Source: a virus
Virus record (IMG/VR): IMGVR_UViG_3300049846_000848
Location: 1-64,000 of that record
Length of the DNA: 64,000 bases
Reading direction: 5' to 3' (one strand)
In this document: positions 1-64,000 of the stretch, one piece after another
How the letters are laid out: every line of letters begins with the position of its first letter
Position numbering within the stretch: the stretch's first letter is position 1
Program-made: the position numbers and the translations under genes
The notes under the pieces: model-generated
What the model saw: only the letters and a program-made list of their open reading frames with translations
What the model was told of the DNA's origin: nothing
Databases searched by the model: none

Positions 1-44
1 CGGGCAATGAGCTAAGTGATTGAATATTGGCTATGGTTATAAAT

Positions 45-73
45 TTGTTTTTTGAGTTTTTAGCCGCTAGATT
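45..73 (+). promoter_or_regulatory. candidate sigma70-type promoter for structured RNA 1
   Basis: TTGTTT(45-50)-17 nt-TAGATT(68-73); predicted +1 near 80-82, where the closing stem of the 81-494 element begins. Confidence 0.45.
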
Positions 74-80
74 AACTTTT

Positions 81-494
81 TGGCTACCAAAGAGATGCGC
101 TAATTCCCTATATAGTTGATTCTTAAGATTTAGATTAGGAGTTATGATCAAGGTAGGGACTCTTAAGGCATTTATGGCTAAGGCTATCACCCAGGACTTA
201 CCTACTCCGGTCGGGAGTATTCCTACCCCTCTATGATGAGCTACTAAACCTGTTACTACGGCGTCTTGTTCTACGTAAGGCGTGCCCCCTAGGTTACGTT
301 TAAAACGCACCTTATGGTCTATAATCGAGTCTGGTGGGGGCTTACGATGATCGACTATGCGGCAGGGGGTGACTCTACTGATCTTAGTAGAGATCTCTTC
401 GGCTAGTCCGCTACCAAACTCACCCTTAGCGGTTATGGCATGGATACGTACAGGGTACTGGGCGTGCTTGGTGGCATCTCTGTCTAGGTAGCTA
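81..494 (+). ncRNA. candidate large structured ncRNA 1 (family unassigned)
   Basis: No ORF >=60 aa; ends pair (81-88/487-494, 91-98/474-481); internal helices 152-159/220-227, 203-208/214-219, 262-268/276-282, 284-289/336-341, 364-380/385-399, 408-413/427-432; G-U wobbles work on the + strand. Confidence 0.6.
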
Positions 495-576
495 TAAGCT
501 AGTCGTAACTTAGCTAGTAGGCTACGGTCTAGGTTCTTGATCTGCGATGTAGAATTGTTTACGTGGATCTCTACCA

Positions 577-960
577 TCAGACTACCACTACCTTGTTACC
601 ACAAGTATTCAATGCATCCATTAGCTCTGATTCTTTTAGAGATAGTTCTTTAAACTCAGTAAGCTCCTCTAATTCCAATGGTTTAGATATCTTAAACCTA
701 GACTTCTTAACCATCCCTATAGTTAAACCCAGTACTTTCCTATTAGAGAATAACTGTACGGCTTGATCACTGTTATACTCACGCACCATTCGGTCTATCG
801 ATTCTAGGTATGAATCCTTACCGTAAGGACTAAGTTCTCTATGTTTAGTAAACTCCCATAGAAGTAAAGACCTCTTACGAGCCATACGTAAGGTGTTCAT
901 ACGTGAACGTACCTTTCTCAGTTCTTGTTTAATGATTGATTGGACACTCTTAACCTGCAT
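577..960 (-). CDS. hypothetical basic protein (127 aa) lying between the two candidate ncRNAs
   Basis: ORF with AGGAG RBS and its own promoter; Arg/Lys-rich N-terminus RKVRSRMNTLRMARKR. Confidence 0.7.
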   Translation of the reverse strand: MQVKSVQSIIKQELRKVRSRMNTLRMARKRSLLLWEFTKHRELSPYGKDSYLESIDRMVREYNSDQAVQLFSNRKVLGLTIGMVKKSRFKISKPLELEELTEFKELSLKESELMDALNTCGNKVVVV

Positions 961-977
961 ACAGATCTCCTGTCACT

Positions 978-1006
978 AGTGTAGCAGGGTAGATAGGCAG
1001 AGTCAA
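978..1006 (-). promoter_or_regulatory. sigma70-type promoter for ORF 577-960
   Basis: minus strand TTGACT-17 nt-TACACT. Confidence 0.7.
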
Positions 1007-1009
1007 TAG

Positions 1010-1429
1010 GTGATATTTAAGGCACTGTTACTGAAATTAGACCTGACATGGCCAGTCCCATAGTTCTTAGCCTCCGTATATAACTATTATAACTTCAGTT
1101 AAACAGTTACATGCGATTGAGCACTAAGTACGGGGTATCATGGTCATCACCCCTAGTTAGTTGCTTGGTTTTACCTCGTTATAGCCGTGCTAGGATTTAA
1201 CATTGGTTACGGAGGACCTAGCCTGAAGAACTACTACCAGAAAGACAGGTAGCTATAACAAAGCGTATATTCCTTGCAGCAGAATAGTTAACCTAGGTGT
1301 TACTCTCCGTTGGGACTGTGTAGCTGGACCTACTTGAAATAACCCTAATTATTTCATCTATTCCAGATACTTGGTAGCCGGCATAACACTGGTAGACTAA
1401 CCTCTTTGATACTCAATAAAGAATATCAC
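1010..1429 (-). ncRNA. candidate large pseudoknotted ncRNA 2 (family unassigned)
   Basis: No ORF >=60 aa; ends pair (1010-1017/1422-1429); helices 1033-1040/1397-1404, 1053-1060/1311-1318, 1061-1068/1226-1233, 1071-1078/1208-1215, 1174-1186/1251-1263, 1189-1194/1217-1222, 1335-1342/1349-1356; G-U wobbles work on the - strand; promoter +1 falls at the 5' end of the closing stem. Confidence 0.7.
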
Positions 1430-1434
1430 TAGTA

Positions 1435-1463
1435 ATCATACGATTAATTCAACGATATGTCAA
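1435..1463 (-). promoter_or_regulatory. promoter for ncRNA 2 (sigma70 consensus, also matches the late motif)
   Basis: minus strand TTGACA-17 nt-TATGAT; context CGTATGATTACTAG is one mismatch from the late motif CGTATAATTACTAG. Confidence 0.75.
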
Positions 1464-1489
1464 CTACTTAAACCCATAAATAATAACAC

Positions 1490-1518
1490 TTGACTGTACT
1501 AAATAAACATTATATACT
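1490..1518 (+). promoter_or_regulatory. sigma70-type promoter of the replication operon
   Basis: TTGACT-17 nt-TATACT; AGGAGGT RBS follows before ATG 1557. Confidence 0.8.
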
Positions 1519-1556
1519 GATCCTAGCCAAACTAAACCGAAGATAGGAGGTAACTA

Positions 1557-2129
1557 ATGGCTAATTATTCAAGAGTAAGTGACAAGAGTCTTTATTGCAA
1601 GATTGTGGCTAAGCCCACCAAACAAGGTGAAGTGAGTGAAGCTACCGGCTGGTATGTAGGTGGTACGCTACAGACCGGGGTTAAGTACAAGAACAAGCAA
1701 TTTACGTGCCATCTATTGCGGCCTAATGGTCAAGTCATCGGGGTTAACTTTACTCCAGGGGCTACTAAGCAGTACCTTAATGGACAACTAGCTCTATCTG
1801 AGTTGGTAGGTAAGTTCGTATCGATTAAAGCCGGAGAGACGGTTATGACTGAGCGAGGTCCTTTTACTCAGTTAGAGATCAGCGAGAAGCCAGCTCCAAG
1901 TGAGATGCCAGCTAATGACATCAAGATCTGTCATTTCGTAGACTTAGACGCAGTTAAGAGCGGACAAGGATTGCATAAGCGACCTACCGCAGCTAACGTG
2001 TCGGCTGAGGATATGGATGGACTAGCTGACGATGATGATGTATCGTCAAATCAAGCATTTACAGAAGCAGCTAGCAGCGTAGCTAGCAGCGCTAAGCCTC
2101 AATTTAATTCTAACCCATTTGCCGACTAG
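1557..2129 (+). CDS. probable single-stranded DNA-binding protein
   Basis: beta-rich N-terminus, acidic low-complexity tail ending in NPFAD, first gene of the replication module. Confidence 0.55.
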   Translation: MANYSRVSDKSLYCKIVAKPTKQGEVSEATGWYVGGTLQTGVKYKNKQFTCHLLRPNGQVIGVNFTPGATKQYLNGQLALSELVGKFVSIKAGETVMTERGPFTQLEISEKPAPSEMPANDIKICHFVDLDAVKSGQGLHKRPTAANVSAEDMDGLADDDDVSSNQAFTEAASSVASSAKPQFNSNPFAD

Positions 2130-2160
2130 AAGGTTCACCTCCTCCCCCTCTAGTTGACAT

Positions 2161-2187
2161 AAGAGCCCCCTTAACCGGGGGCTTTTT
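2161..2187 (+). terminator. intrinsic terminator
   Basis: AAGAGCCCCC-TTAACC-GGGGGCTTTTT. Confidence 0.8.
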
Positions 2188-2228
2188 CATTTTATGATTT
2201 CGTGATATTATATTTATAGGAGGTAGTC

Positions 2229-4202
2229 ATGCGCTATCGTTTGATCCCAGCTAAGTGGAAGAAGGAAGAGGCTAAGGCCCAAAGTAAGGTACCGCCCAAG
2301 ATCCTAGAAGGAGAGTTCAACAATAACTCCCTAAAGCTGTATAACCGCGAAGGGTATAATATATACTTCTTTCCTAATGATTCTAAGACTAATAACTCTA
2401 AGGATGGGTGGTTTAGTGGCGAGGATATAGACAACTTTAAGTGGGTGTTTATAGACATAGACTTAAAGGATAAGGTTTATGCATCTATCACTGAGGCCGT
2501 GGATAAGATAAAGTCTTTTGAGCTACCGGCTAACGTGATAAACATTACGGGCAATGGAGTGCATGCATTCTGGCGGTTAGAGGATCTAGATGCGTTCAAC
2601 TACGTAACACTACAACAAAAACTCATAATACACTTTAAGTCAGATCCCAGCATCTACACTGTACTACAACTAATGCGAGTGCCTGGGTACTACAATACTA
2701 AAGACCAATACAATCCTAAGTTAGTGGAAACTATCCAACAAGATATGACTAAACGCTACAAGGTTAGTGACTTCGGATTTCTACCGGAGTTAGACGCTCT
2801 ACATAAGAGCCTAGTAGAAACTCACCTAACCCCCGCAGCAGAACGAGTGAAGAGAATTGAACTAGCTAGCACCGAACTACCTAGTAGGTTTACTGAACTA
2901 CTAAATAGGTCGGAACAAGTTAAAGACTTATTCTTATGTAAGTTTGGAGAAGATAGGTCTAGCTCGCTATGGCGGCTATGTCACATGTTAGTAAAGATGA
3001 ACTACGAAAGAGAAGAGATATTGCGAGTAGCCATTAACACCGATAAGGGTAAAGAGAAGGGAGCTGACTGGGTACAGAAGTATATCATGGATGATCTATT
3101 CACTCATGACATAAGAGGTCAAAAGGTAAACTTCCAGTGGCGTACCTTGGAAGAGGTTAAGACTAAAGCCGCCACTACGGTCAACTCCACTGTATTTAAG
3201 ATACCTACCACCCAGCTATGTCCATTCGACTATGGCTACAGGCCAGGCGACGTACTGGGCCTAATAGGTGGCTCTGGGGCAGGAAAGTCTACTGTATGCC
3301 TCAATATCATTAGAGAAGTAGCTGAGGCTAATCCTGATTTCGTGCATGTTTATATCTCATTAGAGATGAGTGAAGAGGAGATCTACGATAAGGTACGAAA
3401 ACAAGTAGGGGCGACGGAAACTATCCTACCTAAGATCATAATCATATCTAACGAGAACGACGACGGTACTTATCGCAATCTATCCCTACAAGATATCAAC
3501 GATAGTCTAACCCAGATTAAGAACGTGACAGGTAAGGCTATCGGGGTAGTAGTGTTAGATAATATTAACATCATGGATAAAGGACTAAGATCTAAAGGCG
3601 GCAGAGAATCTTACGAGAATGCTAACTTAATGCAGATATGCAAGGACATTAAAGAAGTAGCCCGCACCCAAGAAGTGTTCTGGATTACTCAATCCCAGTC
3701 TAGCCGAGAAAAAGCCGGGGAAGGCGACCTACCGCTGTACCAAGATGCCGCGTATGGTACCAGCAAGTTTGAGAACTTCTGTACTTTCGTTATCACATTA
3801 TGGCAGCCATTAAAGAATCAATATGGAGCCATAGCCCAGGATGATACTATCTCTAATAGAAATCTAAGAGTTATAGCTTTAAGATACTGCAAGAATCGCT
3901 TCCAGAGTGTAAACGATAAAGCTTTAGTAGGTGAAATAGGTTTACTTAAATATGATTTAGTTACAGATAGGTTCTCTAAGATGGACGAAAGAGACATGAT
4001 CATATACCATAAATATGAAGTACTAGCTAAAGATATAAATAAGAAAAAGAAGTCAGAAAGGGATATGAATATAGCTAGTTTTACTATCCCTACGGCAGCA
4101 GGTAAAGAGGAGAGTGCTAAGTATGATACCATCCACAAGCTTAGGGCAGAAGTATTTTCAGATAATAACATCGAAGTCACAGCTAAGCCTACTAACCAGT
4201 GA
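2229..4202 (+). CDS. primase-helicase fusion (RepB/AEP-like primase plus SF4 DnaB-like helicase)
   Basis: FIDID, TGNGVHAFW and MRVPGYYN primase motifs; Walker A GGSGAGKS, YISLEMS, VVLDNI, TQSQ. Confidence 0.85.
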   Translation: MRYRLIPAKWKKEEAKAQSKVPPKILEGEFNNNSLKLYNREGYNIYFFPNDSKTNNSKDGWFSGEDIDNFKWVFIDIDLKDKVYASITEAVDKIKSFELPANVINITGNGVHAFWRLEDLDAFNYVTLQQKLIIHFKSDPSIYTVLQLMRVPGYYNTKDQYNPKLVETIQQDMTKRYKVSDFGFLPELDALHKSLVETHLTPAAERVKRIELASTELPSRFTELLNRSEQVKDLFLCKFGEDRSSSLWRLCHMLVKMNYEREEILRVAINTDKGKEKGADWVQKYIMDDLFTHDIRGQKVNFQWRTLEEVKTKAATTVNSTVFKIPTTQLCPFDYGYRPGDVLGLIGGSGAGKSTVCLNIIREVAEANPDFVHVYISLEMSEEEIYDKVRKQVGATETILPKIIIISNENDDGTYRNLSLQDINDSLTQIKNVTGKAIGVVVLDNINIMDKGLRSKGGRESYENANLMQICKDIKEVARTQEVFWITQSQSSREKAGEGDLPLYQDAAYGTSKFENFCTFVITLWQPLKNQYGAIAQDDTISNRNLRVIALRYCKNRFQSVNDKALVGEIGLLKYDLVTDRFSKMDERDMIIYHKYEVLAKDINKKKKSERDMNIASFTIPTAAGKEESAKYDTIHKLRAEVFSDNNIEVTAKPTNQ

Positions 4203-6210
4203 CCTAAAAGGTCGTGATGAATACATAGCTTACGACTTAGAGACTACTGGTCTTAATCCAAGGAAGGATAAGATCATAGGTATAGCCTTAGCTTATGGAG
4301 ATCTAAGTCATGTTAGATGCTATTATCTAGCTACTAGGGTATGGGATAAGGTACGTCAAGAGTTAGTTAATACCGAGATCTTAGAAGACATGCCTCAATT
4401 CTTAATTGATTATGTCAAGCCCTCTAAACTAATAACCCATAACGGAGTATTCGATGTTAACTTCACCTACCATGATTTTGAAGTAGAATTAGCCCAGTCA
4501 GTATATTCAGACACTCAGATGCAGCGTCATACTATAGATCCTACCTGCTCCACTAGATTCGCATTAAAAGAATTATCTAATAAGTATTGGCCCGGAGCTA
4601 GCCAAGAGCAGGCTGATTTAGCTGATTCAGTGGTAGCTAATGGTGGAATGTGGAAGGGTAAGCAAAAAGAGTTCTATAAAGCCAATTTAAAAATACTAAA
4701 ACATTATGCTTGCCAAGACGTATTCCTAACTCTAAATCTATTTCATTTACAAAATAAACAACTAGAAGAGATGCAGCTAACCGACTTGTTCTATAAAGAC
4801 GAAGTCATGCCACTATACCGAGAGTGCACTATTCCGATGAATCGCTATGGTCTTAAGATTGATATGGATAAACTGGCTAGGATTAGCCATGATATGCAAA
4901 ATACTATTAACAATATCACCAAAGAGATCTACGATGAATTAGGTGATATCTATCCTCCATTTGAAAAAAAGAAGAAACTAAACATAAATAGCAACATGCA
5001 TGTGGCTTGGCTATTATTCGCTCATTTTAAAGAGTTTCCAGAAGCTTTAACTGATGCCGGGGTAGAATTAGCTAAACGAATATCAGGCAAACGACCTTAC
5101 AATAAATCTGATATGTTGCAATTCTTATTAAGAGCTCGCGAGCAAGGGCACAACATATACAAGCTTGTATGCGTAGACGCAGATAATATAACTGAATACG
5201 CACCTAAATATAAATGGATAGATAACTTATTGAAATTAAAGAAAGAAGAGAAACTATACTCCTCCTACGTAGAATCAATAGGTGAGATGGCAGAGAATGG
5301 ATATATCTATCCACAATTCCTACAATTCGGTACCGTCACTGGTCGCTATAGTTCCTCTAAGCCTAATTGCCAGAATATCCCCCGCAAAGATGATAGGATT
5401 AAATCATTCATGATGGCTGACGAGGGTAAGTTGTTTATAGCAGCTGACCAGTCACAACTAGAACCTAGGGTACTAGCGCACTTAACTAAAGATCCTTTAA
5501 TGATTGCGGCTTTCCAGAACGGATTAGACTTCTATTCGGTTATTGGAATACAAGCTATGGGGCTAGACACTACTAAGTTTAGTGCCGATCCTAAGCTACC
5601 TAACTTCCTAAAAAACACCAAAGAAGGTGTAATGTATCGAGATACGGCTAAGGTCATCGCCCTAGCTACTGCCTATAATACCTCCAGTTTTCAAATGAAG
5701 CGCAGCCTAAAGAAGATGGCAGGACTGATTAGATCTATAGCTGAGACTCAAGAGATTATAACTAACTACCTAGATTCATTCCCCTCTATTCGTAACTACA
5801 TGGATAAGATGAAATCAGTAGCCATGAATAATGGAGTATGCTACAACATGTTCGGGCGTATAAGACAGATGCCAGTAGCACAGAGGCTAGCAGTTTTGGG
5901 CAAGACAGAGGATAACGACTATAACCTTAAAAGAGAGTTAAACGTCGCTTGTAATTACCCAATCCAATCAACCGCCTCGTCTATAATGAATAGATGCATG
6001 ATAGCCGTAGCCAAAGAGATACAATCCCATCCTGAATGGGGAGCTAGGATCGTGCTACAAGTCCACGATGCCCTGTACTTAGAGGCTAATGAGGAGTATG
6101 CTAAAGAAGTAGCTAATATGTTACAAGATAAGATGGAGAATACAATTAAGTTAAGATTACCATTAGAAGCAGTACCTAGCATTGGTAAGTACTTGAAAGA
6201 TTGTAAATAA
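4114..6210 (+). CDS. polA: family A DNA polymerase with 3'-5' exonuclease
   Basis: DLETTG, HNGVFD and YACQD exonuclease motifs; TGRYSSSKPNCQNIP, ADQSQLEPRVLAH, NYPIQSTA, QVHDA; start may be the ATG at 4123. Confidence 0.95.
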   Translation: MLSMIPSTSLGQKYFQIITSKSQLSLLTSDLKGRDEYIAYDLETTGLNPRKDKIIGIALAYGDLSHVRCYYLATRVWDKVRQELVNTEILEDMPQFLIDYVKPSKLITHNGVFDVNFTYHDFEVELAQSVYSDTQMQRHTIDPTCSTRFALKELSNKYWPGASQEQADLADSVVANGGMWKGKQKEFYKANLKILKHYACQDVFLTLNLFHLQNKQLEEMQLTDLFYKDEVMPLYRECTIPMNRYGLKIDMDKLARISHDMQNTINNITKEIYDELGDIYPPFEKKKKLNINSNMHVAWLLFAHFKEFPEALTDAGVELAKRISGKRPYNKSDMLQFLLRAREQGHNIYKLVCVDADNITEYAPKYKWIDNLLKLKKEEKLYSSYVESIGEMAENGYIYPQFLQFGTVTGRYSSSKPNCQNIPRKDDRIKSFMMADEGKLFIAADQSQLEPRVLAHLTKDPLMIAAFQNGLDFYSVIGIQAMGLDTTKFSADPKLPNFLKNTKEGVMYRDTAKVIALATAYNTSSFQMKRSLKKMAGLIRSIAETQEIITNYLDSFPSIRNYMDKMKSVAMNNGVCYNMFGRIRQMPVAQRLAVLGKTEDNDYNLKRELNVACNYPIQSTASSIMNRCMIAVAKEIQSHPEWGARIVLQVHDALYLEANEEYAKEVANMLQDKMENTIKLRLPLEAVPSIGKYLKDCK

Positions 6211-6219
6211 GGAGTATGT

Positions 6220-6897
6220 ATGACATTTAAAGTAGTAGCATTCTGTGGCCCTGCCGGATCAGGTAAAGATACCTGTCACCAAATTCTAGCTGAATTAGGG
6301 GTAGTTAACCCTACTAAGATAGCTTTAGCTGGAACTTTAAAGAACTTATGCTCAGAATTCTTTCGCATCCCTATGAATTATTTTGAGGATAGAGATCTAA
6401 AAGAGAAGCCCTTTGATTATAGTAGACCATTAACTGAGCCTCAATTATATGAATTGATAGAGTTTATTTATGCTATCCTTCCTTATGATAGGGACAAGGT
6501 AGGTAATCTATCTAAGCATATAGGAGTATCATTTAGATCTCCTAGACATCTATTACAGTATGTTGGTACTGACATTATACGCAACACCTTAGACGTAAAC
6601 TGGCATCTTAGAGCTGCATTTTCTGATCCTAATAAGAAAGGTGTGTTCGCGGTGACTGATTGTCGCTTCGTATCTGAGGCCCAGTTTATTAAAGACTTTC
6701 TAGGTGATAATAGTAAAATATTCTTTGTTGATAATCCAAGGATTACAGTAGACTTATCGCATCCCTCAGAGGCTGAAGTACTTAAAGTTAAGGACTTATC
6801 TGGGGTCATCCGCATAGACAATAGTGGGGATCTTAATGATCTTAGGCTAACTATAGCTAAACAATTCCTATCTAACGCAGGAGATCTTATATGGTAG
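6220..6897 (+). CDS. deoxynucleoside monophosphate kinase
   Basis: P-loop GPAGSGKDT; SPRHLLQYVGTD, VTDCRF, HPSE. Confidence 0.85.
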   Translation: MTFKVVAFCGPAGSGKDTCHQILAELGVVNPTKIALAGTLKNLCSEFFRIPMNYFEDRDLKEKPFDYSRPLTEPQLYELIEFIYAILPYDRDKVGNLSKHIGVSFRSPRHLLQYVGTDIIRNTLDVNWHLRAAFSDPNKKGVFAVTDCRFVSEAQFIKDFLGDNSKIFFVDNPRITVDLSHPSEAEVLKVKDLSGVIRIDNSGDLNDLRLTIAKQFLSNAGDLIW

Positions 6898-7166
6898 AAT
6901 GGTTGAAAAATAATAAGTGGTTATTCTGGATAGTGCCTATTATTTTAGGCGGTATTAAGTTGATTAATTTAATTAACTCTGTTAGACTAAATAAAGCTGA
7001 CTCCCAACTCAAGGACGCATTAGACGCGGGAGCGGACTCAAAGAAGAGTCAGGCTGTGCATGAGGCGCGGTCTGACTCTCATCTCGAACGAGCTAACGAA
7101 CTACGAGATAGGAGAGGTAGTCAAGCTGATGCTGGTTTAGACTGGCATAAGAACTATAAGGAATAA
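6891..7166 (+). CDS. membrane-anchored hypothetical protein
   Basis: N-terminal hydrophobic helix followed by a charged helical tail. Confidence 0.6.
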   Translation: MVEWLKNNKWLFWIVPIILGGIKLINLINSVRLNKADSQLKDALDAGADSKKSQAVHEARSDSHLERANELRDRRGSQADAGLDWHKNYKE

Positions 7167-7168
7167 TT

Positions 7169-7552
7169 ATGAGAACATTATTAATATGTTTATTAATGAT
7201 CTATAATCAGGCATATTCCTGCGACTTCTCCTCCATCAAGCAAATTGATGGGGGATTTCTCTATCCACCAGAGTGCCACCGTACAGTGGGCAATGCCATG
7301 CAAGAACGTAAACTATTGAAACAAGAGAACGAAGAACTACGTAAGGCTATTACTTTTAAGGACTTAGCTATTAACGAGGCTAATGTTAGAGCTGATACCT
7401 TTCAAAAGGTAGCTATGGACAATACTGAGCGTATGCATGCAATGTCATCTAGTAGTCAAATCAAGGATATACTGACATTCTCTGGTGGAGTTGTAAGTGG
7501 ATTAGCTTTAGGTATAATCAGTACTAAGATTGCAGTGGAGGTAATAAAATGA
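7169..7552 (+). CDS. exported coiled-coil protein with C-terminal TM helix (spanin candidate)
   Basis: signal-like N-terminus ending AYSC, central coiled coil, hydrophobic C-terminus. Confidence 0.45.
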   Translation: MRTLLICLLMIYNQAYSCDFSSIKQIDGGFLYPPECHRTVGNAMQERKLLKQENEELRKAITFKDLAINEANVRADTFQKVAMDNTERMHAMSSSSQIKDILTFSGGVVSGLALGIISTKIAVEVIK

Positions 7553-8109
7553 GTGTTATAAACGTCTTACCTAATCCGTTGTTAGTTAACGTAGTTAAGC
7601 GACCAGATGATGGATTAGCTCAAGGTAGTTATGTTGTCACTGAATTCAAGATAAATAAAAATGAGAGACATCAAGCTGCTCTAGATGAGTTATTCGCTAA
7701 AGTAGATGAGGTATCTCAAGAAGTAGCCTTCTTCAAGAGAGGTGCTCATTCAGTAAAGTCCTGCGTATCCGATGATAGTATATCATTAATGATATTTAGC
7801 AAGTTACCTAATGGTAGTCGATTCAAGATAGCTCATAGTGATAAGCGTAGTTTTGCATTCTATCAAGATATCGTAGATATGCGATATGATGGAGATGCTA
7901 CTGCTACCTTAGCAGTAGTCGGTGATAGTATGACTTTCAAGATAGCAGAGGATATTGATATCAATGCACCTCAACCATTATGCTATAACTACCCTGAAGC
8001 GGTGCTATGGGACTTGTTAGAGTTTATAAACGTATTATCAATGCATATATTAGTGGAAGGCTTTGAAGAAGGGATTCTAATTGGCCCAGCTATAGTGGAG
8101 ATAGAATGA
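7549..8109 (+). CDS. hypothetical protein
   Basis: 186-aa ORF, GGAGG RBS, ATGA overlaps at both ends. Confidence 0.7.
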   Translation: MSVINVLPNPLLVNVVKRPDDGLAQGSYVVTEFKINKNERHQAALDELFAKVDEVSQEVAFFKRGAHSVKSCVSDDSISLMIFSKLPNGSRFKIAHSDKRSFAFYQDIVDMRYDGDATATLAVVGDSMTFKIAEDIDINAPQPLCYNYPEAVLWDLLEFINVLSMHILVEGFEEGILIGPAIVEIE

Positions 8110-8498
8110 GCGAATCATCTTTTAAATTCAATCCAGAAATAGATCACACAATCAACGTAGCTAGACTACAAGAGGACTGCATCAATTTCCCCTCCATCCT
8201 GTACCATTACTGCACAGCTAAAGCAGATGCAGAGGAAGCCTTTGAGGCGTCTAAGCTTAGTTATGAGGAAGCTAAAGCCACGGTGTACCTACTTACTAAA
8301 CAAGGTGCAGATAAGATTACAGAGAAGCATTTAGAGGCTATCATTACTACCGATCATAAGGTACTTAAGGCTAAAGAGACTATGCTAAAAGCTAAGAGAG
8401 ATTTTGAAACTATTAAGGGTTATGTTGATTCACTTAGAGCTAAGAAAGATATGTTGGTGCAATTAAGTGCTGATATGAGATCAGAGAGGAACATGTGA
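8106..8498 (+). CDS. UvsY-like recombination mediator
   Basis: all-helical 130-aa protein with KITEKHLEAII and LRAKKDML, directly upstream of the RecA-like gene. Confidence 0.65.
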   Translation: MSESSFKFNPEIDHTINVARLQEDCINFPSILYHYCTAKADAEEAFEASKLSYEEAKATVYLLTKQGADKITEKHLEAIITTDHKVLKAKETMLKAKRDFETIKGYVDSLRAKKDMLVQLSADMRSERNM

Positions 8499-9394
8499 TG
8501 AATACCAGAGATTTTGCAAAATCAATCCGTGAAGGAGTAAATAAAAGACTAGGTAAAGAGGCTATATTCGTAGCCGACGAGAATACCGAACTACTGCAGG
8601 TATCTGACTGGGTAGATATGCCTGACTTTTTTAAGACAGCTACCGGAGGTAAAGGTATCCCCTGCGGACACATTACCCAGGTAGTAGGAGACTCAGACAC
8701 CGGCAAGACTACTCTTGTAATGATAGCTATGAGAGAATGTCAGAAGCAGAATGGCCTAGTATTCCTTATTGACTCCGAGCATAAGTTCTCTATGGAAAGA
8801 TTCGCCTCCATGGGAGGAGATCCTACCGCGCTAGAGATCATACCATGTGAGTCATTAGAAGATGCCTGGAATGGACTAGACGCACTATTCCTACAAATTA
8901 GTGAAGTAGCCGCTAAGATGAAGGGAGAACTACCTAAGATACTCCTAGTATGGGATTCAGTAGCAGCCTCAGTAGCTGACCGTATCCTAACCGCAGATGC
9001 CGAGGATGCTCACGTAGCAGTAGAAGCTAAGATCAATAACATTCAAGTACGTAAGCTACGCCAGCAGATCAAGAGACTAAACGTAGCCGCCATGTTCATT
9101 AACCACACCTATATGTCCATGCCTAAGTTTGGTATAGCTAAAGAGATCATTAAAGGCGGAGCCGAGCTATATTACATGTCCACCCTAATAGTTAAGACTA
9201 AGCGTAAGTCATGGCTTAAGCGTACGGTAAAGGGCATAGATCAGAAATTCGGTATCGAATCCATCCTATCGGTCTTTAAAGGTCACTTCCACGGGCGTAA
9301 GAATGATATAGAATTCTTTATAGTAGATAAGAACGTCTTTACTACTAAAGAAGAACTAGAAGAGTATAAAGAATCTATTAAGGGAGAACTATGA
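8495..9394 (+). CDS. recA: RecA/UvsX-like recombinase
   Basis: GGKGIPCG, Walker A GDSDTGKTT, IDSEH, Walker B LVWDSVAA, FINH, KGG. Confidence 0.9.
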   Translation: MMNTRDFAKSIREGVNKRLGKEAIFVADENTELLQVSDWVDMPDFFKTATGGKGIPCGHITQVVGDSDTGKTTLVMIAMRECQKQNGLVFLIDSEHKFSMERFASMGGDPTALEIIPCESLEDAWNGLDALFLQISEVAAKMKGELPKILLVWDSVAASVADRILTADAEDAHVAVEAKINNIQVRKLRQQIKRLNVAAMFINHTYMSMPKFGIAKEIIKGGAELYYMSTLIVKTKRKSWLKRTVKGIDQKFGIESILSVFKGHFHGRKNDIEFFIVDKNVFTTKEELEEYKESIKGEL

Positions 9395-10386
9395 TCTTAA
9401 TCACAGACCTACATTACAATAGAGGTAACGTAGAGACAGTGGATAAGGTAGTCCGATATGCGTTTGAATTAGCAAGACAAAAAGGTGTGCCACTAGTATC
9501 TCTTGGAGATACGCATGATACTAAGGCTATAATGAGAGGTGAATGCGTATCAGCCCTGCTAAGCACCTGTAGAGCCTACTCAGATGTAAAGTTCTACGTA
9601 CTGATTGGAAATCATTGCTTATGGAATGTTAAAGATGATAAAAGACATTCATTAGAATTTCTAGAAGAGGTTAGCAATGTCTACGTAATGTCTAATAAGC
9701 TAGAGCCGCAATTCCGTACGTTAGGTAACGTAGGATTTATACCATATAAAGCTAACGTAGAAGAGATAGATAAAGAGTTAGAATTCTTTAGGTCTATCGG
9801 AGTAGACACCTTATTCATGCATCAAGGCATCAAGACTGCCTTTCAAAATGCAGGTAGACTAGACGAGGATGGTTACGACCCAGACAAGCTAAAAGGATTC
9901 AATGTCTTCGTAGGGCACTACCATAATCCGCACTACGTAAACGATCATATCTATTACATCGGATCAACCTTATCCCATTCTTTCGGAGAAGCTAATCAAA
10001 CTAAATCTATAGTAAGTTTAGATACTAGTACTGGGATTATGGAGCTTATCCCATCACCTGCCCCGCAGCATCGTTCATATACTATATCAGAAGATAATCT
10101 ATCTAATATCAATAACATAGATCATAAGTCAGGCGATCCAGTAAGATTAGTCCTTAAAGGTTCAAAGACTTTTATTGACTCTTTTATTAAATCTGATAAG
10201 CTTAAGGAATATGGGGAAGCAGTTAAGGTAGTTAAAGAATATACCAAGACTGAGGGGGCTATTAATCTTAACCCTAAAGCATCTAAGATAGAGATCTTCT
10301 CTAAGTTTATAGAGGGGCAGAAATTAGATGAAGCTACTAGCCAAGCCTTATTAGATAGAGTAAAAGAGGTACAGACTAGCCTATGA
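9391..10386 (+). CDS. sbcD: SbcD/Mre11-like nuclease
   Basis: TDLH, LGDTHD, GNH, HQG and GHYH metallophosphoesterase motifs; adjacent to SbcC. Confidence 0.88.
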   Translation: MILITDLHYNRGNVETVDKVVRYAFELARQKGVPLVSLGDTHDTKAIMRGECVSALLSTCRAYSDVKFYVLIGNHCLWNVKDDKRHSLEFLEEVSNVYVMSNKLEPQFRTLGNVGFIPYKANVEEIDKELEFFRSIGVDTLFMHQGIKTAFQNAGRLDEDGYDPDKLKGFNVFVGHYHNPHYVNDHIYYIGSTLSHSFGEANQTKSIVSLDTSTGIMELIPSPAPQHRSYTISEDNLSNINNIDHKSGDPVRLVLKGSKTFIDSFIKSDKLKEYGEAVKVVKEYTKTEGAINLNPKASKIEIFSKFIEGQKLDEATSQALLDRVKEVQTSL

Positions 10387-12296
10387 AATTCTCTAAGCTA
10401 TATATTCGTAACTTTAGATCTATTCAATCACATCTATATACTTTCGATCATAGTGGACTATGTGGCATCATAGGATCTAATGGAGTAGGTAAGTCCTCGT
10501 TATTATTAGCTTTAGTTTATAATTTATTTGGAAGAATATCTAAAGACGTAAAGCTATCGGAGGTAGTTAACTGGGATTCTAAAGGAGATTTATTAACTCA
10601 ATTAGAATTTACTAATAATGGCAGCAGCTATACCATTATACGTACCGTAGACTCTACCGAGTATGGTACTGATTTAATCATTATAAAAGACGGTCAACGT
10701 ATTAGAGGAGCTAATAAGACTGAAACTCAGACAATTCTAGAAGAACAAATACTAGGGATGAATTTCGATACCTTCTGCAGCTCAGTGTATTTCAACATAC
10801 AGTCAGCAGCTGGCTCCATACTGTATGCTACCGAGGCTAATCGCCGTAAAGCTTTTAATGAAATCACAGGCTTAGACTACTATGATAAGTTCTTTGCTAA
10901 AGTAAAAGATAAATGTAAGGAATTAAAGGAGACGCTACAATCGGCTAAGATTAGATTAGATGAGGTATCCAGGTCAGTAGAATCCGATGGGACTGTAGCG
11001 CTAGCAGCTAAGGTTAAAACTTGGCAAGATGAACATGAGGCTAAGATATCAGAACTAACTATTAAGGATTCTAAATATAGCTTAGAGGTTAACCAGAAAG
11101 TATTAGAGATGGATAAGAAGATGGATCAGCTACGAGCTGCTATCCAAGATCTAGAAAATCTATTAAGTAAAGAGGATAATGCTAGTAAAGATGCCGCAAT
11201 AGTATCAGCTGAGATTAGTATATTATCTGAAGAGATTAGTGATTACTATAAGAAGATGCCAGAATTAGAAGTATTAAATTCTAAGACAGGTGAGTTGATT
11301 ACTAGTTTAAATGCCTATAAAAATAGATTAGCTAACCTAGATTCGGAGGTGAATAGTAATTGTGACGAATGTGGCCAACTAATAACTAGGGAAGGATTAG
11401 ACCATATCAGGTCTTATTTAAACAATAAAACAACCGTAATCAAACAAGCTGGAGCCCCACTATATGAACGAGCCACCGAGATAAAGAAAGAGTTAGATGC
11501 TATGGGTTCTATAGAAGATAAAGAATCTAAACTAAAAGAGCTTAAAGCTAAGTTAAATAGTCATAAGGCATCTAATAAAGCTCCAATGCTTAAAGCATCT
11601 ATAGAGGCTAATAAGAATAGTTTATCCAATCTAGTACAACGAAAGGCAGAGGTTAAAGCTACTCCCAGTCCGTATAAAGCCGAGTTAGATGTATTATCTA
11701 ATCAGACTAATCCTTACACTGAATTATTAGAGAAACAAAGAGAACAGTATATAAAGCTATTAGAACGTAAACAAGCTGCTACTACTATTCTAGTAGACAT
11801 ACAGACTGATCTAGCTTATTGGGAACGCTTAAAAGATTATGAGAAAGAACTAAAGCTATACTTAGTCCAAGATACTGTAACCAGCATTAATTACTATTTA
11901 GCGTCATTCCTAGATACTCTAGGGGACGGGGTCATAAAGTGTGAGTTTATAATCAATGAAGGATCTAACATAACCATAGATATAGCAGTTAGAGGTAATG
12001 CTACCTCATTCTTCTCGTTATCCCTGGGCCAACAAGCCATCGCACGATTCTGCACTCAACTAGCTTTTTTTAAGCATATTCAGGAATCTCTAGGACTTAA
12101 CTTCCCTTTCTTATTCTTAGACGAGGGATTAGATGGGATGGATGAAACTAATAAAGCTAAAGCCGCAGACCTTATTCGTAATGTTTTCAATAACTTAGAA
12201 TGCGTTTATATTATTGACCACGATAAACCATTCCTATCTAAACTAGATACTTACATTGAAGTAGAGGCAGATAATGGTATTACCAAATTCTTATAA
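10383..12296 (+). CDS. sbcC: SbcC/Rad50-like SMC ATPase
   Basis: NFRS, Walker A GSNGVGKS, coiled coil with zinc hook CDEC, signature LSLGQ, Walker B LFLDE. Confidence 0.92.
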   Translation: MKFSKLYIRNFRSIQSHLYTFDHSGLCGIIGSNGVGKSSLLLALVYNLFGRISKDVKLSEVVNWDSKGDLLTQLEFTNNGSSYTIIRTVDSTEYGTDLIIIKDGQRIRGANKTETQTILEEQILGMNFDTFCSSVYFNIQSAAGSILYATEANRRKAFNEITGLDYYDKFFAKVKDKCKELKETLQSAKIRLDEVSRSVESDGTVALAAKVKTWQDEHEAKISELTIKDSKYSLEVNQKVLEMDKKMDQLRAAIQDLENLLSKEDNASKDAAIVSAEISILSEEISDYYKKMPELEVLNSKTGELITSLNAYKNRLANLDSEVNSNCDECGQLITREGLDHIRSYLNNKTTVIKQAGAPLYERATEIKKELDAMGSIEDKESKLKELKAKLNSHKASNKAPMLKASIEANKNSLSNLVQRKAEVKATPSPYKAELDVLSNQTNPYTELLEKQREQYIKLLERKQAATTILVDIQTDLAYWERLKDYEKELKLYLVQDTVTSINYYLASFLDTLGDGVIKCEFIINEGSNITIDIAVRGNATSFFSLSLGQQAIARFCTQLAFFKHIQESLGLNFPFLFLDEGLDGMDETNKAKAADLIRNVFNNLECVYIIDHDKPFLSKLDTYIEVEADNGITKFL

Positions 12297-12870
12297 GCTA
12301 TTAGCCCTAGATATCAGTACTAATACTGGGTGGGCGCTATTTGATTCTAACCCCACCTCATTGGTAGCTCACGGACTACTAGAAGTATCTGTAGAAGACT
12401 TCAATGTAAACAATAAACCAGAGACTAGGTCAATATATCCACGTAATATAAAAGACGCCGCAGATGCTATGGCTCTACAGATATACAATCTATGCAGGGG
12501 GTATGAGCCCTCTATTATAGTCATAGAGAATACAGTCAGAGGACGTAACCGTAACACCCAGAGATTATTAGAGTGGATACATAAATCAGTCTATGACCTA
12601 CTCGGCTCCGAGTTCCGGGTCCTGTACCTAGACCCATCGCAATGGCGTAAGATTCTAGAACTAAGATTATCGAAAGACGATAAAGATCATAACGCACAAG
12701 TTAAGAAGGGGGCTACTAGAGGTAAGTTAACTCAGAAGCACTTGTCAGTTAGGCGAGTTAATGATAAATATAATCTAATGCTTAAATTGCAAGACAATGA
12801 TATAGCAGATGCGATTAACTTAGGTGAAGCCGCAGTATCAGTATTTAATAAACTAACCCAAGGAGAATAA
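12274..12870 (+). CDS. ruvC: RuvC-like Holliday junction resolvase
   Basis: LALDISTNTGWA, IVIE, DPSQWRK, DIADAI. Confidence 0.8.
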   Translation: MVLPNSYKLLALDISTNTGWALFDSNPTSLVAHGLLEVSVEDFNVNNKPETRSIYPRNIKDAADAMALQIYNLCRGYEPSIIVIENTVRGRNRNTQRLLEWIHKSVYDLLGSEFRVLYLDPSQWRKILELRLSKDDKDHNAQVKKGATRGKLTQKHLSVRRVNDKYNLMLKLQDNDIADAINLGEAAVSVFNKLTQGE

Positions 12871-12871
12871 C

Positions 12872-13222
12872 ATGGGCGCTTTTGGACCGAACATTCATCA
12901 ACTAGACGCACGATCAAAGAAACTAGAGAAACTAGCTGAAAGATTCCAGCAGTTTGATTCATTCCTATTCCAGACTATGCGTAAGCAAGATCAGATCCTG
13001 GCTATGCATGATTCAGTACTAAACTCTCTTAAGACTAACCTAATTAATAAGGGGGTAATTACTGAGGAAGAATATACTAAGATCTTCGAGGAATCTAAGG
13101 CCAGCGTAAAGCAACGGTCAGAGGACGTACTAAAACAGATTCAAGAAGCTAATAAGCCTACAGAGGAAGTGAAGACAGAGGCTAAGGCAGAAGTTACGGA
13201 GTCTACTGAATCACAAGGATAA
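12872..13222 (+). CDS. hypothetical protein
   Basis: 116-aa helical ORF with AGGAG RBS. Confidence 0.7.
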   Translation: MGAFGPNIHQLDARSKKLEKLAERFQQFDSFLFQTMRKQDQILAMHDSVLNSLKTNLINKGVITEEEYTKIFEESKASVKQRSEDVLKQIQEANKPTEEVKTEAKAEVTESTESQG

Positions 13223-13226
13223 GTCT

Positions 13227-14579
13227 ATGACCAAAGCTAGATACGTAGTTACTTCTATTATACCTGGGGCTAGTTTAAATTCTGAATTTATCAGAGCATT
13301 AAACACCTACTGTAAGGTTAATAACGCTAAACTTAAAGTACTAGAATGTGATTACAACTATATAGACGATATTACCGATAATGGATATAACGAAGCAGTT
13401 AAACAAGAATTAGCTGAATTCTTAATAGCTGGTGGTTATATATTCAATAACTCGTTAAGGGCGTCTACCTTTAAGTCTAAAGTTAATATCATTGACCCGT
13501 TAGCTTCAATGGAAGCCTTAGTATCTAGCGAAGGTAATCTAATCGTACCATTTCCTAGACATCGCTTTAAATCAGTAGCCAGAAGCCTAAAGCACTCGGC
13601 TACACCTAGAGGTATCTGGTGTACCGGAACTATATCAGAACCCTATTACAAATCATCTAAGTCAGGCAGGATCGCGGAATGCTACCATACCTTAGGTGCT
13701 CTTTCAATAGAAATAGAGAACGAGGATATATTTCATATTCGCCAACTACAATTCGATGGGCAGGGCTTCTATGATCTAGATACGTACTACACTAAAGATG
13801 GTCATACAAAGACAGAAGACGCAGTATTGGGTATATCTCTAGGGGATCTTCATCCTCCATTCCTAAATGATTTCATAATGACTCAATCAATTTCTTTACT
13901 GAAAGAACTTAAACCACTACACGTCATATACCACGACACCTTCGATGCCTGTACCATCTCACACCATGTAGAGAATAAGAAGATAACTAAGTCATTAATT
14001 TTAAATGAGGTTGATTCATTACAGGGAGAGTTGAAGTTAACAGCTTCCATCTTGAATAGCTATCAAGCTGCGGCACCTAACGCCGAACACCATATAGTAA
14101 AGTCTAATCATGACGAACATCTTGATCGTTACTTAGATGAGTTTAGATTCAAAGAAGATACGCTTAACTTAAAGTTAGCTCTAGAATTAGCTTTACAATT
14201 AGTTAAATATAAGCAAGCAGATGCTACCCAGGGGCCATTAGAGTATGGCTTAAAGAAGTTCGAGAAGCTAGATAAGTTTATATTCCATGAGAGAGATAGT
14301 AAGTTAGCATTAGCCGGTATAGAAGTACTTAACCATGGGGATCATTCAGCTAATGGAGCTAAGTCTAATACTAAGCAAAACGGCTTAGCCTTTACAGGTA
14401 AACTAGTTACCGGGCATACACATGCACCTGAGATAGGTCCCTACAATAACTTTGTAAACGGTACCAGCACCCATCTGTCACTAGAATATACTAATGATAG
14501 CGGTACTAGCAGCTGGCTAAATACCCATACTCTCATATATAAGAATGGGACAATGACTCATTATCACATCATACCGTAG
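13227..14579 (+). CDS. calcineurin-like metallophosphoesterase
   Basis: GDLH, HDTFD, SNHD, HGDH, GHTH. Confidence 0.75.
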   Translation: MTKARYVVTSIIPGASLNSEFIRALNTYCKVNNAKLKVLECDYNYIDDITDNGYNEAVKQELAEFLIAGGYIFNNSLRASTFKSKVNIIDPLASMEALVSSEGNLIVPFPRHRFKSVARSLKHSATPRGIWCTGTISEPYYKSSKSGRIAECYHTLGALSIEIENEDIFHIRQLQFDGQGFYDLDTYYTKDGHTKTEDAVLGISLGDLHPPFLNDFIMTQSISLLKELKPLHVIYHDTFDACTISHHVENKKITKSLILNEVDSLQGELKLTASILNSYQAAAPNAEHHIVKSNHDEHLDRYLDEFRFKEDTLNLKLALELALQLVKYKQADATQGPLEYGLKKFEKLDKFIFHERDSKLALAGIEVLNHGDHSANGAKSNTKQNGLAFTGKLVTGHTHAPEIGPYNNFVNGTSTHLSLEYTNDSGTSSWLNTHTLIYKNGTMTHYHIIP

Positions 14580-14583
14580 TACC

Positions 14584-14593
14584 CGTATAATTA
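14584..14593 (+). promoter_or_regulatory. late-promoter motif copy
   Basis: CGTATAATTA. Confidence 0.6.
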
Positions 14594-14597
14594 CATT

Positions 14598-14777
14598 ATG
14601 GGTCAAGCGAAAGAAAGTAAGCCTATTACTATATCAGAACATGAGCTTACCGTCTTAGTTGACACCGTTAATACTACGTTACTAGAACTTATAAGGATAA
14701 GATCTCAATTAAAGAAGTTATTAAATGAATCGCAAGCAGACCGCCCTAACCTTAGAGTGCTCCCTACAGATAGTTGA
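14598..14777 (+). CDS. small hypothetical protein (59 aa, absent from the ORF track; probably leaderless)
   Basis: MGQAKESKPITISEHEL...LPTDS; ATG lies 6 nt after TATAAT. Confidence 0.55.
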   Translation: MGQAKESKPITISEHELTVLVDTVNTTLLELIRIRSQLKKLLNESQADRPNLRVLPTDS

Positions 14778-14917
14778 ATTTAGACTACATACGTTACGAT
14801 CTAGTCCCTATATATCATTATCCTACTATCGTCATCTCCTACAGCTAAAGAAGTCATTACTACTAGAATTAGTAGCCCTACGTAAAATCAGTTATTTACG
14901 CGCCTAAACCAATTTAA

Positions 14918-14947
14918 TTGACACTACCCAAGATTCTATGATATTAT
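14918..14947 (+). promoter_or_regulatory. sigma70-type promoter
   Basis: TTGACA-18 nt-TATTAT with TG extension; ATG 14955 follows after 7 nt. Confidence 0.55.
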
Positions 14948-14954
14948 ATCTAGC

Positions 14955-15458
14955 ATGGTAGTCTTATTACTATTATTATCATTTAGTACCTTTGCCGATG
15001 ATCTATTAAGTGCCCATATCGCAAAGAATAACCCTAAGCTAGATAAAGTCTATATTAACAGACTAGCTAAAGCTATTAAGGTGTCTAGTAATAGACATGG
15101 GATAGATGCTAAGATCTACTCAGCTATGTTAATGCAAGAATCTGGCTATAGGATGGGAGTTCATAACTGCTATAAAATACCAGCCGATTCTAAGGCACTT
15201 AAACTAAATCACTGCGAAGACTTCTCTATATCTATGATTAATAGAAAGACGATAGAGGCTTATGGCTTTAACAAGCAGCGACTTATCACCAGTCTAGAAT
15301 ACGCCGTAGATTGTGGGGCTATAGTTTTAAAGGATCTAAAGAAGCGCTATGGACATGACTCAGATTATTGGGTACGATATAACGTAGGCACTAGACCTAA
15401 ACACAAGATTCCTACTATATGGAATGATTATAAGGTAGCGGTATTAAGATGGCTCTGA
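14955..15458 (+). CDS. lytic transglycosylase (SLT domain) with signal peptide
   Basis: MLMQESGY catalytic Glu motif, SMIN, RYN; N-terminal MVVLLLLLSFSTFA. Confidence 0.75.
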   Translation: MVVLLLLLSFSTFADDLLSAHIAKNNPKLDKVYINRLAKAIKVSSNRHGIDAKIYSAMLMQESGYRMGVHNCYKIPADSKALKLNHCEDFSISMINRKTIEAYGFNKQRLITSLEYAVDCGAIVLKDLKKRYGHDSDYWVRYNVGTRPKHKIPTIWNDYKVAVLRWL

Positions 15459-15637
15459 CCGACATTAAAAGAGAAGAGTTAAAACTAGTGCTGAATAAGC
15501 TAGCTGAGAAAGTAAAAGACGCTGCTGCAAAGATAGGTAAATTATATAACGTAGGTATAAAGATAAATATAGTATGGGAATGGGAAGACTTAGATGAATC
15601 AACCACAAGAAGTACTGAGTCAAATCTTAGAGACTAA
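15449..15637 (+). CDS. hypothetical protein
   Basis: 62-aa ORF overlapping its neighbours in an operon. Confidence 0.5.
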   Translation: MALTDIKREELKLVLNKLAEKVKDAAAKIGKLYNVGIKINIVWEWEDLDESTTRSTESNLRD

Positions 15638-16151
15638 GATAGACATTCAGCTACGACGAATATATCTAGTAGGAGAGATAGGCGAAAGTAGCGCCTTCCT
15701 AGTTGAATCTGGACTAACTCTATTAGAGTCTATAGATCCGGTAGCTCCGATAACTATATGGATATGTTCTGAGGGTGGGGATATTAATGCTGGCTATGCT
15801 ATTATAGATTCTATAATAAGCCGAGAGATAGAAATAAATACTCATTGTTTCGGTAATGCTTTCAGTATGGCTGCCTGGATATTGGCGGTAGGTGACAATA
15901 GAAGTATGACTGCTCACTCCTTCGCAATGATACACGAGGGGCAGTTTAGCTTCTCTGACGAGACTATGAGCCATACTAAACTTGAGCAGTACCGTAAATT
16001 TCATAAAGAACTGGAACGTCAAGGATGGAAGATACTAGGAGAACGCACCAAGCGTACTGCCGGATGGTGGAAAAAGAAATGTGAATCAGGGGAACTGTTC
16101 CTCTCTGCTGTAAAGTCAAGGTCATTAGGTTTAATAGATAGAATAACGTAA
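15594..16151 (+). CDS. clpP: ClpP-like protease
   Basis: RRIYLVGEI, ICSEGGD, catalytic Ser in AFSMAA, His in MIHE, LGLID. Confidence 0.85.
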   Translation: MNQPQEVLSQILETKIDIQLRRIYLVGEIGESSAFLVESGLTLLESIDPVAPITIWICSEGGDINAGYAIIDSIISREIEINTHCFGNAFSMAAWILAVGDNRSMTAHSFAMIHEGQFSFSDETMSHTKLEQYRKFHKELERQGWKILGERTKRTAGWWKKKCESGELFLSAVKSRSLGLIDRIT

Positions 16152-16166
16152 TCTAAGGATAGGTTT

Positions 16167-16757
16167 ATGAAGTCCAGGAAGGACCCCCCACCATCGTACT
16201 ATATACGGAAGTTAAACTTTCTCTATAAGAGGTATAGAATTTTATTTAAAAGTTATTTCGGATGGACTTATGAAGATTTCGTATCTGAATTAACTGCAGT
16301 CTATTATAAAGCTAGAGGTAAGTGGAACCCAGATAAATCCCAGCTCACCACCTTCATCATCAACTGTATGACCAACTTCATACTAGATAAATATAGGGAT
16401 ACTACCTGGCAGAAGAGGGCACCGTTTGTATCATTTGAACCTACTACAGAAGAAAGCTATAATAACTATGAGTCCACCATTAAAAGTAAGGATGGTCAAT
16501 TGGAAGCTTTAGTAGCCTATAACGATCCAGAATCTAATATTCTAGCTAAGGAAGAGATCACTGAAAGACTAGCACTAGTATCAGGTGAAGAGCGAGAGAT
16601 ACTAACCTTATTGATTCATGAAGAGGCTACCGCATTAGAGATAGCCTTATATCTTGATAAGACCGAGCAAGAGGTCATAGATATAATGTCTCGTATGGAG
16701 AAAAAGTTAATGCGAAAGGAGGCTCATGGAAAAAGAAGCGTTAAGACAATTAATTAG
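16167..16757 (+). CDS. phage RNA polymerase sigma factor (sigma70 family)
   Basis: region-2-like EDFVSE...KWNPDKSQLTTFI; C-terminal region-4-like HTH EIALYLDKTEQEV. Confidence 0.75.
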   Translation: MKSRKDPPPSYYIRKLNFLYKRYRILFKSYFGWTYEDFVSELTAVYYKARGKWNPDKSQLTTFIINCMTNFILDKYRDTTWQKRAPFVSFEPTTEESYNNYESTIKSKDGQLEALVAYNDPESNILAKEEITERLALVSGEEREILTLLIHEEATALEIALYLDKTEQEVIDIMSRMEKKLMRKEAHGKRSVKTIN

Positions 16758-16986
16758 AGAAGAGCTAAACAAGCTTATTCTAGAAGACTTTCCTATTAAG
16801 CTTAGTAAGATAACATTAGAGCCTAATGAGTTCCTAATAGTTAAAGTTGAAGGAGAATTAGACAATACATTCTACAAAAATACTCAGGCTGTACTAGCCG
16901 AATATTTCGGAAAGAGAGCTTTAGTTATGGGATCTACTAAACAATATCACATAGAGATAGTTAAAGGAGTTACTAAAAATGACTAA
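16726..16986 (+). CDS. hypothetical protein
   Basis: AGGAGG RBS, 86 aa. Confidence 0.65.
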   Translation: MEKEALRQLIREELNKLILEDFPIKLSKITLEPNEFLIVKVEGELDNTFYKNTQAVLAEYFGKRALVMGSTKQYHIEIVKGVTKND

Positions 16987-17323
16987 GTTAGCTAAAGTCT
17001 TCGAGCAAGGTGACTACTCAGTAATAGTATCTCGGGACGGTGCTCAAGCCATGATAGTACAATTGGTAAAGACCACTACTGTACGCTACCGGGAACTAGA
17101 TGGGTCAGAGACTTCCAGACCTACCCAGCAGGCTATTGAGACAATAAGCGTATATTTAGAAGATAAGAAGGGTGAGGTACGAAATTACGATGAGTTAGAC
17201 AAAGAGTTAGAGACTAGAATCTCTGAACTATCCAGAAGAGCGAAATCTATGGCCACGAAAGAGGCATTAGGTAACAATCTTCTAAATAAGGTAACAAGAA
17301 AATATGACGGATCAGACAAATAA
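16979..17323 (+). CDS. hypothetical protein
   Basis: AGGAG RBS, 114 aa. Confidence 0.65.
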   Translation: MTKLAKVFEQGDYSVIVSRDGAQAMIVQLVKTTTVRYRELDGSETSRPTQQAIETISVYLEDKKGEVRNYDELDKELETRISELSRRAKSMATKEALGNNLLNKVTRKYDGSDK

Positions 17324-18035
17324 AGACAAAGAAGAAATGCTGCTAAAGGCAGGGGCGGAGATAGCTCCTGCTCCAGAAGTTAAGTATAAGCATCCAGATG
17401 CTGAACTAGATGTAGCAGATCAAGATAAGATCTTCCAACTTTACTGCATGGATAGGAAGTCAGTGACATCTATATCTAGGGAGTTAAAGATATCTAGAGA
17501 ATTGATATCTAACCTAATTAGAAGTAAACAACTCACCAAGCTTCGAGATGATATAATACTTAGTGAACGTAAGGAATTAATTAAAAGTGCTCGTCATAAA
17601 ATAGCCACCGGATTTAGCGATAACATAACTGTAGCGTCAGAGATAGCCGGGTTCTATAAGCGTAAGTTATTGAAATCAAAGAAAGCCCATGGAGATATAT
17701 CTCATTTTATCTCTACATTATCGGAAAAAGATTTCTCTATAATGAAATACACCATGGATATTCTACACCGATATGTGCATACAGGATTAAATTCGGAGTT
17801 AGCTAAAGGTGATGCCGAAACTAATGCCGCTACAGCCCCGGTAGTAGTGGAGTTCTCCGAGGGGTATAAGCCTGAGTTATTAGAGGATTCTAGATTTAAA
17901 GCCGCAGATATCATAAAAAGCGTAGAGGCTAGGACTGCAGCAGAAGAGAAAGAATCAATTGAATTAATTGAAGTAATTGATACCGATCACGTAAAGGAAA
18001 TGGATGTCGAAGACGACTCTAAAGATAAATTATAA
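17304..18035 (+). CDS. probable terminase small subunit
   Basis: N-terminal HTH (SVTSISRELKISRELIS); directly upstream of TerL. Confidence 0.6.
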   Translation: MTDQTNKDKEEMLLKAGAEIAPAPEVKYKHPDAELDVADQDKIFQLYCMDRKSVTSISRELKISRELISNLIRSKQLTKLRDDIILSERKELIKSARHKIATGFSDNITVASEIAGFYKRKLLKSKKAHGDISHFISTLSEKDFSIMKYTMDILHRYVHTGLNSELAKGDAETNAATAPVVVEFSEGYKPELLEDSRFKAADIIKSVEARTAAEEKESIELIEVIDTDHVKEMDVEDDSKDKL

Positions 18036-19362
18036 GCCCCATGATGGGCAGCGAGAAGCCTTATCTCAGATTAAAGCTTGTCGCTCTCAATTCATAACCC
18101 TCTCCTGTGGTAGAGGCTGGGGTAAGACTACCTTCGTAGCCGGAGATCTAGTATTACCGTTCATGTTAGCTAACCCAGGCTGCCAAGTAATGTGGGTAGC
18201 CCCAGTGCTATCTACCGCACGTACCCCAATAGATGAATTCTTTGTACCTAACCTACCTAAGTTTGATGAGCATGGCCGTAAAGTATGGGAATACTTCTGG
18301 CAGAAGAACGAGCTCCACCTATACGTAGGGGATAAGGTATCTAAAATATTCTTTAAATCAGCAGATGCACCTGATTCCATAGTGTCTAAAGGCTACCATC
18401 TAATCGTAGTGGATGAGGCTGCTTTAATTAAACGTGAAGTCTTTGAACAACAAATCATAGGATGCGCCCGTAAAGGTAATCCATTAGTAGTATTGATATC
18501 CACTCCTAGGGGAAAGAATTGGTTCTGGGAGTATTGGCAAAGAGGGCTAAACCCACTAGCTCCTCTATTCGCATCAATACACCAGCCTTATTTTAAGCGA
18601 CCTGATTATCCTAACTTCTTAGTAGAGATGATGAAGGTACTACCCGCAGATGTAGTTAGACAAGAGTACTTTGCGGAGTTTGTTGATAGTGGTGGCCTAG
18701 TATTTAAAGGTTTAACCGAGGTATTATTTGGATCAGCAGTCAACTTTAATACCCCTATTCAATACTGGGTAGATCCAGAATCAGTTATAGACGGCATGGA
18801 TAGTTATATCTTGGGATGGGATTTGGCTAAGCAACAAGACTATAACGTATTCATGGTGATGAATTGTCGCACTAGGAAGGTAGTAGAATACCACCGAGAG
18901 AATCAGACTGATTATAAGATTCTAGTAGCCAAGGCTAAGGAGCTATCCGAGAAGTACAATAATTGCCCTATCATATATGACCATACCGGCGTGGGATCGG
19001 GTGTATCTGACTTCCTATCTGATAGTTTAGAGACTATCCCATACCAGTTTACTAATGAATCTAAGAATGAGCTGATCAATACCCTAATATTATCTATAGG
19101 TAATAAGGAAGTAGGCATACCTAATATAAATACTATACGATCAGAGTTAGAAAGTTTTGAATTCATCTTTACTAGAACAGGTAAACTAAGCTATAATGCT
19201 CCTGCAGGCCAACACGATGATACCGTGATAGCCCTAGCCTTATGTAACCTTTATGCCCGTGAACACTTTGGAAGTGACGTGATACAGCAGATAGAGGATA
19301 GTATTGGATTAAATAAGACAGCTAATAATTTCTATGATTTTATAGAACAGGACGATGATTAG
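18004..19362 (+). CDS. terL: terminase large subunit
   Basis: KPHDGQ, CGRGWGKT, VVDEAA, ISTPRG, QEYFAEF, GWDLAKQQD, HDDTVIALAL. Confidence 0.95.
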   Translation: MSKTTLKINYKPHDGQREALSQIKACRSQFITLSCGRGWGKTTFVAGDLVLPFMLANPGCQVMWVAPVLSTARTPIDEFFVPNLPKFDEHGRKVWEYFWQKNELHLYVGDKVSKIFFKSADAPDSIVSKGYHLIVVDEAALIKREVFEQQIIGCARKGNPLVVLISTPRGKNWFWEYWQRGLNPLAPLFASIHQPYFKRPDYPNFLVEMMKVLPADVVRQEYFAEFVDSGGLVFKGLTEVLFGSAVNFNTPIQYWVDPESVIDGMDSYILGWDLAKQQDYNVFMVMNCRTRKVVEYHRENQTDYKILVAKAKELSEKYNNCPIIYDHTGVGSGVSDFLSDSLETIPYQFTNESKNELINTLILSIGNKEVGIPNINTIRSELESFEFIFTRTGKLSYNAPAGQHDDTVIALALCNLYAREHFGSDVIQQIEDSIGLNKTANNFYDFIEQDDD

Positions 19363-19370
19363 CCTAATAT

Positions 19371-19387
19371 CGTATAATTACTAGAGA
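19371..19387 (+). promoter_or_regulatory. late-promoter motif upstream of portal
   Basis: CGTATAATTACTAGAGA. Confidence 0.75.
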
Positions 19388-19399
19388 GGTTCTATCCCT

Positions 19400-22291
19400 A
19401 TGGGTTTATTCGACTTTTTCAAATCTCGCAAGAATATAGAACCTACTATCAAGGACTTAGCTCAAGAGGTAATCGACCAACTAGAGGTCGACGACGTTAA
19501 ATCTCTGACTGCTTTTGATCCTATAGTAGGGGGTGCTAATAGCATATCATCTGAAAATATATCACTCACTAAGCAGGACGCTCAGCGCCTGTACATATCT
19601 GATATCTGGATCTACTCAGCCATAAACGCCATAGCATCTACTGTATCCTCTATCCCGTTAGTCACTAAAGTTAAGAAAGTTACTCAAGGAAAGGTCAGCT
19701 ACGAGATTAATACCGAGACTGAATTACAAGCCCTAATATCATACCCTAACCCATACTGCAGCATTACTGAGCTCCTAGCTTTAATAGCCATAGATCTAAA
19801 CTCTACGGGAGAAGCATTCCTATACCTTGATGGTATCGGTCGAGGATCTATGTATAAGATGCCTAAGGCTATCTATAGATTGAACCCTGCCATGATAGAG
19901 ACTGTAGAATCAGACAAGGGACCTTTCGTAGACCATTATAAACTGGTTAGCGAATATGGTGAGGTTAGATATAGCCCTAAAGAGATATGTCACATTAGAT
20001 TACCTAATCCATTCTCTAACCTACAAGGGTTATCGCCCCTAGTAGCGGCTTTCCAGAATATCAAGTTAGATAGAATGATAACCGAGCATGAGGTTAACTT
20101 TTATCAAAAAGGGGCTAGACTAGGTGGAGTTCTAACTCATACTAAAGCCCTAACTAAGCAACAACTATCAGCTATCCAGCGATCATTCGAGTCTAACTAT
20201 ACCGGGCATAGGAATACCCACCGTACCTTAGTACTTCCGTCAGGGATGGAATATAAAGTAATCTCTGGTAGTTCTAGTGATTCTCAGACCTTAGAGAAGG
20301 CTAAGTACAACCGTGATGCCATAATCTCTGCGTTAAAAGTACCGCCAATTAAGTTAGGTTTTTTAGAGCAAGCATCCTACTCTAATGCTGAGGTTCAAGA
20401 GAAATTCTATTACTCAGATACTATCCTACCTTTGTTGACTTTAATCCAGAACTCATTGAATTTACACGGGTTTATCACTCCACCTGACTATTCAATCTTA
20501 TTAGAATTTGATACCTCCAACATAACTGCTCTACGTGAAGACTACAATATGCTAGCTGAGACAGCTGAGCGTATGATTAAAGCTGGCTTAACTATAGACG
20601 AAGTCAGAGAAATGATCTGGAAAAAGGAAGCCCTCAATCTTCCTACTACCATGGTACCCTATACTGCTGCTGAAATAGCTGCACTAGAAGCTAAGCGTAA
20701 TCCCCAGCCACCTACTCCATCAGAGGACGTACAACACGAAGTAGATATGCAGCCGGAGGAGAAGTCCCTGGCTACTAAAGAACTACCCTCAGGCGACATG
20801 CCTCACATATCCCAAGATGTAATAGACTCACAGGCTACCTTCCAAGATAGAGTGGCTCAACTAACTTCAGCCTTTATAACTCAGGGCGTACCTCCAGCGG
20901 ATGCTGCTAGGGGGGCCGTAGAACAAGCTATGCAAGAGTATGGCTTACCTGGGGCTACTACTCAACCTCAAACAGAACCTACTCCGGCTCCAGAGAATAT
21001 AGGTGGAACTACTCCTGCACTAACTAAAGAAGAAGTAAAGAAGCCAGAGACTCCAAAGCAAGAACATTGCCATAAGGTAACTATCGGTGAGTTAGTATGT
21101 ACCACCAGCATGTCTGAGCCAGGCCCAGAGCATACTCATATCTTGTTTTATAAAGACCGCAATATAGAATCAAGCAAGCCTATAGCTACCCCAGATGGCC
21201 ATAAGCATACTTACGACCTACCAGATACAGAGTCAGATGCATCTACACAAGAGCACATGAACAATGAAGGTAAGGACGTAAAGGTAGAGCGTCAGCCGGG
21301 GGAGTCTCTAGATGATTGCGTCTCTAGGGCTATTCCTAAGCTATTAGACGAGGGTTATAGCCGTGACCAAGCTGTAGCTATGGCTTATTCAATGTGTGAG
21401 CTACCAAAGAATCAAGACGAGAGTAAAGATATAACTCCTGAGGTCAGTGATCCCTGGACTAACATAGCTCAATCTAAGAAAGAAGCTATGCTAACTGTCT
21501 ACAAGAATTTCCAGGATAAGACCGAGAAACTAGTAACCGAGCGAGAGAAAGAGTTAGGAGAGTTCTTTGCGGGGTATAAAGAGATTATAGTTAAAGGCGT
21601 TAAGCGAGAAGCTAAGCGCCTAGATAAGGCTTGGAAGACCAAAGCCAACGATGATGATGTTCGTAAAATCTTAAATCTAAAAGAACTAGATGCCTATGTC
21701 GCTGCTTGGATAGCTAAGCATCATCCCTCCCTAGCTGAATCAATTAAACAAGGCTATGACAATACTCTTCCAGGTATTACTATAGATTTTACTTTAACTG
21801 ATCCTATAGTCGAAGCCTTGATGAAAGAGATAGAACTAGATCAAGTTAAATTATACGATGAGACTACCCGCAAGCAACTAGCCACTGTACTATCGGAGCA
21901 GTTCGCTAATGGTGCTACAATAACTGAAATAGGTAGGGCTATTAGTAGGAAGTTTGATCAAATCTCTGCAGGCAGAGCCCAGACCATAGCGCGTACAGAG
22001 GTGCTATCCGCCTATAGTGAAGCCGAAGAATTACGTCAAGACGAGATAGAGAAATCATTCCCAGATCAAAAGATTAAGCGTACTTGGATCACCATGCTAG
22101 ATGAATTCGTACGCGATGGGAGCTCTCATCCAGCTAACCACGTAAAATTACATGGAGTGGAGAAACTTAGAGGTAAAGCCTTCGACGATGGATTGTCAAA
22201 ACTAGAATATCCCCGCGATCCATCAGGTGCTGCCGGCTCAGTCATTAACTGTCGCTGCACCCTTCTAAAAGAACTCGTAGGTAAGGAGTAA
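19400..22291 (+). CDS. HK97-type portal fused to a Mu gpF/SPP1 gp7-like head morphogenesis domain
   Basis: portal motifs IYSAINAIA, GEAF, GLSPL, KVPPIKLG, YSNAE; C-terminal RAQTIARTE, KRTWITMLD, YPRDP...INCRC. Confidence 0.9.
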   Translation: MGLFDFFKSRKNIEPTIKDLAQEVIDQLEVDDVKSLTAFDPIVGGANSISSENISLTKQDAQRLYISDIWIYSAINAIASTVSSIPLVTKVKKVTQGKVSYEINTETELQALISYPNPYCSITELLALIAIDLNSTGEAFLYLDGIGRGSMYKMPKAIYRLNPAMIETVESDKGPFVDHYKLVSEYGEVRYSPKEICHIRLPNPFSNLQGLSPLVAAFQNIKLDRMITEHEVNFYQKGARLGGVLTHTKALTKQQLSAIQRSFESNYTGHRNTHRTLVLPSGMEYKVISGSSSDSQTLEKAKYNRDAIISALKVPPIKLGFLEQASYSNAEVQEKFYYSDTILPLLTLIQNSLNLHGFITPPDYSILLEFDTSNITALREDYNMLAETAERMIKAGLTIDEVREMIWKKEALNLPTTMVPYTAAEIAALEAKRNPQPPTPSEDVQHEVDMQPEEKSLATKELPSGDMPHISQDVIDSQATFQDRVAQLTSAFITQGVPPADAARGAVEQAMQEYGLPGATTQPQTEPTPAPENIGGTTPALTKEEVKKPETPKQEHCHKVTIGELVCTTSMSEPGPEHTHILFYKDRNIESSKPIATPDGHKHTYDLPDTESDASTQEHMNNEGKDVKVERQPGESLDDCVSRAIPKLLDEGYSRDQAVAMAYSMCELPKNQDESKDITPEVSDPWTNIAQSKKEAMLTVYKNFQDKTEKLVTEREKELGEFFAGYKEIIVKGVKREAKRLDKAWKTKANDDDVRKILNLKELDAYVAAWIAKHHPSLAESIKQGYDNTLPGITIDFTLTDPIVEALMKEIELDQVKLYDETTRKQLATVLSEQFANGATITEIGRAISRKFDQISAGRAQTIARTEVLSAYSEAEELRQDEIEKSFPDQKIKRTWITMLDEFVRDGSSHPANHVKLHGVEKLRGKAFDDGLSKLEYPRDPSGAAGSVINCRCTLLKELVGKE

Positions 22292-22296
22292 CACAA

Positions 22297-23427
22297 ATGC
22301 AGAAATTAGAATTTAAATGGGCTATTAAAGCCTTAGACTATGAGAAGAAAGCTGCCGGAGGTTCCGGTAAATTAACTATAGAGGGATTCGCATCCACCCC
22401 AGACCGCGACCGTGTAAAAGATATAGTAATCCCACAAGCCTTCCAAAATTACTTGGCTAAATTTTTAGAAACTGGTACAATGTTATTAAATCATGACCCT
22501 TCAACTCCAGTCGGAAGATGGACTGAGGCGAAGGTAACTGATGCTGGCTTATACGTTAAAGGCTTTATATCGGAGACAGAGAAAGATCTCCAAACTAAGA
22601 TCAAGGAAGGTATCTATTCTACATTATCTATTGGTTTTAATACCCTAGAACAAGAATGGAATGCAGCCCTAGAATCTAATGTTATCAAGGAGTTAGAGCT
22701 TCTTGAGGTATCAGTAGTAACTATTCCAGCTAACCCAGAAGCACGATTTCAAGTAGCTGAAGTACAAGCTGGCAAGAGTTTAGAAGTAGATGCAGCTAAA
22801 GCTTTATCTACCGAAGCAGTACTAGGAGCCTTTATTATTGATGAGTTAGCCGATGGTACTACGTATAATTATAAGTACGTACGCGGCTTAGTAGCTAAGT
22901 CCCTAGCAGTAGATGAGAACGAATTAGACCAAGCGTATGTTGCAGTTATCCTAAACGAAGAAGAGGATGCTATGAATATAAAGCAATCAATAAAAGAAAT
23001 TCAAGCACAGCTAGAGACGGAGAAGAAATCCACTACAGTAGAGACTACTGAAGTTAAGGAAACTCCAGTAGCTGAAACTAAGTCAGCTCCCTCACTAGAG
23101 GAATTAGCTGGAATAGTAGCTGGATTAGCTGAACAAATTAAATCTATCGAAGCCTCTATAACTGAGGTTAAATCTCTTGTTACTCAAAAATCTGAAGTCG
23201 TTGAGGAAGCTAAGGCTGCTAAGCCTAAGCAAGGCGAAGACGGATCTATGTGTGAGGAAGAAGAGGATATGATGGACGAGGAAAAAAAGCCTTGTGAAGA
23301 TAAGAAAAAAGAAGAAGTAGCACAAGAGACTAAGTCGCTAGACGAAGAGGAGCAAGCTATCTCTGCGTTAGAGGCAGAATGTCTAGCTCTTGAAAATGAA
23401 ATATTAGAAATTGAATTAGGTAAGTAA
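22297..23427 (+). CDS. HK97-family prohead protease with acidic scaffold-like C-terminus
   Basis: IEGFAST, DRVKD, LLNHD, LSIGF, LLEVSVVTIPANPEA. Confidence 0.92.
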   Translation: MQKLEFKWAIKALDYEKKAAGGSGKLTIEGFASTPDRDRVKDIVIPQAFQNYLAKFLETGTMLLNHDPSTPVGRWTEAKVTDAGLYVKGFISETEKDLQTKIKEGIYSTLSIGFNTLEQEWNAALESNVIKELELLEVSVVTIPANPEARFQVAEVQAGKSLEVDAAKALSTEAVLGAFIIDELADGTTYNYKYVRGLVAKSLAVDENELDQAYVAVILNEEEDAMNIKQSIKEIQAQLETEKKSTTVETTEVKETPVAETKSAPSLEELAGIVAGLAEQIKSIEASITEVKSLVTQKSEVVEEAKAAKPKQGEDGSMCEEEEDMMDEEKKPCEDKKKEEVAQETKSLDEEEQAISALEAECLALENEILEIELGK

Positions 23428-23479
23428 TATAGAACTAACCTGGGACCCAGGTAGTATTAACCACCATAGGAGTATATTT

Positions 23480-24829
23480 ATGGAAAACAAGAAAGAGGCG
23501 CTGGTAGCTCGGCAAGAAGAGCTGATGAAACAAAAGGCAGCCCTCCAGTCGAACACCAAGAGCGAAGTGACTGTTAAATCTGCTCTTAGTGGCTGGGGAG
23601 TAAAGAGCTTTGACGAACTAGTCGGAGTTGCATCACACAAGGAAGACGGTCTATTCGGTGTTAACGTAGCCGACAAGAGATTCGCTTACCTTTCAGCTGA
23701 GAAGCGGGAAGCAGTAAAGAATCTTAAAGAAGCTACTGATATCGCCATTATGGAATCAGTTCTTTTTAAGAGATCAGTAAAAGAAACTCAAGCTTACAAT
23801 ACAATGATTATACCAATCGTTGAAAAAGCTTTCGGTATCTCTTCTGGTAGCGACGGTTTTGAGTGGATTCCTACAGGAGTTTCTACTTCATATATCGATG
23901 AATTTAATTTGGAAAGAAAGGTATCATCTCTTTTTCAAGAGATCCGTATGCCAACTAACCCATTTAAGTTCCCAGTTCTTACTAACGGTGCAGTAGCTCG
24001 TCTTCTTGCCCCAGTAAGCGCTGTATCTCCAAAGCAAAGCTTCGACACTGATTCTACAATCACTTTCGACGCAGTTAAATTGTCTAGCCAGTATCTTCTT
24101 CCAGAAGAACTTAGCGAAGATTCAGCTGTAGCCATCCTCCAAGTTATTCGTCAAGAACTAGTTGAAGGAATGGAAAAGTCAATTGAAATCGCTATCCTTA
24201 ACGGAGATACAACTGGTCCTCACATGGATGCATTCTCTGTACTTGGTACAGGAGCTGCTCCTGCTGCTGATTCTCCTGAAAAAGCTTGGATGGGACTTCG
24301 TAAGAGAGCTTTCGCTGCTGGCGCTGCTGCTCAACACGATGCTGGTGGAGATCGTTTGATTTCTCAAGATATCGTTACTGTTCGTGAGAAGATGGGAAAA
24401 TTCGGAGTTAATCCTCGTGATCTTGCTTTAATCGCTGGTCCTCGTGGATATAATCAACTTATCGACCTAGACGAAGTTACTACTCTTGAGAAGTATGGCC
24501 AATCAGCTACTATCCTCTCTGGAGAATTAGCTCGCGTTTATGGTATCCCAGTCATCGTATCTGAATATATGAGAGAAGATCTTGACGCCACTGGTGTTAA
24601 TATCCTTCTTGCAGACAATAAGATAGCTATGCTTCTTGTTAACCGCCGAAGATTTATGGTAGGCTTACGCCGCGCCCTTCAAATCAGAGTCGAGAAGAAC
24701 AAGACCGACTATGATGCTACTGACCTAGTATCATACGCTCGATACGCTTTCCAAGGTGTATTGAAGGCTGATGGATCTAACTACTCTAGCGAGAGCTCAG
24801 TAGCTATGATTCGTAACATCGGAGCATAA
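23480..24829 (+). CDS. major capsid protein (HK97 fold)
   Basis: position after the protease; GFEWIPT, EELSEDS, AILNGD, VYGIPVIVSE; followed by a terminator. Confidence 0.9.
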   Translation: MENKKEALVARQEELMKQKAALQSNTKSEVTVKSALSGWGVKSFDELVGVASHKEDGLFGVNVADKRFAYLSAEKREAVKNLKEATDIAIMESVLFKRSVKETQAYNTMIIPIVEKAFGISSGSDGFEWIPTGVSTSYIDEFNLERKVSSLFQEIRMPTNPFKFPVLTNGAVARLLAPVSAVSPKQSFDTDSTITFDAVKLSSQYLLPEELSEDSAVAILQVIRQELVEGMEKSIEIAILNGDTTGPHMDAFSVLGTGAAPAADSPEKAWMGLRKRAFAAGAAAQHDAGGDRLISQDIVTVREKMGKFGVNPRDLALIAGPRGYNQLIDLDEVTTLEKYGQSATILSGELARVYGIPVIVSEYMREDLDATGVNILLADNKIAMLLVNRRRFMVGLRRALQIRVEKNKTDYDATDLVSYARYAFQGVLKADGSNYSSESSVAMIRNIGA

Positions 24830-24854
24830 TACTTCGAGGTTAAATTAAATCCCT

Positions 24855-24889
24855 AAGGGGCGGGGCTCATGCCTCGCCCTTTTTATTTT
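24855..24889 (+). terminator. intrinsic terminator after the capsid gene
   Basis: AGGGGCGGGGC-TCAT-GCCTCGCCCTTTTTATTTT. Confidence 0.85.
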
Positions 24890-24899
24890 GGAGGGTGAC

Positions 24900-25136
24900 A
24901 TGAAGTTAAAATCTAAGGTTAAGTGTAAAGGAAAGTATAAAGGTAACATCGATGGCCAGGTAAAGGAAGTATCTGCCGGGGATGAATTCCTTTGTGACCC
25001 ATGGTTAGCTTATAAGCTAATAGCTCACTACCCAGCTATCTTTGAGATCATAGGATCAGAGAGTGTAGGGGAGCTACCTAAAAAGAAGTTTGAAGTAGAA
25101 CAAAACAAGATCTTAGCTGACTACGAGAGTAAATAA
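24900..25136 (+). CDS. small head-associated hypothetical protein
   Basis: track ORF 24888-25136; ATG 24900 preferred because GGAGG precedes it. Confidence 0.65.
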   Translation: MKLKSKVKCKGKYKGNIDGQVKEVSAGDEFLCDPWLAYKLIAHYPAIFEIIGSESVGELPKKKFEVEQNKILADYESK

Positions 25137-25963
25137 TGGCTATAGCAGTAAACCGCCCTAGCTTAAAGTTATTCGAGACTAGACAGATCGTAGACTTTAA
25201 AGCTGGCAGCGGAGCAGGATTCCAAGACTTTACTATCCAAGAAGGTTCTAGGATCATCGTTTCATTGATCGTCCGTAACTTGAGTGGCGGTGGTAGCGTA
25301 GATCTATCTATCGAAAACTCCGGTGACGGAGATAACTGGCTAGAAGTATTAAGCTTTAGCGCCGGAGTTAATGGTATAAGTCAGAAGATCTATTCAGACT
25401 TCCACGGTATATTCCGTATTAACTACATAGTATCTGGATTAGCCGACGTTAAAGTCATAATCACTGTAAGAGATAACTCAGCCTCTACCTTTATTGAGAA
25501 CGCTAATCTATTAGTCGATATAGATCATACTAAAGGCGATTCAGTCCAAGTAGGTGATGGCGAGGATGTATTAGCGGTTAACGACGACGGTTCCATCAAC
25601 GTACAACTAGTAGAGAATGCCAACTCTCGTCATTATATGTTTGCAGATAATACCATCAATCCTAACGTAGACGGTTATGGGTATAAGCAGATAGCCTCTT
25701 ATACCGCAATAGACAGCCTAGACCGCATACGTAAAATGTATGTCCATAGTCAAGGCTCTGCCCAGATTAGAATGCTTATAGACGGGCAAGAGGTACGAGT
25801 AAAGGACGTAGATCCAATGACTTCAGTAGCTGAGATAGTATTTGAAGTACCTAAGCCATTGATAGTAGGAAACGTATTGACGATTCAGGCACGTATAGCA
25901 CCAGAAATAAAGAAGCCTATATTATTTAGGACTATAGCTATCGAAGCTTATAAAGCATCCTAA
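25136..25963 (+). CDS. putative virion structural/decoration protein
   Basis: beta-rich, within the late head cluster; DSVQVGDG...LAVNDDGSINV. Confidence 0.55.
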   Translation: MAIAVNRPSLKLFETRQIVDFKAGSGAGFQDFTIQEGSRIIVSLIVRNLSGGGSVDLSIENSGDGDNWLEVLSFSAGVNGISQKIYSDFHGIFRINYIVSGLADVKVIITVRDNSASTFIENANLLVDIDHTKGDSVQVGDGEDVLAVNDDGSINVQLVENANSRHYMFADNTINPNVDGYGYKQIASYTAIDSLDRIRKMYVHSQGSAQIRMLIDGQEVRVKDVDPMTSVAEIVFEVPKPLIVGNVLTIQARIAPEIKKPILFRTIAIEAYKAS

Positions 25964-25964
25964 C

Positions 25965-25974
25965 CGTATAATTA
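25965..25974 (+). promoter_or_regulatory. late-promoter motif copy
   Basis: CGTATAATTA. Confidence 0.65.
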
Positions 25975-25990
25975 AATAAAGGAATATAGC

Positions 25991-26248
25991 ATGGAAATTA
26001 TAGTAAGCCAAGATGGTACGTCTTTAAAGGTAGTTAAGTCTCTACAAGAAGAGATTGATACCACCAAAGACCCGGAGCTTAAGGCCAAGCTCGAAGCTTT
26101 CCAGCGTGAATTTGTATCGATAAAGGCGCAGGAGCAGGCGTATCGTGAGCTATTAGAGCCAGGTCTTAAACGACTAGGCGATAAGCTCAAGGACTTTAAC
26201 AAAAGCGACTCACCCCCACCTGTACCACCAGAAGCAGTAAAGCCCTAA
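25991..26248 (+). CDS. hypothetical protein
   Basis: 85-aa coiled-coil ORF downstream of the late motif. Confidence 0.6.
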   Translation: MEIIVSQDGTSLKVVKSLQEEIDTTKDPELKAKLEAFQREFVSIKAQEQAYRELLEPGLKRLGDKLKDFNKSDSPPPVPPEAVKP

Positions 26249-26272
26249 TAGGTAGGGCAGTGGGAGGATAAT

Positions 26273-27076
26273 ATGTTTAGTAACACTTCATTTCTAAGGT
26301 TAGCGCAGTACAATTCAGCGCTACCTACTATCACTGACGGAGAGTTTGCACCATTGCAAGTAGACTCTACTGGTAGATTGATAGTATCGCAAGACGTTAA
26401 TGTAACTATCGATGCCTTAGGATTGAACGGAGCCGGTGACGATTCTAACATCCTAATGGTAGGCAGTGAGGATGGTACTGGACTGGGCACTCGTCACGCC
26501 CTAGTAGTTGATACTCTCGGTCGTTTGATCATAAAGATGACCGATGGTACCGATGAACTAGCTATCGTTAAAGAAGGTGACTCACTAGCTGTAGCAGCTG
26601 ATGGAGCCGGAGTAGTTGTTTATGGCGTAGATCCTAGCGGCAACGCTAAGATGATGTCATTCGATGACAACGATAACTTAAAAGTAGTTATTGGGGCTAG
26701 CGGAGCAGCCTCTAACGCCTACAGTGATGTAGCTGTAGACGGTGTAGTAGAATCTATCGGTCAGACTTTCCTAGCCGTAGCTTCTGCTATTACAGTACCT
26801 GCTGGACAAGCTCTTGAGATCTACGGAGCTCACGGAGAAGGCGATAAAGATGCTTACTTTAGAGTAGTACGCAAGACTGCTGGTACAGCTGATGCATTCT
26901 ACTGGGTAGGTCATGCTAAAGATTCTAAAGACTATGAAGTTATGGCCCCAGCTAATTGCCCTCTAGTTATCACTGGTGGAGCTACTATAACAGTAGAACT
27001 ACAAGCTCGTAAGATGCAAGGTGGTACTGACTTGGCTGCTTCTGGTACCTTGTTCGCTCGTTTGATTACGCTTTAA
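26273..27076 (+). CDS. putative virion structural protein (fibre/decoration)
   Basis: Gly/Ala/Val-rich; repeated L-x-VD-S/T-x-GRLI motif; GGAGG RBS; terminator downstream. Confidence 0.6.
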   Translation: MFSNTSFLRLAQYNSALPTITDGEFAPLQVDSTGRLIVSQDVNVTIDALGLNGAGDDSNILMVGSEDGTGLGTRHALVVDTLGRLIIKMTDGTDELAIVKEGDSLAVAADGAGVVVYGVDPSGNAKMMSFDDNDNLKVVIGASGAASNAYSDVAVDGVVESIGQTFLAVASAITVPAGQALEIYGAHGEGDKDAYFRVVRKTAGTADAFYWVGHAKDSKDYEVMAPANCPLVITGGATITVELQARKMQGGTDLAASGTLFARLITL

Positions 27077-27080
27077 TTAT

Positions 27081-27104
27081 AGGGGGCCTAGTGCCCCCTT
27101 CTTT
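27081..27104 (+). terminator. intrinsic terminator
   Basis: AGGGGGC-CTAGT-GCCCCCT-TCTTT. Confidence 0.75.
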
Positions 27105-27119
27105 ACCTAAAGAGTAGGT

Positions 27120-27428
27120 ATGTTTAATGATGTTCAAAATGATCTAGATGTTCAATTTTTAGGAGTACCTGAGGCTAAGACCGTAGGAGTCACCGCAGTA
27201 CGACTAGACACAACCGTATTAGATGCCCGTGAGGGTATCACTCTATTCGCTAATAAGCGAGTCTATATCGGCGTAAGCAACGCCGTCACTACTTCAAATT
27301 ATTACTGGGTACGCTTAGAGAAAGGTACCTTTATAGCATTAGGTCTTAAGGCTGGCGTCCAGGTATGGGCCATCTCTGATTCAGCTTCAGCTGGGGCGGA
27401 CGATGTTATGATAGGACAATTCAAATAA
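27120..27428 (+). CDS. putative small beta-sandwich virion protein
   Basis: VYIGVSNAVTTSN...VWAIS pattern; late cluster. Confidence 0.55.
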   Translation: MFNDVQNDLDVQFLGVPEAKTVGVTAVRLDTTVLDAREGITLFANKRVYIGVSNAVTTSNYYWVRLEKGTFIALGLKAGVQVWAISDSASAGADDVMIGQFK

Positions 27429-27910
27429 TGATACGATGGATTATTCAAGTAGCTAGATCTATCTTCTATGATAAGCTACTTATCCCCACTAACTTAGGCG
27501 ATACGATCCAAGAAGCGATCGACAACCTGTATTTGTTGCAACAAGGTACTGCTACCCCTAACCCATCCTTCGGTAGATCCGGTAACGTGACTCCAAATAC
27601 CTGGTTATACCGTGTAGGATTGATACCTAGTAATAAGACTGGAGTACCCGTAGTATTAACTAATGCTAAGATAACTAAAATACAGATAGGTACTGAAGAC
27701 GTAGCCAATTATAGTTTAGAGATATATGAGCATGAAGGTAACGAAGTAAACCTAACTTATATAACTACTGTCAACGTATCTGGGGTCAGAACCTACGGGT
27801 TATCTACCTCACTAAATGTAACCACAGGAAGACAACTAGCTGTAATGGTTAAAACAGGTAGCCCTAAGAATATTGGAGTAGATCTAGTCTTAAAGGGTGG
27901 AGTAGTTTAA
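27428..27910 (+). CDS. putative virion protein
   Basis: TIQEAID fibre-like motif and beta-rich C-terminus. Confidence 0.5.
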   Translation: MIRWIIQVARSIFYDKLLIPTNLGDTIQEAIDNLYLLQQGTATPNPSFGRSGNVTPNTWLYRVGLIPSNKTGVPVVLTNAKITKIQIGTEDVANYSLEIYEHEGNEVNLTYITTVNVSGVRTYGLSTSLNVTTGRQLAVMVKTGSPKNIGVDLVLKGGVV

Positions 27911-27920
27911 GGATGATTAT

Positions 27921-28697
27921 ATGTCTAAAATACTAAAGAATACAACTGCAAGCCCTATAATTATATCAGATACTGGTATAACTTTACCAGCTTCTCCTGC
28001 TACCTATACTATACCCTATCAGGATTATCTTATATGGGGAGCTTCAAGTAATATAGTAGCTCACGTAGGCACTGGGGCAGTCATAGTTAACGATGGTAGT
28101 CAAAACTTAAGCGCATCCGATGGGATGTCATTATTAAAAGGATTCTACCCTCACCAGATAATAGGAGCTACGACAGGTACTCCTATAGGTAATATTGCAG
28201 ATCGTTTAAAAGTAGATACGATTATTACTCCTACTGCAGGGTCCATACCTAGCACGGATAATAAGCTTAGGTATGATGACATGAACGCATCTACTGGAGG
28301 TGTTGCTAGAGGTACTATAGTGCCTATTACTGGATGGACTCAAGTCTATTCATATACGGGTACTGGAATATTGTTCTCTTTTTTATTGAATATTGAAGAA
28401 AAATCATCATGGAGAGTAAGATTAGTAGTAGATGGTAATGAAATCTTTGGGTCTAACGGTATGTTAATGGGCGATCTGGTGTCAGATACTGCTTATGATT
28501 TAGACGATGCAGGTTCTCCTCTTTCATCTAATGAAGGTAACTTCGGATTAAGTTTGGAAGAGCATGATCGATTCGTGTGGAACTGCCCAAACTCTTTCCC
28601 TATAAGATTCGATACCTCAGTACAGCTACTCGTCCAGCGTATAGCCACTACTAAGAAATTCCAAGCTGGTTTAATTATCTTAACTAAAGAGACTTAA
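27921..28697 (+). CDS. putative virion protein
   Basis: Ser/Thr/Gly-rich beta protein in the late cluster. Confidence 0.5.
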   Translation: MSKILKNTTASPIIISDTGITLPASPATYTIPYQDYLIWGASSNIVAHVGTGAVIVNDGSQNLSASDGMSLLKGFYPHQIIGATTGTPIGNIADRLKVDTIITPTAGSIPSTDNKLRYDDMNASTGGVARGTIVPITGWTQVYSYTGTGILFSFLLNIEEKSSWRVRLVVDGNEIFGSNGMLMGDLVSDTAYDLDDAGSPLSSNEGNFGLSLEEHDRFVWNCPNSFPIRFDTSVQLLVQRIATTKKFQAGLIILTKET

Positions 28698-28698
28698 T

Positions 28699-29325
28699 AT
28701 GTTTAAAGTTACTTGGCCAGAAATTAAATCATTAGTCACCAGTAAACGATTGAATTTACAATATCTAGAGAATGATACTACTTATAAGTTATGGATATTA
28801 GAAGGAAGTATGCCTATAATATGCGAACTATCTAAGAATCCTTCAGATACTACTCATTTAGATGATTTCGTAAATAACTACAAAGCCTCATGCAATAAGC
28901 CGTCGGTGACTAATACCTTAAACGTAGGAATAAGAGAGGCCCACAATCACCGAGCTAGATTGAAGGGTATAATTAATAATGCATCTGCTCCAGTAAATAC
29001 CACTACTTATTTCTATTGGACTATACCTCAATTAACTTGGCTGGGAGTTAATAAGCAATCCTATTTCGACGGGGTACAGTTCTTTACGGTGGACTCCTCT
29101 GCAGGAGATACCATATCACTATCAGTTACCGATGCCAGTGACAATGTATTAGAAACATTCTGCGAGGACTGGAATGTATTCCCTAATACTTTAGAGGAAG
29201 TAAAACTATATAAAGCTAGATTATATCCAGGTTATAAACTTAGGATAGCCTATACTAATTCATCGGCTACTAACGTAGCCAAGATATCAGTAAACATATT
29301 TAGGCATTTAGATGAACTCACCTAA
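28699..29325 (+). CDS. putative virion protein
   Basis: 208-aa ORF in the late cluster. Confidence 0.5.
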   Translation: MFKVTWPEIKSLVTSKRLNLQYLENDTTYKLWILEGSMPIICELSKNPSDTTHLDDFVNNYKASCNKPSVTNTLNVGIREAHNHRARLKGIINNASAPVNTTTYFYWTIPQLTWLGVNKQSYFDGVQFFTVDSSAGDTISLSVTDASDNVLETFCEDWNVFPNTLEEVKLYKARLYPGYKLRIAYTNSSATNVAKISVNIFRHLDELT

Positions 29326-29854
29326 TAAGATATTCTTTGGTTATTCCAGACCAAAAAAGAAACTTCCTCTGCCTTTATTTAGCTGGGCTATACGCCTATT
29401 CTATGGGTGGATACCCTTCTCTCACGTAATGGTATTCTGGTATTCAGAGACAGCTAAAAGCCCTGTATATTATGAGGCTAGCGGGCATGAGCTAAAGTTC
29501 CTAGGGTTTAGAGCATTCCATCAACGATCGGAGCTAGTGGAAGTATGGTCCAGGGAAGTAACCCCTCTACAGCAGGCTCAATTAACCGACTACTGTATGC
29601 GTAAAGCCGGTACCAAGTATGGTACCTTGCAGATAATTGGGATCATCCTAGCCCGTCTATTAAGACTTAAATATAATCCTATAGATAGGGGTAGTTCAGC
29701 CCAGGTGTGCTCAGAAATAGCGGGGCGTATTATAGAAGATATCTTCAATGAATCCACGCACTTAGACTTAGATCTAGCTGGACCCCCGGAATTACGGGAG
29801 TTTATGTTTCATTCTCCTAACTTCAAACTAGAGTGGTCGCGTATAATTAAATAG
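29312..29854 (+). CDS. permuted papain-like NlpC/P60 (YiiX/YaeF-type) enzyme
   Basis: His motif (FSHV) precedes Cys motif (VCSEI), with YEAS and GTKYG. Confidence 0.7.
   Translation: MNSPNKIFFGYSRPKKKLPLPLFSWAIRLFYGWIPFSHVMVFWYSETAKSPVYYEASGHELKFLGFRAFHQRSELVEVWSREVTPLQQAQLTDYCMRKAGTKYGTLQIIGIILARLLRLKYNPIDRGSSAQVCSEIAGRIIEDIFNESTHLDLDLAGPPELREFMFHSPNFKLEWSRIIK
29840..29849 (+). promoter_or_regulatory. late-promoter motif copy
   Basis: CGTATAATTA. Confidence 0.6.
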
Positions 29855-29860
29855 ATAGGC

Positions 29861-30184
29861 GTGGGGCAGGATGTTATTATGAATAATGATAAGTTGTTAG
29901 AGTTGATTATCGCTAAGCAAGACCGAATGGACGACCACTTATCTGACATTAAAACTACACTAGCTCAGAACACCTCCGTTCTAGAAGAGCACCAAAGACG
30001 CTCCCTGGCCAATGAAGAAGCTGTATCCCTAATGCGATCTGAGTTTAAGCCTATCCGAGAACACGTTATTAAAGTCCAGACGTTCGCCCACATATTCAAG
30101 CTTATATGTGCCTGGACTGCCGGTATAACCGCCTTTCTACTGTCAGCCTTAGGGATATACGAGCTTATCCTAAAGCTATTCTAA
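29861..30184 (+). CDS. coiled-coil protein with C-terminal TM helix (holin/XhlA-like candidate)
   Basis: LEEHQRRS coiled coil plus a single C-terminal hydrophobic helix. Confidence 0.5.
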   Translation: MGQDVIMNNDKLLELIIAKQDRMDDHLSDIKTTLAQNTSVLEEHQRRSLANEEAVSLMRSEFKPIREHVIKVQTFAHIFKLICAWTAGITAFLLSALGIYELILKLF

Positions 30185-30197
30185 TACCCCTTAAACC

Positions 30198-30214
30198 CGT
30201 ATAATTACTAGAGA
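30198..30214 (+). promoter_or_regulatory. late-promoter motif upstream of neck genes
   Basis: CGTATAATTACTAGAGA. Confidence 0.75.
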
Positions 30215-30232
30215 CACCTTAAAGGAGCCCCC

Positions 30233-30946
30233 ATGGCTACTAATCAGACTCTTAATTCATTCGGGGTAAGACAACCAGCCCGCCCCATCGTAAGCCTATC
30301 CGATATTAAGGCATGGCTTAACATCCCAGAATCAGAGACTAAGTACGACCTAACCCTAAACATAATCAATGCGTCGGTAGCCCAAGAGTTCGAGCAATAT
30401 ATCGACAGCCCTATCCTAACTATCACCGTAGACGAGATATTTGATGCCGATAACTCCGACTCCATTGTACCTAGCCAGCGCCCAGTAAGACAGATCGACT
30501 ACGTGTTTATGGATGACTCCGGTCAGTTTGATGGATTAACTACCCCAGCAGATCGGGAGGCTTCTAACATGAAGCTAGACCCTAGTTCATACTTCCTTAG
30601 GGATGATGGCACTATCGTAAGTAATAACTCTGCAGCTGGTATTGATCTATGGAACTATGTCTTCGGTTATGGTAAAGGTTCTATCATGGTCCAGTATAAA
30701 GCGGGCTATGCTGATACTTTAGGTGAAGTGCCCTCAGATCTTAAGCATGCTGCGTTAATGCGCATTAACCAGCAATATCATCTAAAGCAAAACAATGCTA
30801 TCAATGTTAAATCAAAATCAGCTAATGAGTCTTCCGTAACTTATGAGCTAGGTATGCCTAAAGAAGTTAAAGATATCCTAGATCGCTATGTAGACTATTC
30901 GTTCCATAAAGCTAATACTAGAATCAAAAAGTATTACGAGTTATAA
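30233..30946 (+). CDS. head-tail connector (gp6-like adaptor)
   Basis: VSLSDIKAWLNI, VQYKAGY, VPSDLKHAAL, PKEVKDILDRY. Confidence 0.8.
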   Translation: MATNQTLNSFGVRQPARPIVSLSDIKAWLNIPESETKYDLTLNIINASVAQEFEQYIDSPILTITVDEIFDADNSDSIVPSQRPVRQIDYVFMDDSGQFDGLTTPADREASNMKLDPSSYFLRDDGTIVSNNSAAGIDLWNYVFGYGKGSIMVQYKAGYADTLGEVPSDLKHAALMRINQQYHLKQNNAINVKSKSANESSVTYELGMPKEVKDILDRYVDYSFHKANTRIKKYYEL

Positions 30947-30949
30947 TCT

Positions 30950-31486
30950 ATGTTAGGCATAGAAGTACAATCCGCCCTTAAAGAGTTCGGCTTAGCTATG
31001 CGTAACCTAGATCGCAAGCTAGATGCCGTTACTAAGTTATGGATTGTTCAAGCTGCCTTCATGATAGAGAATTCAGCTAAGAAAAAGGTATCGGAGACAG
31101 TCAATAAGAGGGTTAAGATACCTGGATTAATGCGTAGCGGATTATTATTAAACTCTATATCTAGTTCATTCGATTATAAGAATGGACGAGCAGAAGCATT
31201 AATAGGCCCTAGAAACGTAATCTACGCTCGTATGAGAGAATATGGTGGAGTAGTCAGACCAAAGAAAGCTAAACGCTTATTCATCCCTATATCACGTAAA
31301 GGTCAGCGTATTGGTCCTCAAAGAGATAAGTCTAAACGAGGAGACTTAAAGATGGGGGTAGACTTCGTCCTAGCTAAGCAAGCTGTAATACCAGCTAGAC
31401 CATATATGCGGCCAGCTTACTTTAACAATCAAGACAAGATGATAGAGCTATTATTAGATATGATAGCTAAACGTCTATTAGGATAA
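30950..31486 (+). CDS. HK97 gp10/Mu gpG-like neck/tail completion protein
   Basis: RSGLLLNSI, YARMREYGG, IPARPYMRPA. Confidence 0.8.
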   Translation: MLGIEVQSALKEFGLAMRNLDRKLDAVTKLWIVQAAFMIENSAKKKVSETVNKRVKIPGLMRSGLLLNSISSSFDYKNGRAEALIGPRNVIYARMREYGGVVRPKKAKRLFIPISRKGQRIGPQRDKSKRGDLKMGVDFVLAKQAVIPARPYMRPAYFNNQDKMIELLLDMIAKRLLG

Positions 31487-31489
31487 TAT

Positions 31490-31960
31490 ATGGCTTGCGG
31501 TAATGGATCACGACGAGAGATACTAGACTCGCTAATACTTAGAGTAAAAAGTGTCACCAAAGCTAACGGTTATAGATTTAACGTAGTCGACTGTAATCTA
31601 GACTTAAAGAATCCAGAGCAACTAATGGAGCACGAGACTCCAATGGTTTACGTTATACCTACATCTGAGCGCAGGACTGGTGGAGTAGGCGGATTATACA
31701 AGGCTACATGGTCTATTGATCTCTATATCGTAGCTAAGCAAGTATCAATCCTAGAGATGTATGACCTAGTAGATGATATCGAAGATGCTTTATATGGGAT
31801 TAAAGGACAACTACCTAAGCTACAGGGATGCTCTATTAATATGCTACGGGTAGTAGACGTAGCTATAGACGGTCAGATGCTAACCCAAGAACAAAACTAT
31901 AGCCAAGCCTTAATAGCAATAGAATTAGACTGGAGCCATCAAGCTCATCGCCAGCCTTAG
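31490..31960 (+). CDS. probable tail terminator protein
   Basis: TKANGY motif, LVDDIEDAL, position after the gp10-like gene. Confidence 0.65.
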   Translation: MACGNGSRREILDSLILRVKSVTKANGYRFNVVDCNLDLKNPEQLMEHETPMVYVIPTSERRTGGVGGLYKATWSIDLYIVAKQVSILEMYDLVDDIEDALYGIKGQLPKLQGCSINMLRVVDVAIDGQMLTQEQNYSQALIAIELDWSHQAHRQP

Positions 31961-32439
31961 ATCTTATCTATCTCACTAAATATATAATTATTACATTCAG
32001 TTAACTTCTGCTCTAGCATGGCTTTGTCGTTGTTCTTACGACATAACCCGCTGGGATGGGGCAGCTCGAAATAATCTATACCCCACTTATCTAAAGTCTT
32101 AACCGCCTCTTTACCTAAAGCCACCACCTTACAATTAGAGATATATTCAGTATTAGTAGAATCTAATCCAGTCTTATAATGCACTGTAATAAAATCAACT
32201 ACTTGTCGTATAGATATTATATGACATTGATTAATCATGTTGATCTGACTGTGATGGACATACATTCGACGACACCAATCCATCAAGGTATCGTAGCTTT
32301 TAGTCCCCCAAAAAGCTAGGTAAGGGTGGACATTCTTAGGGCTAGGTTTATCTCCTACGAATAGAATCTGAGGGTAGTTAGCTGGCTTCATCCCACCTCC
32401 TGTATCAATAAAGGTACTTGACATTAAGATCATAGTCAA
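31957..32439 (-). CDS. uracil-DNA glycosylase superfamily protein
   Basis: ILFVGDKPS, VVALGKEA, LPHPSG; real start probably the ATG after GGAGG (MKPAN). Confidence 0.7.
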   Translation of the reverse strand: MTMILMSSTFIDTGGGMKPANYPQILFVGDKPSPKNVHPYLAFWGTKSYDTLMDWCRRMYVHHSQINMINQCHIISIRQVVDFITVHYKTGLDSTNTEYISNCKVVALGKEAVKTLDKWGIDYFELPHPSGLCRKNNDKAMLEQKLTECNNYIFSEIDKI

Positions 32440-32446
32440 CTAAACT
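32418..32446 (+). promoter_or_regulatory. sigma70-type promoter opening the accessory block
   Basis: TTGACA-17 nt-TAAACT; ATG 32453 follows after 6 nt. Confidence 0.7.
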
Positions 32447-32452
32447 AATTTT

Positions 32453-32725
32453 ATGGATGAAAAGAAATATCCCGACATGATTAAAGACATAGCCAAGACT
32501 GACCCTTCGATCTATGCCAGCTATGATATATTAATAATCAAGTACTTACGATCATTAGAGTTATTAAATAAGCTGCATAAGGATATGACTACCTTAATGG
32601 ATACGGCTAATGAGATAGCCTTTCACGTCCCCGAGCAGTATATCCTTAAGTTCTCGCAACATTACGCTACTATTAAGGGTATGAAGTATGAGATCGAAGA
32701 CAATATTAAAGAGATTAATCAATAA
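32453..32725 (+). CDS. hypothetical protein
   Basis: 90-aa ORF directly after a promoter. Confidence 0.65.
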   Translation: MDEKKYPDMIKDIAKTDPSIYASYDILIIKYLRSLELLNKLHKDMTTLMDTANEIAFHVPEQYILKFSQHYATIKGMKYEIEDNIKEINQ

Positions 32726-32734
32726 GGAGTATAG

Positions 32735-33043
32735 ATGGGAGCAGCATTAGCTATCTTAAATGAGACTGAAGTACTTGAGCCTAAGTTTAAAGATGGAGAT
32801 GACGGAGGGGAAGCATTACCTCCAGATAAGATTACGGTACATAATACGGTTAATGGATGGTCTATTAAGCTATCTTTTACCCAAGAAGATGGGACTATTC
32901 TAGAAGAGCGGTTCTCATTCGTAGCCGGAGCTGAGCCAGCAGAACAAGCTGGATTTAACGCGGCTATTAAATTGATAGCAGCTGCCATGGGAACCGATCC
33001 AGCGAAGGTTAATATAACTAGTGATGAGGCTGTGGTTGAATAA
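32735..33043 (+). CDS. hypothetical acidic protein
   Basis: AAGGAG RBS. Confidence 0.65.
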   Translation: MGAALAILNETEVLEPKFKDGDDGGEALPPDKITVHNTVNGWSIKLSFTQEDGTILEERFSFVAGAEPAEQAGFNAAIKLIAAAMGTDPAKVNITSDEAVVE

Positions 33044-33323
33044 CGCACAATCATTCAAAGATGCGGTACTGGCACTACGTCACTGTACCAGTGAATATAT
33101 TATAATTAAGAATAAAAAGGTAGCTGATCCAGAATTAGTAAACATAAGAAGGGAATTATTAGTATCTGCTCTATTCAGATATAGAAGAGTTAAAGCCGAT
33201 GTACTCAGGGAGATAGCTAATAGGATCTTCACCCCAGATCAGACAAAGATACTAGACGCGGCTATGCGAACGGGGGATGCCGCTTATTCCAGAGCTAGAC
33301 TAGCCATAAAGATAGGAGCATAA
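33021..33323 (+). CDS. hypothetical protein
   Basis: 100-aa ORF in an operon. Confidence 0.55.
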   Translation: MMRLWLNNAQSFKDAVLALRHCTSEYIIIKNKKVADPELVNIRRELLVSALFRYRRVKADVLREIANRIFTPDQTKILDAAMRTGDAAYSRARLAIKIGA

Positions 33324-33325
33324 CT

Positions 33326-33514
33326 ATGGCATGTAAACGATGCAAAAAGACCGTGTACGGAGTATTCGTTACTTATACTGAGAGCGGAGTCATAGCTTTA
33401 CTTAAACTATTTCATAGACAAGAACAAGCACAAGCATTCGCTGACTTACAGTCCAATACTTTAGATACTAATATATTCACTATAGCGGTACAAGAACTGC
33501 CAGTAGAGGCTTAG
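33326..33514 (+). CDS. small CxxC protein
   Basis: MACKRC; AGGAG RBS. Confidence 0.55.
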   Translation: MACKRCKKTVYGVFVTYTESGVIALLKLFHRQEQAQAFADLQSNTLDTNIFTIAVQELPVEA

Positions 33515-34108
33515 ATGATTAAGATAGCTATAGACCTAGAATTAGAAAGAAATAATGACGGAATACAGGTCACTGATTCCACCGTAGATAAGCCAGAAAT
33601 CATTCAGCTAGGTATATGCGTATTCAATTCAGTTACTGGAGAGATATTACAGACTACCTCATTGGATATTCATAAGCCTTATAGACTATCCACCTATATA
33701 CAAAAGCTAACTAAGATTAAGCCAGAAGATTTAAATAATTCTAGTTTAACCATCCATGACGCCTATAACTACCTAGTAGCTATCAGGGATCAGTATGATG
33801 CTTCAAGGAATATTATTGAGTGGGGTGCCGGAGACATGGCTGCTCTTCTAGCTGAAGTTCAACCAGAACAGTCTAGCTTCGGCTCAGCTATAAACGCCAA
33901 GCACCTATACCAGATGATTATGCAGGCTAAGGGACTAAACGATAAAGGCGGATTAGCCAAATCCTTAGGTAAGCTAGGGATGCAATTTAAACCCTGGAAT
34001 AACCACGGTAAGCACCAAGCCGGAGCTGACTCGTTTAATACTGCCAGGTTATACCTTAAGTTATTAGAATTATGTAAGACTATTGACTTAACTATCATTA
34101 AGGTTTAA
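33515..34108 (+). CDS. DEDDh 3'-5' exonuclease (ERI-1/KapD-like)
   Basis: IDLE, EIIQLG, WGAGD, HQAGADSFNTA. Confidence 0.8.
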   Translation: MIKIAIDLELERNNDGIQVTDSTVDKPEIIQLGICVFNSVTGEILQTTSLDIHKPYRLSTYIQKLTKIKPEDLNNSSLTIHDAYNYLVAIRDQYDASRNIIEWGAGDMAALLAEVQPEQSSFGSAINAKHLYQMIMQAKGLNDKGGLAKSLGKLGMQFKPWNNHGKHQAGADSFNTARLYLKLLELCKTIDLTIIKV

Positions 34109-34117
34109 CCTCTAGTA

Positions 34118-34354
34118 ATGGAGGTACGTATGAATACAGCTACTAACTACGCAGAAGAACATCGTAAGGAAGAAGAGTATCAAGCCAGGATAGCTAAGAT
34201 ACGTCAGATTCAACAATCTGGTGTATTTATGGATAGACTATACCCAGGTCCAGGTAAAGTTATTTATGTAGACTTTAAGTCTAAGCGCAAGATTAAAGAA
34301 GAAGTGTATGAATACGTCGGTAGCAGTCACTATTATGCCGGCAATCTTGAATAG
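34118..34354 (+). CDS. hypothetical protein
   Basis: GKVIYVDF motif; likely start is the second ATG, after GGAGGT. Confidence 0.6.
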   Translation: MEVRMNTATNYAEEHRKEEEYQARIAKIRQIQQSGVFMDRLYPGPGKVIYVDFKSKRKIKEEVYEYVGSSHYYAGNLE

Positions 34355-34363
34355 GAGTTATTT

Positions 34364-34696
34364 ATGTCTAAAGTAATTTTCATCTCATTACCTGTAGCGG
34401 ACTATAAAGATCAGGTTATAGGCGATAAGGTTAGGGTAGAAAATGATAGTGGAGGTATCGAAAGTCTAGTAGAATCCTTTGGTAACTTCCTTAAAGCCAT
34501 TGGATACAGTGAACAGACGGTAGACGCTTATCTAAATCCAGAACGAATAGAGCTAGATGAACGTGAACAAGAGGCTAAGATAGAAGCAGAGGTAGCTAGG
34601 AGAGTATCAGAAGCTCTGGAGGAGAAGCCAACTAAAAGAAAGTTACCTAAGTCTATGCCCTCATTCCTAATCAATGACGAGGAAGAGCATGCATAA
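34364..34696 (+). CDS. hypothetical protein
   Basis: FLKAIGYS motif; AGGAG RBS. Confidence 0.65.
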   Translation: MSKVIFISLPVADYKDQVIGDKVRVENDSGGIESLVESFGNFLKAIGYSEQTVDAYLNPERIELDEREQEAKIEAEVARRVSEALEEKPTKRKLPKSMPSFLINDEEEHA

Positions 34697-34874
34697 CGAC
34701 ACGCTAACTATCCAATGTCCAACATGCGGCGAGACTGACGAGATAACTGAATTAGCCTATCGCAATGCCGATAGACTGTGCTGTAGACACTGTAATAAAG
34801 CTACTGATAAGTCAAGATTTAAGGCCTATATAACGGACACTAATTCTAGTGAACCTGACTGGGAAATGGATTAG
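34674..34874 (+). CDS. small zinc-ribbon protein
   Basis: CPTC...CRHC. Confidence 0.6.
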   Translation: MTRKSMHNDTLTIQCPTCGETDEITELAYRNADRLCCRHCNKATDKSRFKAYITDTNSSEPDWEMD

Positions 34875-34878
34875 CGGC

Positions 34879-35202
34879 CTACTCCGGTAGGTCCGCTTCT
34901 CCTTCTGGTGCCCTTAGATTCTCTGGGGCAATTAAATCAAAATTATAGTAACAATCGTCGATTTCAAATTGTCTATCTTCTTCCGACATAACGAAGTCAG
35001 GATTCTCCCTAGTCTCTAACGCTATAGCATGATCTACTCGACCAGTACAGTACTCTAGTATCTGATCAAAATCTACCCCAGTCTCAACGTCATTATCTGA
35101 GTCTATAGTAAATGACTTAGGTACCGCCCCGTCTAGACCCTTATGCTTGACCTGGATGTTACACCCAACTACCACTAAACCTATCAACCAACTGTATTTC
35201 AT
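34879..35202 (-). CDS. lipoprotein
   Basis: MKYSWLIGLVVVGC lipobox; GGAGGT RBS; own minus-strand promoter TTGATT-17 nt-TAATAT (35220-35248). Confidence 0.7.
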   Translation of the reverse strand: MKYSWLIGLVVVGCNIQVKHKGLDGAVPKSFTIDSDNDVETGVDFDQILEYCTGRVDHAIALETRENPDFVMSEEDRQFEIDDCYYNFDLIAPENLRAPEGEADLPE

Positions 35203-35231
35203 ACTTACCTCCATAATTAATATTACTACAC

Positions 35232-35260
35232 TTGCAAACTAAAATCAATTGATATAAACT
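35232..35260 (+). promoter_or_regulatory. sigma70-type promoter overlapping a divergent promoter
   Basis: TTGCAA-17 nt-TAAACT. Confidence 0.6.
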
Positions 35261-35294
35261 AATCTAGACCGCCACCCAAACATAGGAGTACCCA

Positions 35295-35549
35295 ATGTCT
35301 AAAGGTAAACGAGTAGCAGCTGGATTAGTAGGATCATTACTAGTCCTAAGTATTGGATTTAACGTAAAGCAAAGCCAAGATCTTAAATCAACTAAGGAAG
35401 AGCTAGCTCAGACCCAGACTCAATTAACCGAGCTAGAGCAAGCTAGTACCCAAGTTTTCAATAACTTAATGGGATGCGCTAGTGTGATTCAGATGGCTGC
35501 GCCTCAATGTCCGATCATTAAACAAATCATAGAATCAATGAGTAAGTAA
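35295..35549 (+). CDS. membrane-anchored coiled-coil protein
   Basis: N-terminal TM helix, coiled coil, two Cys. Confidence 0.6.
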   Translation: MSKGKRVAAGLVGSLLVLSIGFNVKQSQDLKSTKEELAQTQTQLTELEQASTQVFNNLMGCASVIQMAAPQCPIIKQIIESMSK

Positions 35550-35550
35550 T

Positions 35551-35883
35551 ATGAAACGTACATTGACATGGGCTATAGCCTCAGTAGCTATAGCCGGTTT
35601 ACTATATAGCGTAAATGATTATAAAAAGGTAGCTGACTTTAGGATTAAGCTAGATCACCTTAAATTTAGGCAAGGTGCTATCGTAAAGTTTAAAGTACCT
35701 AAGTTCTTCTCAGCTGTATGCCAGCCTATAGGAACAGTGGTAGCTTATGATATTGAGCTAGACGCCTATATTATAGGGGTAGGGTCAATACCAGAATTTA
35801 GTAACAATTGTCCTAATCCTCATTATATAAATGAGAGTGAGTTAACCTTAGTAAGAGATTCTATTTTGAAATTTTCAATTTAA
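35551..35883 (+). CDS. membrane-anchored hypothetical protein
   Basis: N-terminal hydrophobic helix. Confidence 0.6.
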   Translation: MKRTLTWAIASVAIAGLLYSVNDYKKVADFRIKLDHLKFRQGAIVKFKVPKFFSAVCQPIGTVVAYDIELDAYIIGVGSIPEFSNNCPNPHYINESELTLVRDSILKFSI

Positions 35884-35899
35884 CTAAACAAGGAGAAGT

Positions 35900-37951
35900 A
35901 TGTCAACCAAGTACGATGTATTCAGTAATAAGTTTTCAGAAGATATCTTTCGTCAAAAGTATTCATTGAATGGTCAGGAGACTTGGGCTGATATGTGCCG
36001 ACGAGTAGTATCGGCGGTATGCGGTCAACTGCTATCTCAGAAAGATCAAGATGAAATCTATAAGCTTATGCTGGCTAGGAAGTTTATTCCAGGCGGGCGG
36101 TATCTATATGCCTCTGGTCGAGCTAAGCATCAAGTTAATAATTGTTTCTTGTTTAGAGCTGAAGATTCGAGAGAGGGGTGGGCTGATTTAATGTCTAAGA
36201 TTACCTCTAGCCTAATGTTAGGAGGAGGTATAGGCGCTGATTACTCTAAACTTAGATATGAGGGTGCTCCTATTGCAGGTACTGGTGGAGTATCCACTGG
36301 CCCAATAAGCCTTATGAATATGGTAAATGAAGCTGGTAGACATATAATGCAAGGTGGCCAGAGAAGGTCCGCAATCTGGGGGGGTCTAAACTGGAAACAT
36401 AATGATATACCTGAATTTCTAGCATTAAAGAATTGGTCGGATGAACTAAAAGCTTTAAAAGAAAAAGACTTTAACTTCCCACTTCCTATGGAAGGAACTA
36501 ACATAAGTGTTATTTATGACACTGAGTTCTTTATAGCCATAGAGGATGAGAATCATCCACTGCATTCTAAGGCGAAAGAAGTATGGCTAGCCAACTGTAG
36601 GCAAGCATTTACTACTGCTGAGCCAGGATTCTCAATGAATTTCTTACGTGATAATGAATCACTTAGGAATGCACCAGTCTCGGCTAGGACTAGGGTACTA
36701 ACAGACAAAGGCTATGTAACAGTAGGCTCCATCGTAGGTAAAGAAGTTAGATTGTGGACTGGGGATAGATGGGCTCTAACTACGTTCAAACTTACTAAAA
36801 AGAACTCTGACCTAGTAGAAGTACACATGTCTAATGCGCTATCAATAGTATGTGACCCCGAACATCCTTTCATCATAAAGCCACATAGCGATTGCACTAA
36901 GTCTGATTTAAAGAGAATAGCAGCTGGGCAGTTAGTACCAGGAATGCTAATTAGATCCGATGCCCCCGGTAGAAATGAGTTTGATCCTGACGTAGAAGTA
37001 GTTTCAGTAGAAACTCTTGACTATAAAGAAGATGTTTACTGCTGCGATGTTGGAGTAGAGGAGCATTCCTTCATGGCTGAGGGCGTAATCATTTCAAACT
37101 GCACGGAAGTAGTATCAGAAGATGACTCCGATAAGTGTAACCTAGGTACTGCTTGGATCAATAGATTCAAGACTAAAGAAGAATTCAAGAAAGCCATACC
37201 ATTCATGGTAAAGTTTTTACTATGTGGCGGCATCTACTCAGATGTACCTACCGACAAGATAAAGGAAGTAGGTACCAAGAATAATCGTATTGGACTAGGC
37301 ATAGGCGGTATACATGAGTGGCTTATCACTAGGGGTATGGATTACGAGGTTACTCCAGAGCTACATAAGTGGCTTAAAGTGTATGAAGATGAGTCTACTG
37401 CTAGCGCCTACATATTTGCTAAGGAACTGGGAGTATCTATCCCTAAAGGAGTTAGAGCTATCGCACCTACTGGCACCATAGGGATTATGGCTGAGACTAC
37501 CACTGGAATCGAACCACTATTCTGCAAGGCATACAAGCGACGCTATTTAGAAGGATCTAGTTGGAAACATCAATACGTAGTAGACGGTATGGTTAAGCGC
37601 TTATTAGATCAAGGCGTAGCATTATGCGATATTAAAGATAGCTATGATCTTACATTCAAGCAGCGCGTTAAGTTTCAAGCTGACGTACAGAGTTACGTAG
37701 ACATGGCCATATCATCCACATGTAATATGCCAGCATGGGGTTCTGAGACTAATAATGAGAAGACACTTGAATCTAATGCTAAAATACTGCTAAAGTATGC
37801 TAAGCGACTCCGAGGCTTTACTGTCTATCCTGATGGGTGTCGAGGCGGTCAACCCCTAACTAGAGTATCCTTAGAGGAAGCATTAGAGTATGAGGGTACA
37901 GTATTTGAAGAGACTGAAAATAAATGCCTTAATGGCGTATGCGGATTATAG
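35900..37951 (+). CDS. nrdJ: class II (adenosylcobalamin-dependent) ribonucleotide reductase containing an intein
   Basis: FIPGGR, NNCF, GGGIG, RRSA, EPG, N-A-[intein]-CTE, CNLG, IAPTGT, GIEP, AISST, C-terminal CLNGVC; no beta-subunit gene seen. Confidence 0.88.
   Translation: MSTKYDVFSNKFSEDIFRQKYSLNGQETWADMCRRVVSAVCGQLLSQKDQDEIYKLMLARKFIPGGRYLYASGRAKHQVNNCFLFRAEDSREGWADLMSKITSSLMLGGGIGADYSKLRYEGAPIAGTGGVSTGPISLMNMVNEAGRHIMQGGQRRSAIWGGLNWKHNDIPEFLALKNWSDELKALKEKDFNFPLPMEGTNISVIYDTEFFIAIEDENHPLHSKAKEVWLANCRQAFTTAEPGFSMNFLRDNESLRNAPVSARTRVLTDKGYVTVGSIVGKEVRLWTGDRWALTTFKLTKKNSDLVEVHMSNALSIVCDPEHPFIIKPHSDCTKSDLKRIAAGQLVPGMLIRSDAPGRNEFDPDVEVVSVETLDYKEDVYCCDVGVEEHSFMAEGVIISNCTEVVSEDDSDKCNLGTAWINRFKTKEEFKKAIPFMVKFLLCGGIYSDVPTDKIKEVGTKNNRIGLGIGGIHEWLITRGMDYEVTPELHKWLKVYEDESTASAYIFAKELGVSIPKGVRAIAPTGTIGIMAETTTGIEPLFCKAYKRRYLEGSSWKHQYVVDGMVKRLLDQGVALCDIKDSYDLTFKQRVKFQADVQSYVDMAISSTCNMPAWGSETNNEKTLESNAKILLKYAKRLRGFTVYPDGCRGGQPLTRVSLEEALEYEGTVFEETENKCLNGVCGL
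36674..37099 (+). mobile_element. 142-aa mini-intein (no homing endonuclease), Pro-initiated, class-3-like
   Basis: PVSARTRVLT (block A), CDPEHPF (block B), DVYCCDV (block F with Cys at F4), GVIISN/C (block G); removing it restores LRNACTEV. Confidence 0.85.
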
Positions 37952-37960
37952 GAGGACAAT

Positions 37961-38485
37961 ATGGCTAAGAAGTTTAAAACCAAAGAAGGTCAAGATGTAC
38001 CGATGGACCAAGAAGGTAGACCTCTAATTCCTAGCGGACTCTTTATATCTAGAGGTCAGTTACCAGTCAAAGCATTAGTAGCTAACGCTAAGCTACCAAC
38101 CAGAGCGCACCCAAATGATGCAGGCTTAGACCTATACGCTCACTCCGAGACTAAAGACCCACAAGGTCGCTTCGTTGAATACGATACCGGCATAGCTGTA
38201 GCCATCCCAGAAGGATATGTCGGATTACTCTGCCCTAGGTCATCTATATCTAACACTTCACTAATGCTGCGTAACCATGTAGGCATACTCGATTCAGGTT
38301 ATCAAGGTCCGATAACCTTTCGATTCAAGCGCCTACCTGATTGTAAAGGATTACACTTCTATAACATAGGTGATCGCATTGGCCAGCTAGTCATAGTTCC
38401 TATCCTACTATTAGATCCGGTATTCGTGGATGAGCTACCTCAATCAGATAGAGGTAAGGGTGGCTACGGATCTACCGGGGTGTAG
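37961..38485 (+). CDS. dut: trimeric dUTPase
   Basis: AGLDL, PRSS, GILDSGYQG, GDRIGQL, RGKGGYGSTG. Confidence 0.95.
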   Translation: MAKKFKTKEGQDVPMDQEGRPLIPSGLFISRGQLPVKALVANAKLPTRAHPNDAGLDLYAHSETKDPQGRFVEYDTGIAVAIPEGYVGLLCPRSSISNTSLMLRNHVGILDSGYQGPITFRFKRLPDCKGLHFYNIGDRIGQLVIVPILLLDPVFVDELPQSDRGKGGYGSTGV

Positions 38486-38486
38486 C

Positions 38487-38921
38487 ATGCGAGCACCAGG
38501 ATATCAAGGTATGCGCAGCTCCCATAGCGGTCCGGTCTATGATTTTTATGGGGATTTACAAAACGTACCATCATGGCGTATCAATGCCAAAGGCCTAATC
38601 TCAATAGCTGTAATGGACGCGGATGATAAGATACAGCTGGATGAGGTTACGTTAGATGAACTTAAGATGGTAGACGCTGTCCTACCCTGGTGGTTCCAAG
38701 ATGAAATCCCAGGATCAACCGACCCTAATGACCACGATCGTTTCAAGCATAACGTATGCTCTAATCCGGTATGGCATGATATGAAGAAGATCGTATATTT
38801 CAACATCCCTTATTTAGAATGTGATAGATGTGGATTTTGTCCTGATTTAGATCAGCATAAACCTAGATACAAGAAAGCTTATTTAGACTGGGTGGAGTAT
38901 TATGGCCATAAAAAAACCTAA
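38487..38921 (+). CDS. hypothetical protein with C/H zinc-binding motif
   Basis: track ORF 38430-38921; in-frame ATG at 38487 follows the dut stop; C..H..CDRC. Confidence 0.55.
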   Translation: MRAPGYQGMRSSHSGPVYDFYGDLQNVPSWRINAKGLISIAVMDADDKIQLDEVTLDELKMVDAVLPWWFQDEIPGSTDPNDHDRFKHNVCSNPVWHDMKKIVYFNIPYLECDRCGFCPDLDQHKPRYKKAYLDWVEYYGHKKT

Positions 38922-39294
38922 GAAGCCTATATTTCCTAAGCGCATACCTCCGGTAATACGCTACTATCCTGGACGTAGTCAAGGAATCTATACGCTTAAG
39001 TCCACGTTCATCAACATGTCTACCGCTACCGCAATAGTTTTAGCTGACCCTACCGCCCGTATCATAAACACTAAGACCAAGAAAGAAGTTACCTGGGACG
39101 TAATCAATCGCACCTTACCACGTATTATCGGATCGTTATCTAATAAACGAAGTTTGTTACGTGAAATTATTGCTTTACTTGTAACAAAAGGACGCTATAC
39201 TAATGGAAGGATGGTTAGCGAGGTGTTAACCGAACTAGCCAAGACACTAGAGGATATCAATGACCGCACAAGAACTAAAAGACCTACTAACTAA
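38902..39294 (+). CDS. basic hypothetical protein
   Basis: GGAG RBS, 130 aa. Confidence 0.55.
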   Translation: MAIKKPKKPIFPKRIPPVIRYYPGRSQGIYTLKSTFINMSTATAIVLADPTARIINTKTKKEVTWDVINRTLPRIIGSLSNKRSLLREIIALLVTKGRYTNGRMVSEVLTELAKTLEDINDRTRTKRPTN

Positions 39295-39445
39295 ATATAT
39301 GCTCTACTTATTGATACTCTCTACTATCAGCGTAGCATTAACTTCAATCTTATACGTACATAGGAAGACTGCTTATATAGACTTCATATCAAACGAGCTA
39401 CTAAGAGACTATCCATGCAGTCCAGTCACTAAGGAGTCTAAATGA
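39260..39445 (+). CDS. small membrane protein
   Basis: single TM helix; GAGG RBS. Confidence 0.55.
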   Translation: MTAQELKDLLTKYMLYLLILSTISVALTSILYVHRKTAYIDFISNELLRDYPCSPVTKESK

Positions 39446-39678
39446 GCGCCGATACTCTAATCAAACTATGTGTAGCTAAAGGTTATTCTATAACTATAAA
39501 GAACTACGTGACCGAAGCTCCATTTAAGATTGACCCATTCGTAGGTGTCTTTATAGACACTAAAGGCCAGCTAAAGCAGCCTACCGCAGGCTTTCAGATC
39601 TACGCCGGTACATTGGATGAGGCTATATCGGATGCCTCTAGGGTACTATTTGAAGCATCCAGAGGGGAGGTAGTTTAA
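39442..39678 (+). CDS. hypothetical protein
   Basis: AAGGAG RBS; ATGA overlap. Confidence 0.6.
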   Translation: MSADTLIKLCVAKGYSITIKNYVTEAPFKIDPFVGVFIDTKGQLKQPTAGFQIYAGTLDEAISDASRVLFEASRGEVV

Positions 39679-40167
39679 ATGAATCTAGACGCCCAGATCA
39701 AATGGCATACCTTAGCTAGATGTTACGCTGATATGTTCTCCCAGGACCCAGACACCAGGGTAGGATGCGCTATTATAAGCCCATCTAACCGCCTTATATC
39801 ACTCGGAACTAATAACCCAGTATCCACCCTAGGGAGACGTGAGGACTGCCGCCATAAGCCATTAAAATATGGAGTCACGACCCATGCAGAAGCAGCTGCC
39901 ATCCTAGAAGCCAAGCGAGACTTAACTGGATGCTCCGCCGTTATGACCGACGCACCCTGCTCTAACTGCCTAAGATTACTATTAGAATCAAACATCTATC
40001 GCATCTACTACGGTACAGCTGAGATCATGCTAACTAGATCTACCACCGATGACCGGATAGCCTGCCGTCACATGCTCACCAATACTTACGAAGACATCAC
40101 TTGTACCAACATATTCACCCAACATCACTATGCTGCCGAGTTACATCAGTCCCTAAACCAAGGATAG
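39679..40167 (+). CDS. dCMP deaminase family protein
   Basis: SQDPDTRVGCAI, HAE, PCSNC. Confidence 0.88.
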   Translation: MNLDAQIKWHTLARCYADMFSQDPDTRVGCAIISPSNRLISLGTNNPVSTLGRREDCRHKPLKYGVTTHAEAAAILEAKRDLTGCSAVMTDAPCSNCLRLLLESNIYRIYYGTAEIMLTRSTTDDRIACRHMLTNTYEDITCTNIFTQHHYAAELHQSLNQG

Positions 40168-40169
40168 CT

Positions 40170-40559
40170 ATGGGCAAGACCCGCCGCTCCTCTCGTGATC
40201 TAGATGACCTAAAAGCTTTAAAAGAGAAGAACTCGCGTCTCAACCAAGAGAACCGCCAACTTAGACGTGAAATCAGTAACTTACGAAAACAACTATCCCA
40301 ACTAGACATAGACCGCCGATATGATGTACAAGATCTAATCCTAGCTCATGACCAAGAACTATCTGAGCGTCAGTCACATAAGGCCCTAATAGCTAAATGG
40401 TCATGTCACCAATGCGGTAGAGGAACTTTAATCCTACATATACTAAACATACCTGGAGGCTCCCGCTACTACCGTCACTGTAACCTATGTCCGCATCGAA
40501 CACCCCTACAACCATATACAAAAGATGTTGAAGGAGTGTTAGAGTCTGATCTAAGATAA
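40170..40559 (+). CDS. coiled-coil plus zinc-ribbon protein
   Basis: track ORF 40101-40559; ATG 40170 follows AAGGA; CHQC...CNLC. Confidence 0.65.
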   Translation: MGKTRRSSRDLDDLKALKEKNSRLNQENRQLRREISNLRKQLSQLDIDRRYDVQDLILAHDQELSERQSHKALIAKWSCHQCGRGTLILHILNIPGGSRYYRHCNLCPHRTPLQPYTKDVEGVLESDLR

Positions 40560-40563
40560 TAAA

Positions 40564-40614
40564 CTTTACTAATCAGTAAAGAAGTTAAGGCCTTAAAATT
40601 TACTATTAGTAAAG
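40564..40614. repeat. 51-bp AT-rich imperfect palindrome
   Basis: CTTTACTAAT...TTAAGGCCTTAA...ATTAGTAAAG, with two TTTACT-N3/4-AGTAAA sub-palindromes. Confidence 0.7.
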
Positions 40615-40692
40615 AATGACTCTAACTACTTGAAATCACATTCATTATTTAGACTTAACTTTTAGCTTGTCTTATGGATATTTTCTGATAAT

Positions 40693-41205
40693 ATGATCTA
40701 TATCAGGGAGGTGCCAATGAGAAATTTAATAAATAAATTACTTAAAGTTATAGGCGCTACTCTAGTAGATAACTCTTATTCTAAAGAGAAAGAAAAATAC
40801 AATATAGTAAAGTCACTATCTCTGACTTTAGATACAGCGGACCTTGATCTTATCTCTATAGCTAATAGAGAGCTTGAACTAGAGAAGCAACTACTTGAAT
40901 TAGCTAAAGATAGACAAAGATTAAATGAACTAAAACTAAAGATAGAACGTCATATAACTAGACTAGCTAAAGAACATGGACTTATATCAGATACTGACGT
41001 ACTTAAAGTAAAGGGCTCTAGAGAAGCGTACAACACTGTATCACGAGTACCCTTAGACTGTACTTATAAATTTAATGCTAAAGTAATCTCTCGCAGTCAA
41101 GAGACTGAAGCTAGACTACAGGAGCAAGCCGATAGACACGACCAAGCTACTAAGGCTAAGGTAGTTGCTCCGACGGATAACTTTTACGTTAAGGCTAAAG
41201 CATAA
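40693..41205 (+). CDS. hypothetical coiled-coil protein
   Basis: likely start at MRNL, after GGGAGGT. Confidence 0.65.
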   Translation: MIYIREVPMRNLINKLLKVIGATLVDNSYSKEKEKYNIVKSLSLTLDTADLDLISIANRELELEKQLLELAKDRQRLNELKLKIERHITRLAKEHGLISDTDVLKVKGSREAYNTVSRVPLDCTYKFNAKVISRSQETEARLQEQADRHDQATKAKVVAPTDNFYVKAKA

Positions 41206-41217
41206 TAGGAGGACTAT

Positions 41218-41520
41218 ATGGAACGACGATCAGACTTCGCCTTAAGACAAGCCAGATTCATGCATGAGCTTATGGTAGCAGAACCTATAGATCCTATTTA
41301 CAACAAGAGATTAGCCGAGGAAGGACGTAGACTGGTAGAGCTACATGCCATCTTAAAGGTCAAAGAAGACCGTAACGAAGATACTACCGCAGTATTGAAT
41401 CTAAATGATATAGGTGATATAGTAACTAAGGAGCATCCTTTAGCTATAGAGGAGGCTAAACATAACCCTAGATACGCTAAACCAGTAAGTTATGGGCGTA
41501 TCAAATTAGGATGGAGGTAG
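41218..41520 (+). CDS. hypothetical protein
   Basis: AGGAGG RBS. Confidence 0.65.
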   Translation: MERRSDFALRQARFMHELMVAEPIDPIYNKRLAEEGRRLVELHAILKVKEDRNEDTTAVLNLNDIGDIVTKEHPLAIEEAKHNPRYAKPVSYGRIKLGWR

Positions 41521-41522
41521 TT

Positions 41523-41630
41523 ATGAACGAGTTAATTGAGTATGCCACTTTGATAGTAATATTCTTTATATTACCAGCGGCTATAGGCTATGCCATAGAA
41601 TACCGCGAAGAACCACCTAAGGACATATAA
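41523..41630 (+). CDS. 35-aa membrane microprotein
   Basis: GGAGGT RBS; MNELIEYATLIVIFFILPAAIGYAIEYREEPPKDI. Confidence 0.6.
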   Translation: MNELIEYATLIVIFFILPAAIGYAIEYREEPPKDI

Positions 41631-41633
41631 CTT

Positions 41634-41741
41634 ATGACTCTAACTGATTTCACGATATTGTATTTTGCACTGACTATGGCTATAGGATTCGTCTTATGGT
41701 CTATAGTCCAGTCGGGAGATAGCCCGGATGATTGGGATTAA
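41634..41741 (+). CDS. 35-aa membrane microprotein
   Basis: MTLTDFTILYFALTMAIGFVLWSIVQSGDSPDDWD. Confidence 0.55.
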   Translation: MTLTDFTILYFALTMAIGFVLWSIVQSGDSPDDWD

Positions 41742-41744
41742 GGC

Positions 41745-41894
41745 ATGAACCAGTTAGAAGCTTTAACCATAGGAATCACCGCATTAGGGGCTATCGCTTG
41801 TGGTATGGGGTTGACTATGGCTGAGCCTATGGTTATGCTAGGGTTAGCGATGGTATCGTTATGGGTCATTATAGAGGTTATAATAGCGTTATAA
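41745..41894 (+). CDS. 49-aa membrane microprotein
   Basis: MNQLEALTIGITALGAIACGMGLTMAEPMVMLGLAMVSLWVIIEVIIAL. Confidence 0.55.
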   Translation: MNQLEALTIGITALGAIACGMGLTMAEPMVMLGLAMVSLWVIIEVIIAL

Positions 41895-41907
41895 AGGAAG
41901 ATGCCAC

Positions 41908-42051
41908 ATGAAAGCTAAACTACTAAGAACCACCAAAGACATAGCCCTATTGACTGGATCAGCTATAGCTATGGTAGGGCTACTATACGTAGCATTTGAA
42001 CATCCAGTAGAGGCTATCTTAGCCATAGCTTTAATAGCGGGGGGATTATGA
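41908..42051 (+). CDS. 47-aa membrane microprotein
   Basis: MKAKLLRTTKDIALLTGSAIAMVGLLYVAFEHPVEAILAIALIAGGL; stop overlaps the next ATG (ATGA). Confidence 0.55.
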   Translation: MKAKLLRTTKDIALLTGSAIAMVGLLYVAFEHPVEAILAIALIAGGL

Positions 42052-42239
42052 CCCTAAAACTACTAAAGCCTAAACCAGGATACTACTATAGCCCAGTATC
42101 AGATCAACTAGCTATCATATACCCCGATAATAGGGTAGAATTGATATGGCGTAGCGAAGGGTCACAGCATACCCGCATGACTACTTACTGGTTTATGCGG
42201 TCTATAGTAGCTGGATGGGAATATATAGGTGGATTATGA
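42048..42239 (+). CDS. hypothetical protein
   Basis: 63 aa ending WEYIGGL; coupled overlap. Confidence 0.6.
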   Translation: MTLKLLKPKPGYYYSPVSDQLAIIYPDNRVELIWRSEGSQHTRMTTYWFMRSIVAGWEYIGGL

Positions 42240-42592
42240 CCTCACCTACTACCCCAGAACTCTCCATACGCATCATACCAGGCCACAAGAACCCTAATAA
42301 GCACTCGGCTCTACCGTGGCGATGGACTCTCCTAGGTATCCATGACGAGGTAGTAGCTGAGTCACCCGAGTATCCTAGCCTATTTGAATGCACGGTATAT
42401 GCTAAGACATTCATCTTTAATATGAATAATCCTATACTTATCAAGAACTTAGACCCTAAACTAGAGAAGCGATATGGCTCACCTATGAACCGAGTTGACG
42501 ACTACTTCAACCACCTATATGATGAAGTAGTAAGAGAGCGAGGGGTGCCTACAGTTAGACCTAAGCTAGGAGTAGTACGTAATGAAGATTAG
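42215..42592 (+). CDS. hypothetical protein (YegP/DUF1508-like motif)
   Basis: WRWTL...EVVAESPEY resembles DUF1508. Confidence 0.45.
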   Translation: MGIYRWIMTSPTTPELSIRIIPGHKNPNKHSALPWRWTLLGIHDEVVAESPEYPSLFECTVYAKTFIFNMNNPILIKNLDPKLEKRYGSPMNRVDDYFNHLYDEVVRERGVPTVRPKLGVVRNED

Positions 42593-42791
42593 TATATGGC
42601 CTTATAAGTCTATGATAACACAAGGACGCCTTAGAGGCTGGATGATTCAGTACGTCTGGATCAATGGGATAATCCTAGGTAGATACTTTAGCTACCGCAT
42701 CCCACTGTACCCTACCTCTAAGCTCAGTAAAGAAGTAATGTTAAGACTCGATGAGACCATAGAGCGTATCAACGCATTAGGAAAGGACTAA
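42582..42791 (+). CDS. hypothetical protein
   Basis: AGGAG RBS. Confidence 0.55.
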   Translation: MKISIWPYKSMITQGRLRGWMIQYVWINGIILGRYFSYRIPLYPTSKLSKEVMLRLDETIERINALGKD

Positions 42792-42794
42792 TAT

Positions 42795-43007
42795 ATGGCT
42801 AAGAAGACTAAAACCAAGAAGAAGACTAAGACCCTAAAGAAGGTAGGCTACTCCGAGGTATGGTACTTTACCACCTCTGACCGCCTAGTCATGGTTAACA
42901 TAGGCTTTGGCATCTATAGGTCTAAGACTAATCCAGACTTAGTAGAGGTCAGTGCTATGGATGGTGACCGTAGGATGGGCTATCTACGTGTTTATAGAGG
43001 TCATTAA
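42795..43007 (+). CDS. Lys-rich hypothetical protein
   Basis: AAGGA RBS. Confidence 0.55.
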   Translation: MAKKTKTKKKTKTLKKVGYSEVWYFTTSDRLVMVNIGFGIYRSKTNPDLVEVSAMDGDRRMGYLRVYRGH

Positions 43008-43025
43008 GGGGCTATAGACTATTGA

Positions 43026-43286
43026 TTGGTGGTATGCTACGATAGCTATATGAACTTAAACGGGGAGGTAAGTATGAGTTCTAAAGAGTTCTTAGAGAAG
43101 TTAGTGTCAATGAAGCAAGCTATATATGAGACAAGGGGAGATCCTGAAGTAGCTCATGGTAGGGAAGACTCTATGATGGAATTCTATATAGACCATAGTT
43201 TAGAATTCGATAGAGATACCCTAGCCCAGGCTGTTAAGATTATATTAGAAGTTAGGGCTATGGAGTTCTCTAGATGGGGTGCTTAA
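43026..43286 (+). CDS. hypothetical protein
   Basis: DPEVAH...D motif; likely start MSSK after GGGGAGGT. Confidence 0.6.
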   Translation: MVVCYDSYMNLNGEVSMSSKEFLEKLVSMKQAIYETRGDPEVAHGREDSMMEFYIDHSLEFDRDTLAQAVKIILEVRAMEFSRWGA

Positions 43287-43320
43287 CCTAATATATGAAT
43301 CAAAACCTGGGGAGGTTTAT

Positions 43321-43941
43321 ATGATACGTAAAGTCGTTGGTGTGGAAAGATTCCACGTAACCTATGATCAGCAGTACGATCTAACCTTAGAATACTGGGT
43401 TAGTATTGCCGATGAAACTAGCACTACCTATGCTATCGATAGCTTCCACGCTACTATCTACTATAAAGGAGCTTACCTCTCTAGCGCCTCCTACTGTAGC
43501 CGTAAGCCTACAAAGCTTAACAAAGATCTAGTCAGAGCATTCATAGATACCGAGGATCTACCTAAGAAAGCTATGGCTTATGCTAATACCAGACTAGTAA
43601 CTAGGGGCCAGAAGTGGACTCTCAAGGTACTAAGCTGGGATACTAATAGAGGCCAAGGTTACGGTATAGTCGAAGAGCTAGGCTATTTCACTGATATCCA
43701 TGGCTGCAACGCTACCAATGCTTTGACCTGCTACGATGAGACAGCTTGTATCAACCTAACTAAAGGTGACCTAATAGAGATAGAACTAGCGGACATGGGA
43801 TCGCATCTAACTCCTACTAAGTTTATGGGTCAATTTGATGAAGCCAAGTCTAAAGGACTAGACCATAGTAAGCTTGCGTTCCTTAGAAGAGATGATAAGA
43901 TAGTGTCAGGTATGTTACCTGAGGGTGAGTCGTTGTTTTAG
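43321..43941 (+). CDS. protein with a C-terminal cold-shock/OB-like domain
   Basis: track ORF 43279-43941; ATG 43321 follows GGGGAGG; VLSWDTNRGQGYGI...DIH resembles CSD strands. Confidence 0.5.
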   Translation: MIRKVVGVERFHVTYDQQYDLTLEYWVSIADETSTTYAIDSFHATIYYKGAYLSSASYCSRKPTKLNKDLVRAFIDTEDLPKKAMAYANTRLVTRGQKWTLKVLSWDTNRGQGYGIVEELGYFTDIHGCNATNALTCYDETACINLTKGDLIEIELADMGSHLTPTKFMGQFDEAKSKGLDHSKLAFLRRDDKIVSGMLPEGESLF

Positions 43942-43952
43942 GGAGGTAAATT

Positions 43953-44873
43953 ATGAATTATGGTATTCCTTATATGGGTAGTAAGTCTAAGATCTTAAAG
44001 GATATATGTCCTCTATTCCCTAAGGCTACTCACTTTTATGATCTATTCGGAGGGGGCTTCTCGGTAACTGATTATATGCTTAGACATAGAGGTAACGACT
44101 TTAAGCACTTTCACTTTAATGAGATTAAGCCCGGAATATGTGAACTAGTGCAGGATGCTATTAAAGGTAAATATAACTATGATAACTTTAAGCCTGAATG
44201 GATCTCAAAGGAGAAGTTCTTTGCTAGCGGGGATGTCTACGTAAAGACTGTGTGGTCATTTGGGAATGATGGTAGAACCTACATGTTTGGAAAGAATATA
44301 GAGGAGTATAAACGATCATTGCATCAAGCAGTAGTATTTAATGAGTTCGATCAATTCTCTAAAGATTTCCTAGGTATAGGTAGATTCGAGAATTCTATGC
44401 CTATTAAGGATAGAAGACTCTTAATTAAGAAACTTACTAAAAATACCACCATGTCACCTAACCCTGCTATACGACTCCAGCAACTCCAGCAACTCCAGCA
44501 ACTCCAGCAACTCGAGCGACTCCAGCAACTCGAGCGACTCCAGCAACTCCAGCAACTCGAGTCAAGGCTATCATTTTATAATCTTGATTATAGGGAGGTT
44601 CCTATAAAAGAGGACAGTATCGTATACTGCGACATTCCCTATAAAGGGACTAAGGACTATAGCGTTAGCAGATTCAACCACTCAGACTTTATAGAATGGG
44701 CTGCTAATAACCCTAACCCAGTGTTTATCTCAGAGTACGAGATTCCAGATACTAGATTTTCCATAGTACATGAGGTGAGGAAGAGAGTACTTTTAGACTC
44801 AGCTCAAGCAAATAAATATAAGATAGAAAGGCTATATGCTAACGAAGCTGCTATGCGTAAGTTAAATAAGTAA
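43953..44873 (+). CDS. Dam-like (D12 class) N6-adenine DNA methyltransferase with an LQQ repeat insert
   Basis: PYMGSKSK, DLFGGGFSV, VYCDIPY, FISEY. Confidence 0.85.
   Translation: MNYGIPYMGSKSKILKDICPLFPKATHFYDLFGGGFSVTDYMLRHRGNDFKHFHFNEIKPGICELVQDAIKGKYNYDNFKPEWISKEKFFASGDVYVKTVWSFGNDGRTYMFGKNIEEYKRSLHQAVVFNEFDQFSKDFLGIGRFENSMPIKDRRLLIKKLTKNTTMSPNPAIRLQQLQQLQQLQQLERLQQLERLQQLQQLESRLSFYNLDYREVPIKEDSIVYCDIPYKGTKDYSVSRFNHSDFIEWAANNPNPVFISEYEIPDTRFSIVHEVRKRVLLDSAQANKYKIERLYANEAAMRKLNK
44472..44561 (+). repeat. 10 x 9-bp tandem repeat inside the methyltransferase
   Basis: C(A/G)ACTC(C/G)AG units encoding RLQ/QLQ/QLE. Confidence 0.95.
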
Positions 44874-44887
44874 CAAGAGGAGACCGA

Positions 44888-45154
44888 ATGAAAGTATTAG
44901 AATCAGCTAAAGTATTGAAAACACTAGACATATCTCTATTACCAGAAGTTAGAGTGGTACTAGGTTACAAGAATTGTAGTGAATCCCAAAGAGACGGTGA
45001 CCTATGGCTGTTCTTTGATCGCGACCAAGTTACCAAAGAGCCTATCTCTATGCGCAAACTACATAAAGCCACCGTAATTCTACAAGTCAAGGACGATAAG
45101 ATCCTAGTCTATAAAGACCAACAAAATCTATTGGCTCAATTTAAAGGGGAGTAA
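44888..45154 (+). CDS. hypothetical protein
   Basis: GAGGAG RBS. Confidence 0.6.
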   Translation: MKVLESAKVLKTLDISLLPEVRVVLGYKNCSESQRDGDLWLFFDRDQVTKEPISMRKLHKATVILQVKDDKILVYKDQQNLLAQFKGE

Positions 45155-45157
45155 CGC

Positions 45158-45409
45158 ATGGACTCCCCCTCATTCCCTAAGTTTCGTAACTTAGAGGTAG
45201 GCACTATCGTCTACTGCCTTGATATAGGATACGCTACCGTCATCACAGTCAATAAGGAGGATGACTACATCTGTCTCAAAGCTCAATACAAGAGGGATGC
45301 TTCTGGCTTAGAGCTCTTCCGTGACTGTAAGTTCGACGGTAGATATTGCTCCGAGGATGAGAATCCTATGGTGTATTGGGTTAATCCTGGGCTCATCCAT
45401 AACAACTAA
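45158..45409 (+). CDS. hypothetical protein
   Basis: GGGGAG RBS. Confidence 0.6.
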   Translation: MDSPSFPKFRNLEVGTIVYCLDIGYATVITVNKEDDYICLKAQYKRDASGLELFRDCKFDGRYCSEDENPMVYWVNPGLIHNN

Positions 45410-45459
45410 ACCTACCTTATTTAGCCTATAACTACTTAGAATCATTAATCTTTTACCTA

Positions 45460-45488
45460 TTGACTTTAAACCTCCCACAGAGTAAGAT
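45460..45488 (+). promoter_or_regulatory. sigma70-type early promoter
   Basis: TTGACT-17 nt-TAAGAT. Confidence 0.75.
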
Positions 45489-45526
45489 ACCAGAATAGAA
45501 ACAAACATATACCTGGGGAGGTACTT

Positions 45527-45736
45527 ATGCTAGTTTTCATTCAATCAGTTCGCTACCTTAAGTCACTCGGTTACACTAAGCCAGCGATCCTATCTACCGT
45601 ACAGTCACCTAAAGACTTACAAGAGATCGGTATCGAGCTAACCCTAACTCAAAAGCTACAGCTAACTAATCTTATCATTAAGGCTGATCCTAAGCGCCTC
45701 AATGACCTATACGACCTAGCTGTAGGGGCGTTCTAA
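45527..45736 (+). CDS. hypothetical early protein
   Basis: GGGGAGGT RBS after the promoter. Confidence 0.7.
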   Translation: MLVFIQSVRYLKSLGYTKPAILSTVQSPKDLQEIGIELTLTQKLQLTNLIIKADPKRLNDLYDLAVGAF

Positions 45737-45829
45737 TGTACTGGGGTAACATTCACTGGGGGTGGATACTACGGTGCCACCTCCTAGTAGGGTTCATGTT
45801 ATTAATCGCAGAAACAATGGGAGGATAAT

Positions 45830-46126
45830 ATGTCTAATATTAAACTAACTAAAGAACAAGAGATCATGATGGATGCCTTTGAGAAACATATCCAAGCCAA
45901 CCCTACGCCTAAGGCAGTTACTCAGGCTACAGTCGAAGAGATAGTAGCTGAGATGACCATAGAGGCTCTCTTATTCGAGCTAGACGTGGCCAAGAAAGAA
46001 GCCAACACCTACCGTGGCAGCCAAGACGGTAGCATGAGAGCTTGTTATGTTAGCTACTGTGGCCCAGAGATCGAAGCAGAGTTAGAGCGTCGAGGAGTAC
46101 CCTTTACTAAGCAGTCATTCAACTAG
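45830..46126 (+). CDS. hypothetical protein
   Basis: GGGAGG RBS. Confidence 0.65.
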   Translation: MSNIKLTKEQEIMMDAFEKHIQANPTPKAVTQATVEEIVAEMTIEALLFELDVAKKEANTYRGSQDGSMRACYVSYCGPEIEAELERRGVPFTKQSFN

Positions 46127-46135
46127 GAGTAAACC

Positions 46136-46381
46136 ATGTGTAATAACAGACACTTACAGTACGAACCTAATATCACGTACTTATGCAACTGTGACGGCCC
46201 CGATAGAGTTAAGTCTACCTTCCGTCCAGTAGAAACATACCGCGACGGTATATGCCTAGAGTGTCATTACATGGCGGTAGCTCAGCTAACCCCAGCCACT
46301 GTACAGGCACCTAGACGTAAGGCTAAGAGCCATAGTAACCTTAAAGGCGGAGGTAGCCATGCTAACTTGCACTTGTCTTAA
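46136..46381 (+). CDS. Cys-rich zinc-binding protein
   Basis: CNC...VETYRDGICLECHYMAV. Confidence 0.6.
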   Translation: MCNNRHLQYEPNITYLCNCDGPDRVKSTFRPVETYRDGICLECHYMAVAQLTPATVQAPRRKAKSHSNLKGGGSHANLHLS

Positions 46382-46727
46382 GTCTCATCCAGATAAGCCC
46401 TATGCCTTCTGTGAGGTAGAGACTGTAGACGGATACTGCGTCCATTGTGGTCATGCAGCCGTAGAGTTTCCCGATGGCGCTAGCTTGGTTAGACCCAATC
46501 ACTACCTATTAGGAGAGGCTGGCCATAAGTTCTGGCGTCACTGTAGTCAGTGTAACGCGGCTACTAGGATAGAAGATCTAGTGGCTGTCACCCCGAGAGA
46601 GATACGATGTAAGCTATGCCGGTGTAGGGTGTATAATAAGTGGCGAGCAGCTACGGGTAGAACGGCTAAGAGCCAGTGTAATGACCTAGGGGATTGGGTA
46701 GCTAAGTCGGAACGGAGACGGGAGTAA
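46359..46727 (+). CDS. Cys-rich zinc-finger protein
   Basis: CTC...VETVDGYCVHCGHAAV, CSQC, CKLC. Confidence 0.6.
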   Translation: MLTCTCLKSHPDKPYAFCEVETVDGYCVHCGHAAVEFPDGASLVRPNHYLLGEAGHKFWRHCSQCNAATRIEDLVAVTPREIRCKLCRCRVYNKWRAATGRTAKSQCNDLGDWVAKSERRRE

Positions 46728-46730
46728 GGT

Positions 46731-46988
46731 ATGATATATAAGTTATTGATAAGGCTACATAGATTTTATTCCTATACCTTTAACGACATGGTGCCAACTA
46801 GATGGCTGGTCCGACAAGGTATGCCTTATGGGGCAGCTTTGTTGCCTGGTAACGTAGGTAAGAATACTAAGTATATAGCTCTTAGATACTACCATAGTGG
46901 TATGTCTATTGACGCCATAGCCAAGAGGTGTAATATGACTAGAGAACGAGTAAGGCTGTACTTAGCTAAAGCAGCTAGAGGAGGATGA
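46731..46988 (+). CDS. protein with a sigma region-4-like HTH
   Basis: MSIDAIAKRCNMTRERVRLYLAKA. Confidence 0.6.
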   Translation: MIYKLLIRLHRFYSYTFNDMVPTRWLVRQGMPYGAALLPGNVGKNTKYIALRYYHSGMSIDAIAKRCNMTRERVRLYLAKAARGG

Positions 46989-46989
46989 T

Positions 46990-47838
46990 ATGCGATTTAA
47001 ACTTAGATTAGATTTAAAATTAGAGTTAGTGGGTAGAACTCTCTATAGGATAGAGGCTACTGAGGATCAGAAGTATGCTAAGAAAGGTGATTTGGGCGGG
47101 TATATTGAGAAGGTAGAAAATCTCCAAGATAACGCCTGGGTCTCTGGTAATGCCCAAGTCTATGGTAATGCCCAAGTCTATGGTGATGCCCAAGTCTATG
47201 GTGATGCCCGAGTCTCTGGTGATGCCCAAGTCTATGGTGATGCCCGAGTCTATGGTAATACCCTAGTCTCTGGTAATGCCTGGGTCTCTGGTAATGCCCG
47301 AGTCTATGGTAATACCCTAGTCTATGGTGATGCCCGAGTCTATGGTAATACCCTAGTCTCTGGTAATGCCTGGGTCTCTGGTAATGCCCGAGTCTATGGT
47401 AATACCCTAGTCTATGGTAATACCCTAGTCTCTGGTAATGCCCAAGTCTATGGTAATGCCCAAGTCTATGGTGATGCCCGAGTCTATGGTGATGCCCGAG
47501 TCTCTGGTGATGCCCGAGTCTCTGGTGATGCCCAAGTCTATGGTGATGCCCAAGTCTATGGTGATGCCCGAGTCTATGGTAATACCCAAGTCTATGGTAA
47601 TGCTGAAGTCCGTACCAGATTCTCGGTGCAAAATATAATAGGTTTATCGTTTAATATGACACTAACTAACGAAGGAGTCTCAATAGGATGCAAGTTCTTT
47701 AAGCATCATGAGATTGATCGTGTTACTTATCAAGACTTAAAGACAGAAGTATTAGATGAAGAAGAGTTTAATCTCTTAAAGAATATATACTTGATTCATT
47801 ATGAGTATATGCTTAAAATGGAAGACAGTGTTAAATAG
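46990..47838 (+). CDS. left-handed beta-helix (hexapeptide repeat) protein
   Basis: LYRIEA...GDLGGYIE N-terminus, 26 (N/D)(A/T)xV(Y/S)G repeats, IGC C-terminus. Confidence 0.85.
   Translation: MRFKLRLDLKLELVGRTLYRIEATEDQKYAKKGDLGGYIEKVENLQDNAWVSGNAQVYGNAQVYGDAQVYGDARVSGDAQVYGDARVYGNTLVSGNAWVSGNARVYGNTLVYGDARVYGNTLVSGNAWVSGNARVYGNTLVYGNTLVSGNAQVYGNAQVYGDARVYGDARVSGDARVSGDAQVYGDAQVYGDARVYGNTQVYGNAEVRTRFSVQNIIGLSFNMTLTNEGVSIGCKFFKHHEIDRVTYQDLKTEVLDEEEFNLLKNIYLIHYEYMLKMEDSVK
47131..47610 (+). repeat. 18-bp coding tandem repeat (26 full units plus a partial one)
   Basis: (A/G)ATGCCC(A/G)AGTCT(A/C)TGGT variants. Confidence 0.95.
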
Positions 47839-47849
47839 AGGAGTTTAGT

Positions 47850-48053
47850 ATGAAAGATATATTAGAACTATTGGGATACCTAACAATACCAACACTATGC
47901 ATGGCGATGCTAGCCTACCTAATGCTTACTGCGCCACCTATACTCTCATCATTCGAGCAGCACATCCAAGACCGCATTAAAGCCGCGGACTCTATGGCTA
48001 TTACAGCGCAGGAGAAGGCAGTGAGGGCTAGGACTGAGGGAGGTGGGAAGTGA
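47850..48053 (+). CDS. small membrane protein
   Basis: N-terminal TM helix; GAGGAG RBS. Confidence 0.55.
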   Translation: MKDILELLGYLTIPTLCMAMLAYLMLTAPPILSSFEQHIQDRIKAADSMAITAQEKAVRARTEGGGK

Positions 48054-48625
48054 GGACAGGGTATGGTCTGAATGAAGTCGTGGATATAGAATGGAGACCA
48101 ATAAAAGACTACGAAGGGCTCTATGAAGTCTCTAACTATGGTGACATAAAACGACTAGGGAGAACAATAACGTATCCATGCGGAAGAAAGGTAGTACTAA
48201 AAGATATGATACGAGCGAGGTGTCAAAATTCATCGGGCTATACCATAGTGGATTTAACAAAGAACAGAAAGGGCAAAAGTTATAGAGTTCATATTTTAGT
48301 GGCACAAGCTTTTATTCCTAACCCAGATAATAAAAGTCAGGTTAATCATAAGGATTTTAATAAAACTAATAATCACATTGATAACCTAGAATGGGTGCAT
48401 CCGATAGAAAACACCAGGCATGCTATTAATTCCAAAAAACATAACCATGGAGAGATTCACTACGAAGCAAAAATCACCAATAATGATGCAAAAGAAATCT
48501 ATAGGTTATATGCCCTAGAGGGAGTGAGTGCTAAGTTGGTTGCTAAAAAGTTTAATATTACTACCAATATAGTCTATAATATAAAAACAAAGAGAACATG
48601 GAAACATATACACGAGGAGAACTAG
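48050..48625 (+). CDS. NUMOD4-HNH homing endonuclease (free-standing)
   Basis: EWRPIKDYEGLYEVSNYG, VHILVAQAFIPN, VNHKDFNKTNN, NLEW; C-terminal HTH. Confidence 0.92.
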   Translation: MRTGYGLNEVVDIEWRPIKDYEGLYEVSNYGDIKRLGRTITYPCGRKVVLKDMIRARCQNSSGYTIVDLTKNRKGKSYRVHILVAQAFIPNPDNKSQVNHKDFNKTNNHIDNLEWVHPIENTRHAINSKKHNHGEIHYEAKITNNDAKEIYRLYALEGVSAKLVAKKFNITTNIVYNIKTKRTWKHIHEEN

Positions 48626-48699
48626 CCAAGTTATACCTCTTGGGGTATAGTTATATAGGCAATAGAGTTATTTATACCCGATAGGGATTGGAGGAATGA

Positions 48700-48927
48700 A
48701 TGGAAACATCTTACTATAGGGATCTAGTGGCGCGATTAGATTCTGCTATGAGTGCTTGGGACAATTACAACGCATCGCATGAAATTGATGAAGCCTACGA
48801 ACAGTACTTACTTAGTAGTAGAGAAGCACTTTTATCAGAAGTAACTGATTACTTATATCCTATTCAAGGTAATCTCGTCCCATTAGAGCGAATCAAATGG
48901 AAGGCAGAACTTCGGAGAAGTAAATGA
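48700..48927 (+). CDS. hypothetical protein
   Basis: GGAGG RBS. Confidence 0.6.
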   Translation: METSYYRDLVARLDSAMSAWDNYNASHEIDEAYEQYLLSSREALLSEVTDYLYPIQGNLVPLERIKWKAELRRSK

Positions 48928-49289
48928 ATAACACAAACTTAGACTGCCGTATAGCTACTGAATTTATGGGCTGGGAGTTAAGCCATAACAGTGAGATATG
49001 GTGTCAGGATGGTGAATGTTTGAGGGACGTAGAGGACTTCTCCCCAACTACCGACATGAACGCGGCGTATGTTGTGCTGGAGAAGATTGCGAGTAAAACA
49101 GACGTTATTATGGGGACTTTACTAAATAAAAAGTGGACAATAGATGCCATGGATTTAAAAGGACCTTACGGAATAAGTATCTACGATCACTTACATATTG
49201 AAAGTAGTTCACTACCACTCGCAGTTAGTTTATTAGCCGAGAAGATCATGGACACGCCGGAGTATATGGCGTTATTTAAGGGGGAATAG
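48924..49289 (+). CDS. phage ABA-sandwich-like domain protein
   Basis: IATEFMGW...FSPTTDMNAAYVVLEK...PLAVSL. Confidence 0.6.
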   Translation: MNNTNLDCRIATEFMGWELSHNSEIWCQDGECLRDVEDFSPTTDMNAAYVVLEKIASKTDVIMGTLLNKKWTIDAMDLKGPYGISIYDHLHIESSSLPLAVSLLAEKIMDTPEYMALFKGE

Positions 49290-49290
49290 G

Positions 49291-49575
49291 ATGTTTGGAT
49301 ATACCATTGTCAGAAAGGATTATTTAGAAAGACTAGAACGCAATCACACTAAACTGCGGAAATTGGTGTATGTCACATCTTGGTTCTCCGGATGGAGAGA
49401 TCTTAAGATTATATGGGATTACGTATTTACTGAGACATATTATGGAGGAATAGAGTCCTGCCGCAGGGAGTACGCTAAATCTAGGGGTACAGACGAGTAT
49501 GGAAGTCCTAGGAAGTGTGAGATCAATATACCTAAAGTCATTCCAGCCGAACTAGACGGACTACCGGAGGATTAA
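49291..49575 (+). CDS. hypothetical protein
   Basis: 94-aa ORF in an operon. Confidence 0.6.
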   Translation: MFGYTIVRKDYLERLERNHTKLRKLVYVTSWFSGWRDLKIIWDYVFTETYYGGIESCRREYAKSRGTDEYGSPRKCEINIPKVIPAELDGLPED

Positions 49576-49576
49576 T

Positions 49577-49780
49577 ATGGACGCTAAAGCAAGATTAGAA
49601 GTATTAAAGGAAAGATTCGATCTATTGCAATCTTACTACAACTCCTATACTGAGGACGCATTAGCCGCACTATCATTGGCTTCAGCAGAGATATCTAGGT
49701 TAGAGGCAGAGATAGCGGAAAAGAGCGCTCCAATGAAGCCTAAACCTGGCATAAGGAGCTCTGAATGGCACCCATACTAA
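49577..49780 (+). CDS. hypothetical protein
   Basis: GGAGG RBS. Confidence 0.55.
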   Translation: MDAKARLEVLKERFDLLQSYYNSYTEDALAALSLASAEISRLEAEIAEKSAPMKPKPGIRSSEWHPY

Positions 49781-49968
49781 TCACCTGTATCGTATCCACC
49801 CTAGGACTCTCCCATACCTTTAGTTATAATAATACTAAGGTGCATAAAGAGACTATAGATTCTACCTTTAATTTCGAGGGGTTAGAGTCTATTGACAATT
49901 ATTGGGCTATAAAAGACAATGAGGGTAGGGAAGTTACGTTCTTTCCTGAGTGCAAGGAGACTAAATGA
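49765..49968 (+). CDS. hypothetical protein
   Basis: AAGGAG RBS. Confidence 0.5.
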   Translation: MAPILITCIVSTLGLSHTFSYNNTKVHKETIDSTFNFEGLESIDNYWAIKDNEGREVTFFPECKETK

Positions 49969-50372
49969 AAATAGTTAATATTAAAGAACTAAGAGACTAT
50001 AAAAGAGATAATGAAAGCTACGCGAATTTTGATGGTTATGAGATCGAGACTGAGACCGATATTATTAGATTATTAATATCTAACTATCAAGCCTGCTGTG
50101 AGACTTGGGGGCAGATAACCTCTGCCGACGACTTAAAAGAGTTTATAGGAGCTGAGATCCTACGTTTAGAGACGGTATCTTCTGGTGATTGGACTAAGTC
50201 TGAGATCATTAAAAATAAGATAGATGAGTACTACGACGAAGTGGAAGCAGCCTTTATCAACATAGAGACTGACCGTGGACTACTACAGCTAGCCGTGTAT
50301 AATCACCATAACGGGTACTATGGGCATGATATACTTATAGAGAGCACCGCTAAGGTAGGAGAGACTAAGTGA
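49965..50372 (+). CDS. phage hypothetical protein
   Basis: QACCE and HNGYYGH motifs; AAGGAG RBS. Confidence 0.65.
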   Translation: MKIVNIKELRDYKRDNESYANFDGYEIETETDIIRLLISNYQACCETWGQITSADDLKEFIGAEILRLETVSSGDWTKSEIIKNKIDEYYDEVEAAFINIETDRGLLQLAVYNHHNGYYGHDILIESTAKVGETK

Positions 50373-51271
50373 CCAAGAAGCTTAAGGTACTCGATTTATT
50401 TAGCGGCTGCGGAGGTTTTAGCCTAGGTTTGCATCGTACCGGTGGCTATTCTACCGTAGGCTTCTGTGAGATCGATGCTACCTGCCAGAAGGTGCTAGCT
50501 AAGAACTTCCCTGGAGTACCTATACTAAAAGACATTAGAGATTTAAAGTACTTAAAACCCTCCAAGGAACTATGCGAACATAGCCTTAACTATGACTTGT
50601 ACTCTGGAGATATAGACGTTATAACCGCGGGGTGGCCTTGCCAAGGGTACTCGGTCGCAGGTAAGAAGAGAGGATTTAAAGATGAACGAAGTGGACTTTG
50701 GACAGAGGTTAAGAGAGTCATTAAAGAAGTTGGACCTAGATGGGTCATCCTTGAGAACAGTCCCAATCTGCGAAATCTCGGACTTGCAAGAGTCCTTCAA
50801 GATCTCTGGGAGATCGGGTATCATAACATCCGATGGGACATTCTCTCTGCAGAAGCCTACGGTGCCATTCACAAACGAGAACGCATCTATATCATTGCCA
50901 ACCGTGACGGTTATGGACTCGATAGCCAAGCCCATGCCCCCGCGGAAGAAGCACAACGGAGGCGGACAGAAGCCTGGGCTGATTTCAGTCGCGGGAGATG
51001 CCCTGAACCCCGCTTTTACCGAATGGATGATGTCGCTACCAATGGACTGGACCCTTCCTGCGGGATTAGTTCAAACGCAGGAAGACGTAGAGGAGATCCA
51101 GAAGTGGAACGAATCAGAAAGCAACGAGTAAAGCAGTGCGGTAACGGCGTTTATCTACCCATAATCACTGAGATAGGTCGTTATATTCAACACATAGAGC
51201 TGGCTAACAACATTAATAGGCAGTCTATCCCAACTCAATCTAAAGAAGCTAACCAAACATCAACTACTTAG
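50369..51271 (+). CDS. C5-cytosine DNA methyltransferase, alpha subunit (lacks motif IX)
   Basis: DLFSGCGG (I), GWPCQ (IV), ILENS (VI), HKRERIYI (VIII), KQCGNGV (X). Confidence 0.9.
   Translation: MTKKLKVLDLFSGCGGFSLGLHRTGGYSTVGFCEIDATCQKVLAKNFPGVPILKDIRDLKYLKPSKELCEHSLNYDLYSGDIDVITAGWPCQGYSVAGKKRGFKDERSGLWTEVKRVIKEVGPRWVILENSPNLRNLGLARVLQDLWEIGYHNIRWDILSAEAYGAIHKRERIYIIANRDGYGLDSQAHAPAEEAQRRRTEAWADFSRGRCPEPRFYRMDDVATNGLDPSCGISSNAGRRRGDPEVERIRKQRVKQCGNGVYLPIITEIGRYIQHIELANNINRQSIPTQSKEANQTSTT
50682..51131 (+). CDS. C5-methyltransferase beta subunit, nested in the +1 frame
   Basis: LNPAFTEWMMSLPMDWT matches motif IX; AGAGGA RBS upstream of ATG 50682. Confidence 0.75.
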   Translation: MNEVDFGQRLRESLKKLDLDGSSLRTVPICEISDLQESFKISGRSGIITSDGTFSLQKPTVPFTNENASISLPTVTVMDSIAKPMPPRKKHNGGGQKPGLISVAGDALNPAFTEWMMSLPMDWTLPAGLVQTQEDVEEIQKWNESESNE

Positions 51272-51279
51272 GCTACTCC

Positions 51280-51309
51280 TTGACTCATCCCTCATTCCGT
51301 CTGTAATAT
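51280..51309 (+). promoter_or_regulatory. sigma70-type promoter
   Basis: TTGACT-18 nt-TAATAT. Confidence 0.55.
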
Positions 51310-51338
51310 CCTCCTATAACCACTACTTAGGAGGCATC

Positions 51339-51578
51339 ATGACTTTAAAGCAATATAAGACACTTACCGGAACTTACCTTTATAGCCACAATGAAGGTCG
51401 CCACGGCGAAGACTTCCGTGAAGTCCAGATACATACTAGATCTAACGATGCTGATCCCAACAATAGAATCTATCTAGTCATCATAACTGACGGATTCAGA
51501 TACTTAGATCAATGCCACGTAAAGGGATCTAATAACGCCAAAGAAGCCGCTTTAAAGCTACTTAAGTCGATATCCTAA
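51339..51578 (+). CDS. hypothetical protein
   Basis: AGGAGG RBS. Confidence 0.65.
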   Translation: MTLKQYKTLTGTYLYSHNEGRHGEDFREVQIHTRSNDADPNNRIYLVIITDGFRYLDQCHVKGSNNAKEAALKLLKSIS

Positions 51579-51665
51579 ACAACATCTATCGGAATCGTAT
51601 CAATGCTTTAAAAAGGTATTGATCGAGGCTATAGATATGCTACTATACTTGAAAAGGAGGTAAGT

Positions 51666-51746
51666 ATGAGACATGTTTCAAACTCAGACTCGGTACTGTT
51701 AATAGCAGTAGTGATCTGGTTAGTAGCCATACTAAACCAGATCTAG
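51666..51746 (+). CDS. 26-aa membrane peptide
   Basis: AAGGAGGT RBS; MRHVSNSDSVLLIAVVIWLVAILNQI. Confidence 0.5.
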   Translation: MRHVSNSDSVLLIAVVIWLVAILNQI

Positions 51747-51747
51747 T

Positions 51748-52059
51748 ATGTGGCCCTATCTATTAGTATTAATAGCAGCTGCTTCAACTAATGCGGCGCT
51801 GCCATTCACTCGATTCGCCCAATCAAACTACCTATATCTAATAGGCTTAAGCTCTGCATTAGTATCCAACGTAGCGTGGCTATCATTAGCCCGTATCACG
51901 CCTAAACTAGAACTAGCTAGAGTAGGATTAATATGGGATGCTACCCTAACTATATGTTATTTAGTAGTGCCTATAATGCTAGGGGCTAGATTTAATATGC
52001 AAATGGGATTAGGATTGACTTTAATTATAACAGGCGTCTTAATAGTTAAAGGCGCATAG
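51748..52059 (+). CDS. four-TM membrane protein (SMR/EamA-like)
   Basis: 103 aa, four hydrophobic helices, GLTLIITGVLIV C-terminus. Confidence 0.6.
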   Translation: MWPYLLVLIAAASTNAALPFTRFAQSNYLYLIGLSSALVSNVAWLSLARITPKLELARVGLIWDATLTICYLVVPIMLGARFNMQMGLGLTLIITGVLIVKGA

Positions 52060-52071
52060 AGGAGGATATAG

Positions 52072-52803
52072 GTGAGATTAAAACCATTTTTTACTTATTA
52101 TGGAGGAAAATATAGGATTGCTCCTAAATATCCCTCCCCTAAATACGATAAGATAATAGAACCGTTCTGCGGTAGTGCTGGATATTCTCTAACTTATTCT
52201 CAAAAAAGAATTCATTTATATGATGTTAATGAGCGAATAGTAGGGTTATGGAATTATCTAATAAAAGTAGACGAGAAGGAGATCTTAAATTTACCAGAGA
52301 TATTTAATCATATTAGTGAATTAACCAATATTCCCCAGGAAGCTAAATGGTTGATAGGCTTCTGGTGTAATAAGGGATCGTGTGAGCCTAGGAATATGCC
52401 TTCTAGTTGGATGAGATCAGGAGTTAGACCCAATTCTTATTGGGGAGAGGCTATAAAGAATAGAATAGCATCTCAACTTAAACACATAAGGCACTGGAGT
52501 TGTGAGCTTAAAAGTTATAACCAATTAGTAGATAATTCACCCGCTACTTGGTTTATTGACCCTCCTTATTCATCTACTGCGGGAAGGCTATACACTTACG
52601 ATAGTATAGATTACACGCAACTCTCTGAGTTTTGTATGAATAGAAACGGACAGACTATAGTATGTGAATCAGAGGGAGCCTCATGGCTACCGTTCACCCC
52701 CTTATGTGTAGCTAAGGGGTCAGAAAGTCCTAGGGGCGGGAAGAAAATAATAGAATCGATATGGTATAATGACATTAAGATCATCATAGAGGAGGACAAA
52801 TGA
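52072..52803 (+). CDS. second N6-adenine DNA methyltransferase
   Basis: FTYYGGK, EPFCGSAGYS, FIDPPY. Confidence 0.85.
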   Translation: MRLKPFFTYYGGKYRIAPKYPSPKYDKIIEPFCGSAGYSLTYSQKRIHLYDVNERIVGLWNYLIKVDEKEILNLPEIFNHISELTNIPQEAKWLIGFWCNKGSCEPRNMPSSWMRSGVRPNSYWGEAIKNRIASQLKHIRHWSCELKSYNQLVDNSPATWFIDPPYSSTAGRLYTYDSIDYTQLSEFCMNRNGQTIVCESEGASWLPFTPLCVAKGSESPRGGKKIIESIWYNDIKIIIEEDK

Positions 52804-53579
52804 ATAAGTTATTGATTTTACTATTAGTATTCACAGTATCATGCGGTAAAAAGCGCCATGGCGTATCAGATGGAGGCGGTGGTAGCTCTAACCCAGCTCA
52901 ACCAGCCCCAGTAGGCACCGTATCGGATCAATATGTCTCAGTACAGCAGGCAGTTATATGCCTATCCACTGACACCAGCTGTACCGCCGAGGAGGATGAG
53001 GTAGTCGAACATGGTCATTCATATTCTAAAGGGCATAGACGCTATAAAAGACTCTTATTGGAGTTCATGAATCCAATGAAGCTAGCCTTAGCTGCCAGCA
53101 CTAGTCTATCTACCGTGATATATACGGCTACCAATAGCGGTAGTATCGTGCTGGGACCATTAACTACGTCTACCTCGACTGGCTTTGAGATAGCACCTAG
53201 CTTCGGTACCGTCAGTGTAGCCTCATTCGACAGTAACGACCTAAAGAAATGTGGCATTAGTGGCACCGATCGCTGTACTACTACCATAGTTAGGGCCTAT
53301 ATTTCTAGTCGCTCACCTAACTTTGTTGAGGATGGTGCTAAAGTGATGATCGGTGGCGTAGTCTTGAGCGATATAGACGGCGTAGGTGAGGCTGTGACGC
53401 TCATATCTGGGCCTATTGGGTCGAATCAGAACCGTATCCGTAACTCTCCGATAGGACAGAATCCATTTGGAGGAGCTGAGACAGATCTAGGCGAGTTAGT
53501 ATTAGATCTAAGCAACGCTAATCTAGGTAGTTACAGCGTGACGGTGGTTATAGAGTTAGCAATTGGGCCGCTACCATAG
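52800..53579 (+). CDS. lipoprotein
   Basis: MNKLLILLLVFTVSC lipobox, Gly/Pro linker, paired Cys. Confidence 0.75.
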   Translation: MNKLLILLLVFTVSCGKKRHGVSDGGGGSSNPAQPAPVGTVSDQYVSVQQAVICLSTDTSCTAEEDEVVEHGHSYSKGHRRYKRLLLEFMNPMKLALAASTSLSTVIYTATNSGSIVLGPLTTSTSTGFEIAPSFGTVSVASFDSNDLKKCGISGTDRCTTTIVRAYISSRSPNFVEDGAKVMIGGVVLSDIDGVGEAVTLISGPIGSNQNRIRNSPIGQNPFGGAETDLGELVLDLSNANLGSYSVTVVIELAIGPLP

Positions 53580-53940
53580 GAGGTATAACATGTTGATATT
53601 AGGTGTAATGTTAGCCGGAGCTTTAAGTGGATGTATTATTGGTTATTTCATTGGCCAATCTATTGGATTCGATAGAGGCGTAGCGTTAGCTGAAGTAGCA
53701 GAGAACAATATGGATTACTATAGGGAGTATCTTTTAGAGGAGGTATGGGAGATTAGAAAGACCTTATTATTCAAGACCTCCTATTACGAAGGGATAGTAG
53801 CGGCTCATCTGTTAGCCTTATTACACTGCCTCATAGATGAGAATGATGATACTATTAAGAACTCAGATGAGGTGGTGACTGCCTTCTTAAAGGCATTCCC
53901 TATATTAGGTCAAGGAGAATCTAATGATACTATCAAATAG
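53563..53940 (+). CDS. membrane-anchored hypothetical protein
   Basis: N-terminal TM helix; likely start MLILG after AGGAGGT. Confidence 0.6.
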   Translation: MGRYHRRYNMLILGVMLAGALSGCIIGYFIGQSIGFDRGVALAEVAENNMDYYREYLLEEVWEIRKTLLFKTSYYEGIVAAHLLALLHCLIDENDDTIKNSDEVVTAFLKAFPILGQGESNDTIK

Positions 53941-54196
53941 GACTGGTCGATACCGTAGCGCTAATGAACCTACTAACTACAACTGCGACGACTGTAATAA
54001 GCCTATATGGACTAGGATTGGAGTGTTTACTCAGTATCATGGCCAATGCTATTACAATAACGATTGTAGTAAGACTGAGCCTGAATCAGTGCTTGTATGG
54101 GATGATAAACTATGGCAAGATACACCTAGACAAAAGATTGTATGCTACGAGTGTAGCAATAAGTATCTAGAATCACGTAAGGGTACAGAACTATAA
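53924..54196 (+). CDS. zinc-binding hypothetical protein
   Basis: CDDC...CYEC; AAGGAG RBS. Confidence 0.6.
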   Translation: MILSNRTGRYRSANEPTNYNCDDCNKPIWTRIGVFTQYHGQCYYNNDCSKTEPESVLVWDDKLWQDTPRQKIVCYECSNKYLESRKGTEL

Positions 54197-54206
54197 GGAG
54201 GACCAA

Positions 54207-54464
54207 ATGAATCGAGCACAACAATTGAAAGCATTAGTAGCCAAGGCCCACACGTTCGCTAAGGACGCTAACCTAACTTATAACGATAAGAACCTATCGC
54301 TATTCGTTAATGATGGGGGAAGTATTACCATTCAACGTCACTACAACCAGGATACCTCAGTGATAACATTGAGCGAGGAAGAGGCTAAGATTCTAGCTGG
54401 TTTTATTAACAACGCTTATAAACCAATTGATTCTAATGAGTCAGATATGACTATTAATAACTAG
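54207..54464 (+). CDS. hypothetical protein
   Basis: AAGGAGG RBS. Confidence 0.65.
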   Translation: MNRAQQLKALVAKAHTFAKDANLTYNDKNLSLFVNDGGSITIQRHYNQDTSVITLSEEEAKILAGFINNAYKPIDSNESDMTINN

Positions 54465-54475
54465 AGGAGCATACC

Positions 54476-54781
54476 ATGTCAATCCATGACCAAGCACCGA
54501 TCGTTAAACTAGAGAAGAAAGTAGCTAAGAAGTTCTCAGAAGCCTTAGTATCTGAGATGCGAGGCTTGACTCAGTCCCAACTAGAGGACGAAGTCTTCCG
54601 CTTATCTAAGAACGTAGAAGAAGTAGTTAAAGCCAAGGAAGACGACGAGAAGCTAAAGCAGCTACAGTCCGAGATTAATGAAGCTAGAGGCGTTTATGAT
54701 GACGCTAAGCGCGGGTTGAATCTTAAGATTAAGTTCCTTCTGGCGTTGTATCTAGACAAGTACGGTACTGACTTAAAATAA
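54476..54781 (+). CDS. coiled-coil hypothetical protein
   Basis: GAGGAG RBS. Confidence 0.65.
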   Translation: MSIHDQAPIVKLEKKVAKKFSEALVSEMRGLTQSQLEDEVFRLSKNVEEVVKAKEDDEKLKQLQSEINEARGVYDDAKRGLNLKIKFLLALYLDKYGTDLK

Positions 54782-54791
54782 GGAATTAGCT

Positions 54792-55550
54792 ATGAGTGAA
54801 TTAGAGTGGTTCGATTCATACAATCTCATACATGATAAGCCGCAGCCTAGGGCGTCAGAAAATGCTGCAGTTTATACGGTTCTATATCATACGTTATGGG
54901 AGTTATGCATGTTTAATCATGTCATGGCTAACGTATCGACAGCCCTATTTTCAGACCATGCCTTAATCAACCCCTCTAACTCTCTGAGCTATCGTCAAGC
55001 CCCGTGGCTTAATATTCGTGCTAGTCACGATAATGCTACGGGGCTTATTTCTATAGCCAGCGCATACCATGACCTAGTTGATAAAGGTAGCCAATGGCAT
55101 AAGATCCGTATCTTACCAGACTACTTACACCCCCGCGATATCATCTATTACGGCTACGTCCAGCGTAAATGGTGGTCATACCCACTACTACCTGTATTGT
55201 TTTGTATTCTTTTGATTACAGTTATGACTAGATATAAGACTAGGCCCGGTCTAATTGACTGGATTAAGTCTGGATTTAAGGCTGAGCGACGTAAGATGTT
55301 GAAATCAGATACAGAGATACTAATGTGGATGAGATTCCGGCTACTTAGCCATCGTAAATGCATCTCTCTAATGGCTAAGGTGCTAGAACCTATGATGAAT
55401 AGACGCTTTCACCTACAGTCCAAGCATCCGGTCTATATCATGGACTTAGTCGATATATATTTTAAGCAGGATGATCCTTCTACCCTACACCCGCTGCAAG
55501 AACTAGCCCGTGAGTATGCCTTCCGATGTAACTATAGGAGAGTATTCTAA
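54792..55550 (+). CDS. hypothetical protein with a central hydrophobic segment
   Basis: 252 aa; SHDN and HPRD motifs. Confidence 0.65.
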   Translation: MSELEWFDSYNLIHDKPQPRASENAAVYTVLYHTLWELCMFNHVMANVSTALFSDHALINPSNSLSYRQAPWLNIRASHDNATGLISIASAYHDLVDKGSQWHKIRILPDYLHPRDIIYYGYVQRKWWSYPLLPVLFCILLITVMTRYKTRPGLIDWIKSGFKAERRKMLKSDTEILMWMRFRLLSHRKCISLMAKVLEPMMNRRFHLQSKHPVYIMDLVDIYFKQDDPSTLHPLQELAREYAFRCNYRRVF

Positions 55551-55780
55551 TGCCATATACCACTACCCCAGTTCTACTATATCTAGTAAAGCTAACCAAG
55601 GCTCAATGGGTTATAACTGCTGGGGTGGATAAGCCTCTATCCGGCGAGATGATATTTACCAGTGATTTTGAGGCATTGGAATGGGCTACAGCTTATGTAT
55701 CCACTTGGACCGACCGAATCAATCTAATCCCGGTAGATTCTACCTATAAATCCATAAGATTAGAGATAGACCAGCGTTAA
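55550..55780 (+). CDS. hypothetical protein
   Basis: TAATG overlap; AGGAG RBS. Confidence 0.55.
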   Translation: MPYTTTPVLLYLVKLTKAQWVITAGVDKPLSGEMIFTSDFEALEWATAYVSTWTDRINLIPVDSTYKSIRLEIDQR

Positions 55781-55799
55781 GCGTAACTCCTTATTTATT

Positions 55800-55812
55800 C
55801 GTATAATTACTA
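55800..55812 (+). promoter_or_regulatory. late-promoter motif upstream of the tail tube gene
   Basis: CGTATAATTACTA. Confidence 0.75.
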
Positions 55813-55864
55813 AGATAGGTGGGACGCCACTTAAGTTACAATACCTTACGTAAGGAGTATTATT

Positions 55865-57112
55865 ATGGCAACTAGAAACTGGCTTGAAAATTGCGGATCA
55901 GGGCGAGAAATCGGCCTAACGCAAGATTTATGGATTTCTACAGAGGTAGGCGGATTCGGAGACGCAGCTACCGGAGGATTATTCCCCGTAGCAGCTGACG
56001 CATTAGAACATTTAGGCTTTACTCTTACTTTTAACCAAGCAAGAGAAGACTCTGAGGCTAGATCTGGACGTTCTGTAGCTACTCGTTTGAGCGGCAAGAA
56101 AGAAGTAACCTGGGAAGGAAACTTCTATATCGTTCCAGCTGACCCTACTGGATCTAACCCTAACCTACCTAATATTCATAAACTATTGAATGGATTGTTT
56201 GGATCATTCGATAACACTAACCCACTAGAAATAGTCTACAGCTTCACCGCATGTACTGACGTATCTCTAAGAGCTTATATCTTAGGCATGCAATACGGTC
56301 AATTAGGTATCGGCTTATATGTCGATACAGCTACTTTCAGCTTACCTGGAGATGGTACAGCTCAAGCTACTTTCGGTGGTGGAGCTCAAGACGTAATCGA
56401 CTCTTATAAAGCTTCTCTATCAGCAGCTACGGTAGCTGCTAACGACGTTGTGTTACAGACAGGTGAAGGCAAGCTATACGACGTAGGCGCAGTAGTAGAC
56501 GTAGTAAATGGTATTACTGGTGCTACAATCGCTACTGGACGTACTATCACCGCTATCGTAGGTGATACTGCTACTCTAAGTGGCGCTCCTTTTAGTGCTA
56601 TCATCGGCGACTTAGTTACCCCAGCTGTACTAGCTTCTACTGGAATGCTTACTAGCGATAACGCTATGGTCGGTATCTCAGGTGAAGTATTGATCGATGG
56701 GTCAGCTTTAGATTGTTCTGTATTGTCAGCTGAGATATCTGTTAGCAATAACTTCACACCTAAGAATAACATCTTTGGAACAGATAAGATCTGTGGATTC
56801 AATAGCGACCAACGCCGTGAGGTTATGGTAACTATGGAGATCGAGATGGATTCTAATACTTACGAGTTATACCGTAAGTCTAAGAGATTTGAATCAGCCG
56901 ACGTTAAACTACGCCTATTCCCTAACAACGGAGATAGCGCTGTAGGTCGTACCTTTACATTTCACATGCCTAAAGTAGAGTTTAATATACCTGCAGTAGA
57001 GTTTCCTGCTGACGGTGTAGTAGCTCTTAGCTTTGAAGGTAAGGCATTATCTAGCGGTGTTCAATCACCTAACGACGAGATGACTCTTAAAGTTGGCCCA
57101 GTAGCTGGATAA
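55865..57112 (+). CDS. major tail (tube) protein with an inserted beta domain
   Basis: EISVSNN, RREVMVTMEI and FHMPKVEF tube-like motifs; strong RBS, late motif and terminator; upstream of chaperone and tape measure. Confidence 0.8.
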   Translation: MATRNWLENCGSGREIGLTQDLWISTEVGGFGDAATGGLFPVAADALEHLGFTLTFNQAREDSEARSGRSVATRLSGKKEVTWEGNFYIVPADPTGSNPNLPNIHKLLNGLFGSFDNTNPLEIVYSFTACTDVSLRAYILGMQYGQLGIGLYVDTATFSLPGDGTAQATFGGGAQDVIDSYKASLSAATVAANDVVLQTGEGKLYDVGAVVDVVNGITGATIATGRTITAIVGDTATLSGAPFSAIIGDLVTPAVLASTGMLTSDNAMVGISGEVLIDGSALDCSVLSAEISVSNNFTPKNNIFGTDKICGFNSDQRREVMVTMEIEMDSNTYELYRKSKRFESADVKLRLFPNNGDSAVGRTFTFHMPKVEFNIPAVEFPADGVVALSFEGKALSSGVQSPNDEMTLKVGPVAG

Positions 57113-57147
57113 TCTCAACTAGGACTAGATCCTATAGTAGGATTCAT

Positions 57148-57174
57148 AGGGGCTGGGTAACTGGCCCCTTTTTT
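57148..57174 (+). terminator. intrinsic terminator
   Basis: AGGGGCTGG-GTAA-CTGGCCCCT-TTTTT. Confidence 0.85.
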
Positions 57175-57181
57175 ATGTTGC

Positions 57182-57265
57182 ATCCTAGCACTTCTGATGA
57201 AGGCTAGTTTACCGGGGAGTGAACGGGCTCGCTGGTTGATACCTCGACTGACTACGGTTAGCGGG
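57182..57265 (+). ncRNA. small multi-hairpin structured element
   Basis: hairpins 57185-57207, 57211-57236 and 57243-57265 (UACG tetraloop), lying between two terminators. Confidence 0.4.
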
Positions 57266-57269
57266 AATT

Positions 57270-57299
57270 AGGGGCGGGTAATCCTGCCCCTTTACTTTT
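57270..57299 (+). terminator. intrinsic terminator
   Basis: AGGGGCGGG-TAAT-CCTGCCCCT-TTACTTTT. Confidence 0.75.
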
Positions 57300-57317
57300 A
57301 AGCTATTACCTCATCCT

Positions 57318-57334
57318 CGTATAATTACTAGAGA
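57318..57334 (+). promoter_or_regulatory. late-promoter motif
   Basis: CGTATAATTACTAGAGA. Confidence 0.75.
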
Positions 57335-57360
57335 TACCTCAATCCCCTTTCGGAGACATT

Positions 57361-57741
57361 ATGGCTCTACAACTAAAGCAATCCCTACAGCTTATCCTAA
57401 GCCAAGATAGCGGCACTGTGCCTAGGCTTAAGATAGCTGATTTTGATGAGGCTTTTACTGACGCTACTTCAGTCAACGAAGGTGGAGCATTAGTCCATCG
57501 TATCAATACCGGGGTAACTGACGCAGTTGTCTCTCTAGGTTCTGTAGCTGCCGCTAAAGGGCTAGCTATTATAGCTGATAAAGCTGTATCAATTAAGTTT
57601 AATGATATAGATGGTACTAATAGAAGTCTAACTCTAGTCCCAAATAAGACTAGTGTTATTCATGCTAACTTCACTGCTCTATATCTATCTAATGCTACCG
57701 GCGACACTTCTTACGTGAGATACGTAGTATGGGGCGACTAA
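57361..57741 (+). CDS. putative virion beta-sandwich protein
   Basis: late motif upstream; FTALYLSNA...VVWGD. Confidence 0.55.
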   Translation: MALQLKQSLQLILSQDSGTVPRLKIADFDEAFTDATSVNEGGALVHRINTGVTDAVVSLGSVAAAKGLAIIADKAVSIKFNDIDGTNRSLTLVPNKTSVIHANFTALYLSNATGDTSYVRYVVWGD

Positions 57742-57998
57742 TTAAGCTATTCTACGACTGGATGGCCGCTAGGATATCTAACCTAGAAGGCTATCGCAAG
57801 TGGTCTGTAATGGCCTCTATTGTCGTATTAGCTGCAGTATTTCGCCACCTAAGTTATATCAGTGGTGCTGAGTGGGTGCATGTTATGGAAGTAACAGTCG
57901 TAGCATTCTTCGGTACCAACTTAAGTGAACACGCTATTAAAGCCTACAAAGACATAAAGTCGACCGTAGGATCTATATCTAAAGGATTAGGAGATTAA
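57729..57998 (+). CDS. two-TM holin-like protein
   Basis: GYRKW followed by two hydrophobic helices and AFFGTN. Confidence 0.55.
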   Translation: MGRLIKLFYDWMAARISNLEGYRKWSVMASIVVLAAVFRHLSYISGAEWVHVMEVTVVAFFGTNLSEHAIKAYKDIKSTVGSISKGLGD

Positions 57999-57999
57999 C

Positions 58000-58422
58000 A
58001 TGGCTATCAAGAAGATTGACATCAATGCAGAGCATAAGTACGTATCATTGGCTGACGATGCCATAGATAGAGAGAAGTCTAACTTAGAAGAATACGCTAA
58101 AGACTTTAATATCAAGCACTTAGTATTCGATCCTACTAAGCAGCCTACATTCTTCATCTTAAAGAATCTATCAGCCGATCAATACTCTAAGTTGATCTCT
58201 ACTTTTATGCGCTTTGACTTTAAGACTGGTGGATTAGTAGGTAAAGAAGACGGTGACATCATGGCTATGTCATTCAGTGCCTTTGAGATGGGATGTAAAG
58301 AGCTAGAGGATGGAGGTAAACGATCTCCAGCTAACTTTAAAGAGCTCCCTATGAGCGTAGTACAGGAAGTGTCTAACGCGGTGATGGGGTTAGCTCAGTT
58401 AAATGAGTCTGAAAAAAAGTAA
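58000..58422 (+). CDS. tail assembly chaperone (gpG-like)
   Basis: upstream of the tape measure gene; ends LNESEKK at a slippery site. Confidence 0.75.
   Translation: MAIKKIDINAEHKYVSLADDAIDREKSNLEEYAKDFNIKHLVFDPTKQPTFFILKNLSADQYSKLISTFMRFDFKTGGLVGKEDGDIMAMSFSAFEMGCKELEDGGKRSPANFKELPMSVVQEVSNAVMGLAQLNESEKK
58413..58419 (+). other. -1 programmed ribosomal frameshift site A AAA AAG
   Basis: GAA AAA AAG TAA; the -1 frame is open to 58844. Confidence 0.85.
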
Positions 58423-58844
58423 TAGGGGCGCTGCTAGACGTATCGCTAGACGAGAAGGCATCCCAAACATATAGCTGCAGTGAATGTCCAGCGTCCCTAA
58501 GGAAGATACGTAATTGTAATGGAGAGTATAAGGACGTATCGCTATACATTAACGGCAATAGATACACCCAATGCCCTGTATCTATCTATATGGCTAATCT
58601 GGACTTAAAGTTATTAGTCTCAATGTACCTACAAGGTAAATCAACTAAGACTAAGTTCACGGATGCCCCCATCATGTACCAGACTAATTGGTATTATGAG
58701 TTTAGCGGCTATATCGAGGGCAAGATAAGAGACTCGGAGCATAAAGCATTAGATAAGATGCAGTCTAAACAAGAACCTAATAAGGCTGAATCTAAGTTAA
58801 AGTCCACCCCTAAGCCTAAAACGGCACCAAAGAAGCGTAAATAA
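58419..58844 (+). CDS. frameshift extension of the tail chaperone (gpT-like)
   Basis: -1 frame reads VIGALLDVSLDEKASQTYSCSECP...CN...QCPVSIY and continues into track ORF 58590-58844. Confidence 0.75.
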   Translation, partial: VIGALLDVSLDEKASQTYSCSECPASLRKIRNCNGEYKDVSLYINGNRYTQCPVSIYMANLDLKLLVSMYLQGKSTKTKFTDAPIMYQTNWYYEFSGYIEGKIRDSEHKALDKMQSKQEPNKAESKLKSTPKPKTAPKKRK

Positions 58845-58846
58845 CT

Positions 58847-61800
58847 ATGGCTATTAATCGTGATGTCAATGTAAGCGTAAATGTAATAGTTAACTCTAAG
58901 ACAGTTAGCGCCGGCATTAAAGCTACTGAGTCTCAATTCAAATCATTCTTTAATAATGTAAGTAAACTAGCTTTAGGCTTCTCGATAGGTAATATAGTAT
59001 CTGATAGCTTAATGAAAGTACGACAGTCTATAGCAGCTACTATAGCTGAAGTAGTTAAGTACGATCAGACCCTTAAGTCAGTGCAGAAAACTACTGACAT
59101 GAGTGATGCTGAGATTCAGAAGTTATCTGATACCTTCCTAGAACTATCTACTAGACTACCTATATCAGCACAGCAGTTAGCCGAAGTAGCTACCCAAGCT
59201 GGTCGATTAGGTATTAAGGGTACCAAGGCTTTAGAGGGATTCGCTGAGAACGTCTCTAAAACTGCAGTAGCCTTAGAGATATCCGCCGGAGAAGCCGCTG
59301 AATCACTAGCCCAAGTCGCCAACTCCGTAGGGATAAACTTAAGTAAGACTCCGGGAGTACTACTCAATATAGCGTCAGCAGTTAACTCATTGGACGATAG
59401 TTCTGCTACTAGCTCACCTAGAATTATTGATGCGCTGGTTCGTATCGGAGGAGCTGCTAAAGGATTCGGAAAAACCTCCGTAGATAACTTAGCTGCCTTA
59501 TCTACCGCGATGTTGGAACAAGGGGTATCGGCGGAGGAGACTGGTACCGCTATAAAGAACGCCTTTATATTCGCATCAACCCATATAGAAGATTTTGCTA
59601 AGGTAATGGGAGTAAGCGTATCTGAAGCCTCACAGATGCTGCAGCAGGACGGTGTAGGGGCGTTACAGCGATTCGCCCAGGCCGCTCAAAAAGCCGGTGA
59701 CTCAGCTGGTTCATTGAATGCTATAGCTGAGGTATTCGGATCTAGATCATCTAAAGCCTTATTTATTATGGCTGGTAGTTCTGAGCGAGTAGCTCAGTTA
59801 CAGAAGTTAGCTAACGACGAGTTCATTAAAGGCACCTCTGTACTTACCGAGTATGAGCGTCAATCTAAGGGTGCAGAACAGATATTAAATCTACTTAAGA
59901 ATCAATTCACTACTGCTGCTATTGAGATAGGTCTTAAGTTTATACCTGCTCTTAAAACTGGGGCTACGGCTCTTATAGAGTTATTCGGAGCTGCTAGACA
60001 AGGGCATTTATTGGATGCCTTAGCTGCTTCTATAAGTAGCATAAATCCAGCAGTAAAGACTCTAGCATCTACTATAACCAGCTTAGGTACTAGTTTCTTA
60101 ATAGTAAAGAATTTCGATGCTATTAAGGCGACAATATCCAATTTTGTAACATCTACATCTACCTCTATATTAAGCTTACAGTCATCTGTCTTGAAAGCTC
60201 GCACATCTCTATCTGATTTATTCAAGCCGATTACAGTAAAGGGGGTAGTAGACTCCTTAAAAGCATTTAAAACTAATCTAACCTGGGCTTTCGCGGCTAA
60301 TCCAGGAAGATCTTTCTCTACGTCCATGAAGACGGCGATGCTACAATTTAAGTTATTATTACGCCAAGGTATAATTGGCTTTGATATGTTCAAGATAAAT
60401 CTAATAGCTGGATTCAAGTCGTTGCAGATAGGTGCTAAGTTATGGGCTTTCTCTATGAAAGCTGCCATGGCAGGAGCTACCTTAGGCTTAAGTATCATAA
60501 TAGACGTACTAATAAACTATGCCCTAGAATTCGTAGAGACTGTCGGAGGATGGAGTAAAGCCTTCGATATAGTCATGGGCAAGATGAAGGAATTCGGTAA
60601 GGTCATAGCTACTTATGTAATAGACCATTTAACTATGGTGTTAGGATTATTAGCTAAATTACCATTTATAGGCTCTAAGATCCAATCTATGATAGATGGA
60701 TTAAATGGAATTAAAGGGGCTATGAACGATACAGCGGAGGAGGACTTTACTGATAGTCTAAGCCGCAGAGCTGCAGCTCACGCATCTTCCGTAAAAACTA
60801 TGACGGCGGAGGAGAAGGCTGCGTACGATGAACGTACGGCGCAGACTAAAGATTATTTAAAGGGTACTGAAAACTTAACTAACGAGAATAATAAGAAGGT
60901 AACTGCACTTACCGCCGAGGAACAAGATAAGCGAGATAAAGAGGCTTTAGCTGCATTCGAGAAGCAGCAGCGTAAGATACTGGGCCTCACCATGTCTCTA
61001 GAGGAACAGAAGAATAAGATGCAAGAAGATTTAGGCGTAGAGTCATTGACTAAACGCTTAGAAACTGAGATGGGATTGCGTCAGACTTACGGTGAAAGAC
61101 TAGCCGAAGTAGTGATGCAGAAGTCTGAGGAGCAATTAACTAAGCAGTTAGATACTGAATACGGGTTAAAGCTTACTTTAGAAGAAAGATTACAAGATAT
61201 ACGCCTCAAGAAGATGGAAGAAGCTCGTACCAGAGCCCTAAAAGACGCCAAAGAAGTAGCCGACGTAGTTAGCTCTAACTTCGTATCTATCTTCGAGGGC
61301 GGTCAATTTTCTAAGTTTAATCAACTTAAAGCTAGCCAAGGTACTGGAGCAGCAGTAGCTGGAGCAGTAGGGTCAGGCTTAACTGCTATGGGTAAAGGAG
61401 CCCAAGGCGGAGCTGACCTAGCTAAAGATGTGCTTAAGACTGCGGCTAGTGCCATTCCAGTAATAGGCCCTATAATGGCTCCATTAATAGACATGATGTC
61501 TATGTCAGGTGAGCAGCTAAGGGAGACTATCCGCGGCTTTATTGATGCCAGCGTACAGATACCTTTACAGATAATCGAGAATATCCCGGTTATTATAGAG
61601 GAATTATTGAATGGGGTACCACGTGTTATCGAGGGGTTACTAGAAGGTTTACCCCGTGTAATAGATGGGCTAGTAGAAGGCTTACCTAGAGTTATAGAAG
61701 GATTCGTAAATAACCTACCTACTTTAATAGATCGTCTAGTAGGGATGCTACCTCGATTCATTGAATCGATGATAACTAATTTTACCCTAGGCTTTCCTAT

Positions 61801-62335
61801 GATGGCCACTAGGATGGTTACTGCCCTAGCCGGTAAGATGCCTATGGTAGCAGTTAGCTTCGCCACTAGCATGGTACAACAAGCCCCTCGCATCGTGACT
61901 GAAGTAATAAAAGGCTTAGGAGACGGAATTAAGAACATCTTCAAGAACTTCAACCCATTTGGTGGTGGAGGCGGAGGTGGCGGTATATTCGGATCTATCG
62001 GCAAGATATTTAAGTTTGCCGAGGGTGGGGTAGTCCCAGGCAACTCCTATGTAGGTGATCAGATTAACGCTAGAGTTAACTCAGGCGAGCGTATCTTAAC
62101 CGCTAGACAAAATAACTTGTTTGAACAACTCATAGACTCGTCTACTGATAGAGGTCAAGCCGGTGGTACTATGGGTACCGCTCAAGTAGGGCCTGCTATA
62201 GGTACCGTAAACATCGTTATAAACGGTTCCGGTGTAACCGACGAGAAGAAGTTAACTGACATGATCATAGAGCGCTTACGTACTGAATCTCAGCGCGGTA
62301 GAAAGATCATACAAGCCTCAGGTATAGGAGCATAA
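58847..62335 (+). CDS. tail tape measure protein (TP901-type)
   Basis: 1162 aa, Ala-rich and helical; VQKTTD, AGRLGI, GTAIK; 11-aa IEGLxEGLPRV repeats; FAEGGVV. Confidence 0.92.
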   Translation: MAINRDVNVSVNVIVNSKTVSAGIKATESQFKSFFNNVSKLALGFSIGNIVSDSLMKVRQSIAATIAEVVKYDQTLKSVQKTTDMSDAEIQKLSDTFLELSTRLPISAQQLAEVATQAGRLGIKGTKALEGFAENVSKTAVALEISAGEAAESLAQVANSVGINLSKTPGVLLNIASAVNSLDDSSATSSPRIIDALVRIGGAAKGFGKTSVDNLAALSTAMLEQGVSAEETGTAIKNAFIFASTHIEDFAKVMGVSVSEASQMLQQDGVGALQRFAQAAQKAGDSAGSLNAIAEVFGSRSSKALFIMAGSSERVAQLQKLANDEFIKGTSVLTEYERQSKGAEQILNLLKNQFTTAAIEIGLKFIPALKTGATALIELFGAARQGHLLDALAASISSINPAVKTLASTITSLGTSFLIVKNFDAIKATISNFVTSTSTSILSLQSSVLKARTSLSDLFKPITVKGVVDSLKAFKTNLTWAFAANPGRSFSTSMKTAMLQFKLLLRQGIIGFDMFKINLIAGFKSLQIGAKLWAFSMKAAMAGATLGLSIIIDVLINYALEFVETVGGWSKAFDIVMGKMKEFGKVIATYVIDHLTMVLGLLAKLPFIGSKIQSMIDGLNGIKGAMNDTAEEDFTDSLSRRAAAHASSVKTMTAEEKAAYDERTAQTKDYLKGTENLTNENNKKVTALTAEEQDKRDKEALAAFEKQQRKILGLTMSLEEQKNKMQEDLGVESLTKRLETEMGLRQTYGERLAEVVMQKSEEQLTKQLDTEYGLKLTLEERLQDIRLKKMEEARTRALKDAKEVADVVSSNFVSIFEGGQFSKFNQLKASQGTGAAVAGAVGSGLTAMGKGAQGGADLAKDVLKTAASAIPVIGPIMAPLIDMMSMSGEQLRETIRGFIDASVQIPLQIIENIPVIIEELLNGVPRVIEGLLEGLPRVIDGLVEGLPRVIEGFVNNLPTLIDRLVGMLPRFIESMITNFTLGFPMMATRMVTALAGKMPMVAVSFATSMVQQAPRIVTEVIKGLGDGIKNIFKNFNPFGGGGGGGGIFGSIGKIFKFAEGGVVPGNSYVGDQINARVNSGERILTARQNNLFEQLIDSSTDRGQAGGTMGTAQVGPAIGTVNIVINGSGVTDEKKLTDMIIERLRTESQRGRKIIQASGIGA

Positions 62336-62336
62336 T

Positions 62337-63146
62337 ATGGCTAACGCTACTGGTATAGCCTTCTTACATCAAATAGAACTAGGTACTATATCTGACCCTA
62401 ACGATCCTAACGCTAACCTACTATCGGTAACATCTACGGCAGCTGGTGACTTCGAGGGCTGGTATATGTTTACTGATACTATCCGTCAAGTATGGCGCTC
62501 AGTAGATACTAACCTGCAAGAGATCGTATTTAAGTCAGATATTCCAGTGAGAATAGATACCTTAGCTATCTTAGGACATAATTTCAGTAACTTAGCTGTA
62601 GTCACATTAGAAGCTAACTCAATCAATGACTTTACTGCTCCTCCAATTCAAGTCAATCTAACTGTAAGTGCCCGTAATATGGTAATGTTAAATGATCTAG
62701 GCTTCGATTTACAATATTATAAATTAAAGATTTTAGATCCACTAAATGAGTGTGGCTACATAGAGATAGGTCGTATATGTGGCGGGACTAGATTTCAATT
62801 CATAGAATGTGAAGATATTAAAGATGATTTTTCAATTAGTTACGTAGACTATGGACAAAAGCTCACGAATGAGGGCTTCAGTCGTCCAGCGAATAAGAAG
62901 ATCTTGGCTCGGCGATTGGATGCGTCTTTCGCTAAGATGTCTACTTTGGCAGGCCAGGATGACAACTACCAAGGTCTTCTTTCTCTTATAGACAATGTTA
63001 GAACTACTTTACCCTTTTTAACTATCCTAGATCCAGGTAATCCCACGTTATTCCTAGCGTGGACTGAATTCGAGGACTTACCTAGCTTTGAGTTCACTAT
63101 AAACGGTTACGTCGAGGCTAAGTTACGAGTAGAAGAAGTGTTCTAA
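62337..63146 (+). CDS. distal tail/tail tip protein
   Basis: directly after the tape measure; LAILGHN, YIEIGRI. Confidence 0.65.
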   Translation: MANATGIAFLHQIELGTISDPNDPNANLLSVTSTAAGDFEGWYMFTDTIRQVWRSVDTNLQEIVFKSDIPVRIDTLAILGHNFSNLAVVTLEANSINDFTAPPIQVNLTVSARNMVMLNDLGFDLQYYKLKILDPLNECGYIEIGRICGGTRFQFIECEDIKDDFSISYVDYGQKLTNEGFSRPANKKILARRLDASFAKMSTLAGQDDNYQGLLSLIDNVRTTLPFLTILDPGNPTLFLAWTEFEDLPSFEFTINGYVEAKLRVEEVF

Positions 63147-63159
63147 GTACCTATAAACT

Positions 63160-63169
63160 CGTATAATTA
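63160..63169 (+). promoter_or_regulatory. late-promoter motif copy
   Basis: CGTATAATTA. Confidence 0.7.
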
Positions 63170-63190
63170 TTATATCGGAATATACCCCCT

Positions 63191-64000
63191 ATGGCACAAC
63201 CTATATTTTTCGATCCCGAAGTAGTATCGATAGTACCCGACCTCGGTAACGTAGGCGACGGCGTACTAACGGTCACACTACTTACTCACTTTACTATTAG
63301 TCAAGTCTATACCATAACCTGCATCCAGCTTGTACCTAACCCCACATTCGCGGTAGTAGGTAGCTTAGATGGATCGGTAGGATTAGCTACTCAAGGTATT
63401 CAGTTTACCGATCAAGACATTAAGATAAGATTCATCATAACTGGCGGAGCTACTCCTTTCAATATCGGCGATAAGTTTACTGTTACCGTCCAACAAGGTA
63501 CTGATTTAAACGAAGCTAATATCAATCTATATGATGAACTACCGCAAAAGAACTTCTCATTAGATAATGACGATAACTTAAGATACGATAATACGACTAA
63601 GAAGTTCTCATTTAACGCCGATGAAGTAACTGATCCATTAAACTTCTTTGAGGGTAATGCCTTAGTACAGGCTAGGGACTTTGTTACTCACGGCGACTCA
63701 GCTTATCCGCATATAGTCCAGTCTAGTCAGAAAGAGACTAGCGACGAGACTCTATTTCGTAAGATTCTTAAGATCACGCCCAATACTGTAGCAGATACCG
63801 CAGTCAATGTATCGGGAGCTACTGTAACTAGGGCTGATGGTACTGTGATGTCTATTGTAGACACCTCAGGCGCTAGGATTAAGTTTACGGGCGGTACCAT
63901 TGATTTAGCTACCGGCACTGGTACGCTATGTAGGCCATTTACCCCAGCTACTCTTACTGCCGGACAGTATGTCATATATGGCATAGGCTTAAATAACGAT
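63191..64000 (+). CDS. tail fibre/baseplate protein, partial (runs off the window; absent from the ORF track)
   Basis: MAQPIFFDPEVVSIVPDLGNVGDG...GATPFNIGDKFTVTV..., open to the window end. Confidence 0.7.
   Translation, partial: MAQPIFFDPEVVSIVPDLGNVGDGVLTVTLLTHFTISQVYTITCIQLVPNPTFAVVGSLDGSVGLATQGIQFTDQDIKIRFIITGGATPFNIGDKFTVTVQQGTDLNEANINLYDELPQKNFSLDNDDNLRYDNTTKKFSFNADEVTDPLNFFEGNALVQARDFVTHGDSAYPHIVQSSQKETSDETLFRKILKITPNTVADTAVNVSGATVTRADGTVMSIVDTSGARIKFTGGTIDLATGTGTLCRPFTPATLTAGQYVIYGIGLNND

What the first reader, a model, noticed from the sequence alone, without database searches (positions are those of the whole stretch)
1010..1429. Candidate 420-nt multi-pseudoknot ncRNA 2 (- strand) with its own consensus promoter
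Seen: TTGACA-17-TATGAT on the minus strand places +1 at about 1429-1430, and the first 8 nt (GUGAUAUU) pair perfectly with the last 8 nt (AAUAUCAC, 1010-1017). A 26-nt segment near the 3' end (1053-1078) has three consecutive perfect 8-bp complements at three distant sites: 1311-1318, 1226-1233 and 1208-1215. Two of those sites lie inside the 13-bp helix 1174-1186/1251-1263, which implies pseudoknots or alternative folds. Further helices are 1033-1040/1397-1404, 1189-1194/1217-1222, 1335-1342/1349-1356 and 1132-1153. G-U wobbles occur only in the minus-strand reading. Inference: an ornate, ribozyme-like or scaffold RNA that does not match tmRNA, RNase P or intron consensus by eye.
Basis: partly seen in the sequence, partly recalled or inferred. 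Interest (0 to 1): 0.88.

Follow-up and report, generated by a model that had tools for sequence, protein, structure and literature searches.

The report
Untranslated control region of a phage
The stretch is the largest gene-free gap of an uncultured freshwater phage, sitting between its outward-facing replication genes and probably transcribed from a strong promoter, but the proposed elaborate ribozyme-like RNA fold is not supported, and a replication-origin or leader role is more likely.

Summary
I found a fourth 8-bp complement, 1081-1088/1283-1290. The stretch lies in a truly non-coding 596-nt gap (961-1556), the largest in an 81,256-bp phage genome. The gap separates a leftward operon (127-aa ORF, then helicase) from a rightward operon (190-aa protein, primase-helicase, PolA).

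The leftward promoter is credible. It matches 11 of 12 consensus positions, and its -10 region matches 9 of 10 positions of the phage's own late-promoter motif.

The ornate fold is not supported:
- No Rfam family matches.
- Fold energy is only moderately unusual (z -2.4; 6 of 203 genome windows fold at least as well).
- G-U-containing stems are not enriched.
- A four-arm "hub" occurs by chance in about a third of shuffled genomes.
- No terminator ends the RNA.
- No homologous DNA could be reached, so covariation is untested.

The anatomy closely parallels the experimentally defined lactococcal phage c2 origin: an ORF-free stretch between two tandem leftward promoters at the point where transcription diverges.

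My best reading is an untranslated origin or leader transcript. Interest is modest.

The parts
961..1556 (.). Whole non-coding gap (596 nt) between the diverging leftward and rightward replication-gene operons. It is the largest ORF-free gap of the genome.
1435..1463 (-). Upstream leftward promoter P1: TTGACA, 17-nt spacer, TATGAT (11 of 12). The predicted start is near 1429.
   Evidence: Genome-wide only 3 sites reach 11 of 12.
1433..1442 (-). The -10 region of P1 matches 9 of 10 positions of the phage's late-promoter 10-mer and is followed by the same CTAG. It is the only such copy on the minus strand.
1010..1429 (-). The 5' domain (1290-1429) and the 3' third show moderately stable local folds.
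1053..1090 (-). Hub: four adjacent 8-nt segments, each perfectly complementary to a distant site. Read on the minus strand it carries GGAGG, a 9-nt spacer and AUG.
1208..1233 (-). Partner sites of hub segments 1071-1078 and 1061-1068. Together they form one imperfect inverted repeat of the hub, with a 2 x 10 nt internal loop, and include an anti-SD CCUCC.
1283..1318 (-). Partner sites 1283-1290 (pairs with 1081-1088) and 1311-1318 (pairs with 1053-1060).
1017..1075 (-). GGAGG (1075-1071), AUG (1061-1059), and a 14-codon hydrophobic mini-ORF ending at a stop at 1019-1017. Speculative.
978..1006 (-). Second leftward promoter-like site P2: TTGACT, 17-nt spacer, TACACT, preceded by TG (9 of 12). 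It lies 18 nt before the start codon at 960.
1490..1518 (+). Rightward promoter TTGACT, 17-nt spacer, TATACT (10 of 12), 39 nt before the 190-aa gene.
577..960 (-). First leftward ORF: 127 aa, basic, no homologues. The public protein set holds only its last 45 residues. It is followed by a 462-aa ResIII/DEAD helicase (2-577, continuing across the record junction).
1557..2129 (+). First rightward gene: 190 aa with an acidic tail and no family. It is followed by the primase-helicase (2229-4202) and PolA (4114-6210).

Best explanation
The stretch is the untranslated core of the phage's main non-coding control region, at the point where the two replication-gene operons diverge.

Inferred from consensus: a strong leftward promoter (1463-1435) is built to be read both early, through its sigma-70-type -35 and -10, and late, through its phage late-motif -10. 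It starts an RNA near 1429.

Shown: that RNA carries no gene for about 470 nt.

Shown by scan only: it meets no terminator. It therefore runs past a second, weaker promoter (1006-978) into the 127-aa ORF and the helicase gene.

Inferred by analogy only: the most likely job is that of the non-coding PE1 transcript of lactococcal phage c2 and of ColE1 RNA II (the latter recalled, not read). In those systems, transcription through an ORF-free stretch flanked by two tandem promoters activates or primes replication at the origin. The same RNA would also serve as a long leader.

Its local hairpins, and the long-range pairing that covers a GGAGG-AUG element, may tune this role. The "ornate multi-pseudoknot" architecture is not needed and is not supported.
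For: Non-coding status.

Promoter: 11 of 12 consensus positions. It is one of only 3 such sites in 2 x 81 kb. Its -10 region matches the late motif at 9 of 10 positions plus CTAG, and it is the only minus-strand copy. The 11 exact plus-strand copies mostly lie a few tens of nt before start codons; one (22862) is inside a gene.

No convincing minus-strand terminator between 1429 and 960. The only hit is a 5-bp stem with a poor U tract. A textbook 10-bp terminator at 2161-2186 shows that the phage does use terminators.

Context: helicase on the left; an SSB-like candidate (my guess from its acidic tail), primase-helicase and PolA on the right. The gap is the largest in the genome. The cumulative GC-skew trough spans 81,001-1,538.

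Anatomy matches the annotated c2 record. c2 has a 611-bp intergenic region holding the ori, tandem early promoters EP1 and EP2 361 nt apart (-10 to -10) on the strand of the early genes, and a diverging late promoter beyond EP1. Here the gap is 596 bp and the two promoters are 457 nt apart.

PMC7150918 (passages read) states that Ceduovirus oris are non-coding stretches flanked by PE1 and PE2. [quoted passage not shown]

Moderate structure on the transcribed strand: z -2.43 for the whole stretch. Only 6 of 203 genome windows fold at least as well for their G+C. Local z-scores are -2.5, -2.0 and -1.7 in three of six 140-nt windows.
Against: No transcript has been seen. The origin role rests on analogy and position alone.

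There is no sequence similarity to c2 or to any phage record, and the phage is unrelated to c2.

No AT-rich unwinding stretch lies downstream of the promoter (AT of 75% or more only at 1406-1520). There are no iterons, no tandem repeats and no DnaA box.

The GC-skew trough coincides with the switch in gene orientation, so it is not independent evidence.

The c2 PE1 region itself shows no fold-energy signal (z -0.19), so structure neither defines nor supports the analogy.

None of 76 distant relatives (primase-helicase 29-35% identical) has a comparable gap upstream of that gene. The largest is 334 nt, between co-directional genes. The feature is therefore not conserved in the wider group.

A GGAGG-AUG with a 14-codon frame sits inside the "non-coding" RNA, whereas c2 oris are described as lacking ribosome-binding sites.

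P2 matches only 9 of 12 positions and would give an mRNA leader of about 10 nt.
Confidence: 0.45

Rival explanations
1. A stand-alone, large structured non-coding RNA of about 390-420 nt. It would be released by processing or weak termination near 1010-1040 and would fold around a 3' hub that pairs with three or four distant segments. It would act in trans as a scaffold, decoy or catalyst.
For: It has its own strong promoter with a dual early and late character, which suggests expression throughout infection.

Perfect 8-bp complements are enriched locally: 7 against 1.5, and 1 of 2000 shuffles reaches that.

The end helix and hub helices A, B and C have ensemble probabilities of 0.37, 0.32, 0.25 and 0.19.

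The minus-strand fold has z -2.43 and ranks in the top 3% of genome windows.

Large ornate RNAs are known from phages (PMC12286853, passages read).
Against: No Rfam family matches, even at E up to 10.

There is no terminator at the proposed 3' end.

The hub is expected by chance in 33% of shuffled genomes, and a second one lies inside a gene.

The excess of stems is confined to exactly 8 bp and vanishes at 7 bp or more. G-U-tolerant stems are not enriched. The strand preference is not significant.

The MFE fold omits the three long-range helices.

There are no tRNAs nearby.

Helix-spotting by eye therefore yields false positives in this genome.
Confidence: 0.15
2. A purely cis-acting translational or attenuation leader. 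The upstream segments 1208-1233 and 1311-1318 act as anti-SD and anti-start sequences. They sequester the GGAGG-AUG of a 14-codon leader ORF (1075-1017) and thereby set expression of the downstream 127-aa and helicase genes. This is loosely comparable to phage P1, where the c4 antisense RNA, made from the same operon, blocks icd/ant expression.
For: The hub is exactly GGAGG, 9 nt, then AUG. Helix C pairs the GGAGG with CCUCC.

On the minus strand there are 5 GGAGG-plus-ATG sites in the genome. Two of them are real genes, so such sites are rare.

There is no terminator before the next gene.

P1 c4 is an antisense RNA encoded in the operon it represses (PMC8198154, passages read).

5'-UTR-derived regulatory RNAs are common in virulent phages (PMC10914365, passages read).
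Against: Two of the three other tiny-ORF GGAGG-ATG hits lie antisense to genes, so they are chance hits.

The 9-nt spacing is atypical for this phage, where most real genes have 5-6 nt.

The mini-ORF ends 57 nt before the next start codon, so translational coupling is not obvious.

The local fold around the downstream SD is not stable (z +1.4).

There is no Rfam match to the C4 family or to any leader or riboswitch.
Confidence: 0.2
3. A spacer with no RNA-level function: two back-to-back promoters plus decayed or filler DNA. The helices are chance matches picked out by searching for 8-mers.
For: All seven stems are exactly at the search threshold of 8 bp, with none longer.

The hub frequency is compatible with chance genome-wide.

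There are no homologues of the region anywhere searched.

The gap is not conserved in 76 distant relatives.
Against: A compact phage genome keeps its largest gap here.

A promoter matching 11 of 12 positions plus the late motif points into the gap.

The local excess of 8-bp complements is real relative to shuffles, and the window is among the top ~1% of genome windows.

With 8 stems of 7 bp or more, chance would make about three quarters of them exactly 7 bp. Here 7 of 8 are 8 bp.
Confidence: 0.2

Closest known systems
Origin region of Lactococcus phage c2 and other Ceduovirus phages, with its non-coding PE1 transcript (PE1-T)
   Same: Both have a gap of about 600 bp at the divergence of two transcription blocks (611 bp in c2, 596 bp here). 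In both, the ORF-free stretch is flanked by two tandem promoters pointing toward the same gene block, with a diverging promoter just beyond the upstream one, and the upstream promoter makes an untranslated RNA.
   Different: There is no sequence similarity and the phages are unrelated. c2 is 22 kb and replicates its ori plasmids with host proteins only. This phage is 81 kb and encodes its own helicases, primase and PolA.

Here the gap separates two replication operons rather than early and late blocks. The tandem promoters are 457 nt apart, against 361 nt in c2. A GGAGG-AUG element lies inside the RNA.

Origin activity and the transcript are untested here.
ColE1 RNA II pre-primer
   Same: A promoter fires a several-hundred-nt untranslated, folded RNA toward or through an origin, and the RNA's fold decides whether it can prime.
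   Different: No RNA I-type antisense partner, no G-rich R-loop segment and no origin site have been identified here. No Rfam match.
GOLLD and ROOL, the large ornate RNAs of phages and prophages
   Same: They are phage-encoded, several hundred nt long, non-coding and of unknown function (PMC12286853).
   Different: Those families are defined by extensive covariation and are often found next to tRNA islands. Here no covariance model matches, the window has 0 tRNA genes, the candidate is shorter (420 nt), and its structure is statistically weak.
Phage 5'-UTR-derived non-coding RNAs and long leaders, for example the 29 candidates found by ONT-cappable-seq in Pseudomonas phages (PMC10914365)
   Same: The RNA starts at a gene's promoter and occupies the 5' untranslated region, with a possible regulatory role.
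   Different: Those RNAs are mostly under 250 nt and are generated by premature termination at a defined terminator. Here the untranslated stretch is about 470 nt and no terminator is seen.
P1/P7 c4 antisense RNA in the immI operon
   Same: An RNA segment encoded in the same transcript as its target, with complementary segments upstream of a ribosome-binding site (PMC8198154; mechanistic details recalled).
   Different: No match to the Rfam C4 model. No evidence of processing. The target here would be a 14-codon ORF of doubtful reality.

Membership tests
Any described RNA family (Rfam 15: 4227 models, including GOLLD, ROOL, OLE, tmRNA, RNase P, introns, C4, riboswitches, leaders) | Covariance-model score at or above the family's gathering threshold | tested here: not met
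   There are 0 matches in the whole window at gathering thresholds. In 900-1600 at E up to 10 there are only two chance-level hits (17.5 and 13.8 bits against gathering scores of 49 and 34), both at 958-989 and so outside the candidate.
Large ornate phage RNAs (GOLLD/ROOL kind) | Extensive secondary structure supported by covariation among homologues | not testable with these tools
   No homologous DNA could be fetched.
Large ornate phage RNAs (GOLLD/ROOL kind) | Frequent placement next to tRNA islands (typical, not strictly defining; PMC12286853) | tested here: not met
   ARAGORN finds 0 tRNA or tmRNA genes in the 64-kb window.
Stand-alone bacterial or phage ncRNA gene | Own promoter | tested here: met
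   A sigma-70-type site matching 11 of 12 positions at 1463-1435, with a late-motif-like -10. This is a consensus match only; no transcript data exist.
Stand-alone bacterial or phage ncRNA gene | Own 3' end (intrinsic terminator or defined processing site) before the next gene | tested here: not met
   The only minus-strand hit is a 5-bp stem with 3 G-C pairs at 1055-1043 and a weak U tract. Processing cannot be tested.
Ceduovirus (c2-type) transcription-mediated origin | Non-coding region between two divergently transcribed gene blocks | tested here: met
.
Ceduovirus (c2-type) transcription-mediated origin | ORF-free stretch flanked by the first two tandem promoters of one block | tested here: met
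   P1 at 1463-1435 and P2 at 1006-978, both on the minus strand, compared with EP1 and EP2 in c2. P2 matches only 9 of 12 positions.
Ceduovirus (c2-type) transcription-mediated origin | No ORF of 100 bp or more and no ribosome-binding site downstream of the first promoter (PMC7150918) | tested here: inconclusive
   There is no start-codon ORF of 30 aa or more. The longest open frame is 39 codons. However, a GGAGG, 9 nt, then ATG opens a 14-codon frame at 1075-1017.
Ceduovirus (c2-type) transcription-mediated origin | Sequence belongs to one of the c2, bIL67 or 923 ori types | tested here: not met
   blastn of 900-1600 against 50,697 phage records, a collection that holds c2, gave no match. This is a functional analogy, not membership.
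Ceduovirus (c2-type) transcription-mediated origin | The fragment supports autonomous replication and a non-coding transcript is made | not testable with these tools
   This needs a host and wet-lab work.
Iteron or DnaA-box type origin | Direct repeats (iterons), DnaA boxes, and an AT-rich unwinding element | tested here: not met
   Direct repeats are no longer than 10 nt and occur in two copies only. There are no tandem repeats. No DnaA-box consensus is found with up to 1 mismatch. AT of 75% or more occurs only over the promoters at 1406-1520.
Lambda-type N/nut antitermination leader | A boxA-like element in the leader upstream of a small basic first gene | tested here: not met
   The best matches to two recalled boxA consensus motifs have 4 of 12 and 2 of 8 mismatches, which is chance level. 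The 127-aa ORF has no homologues, and its model is a low-confidence all-helical one.

The most novel reading that the evidence does not exclude
The stretch encodes a new class of large phage RNA, about 420 nt, made throughout infection from a promoter that combines host-type and phage-late-type signals. In this reading, a 38-nt 3' hub staples together four distant segments, giving alternative or pseudoknotted folds. The RNA would act either as the replication-origin primer or switch of a phage with its own replisome, or as a trans-acting scaffold. It has no relative in Rfam.
Probability: 0.1. Interest if true: 0.7.

Novelty: new member of a known kind. Interest (0 to 1): 0.3.

Why it matters
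If the c2-like reading is right, this uncultured freshwater phage marks its replication origin with an untranslated transcript, even though it carries a full replisome of its own. That would extend transcription-primed or transcription-activated origins beyond the small lactococcal phages and ColE1-type plasmids. It would also give a concrete origin candidate for an orphan phage lineage.

The hybrid promoter is a small but testable clue to how this phage hands transcription from host sigma to its late programme. It combines a perfect -35 with the phage's late-type -10.

If the stretch is only a long leader or a spacer, the finding is ordinary. The main lesson would then be methodological: runs of threshold-length helices found by eye do not by themselves indicate an ornate RNA.

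Tried and rejected
Homologue hunt, none usable:
- blastn of the region against phages and plasmids found nothing. The own genome holds only the region itself.
- The search for related loci with the 190-aa, 127-aa and primase-helicase proteins, with P0004, and with alignments A1 and A3, in viral, metagenome and genome contigs, found no relative.
- Alignment A2 gave 76 distant loci. Of these, 0 of 76 carry the 190-aa or 127-aa protein and none has nucleotide similarity. None has a comparable gap.
- A 16-nt late-promoter pattern gave 11 single, unrelated hits.
- Earlier findings of the scan held no look-alikes.

Expression: the look-up of sequencing runs listed 13 DNA runs and no RNA holder. This says nothing about expression.

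Read laying on X2, X4, X5 and X8 gave only short pieces that were identical or nearly so. Within 1010-1429 only 1101-1265 (X2) was covered, with no differences. Nothing usable for covariation came out. The two differences seen were 664 C>T, which I worked out by hand to be synonymous in the 127-aa frame, and 979 G>A.

Coding alternatives were rejected. There is no ORF, all six frames score negative, and I had no reason to invoke another genetic code because neighbouring genes read well in table 11.

Protein leads led nowhere. The 127-aa ORF has no family, no homologue, and only its own 45-aa C-terminal piece in the representative library. Its atlas scores were 0.77, below the level of a lead. 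Its AlphaFold model has pLDDT 63, is all-helical, and was not searched further. The 190-aa protein gave only weak atlas leads.

Other tests with negative results:
- The DnaA-box, iteron and tandem-repeat origin model.
- The lambda nut/boxA idea.
- k-mer enrichment: the best 5-mers reach p of about 0.002 before correction for 512 tests.
- The c2 PE1 region folded for comparison has z -0.19 and +0.06, so fold energy does not characterise that class.

No supplementary files of papers were consulted.

Full report
**Where the stretch lies.** The window is the first 64 kb of an 81,383-bp IMG/VR virus record. The record ends in a 127-bp direct repeat. A 462-aa helicase ORF runs across the junction, so the repeat marks a circular or permuted assembly and not a physical end.

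Genes run almost entirely rightward from 1557 to about 77.9 kb. A short leftward block ends with the helicase (ResIII/DEAD) and a 127-aa ORF at 577-960. To the right come a 190-aa protein of no family (1557-2129), a primase-helicase (2229-4202) and a family-A DNA polymerase. The finding therefore sits in the 596-nt gap (961-1556) where the two replication operons diverge. This is the largest ORF-free gap of the genome.

**Checking the observation.** Every element is present:
- The minus-strand TTGACA-17-TATGAT promoter at 1463-1435.
- The end-to-end 8-bp pairing, the three consecutive 8-bp complements of 1053-1078, and the 1335-1356 hairpin.
- The 13-pair helix 1174-1186/1251-1263, which has 3 G-U pairs in the minus-strand reading, and the two smaller helices.

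I found a fourth hub complement, 1081-1088/1283-1290. The stretch is genuinely non-coding: no ORF of 30 aa or more, longest open frame 39 codons, and negative codon-usage scores in all six frames.

**Is it more than chance?** Locally, yes for one measure. There are seven perfect stems of 8 bp or more against 1.5 +/- 1.2 in shuffles, reached by 1 of 2000 shuffles, and only 10 of 810 genome windows have six or more.

The signal is narrow, though. All seven stems are exactly 8 bp. There is a deficit at 7 bp and nothing longer, and stems of 7 bp or more number 8 against 5.9 expected (97 of 400 shuffles reach that).

Other measures do not stand out:
- A 40-nt segment with four such arms occurs twice in the genome, once inside a gene, and in a third of 60 shuffled genomes.
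- Stems that allow G-U are not enriched on either strand.
- The 10.5 kcal/mol advantage of the minus strand is matched in 21% of genome windows.

The "G-U only on the minus strand" argument therefore carries little weight.

**Fold energy.**
- Whole stretch: -119.8 kcal/mol, z -2.43 on the minus strand and -1.69 on the plus strand.
- Against 203 genome windows corrected for G+C, 6 fold at least as well on the minus strand and 40 on the plus strand.
- Three of six 140-nt minus-strand windows have z of -2.5, -2.0 and -1.7; the other three are near or above zero.
- The MFE fold uses none of the three long-range hub helices. Their ensemble probabilities are 0.19-0.32. Forcing them together with the end helix costs 5.3 kcal/mol.

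The "pseudoknots" are inferred from helices that exclude one another. In summary, there is some structure, chiefly a 5' domain and hairpins, but no evidence for an ornate architecture.

Only three sites in both strands of the genome reach 11 of 12 consensus positions. A blastn of the gap against the genome picked up the phage's late-promoter copies. Inspection shows that the -10 of this promoter is embedded in a 9-of-10 match to the late 10-mer, followed by the same CTAG. It is the only such copy on the minus strand. The 11 exact copies are all on the plus strand, and most lie a few tens of nt before start codons.

The promoter thus combines a perfect host-type -35 with a late-type -10. Its distance to the next leftward start codon is 475 nt, which is anomalous.

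**Where the RNA would end.** The scan finds no credible minus-strand terminator between 1429 and 960. A textbook terminator follows the 190-aa gene. A second, weaker promoter-like site (1006-978, 9 of 12, with TG) lies 18 nt before the 127-aa ORF. The RNA therefore most likely reads through into the leftward operon.

**What lies inside.** Read on the minus strand, the hub is GGAGG, 9 nt, then AUG, opening a 14-codon hydrophobic frame. Helix C pairs the GGAGG with CCUCC. GGAGG-plus-ATG occurs five times on the minus strand. Two of those are real genes and two are chance hits antisense to genes. The 9-nt spacing is atypical for this phage. I treat this as a lead only.

**Known families.** No Rfam model matches and there are no tRNAs in the window. 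There are no tandem repeats, iterons or DnaA boxes, and no boxA.

**Relatives.** The phage is an orphan. No DNA match was found. The only close protein relatives are P0002 (66% identical, on a 1.9-kb Logan contig) and P0004 (66% identical, on an 82.5-kb NCBI contig). Their DNA could not be fetched.

Seventy-six distant relatives lack the neighbouring genes and lack a comparable gap. Public runs hold the same phage nearly unchanged in freshwater and sediment metagenomes from several studies. They gave no variation within the stretch. Covariation therefore remains untested.

**Best analogy.** The annotated record of lactococcal phage c2 shows the following:
- a 611-bp intergenic region that holds the origin;
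- two tandem early promoters, EP1 and EP2, 361 nt apart, on the strand of the early genes;
- a diverging late promoter just beyond EP1.

PMC7150918 (passages read) describes Ceduovirus origins as non-coding stretches flanked by PE1 and PE2. It says PE1 produces a non-coding transcript thought to initiate replication through transcription, and that the transcript's length and sequence or structure matter.

The present gap has the same layout: 596 bp, tandem promoters 457 nt apart, and a diverging promoter just beyond the upstream one. It also sits among replication genes, and the GC-skew trough falls there, although that trough is confounded with gene orientation.

This is an analogy, not membership. 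There is no sequence similarity, and the c2 region shows no fold-energy signal.

**Verdict.** The non-coding status and the promoter are well supported. The ornate ribozyme-like interpretation is not supported.

My estimates:
- 0.45: the untranslated transcript of a control or origin region, c2-like, which doubles as a long leader.
- 0.20: a translational leader switch.
- 0.15: a stand-alone structured ncRNA.
- 0.20: a functionless spacer.

The finding is a new, orphan example of a known kind of element. Interest is modest unless transcript mapping or the relatives' sequences reveal a discrete, conserved RNA.

Noticed in passing
window 1433-1442 (minus); plus-strand copies at 14584, 19371, 22862, 25965, 29840, 30198, 55800, 57318, 63160 in the window, and at 67156 and 78728 in the rest of the genome: The late-promoter 10-mer has 11 exact copies, all on the plus strand. 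The leftward promoter of the gap carries a 9-of-10 copy combined with a perfect -35. This suggests a promoter read both early and late.
   Followed up: partly
window 2-577, continuing at genome 80445-81256: The record's 127-bp terminal repeat is crossed by a 462-aa ResIII/DEAD helicase ORF. The record start is therefore arbitrary and the assembly is circular or permuted.
   Followed up: yes
   Followed up: partly
window 577-960 (minus): The public protein sets hold only the last 45 residues of the 127-aa ORF (P0081). The first 82 codons have a weak codon-usage score of 0.129. True genes average 0.27 and antisense ORFs 0.08. The start at 960 has a GGAG 6 nt upstream, but the real start is uncertain.
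   Followed up: partly
window 1017-1075 (minus): A GGAGG, 9 nt, then ATG opens a 14-codon hydrophobic mini-ORF inside the "non-coding" RNA. Its ribosome-binding site is the segment with the long-range complements.
   Followed up: partly
genome 64424-64463 (just beyond the window's end, inside the 63191-65281 gene): This is the only other 40-nt segment of the genome with four perfect 8-bp complements to sites within 420 nt. It lies in coding sequence.
   Followed up: no
window 40310-40692 and 41521-42047: Two further ORF-poor gaps fall in windows rich in 8-bp inverted repeats: 6-7 per 420 nt at 40401-40501 and 41701-41801. I did not examine what they hold.
   Followed up: no
window 1557-2129: The 190-aa protein ends in an acidic tail and sits before the primase-helicase. 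My guess, not tested, is a T7 gp2.5-like single-strand-binding protein. Its only relative is P0002 at 66% identity.
   Followed up: no
window 1-2600 in public runs X2, X5, X8: Pieces of this phage that are identical or nearly so occur in freshwater and sediment metagenomes from three different studies. This suggests a widespread, little-varying population.
   Followed up: partly
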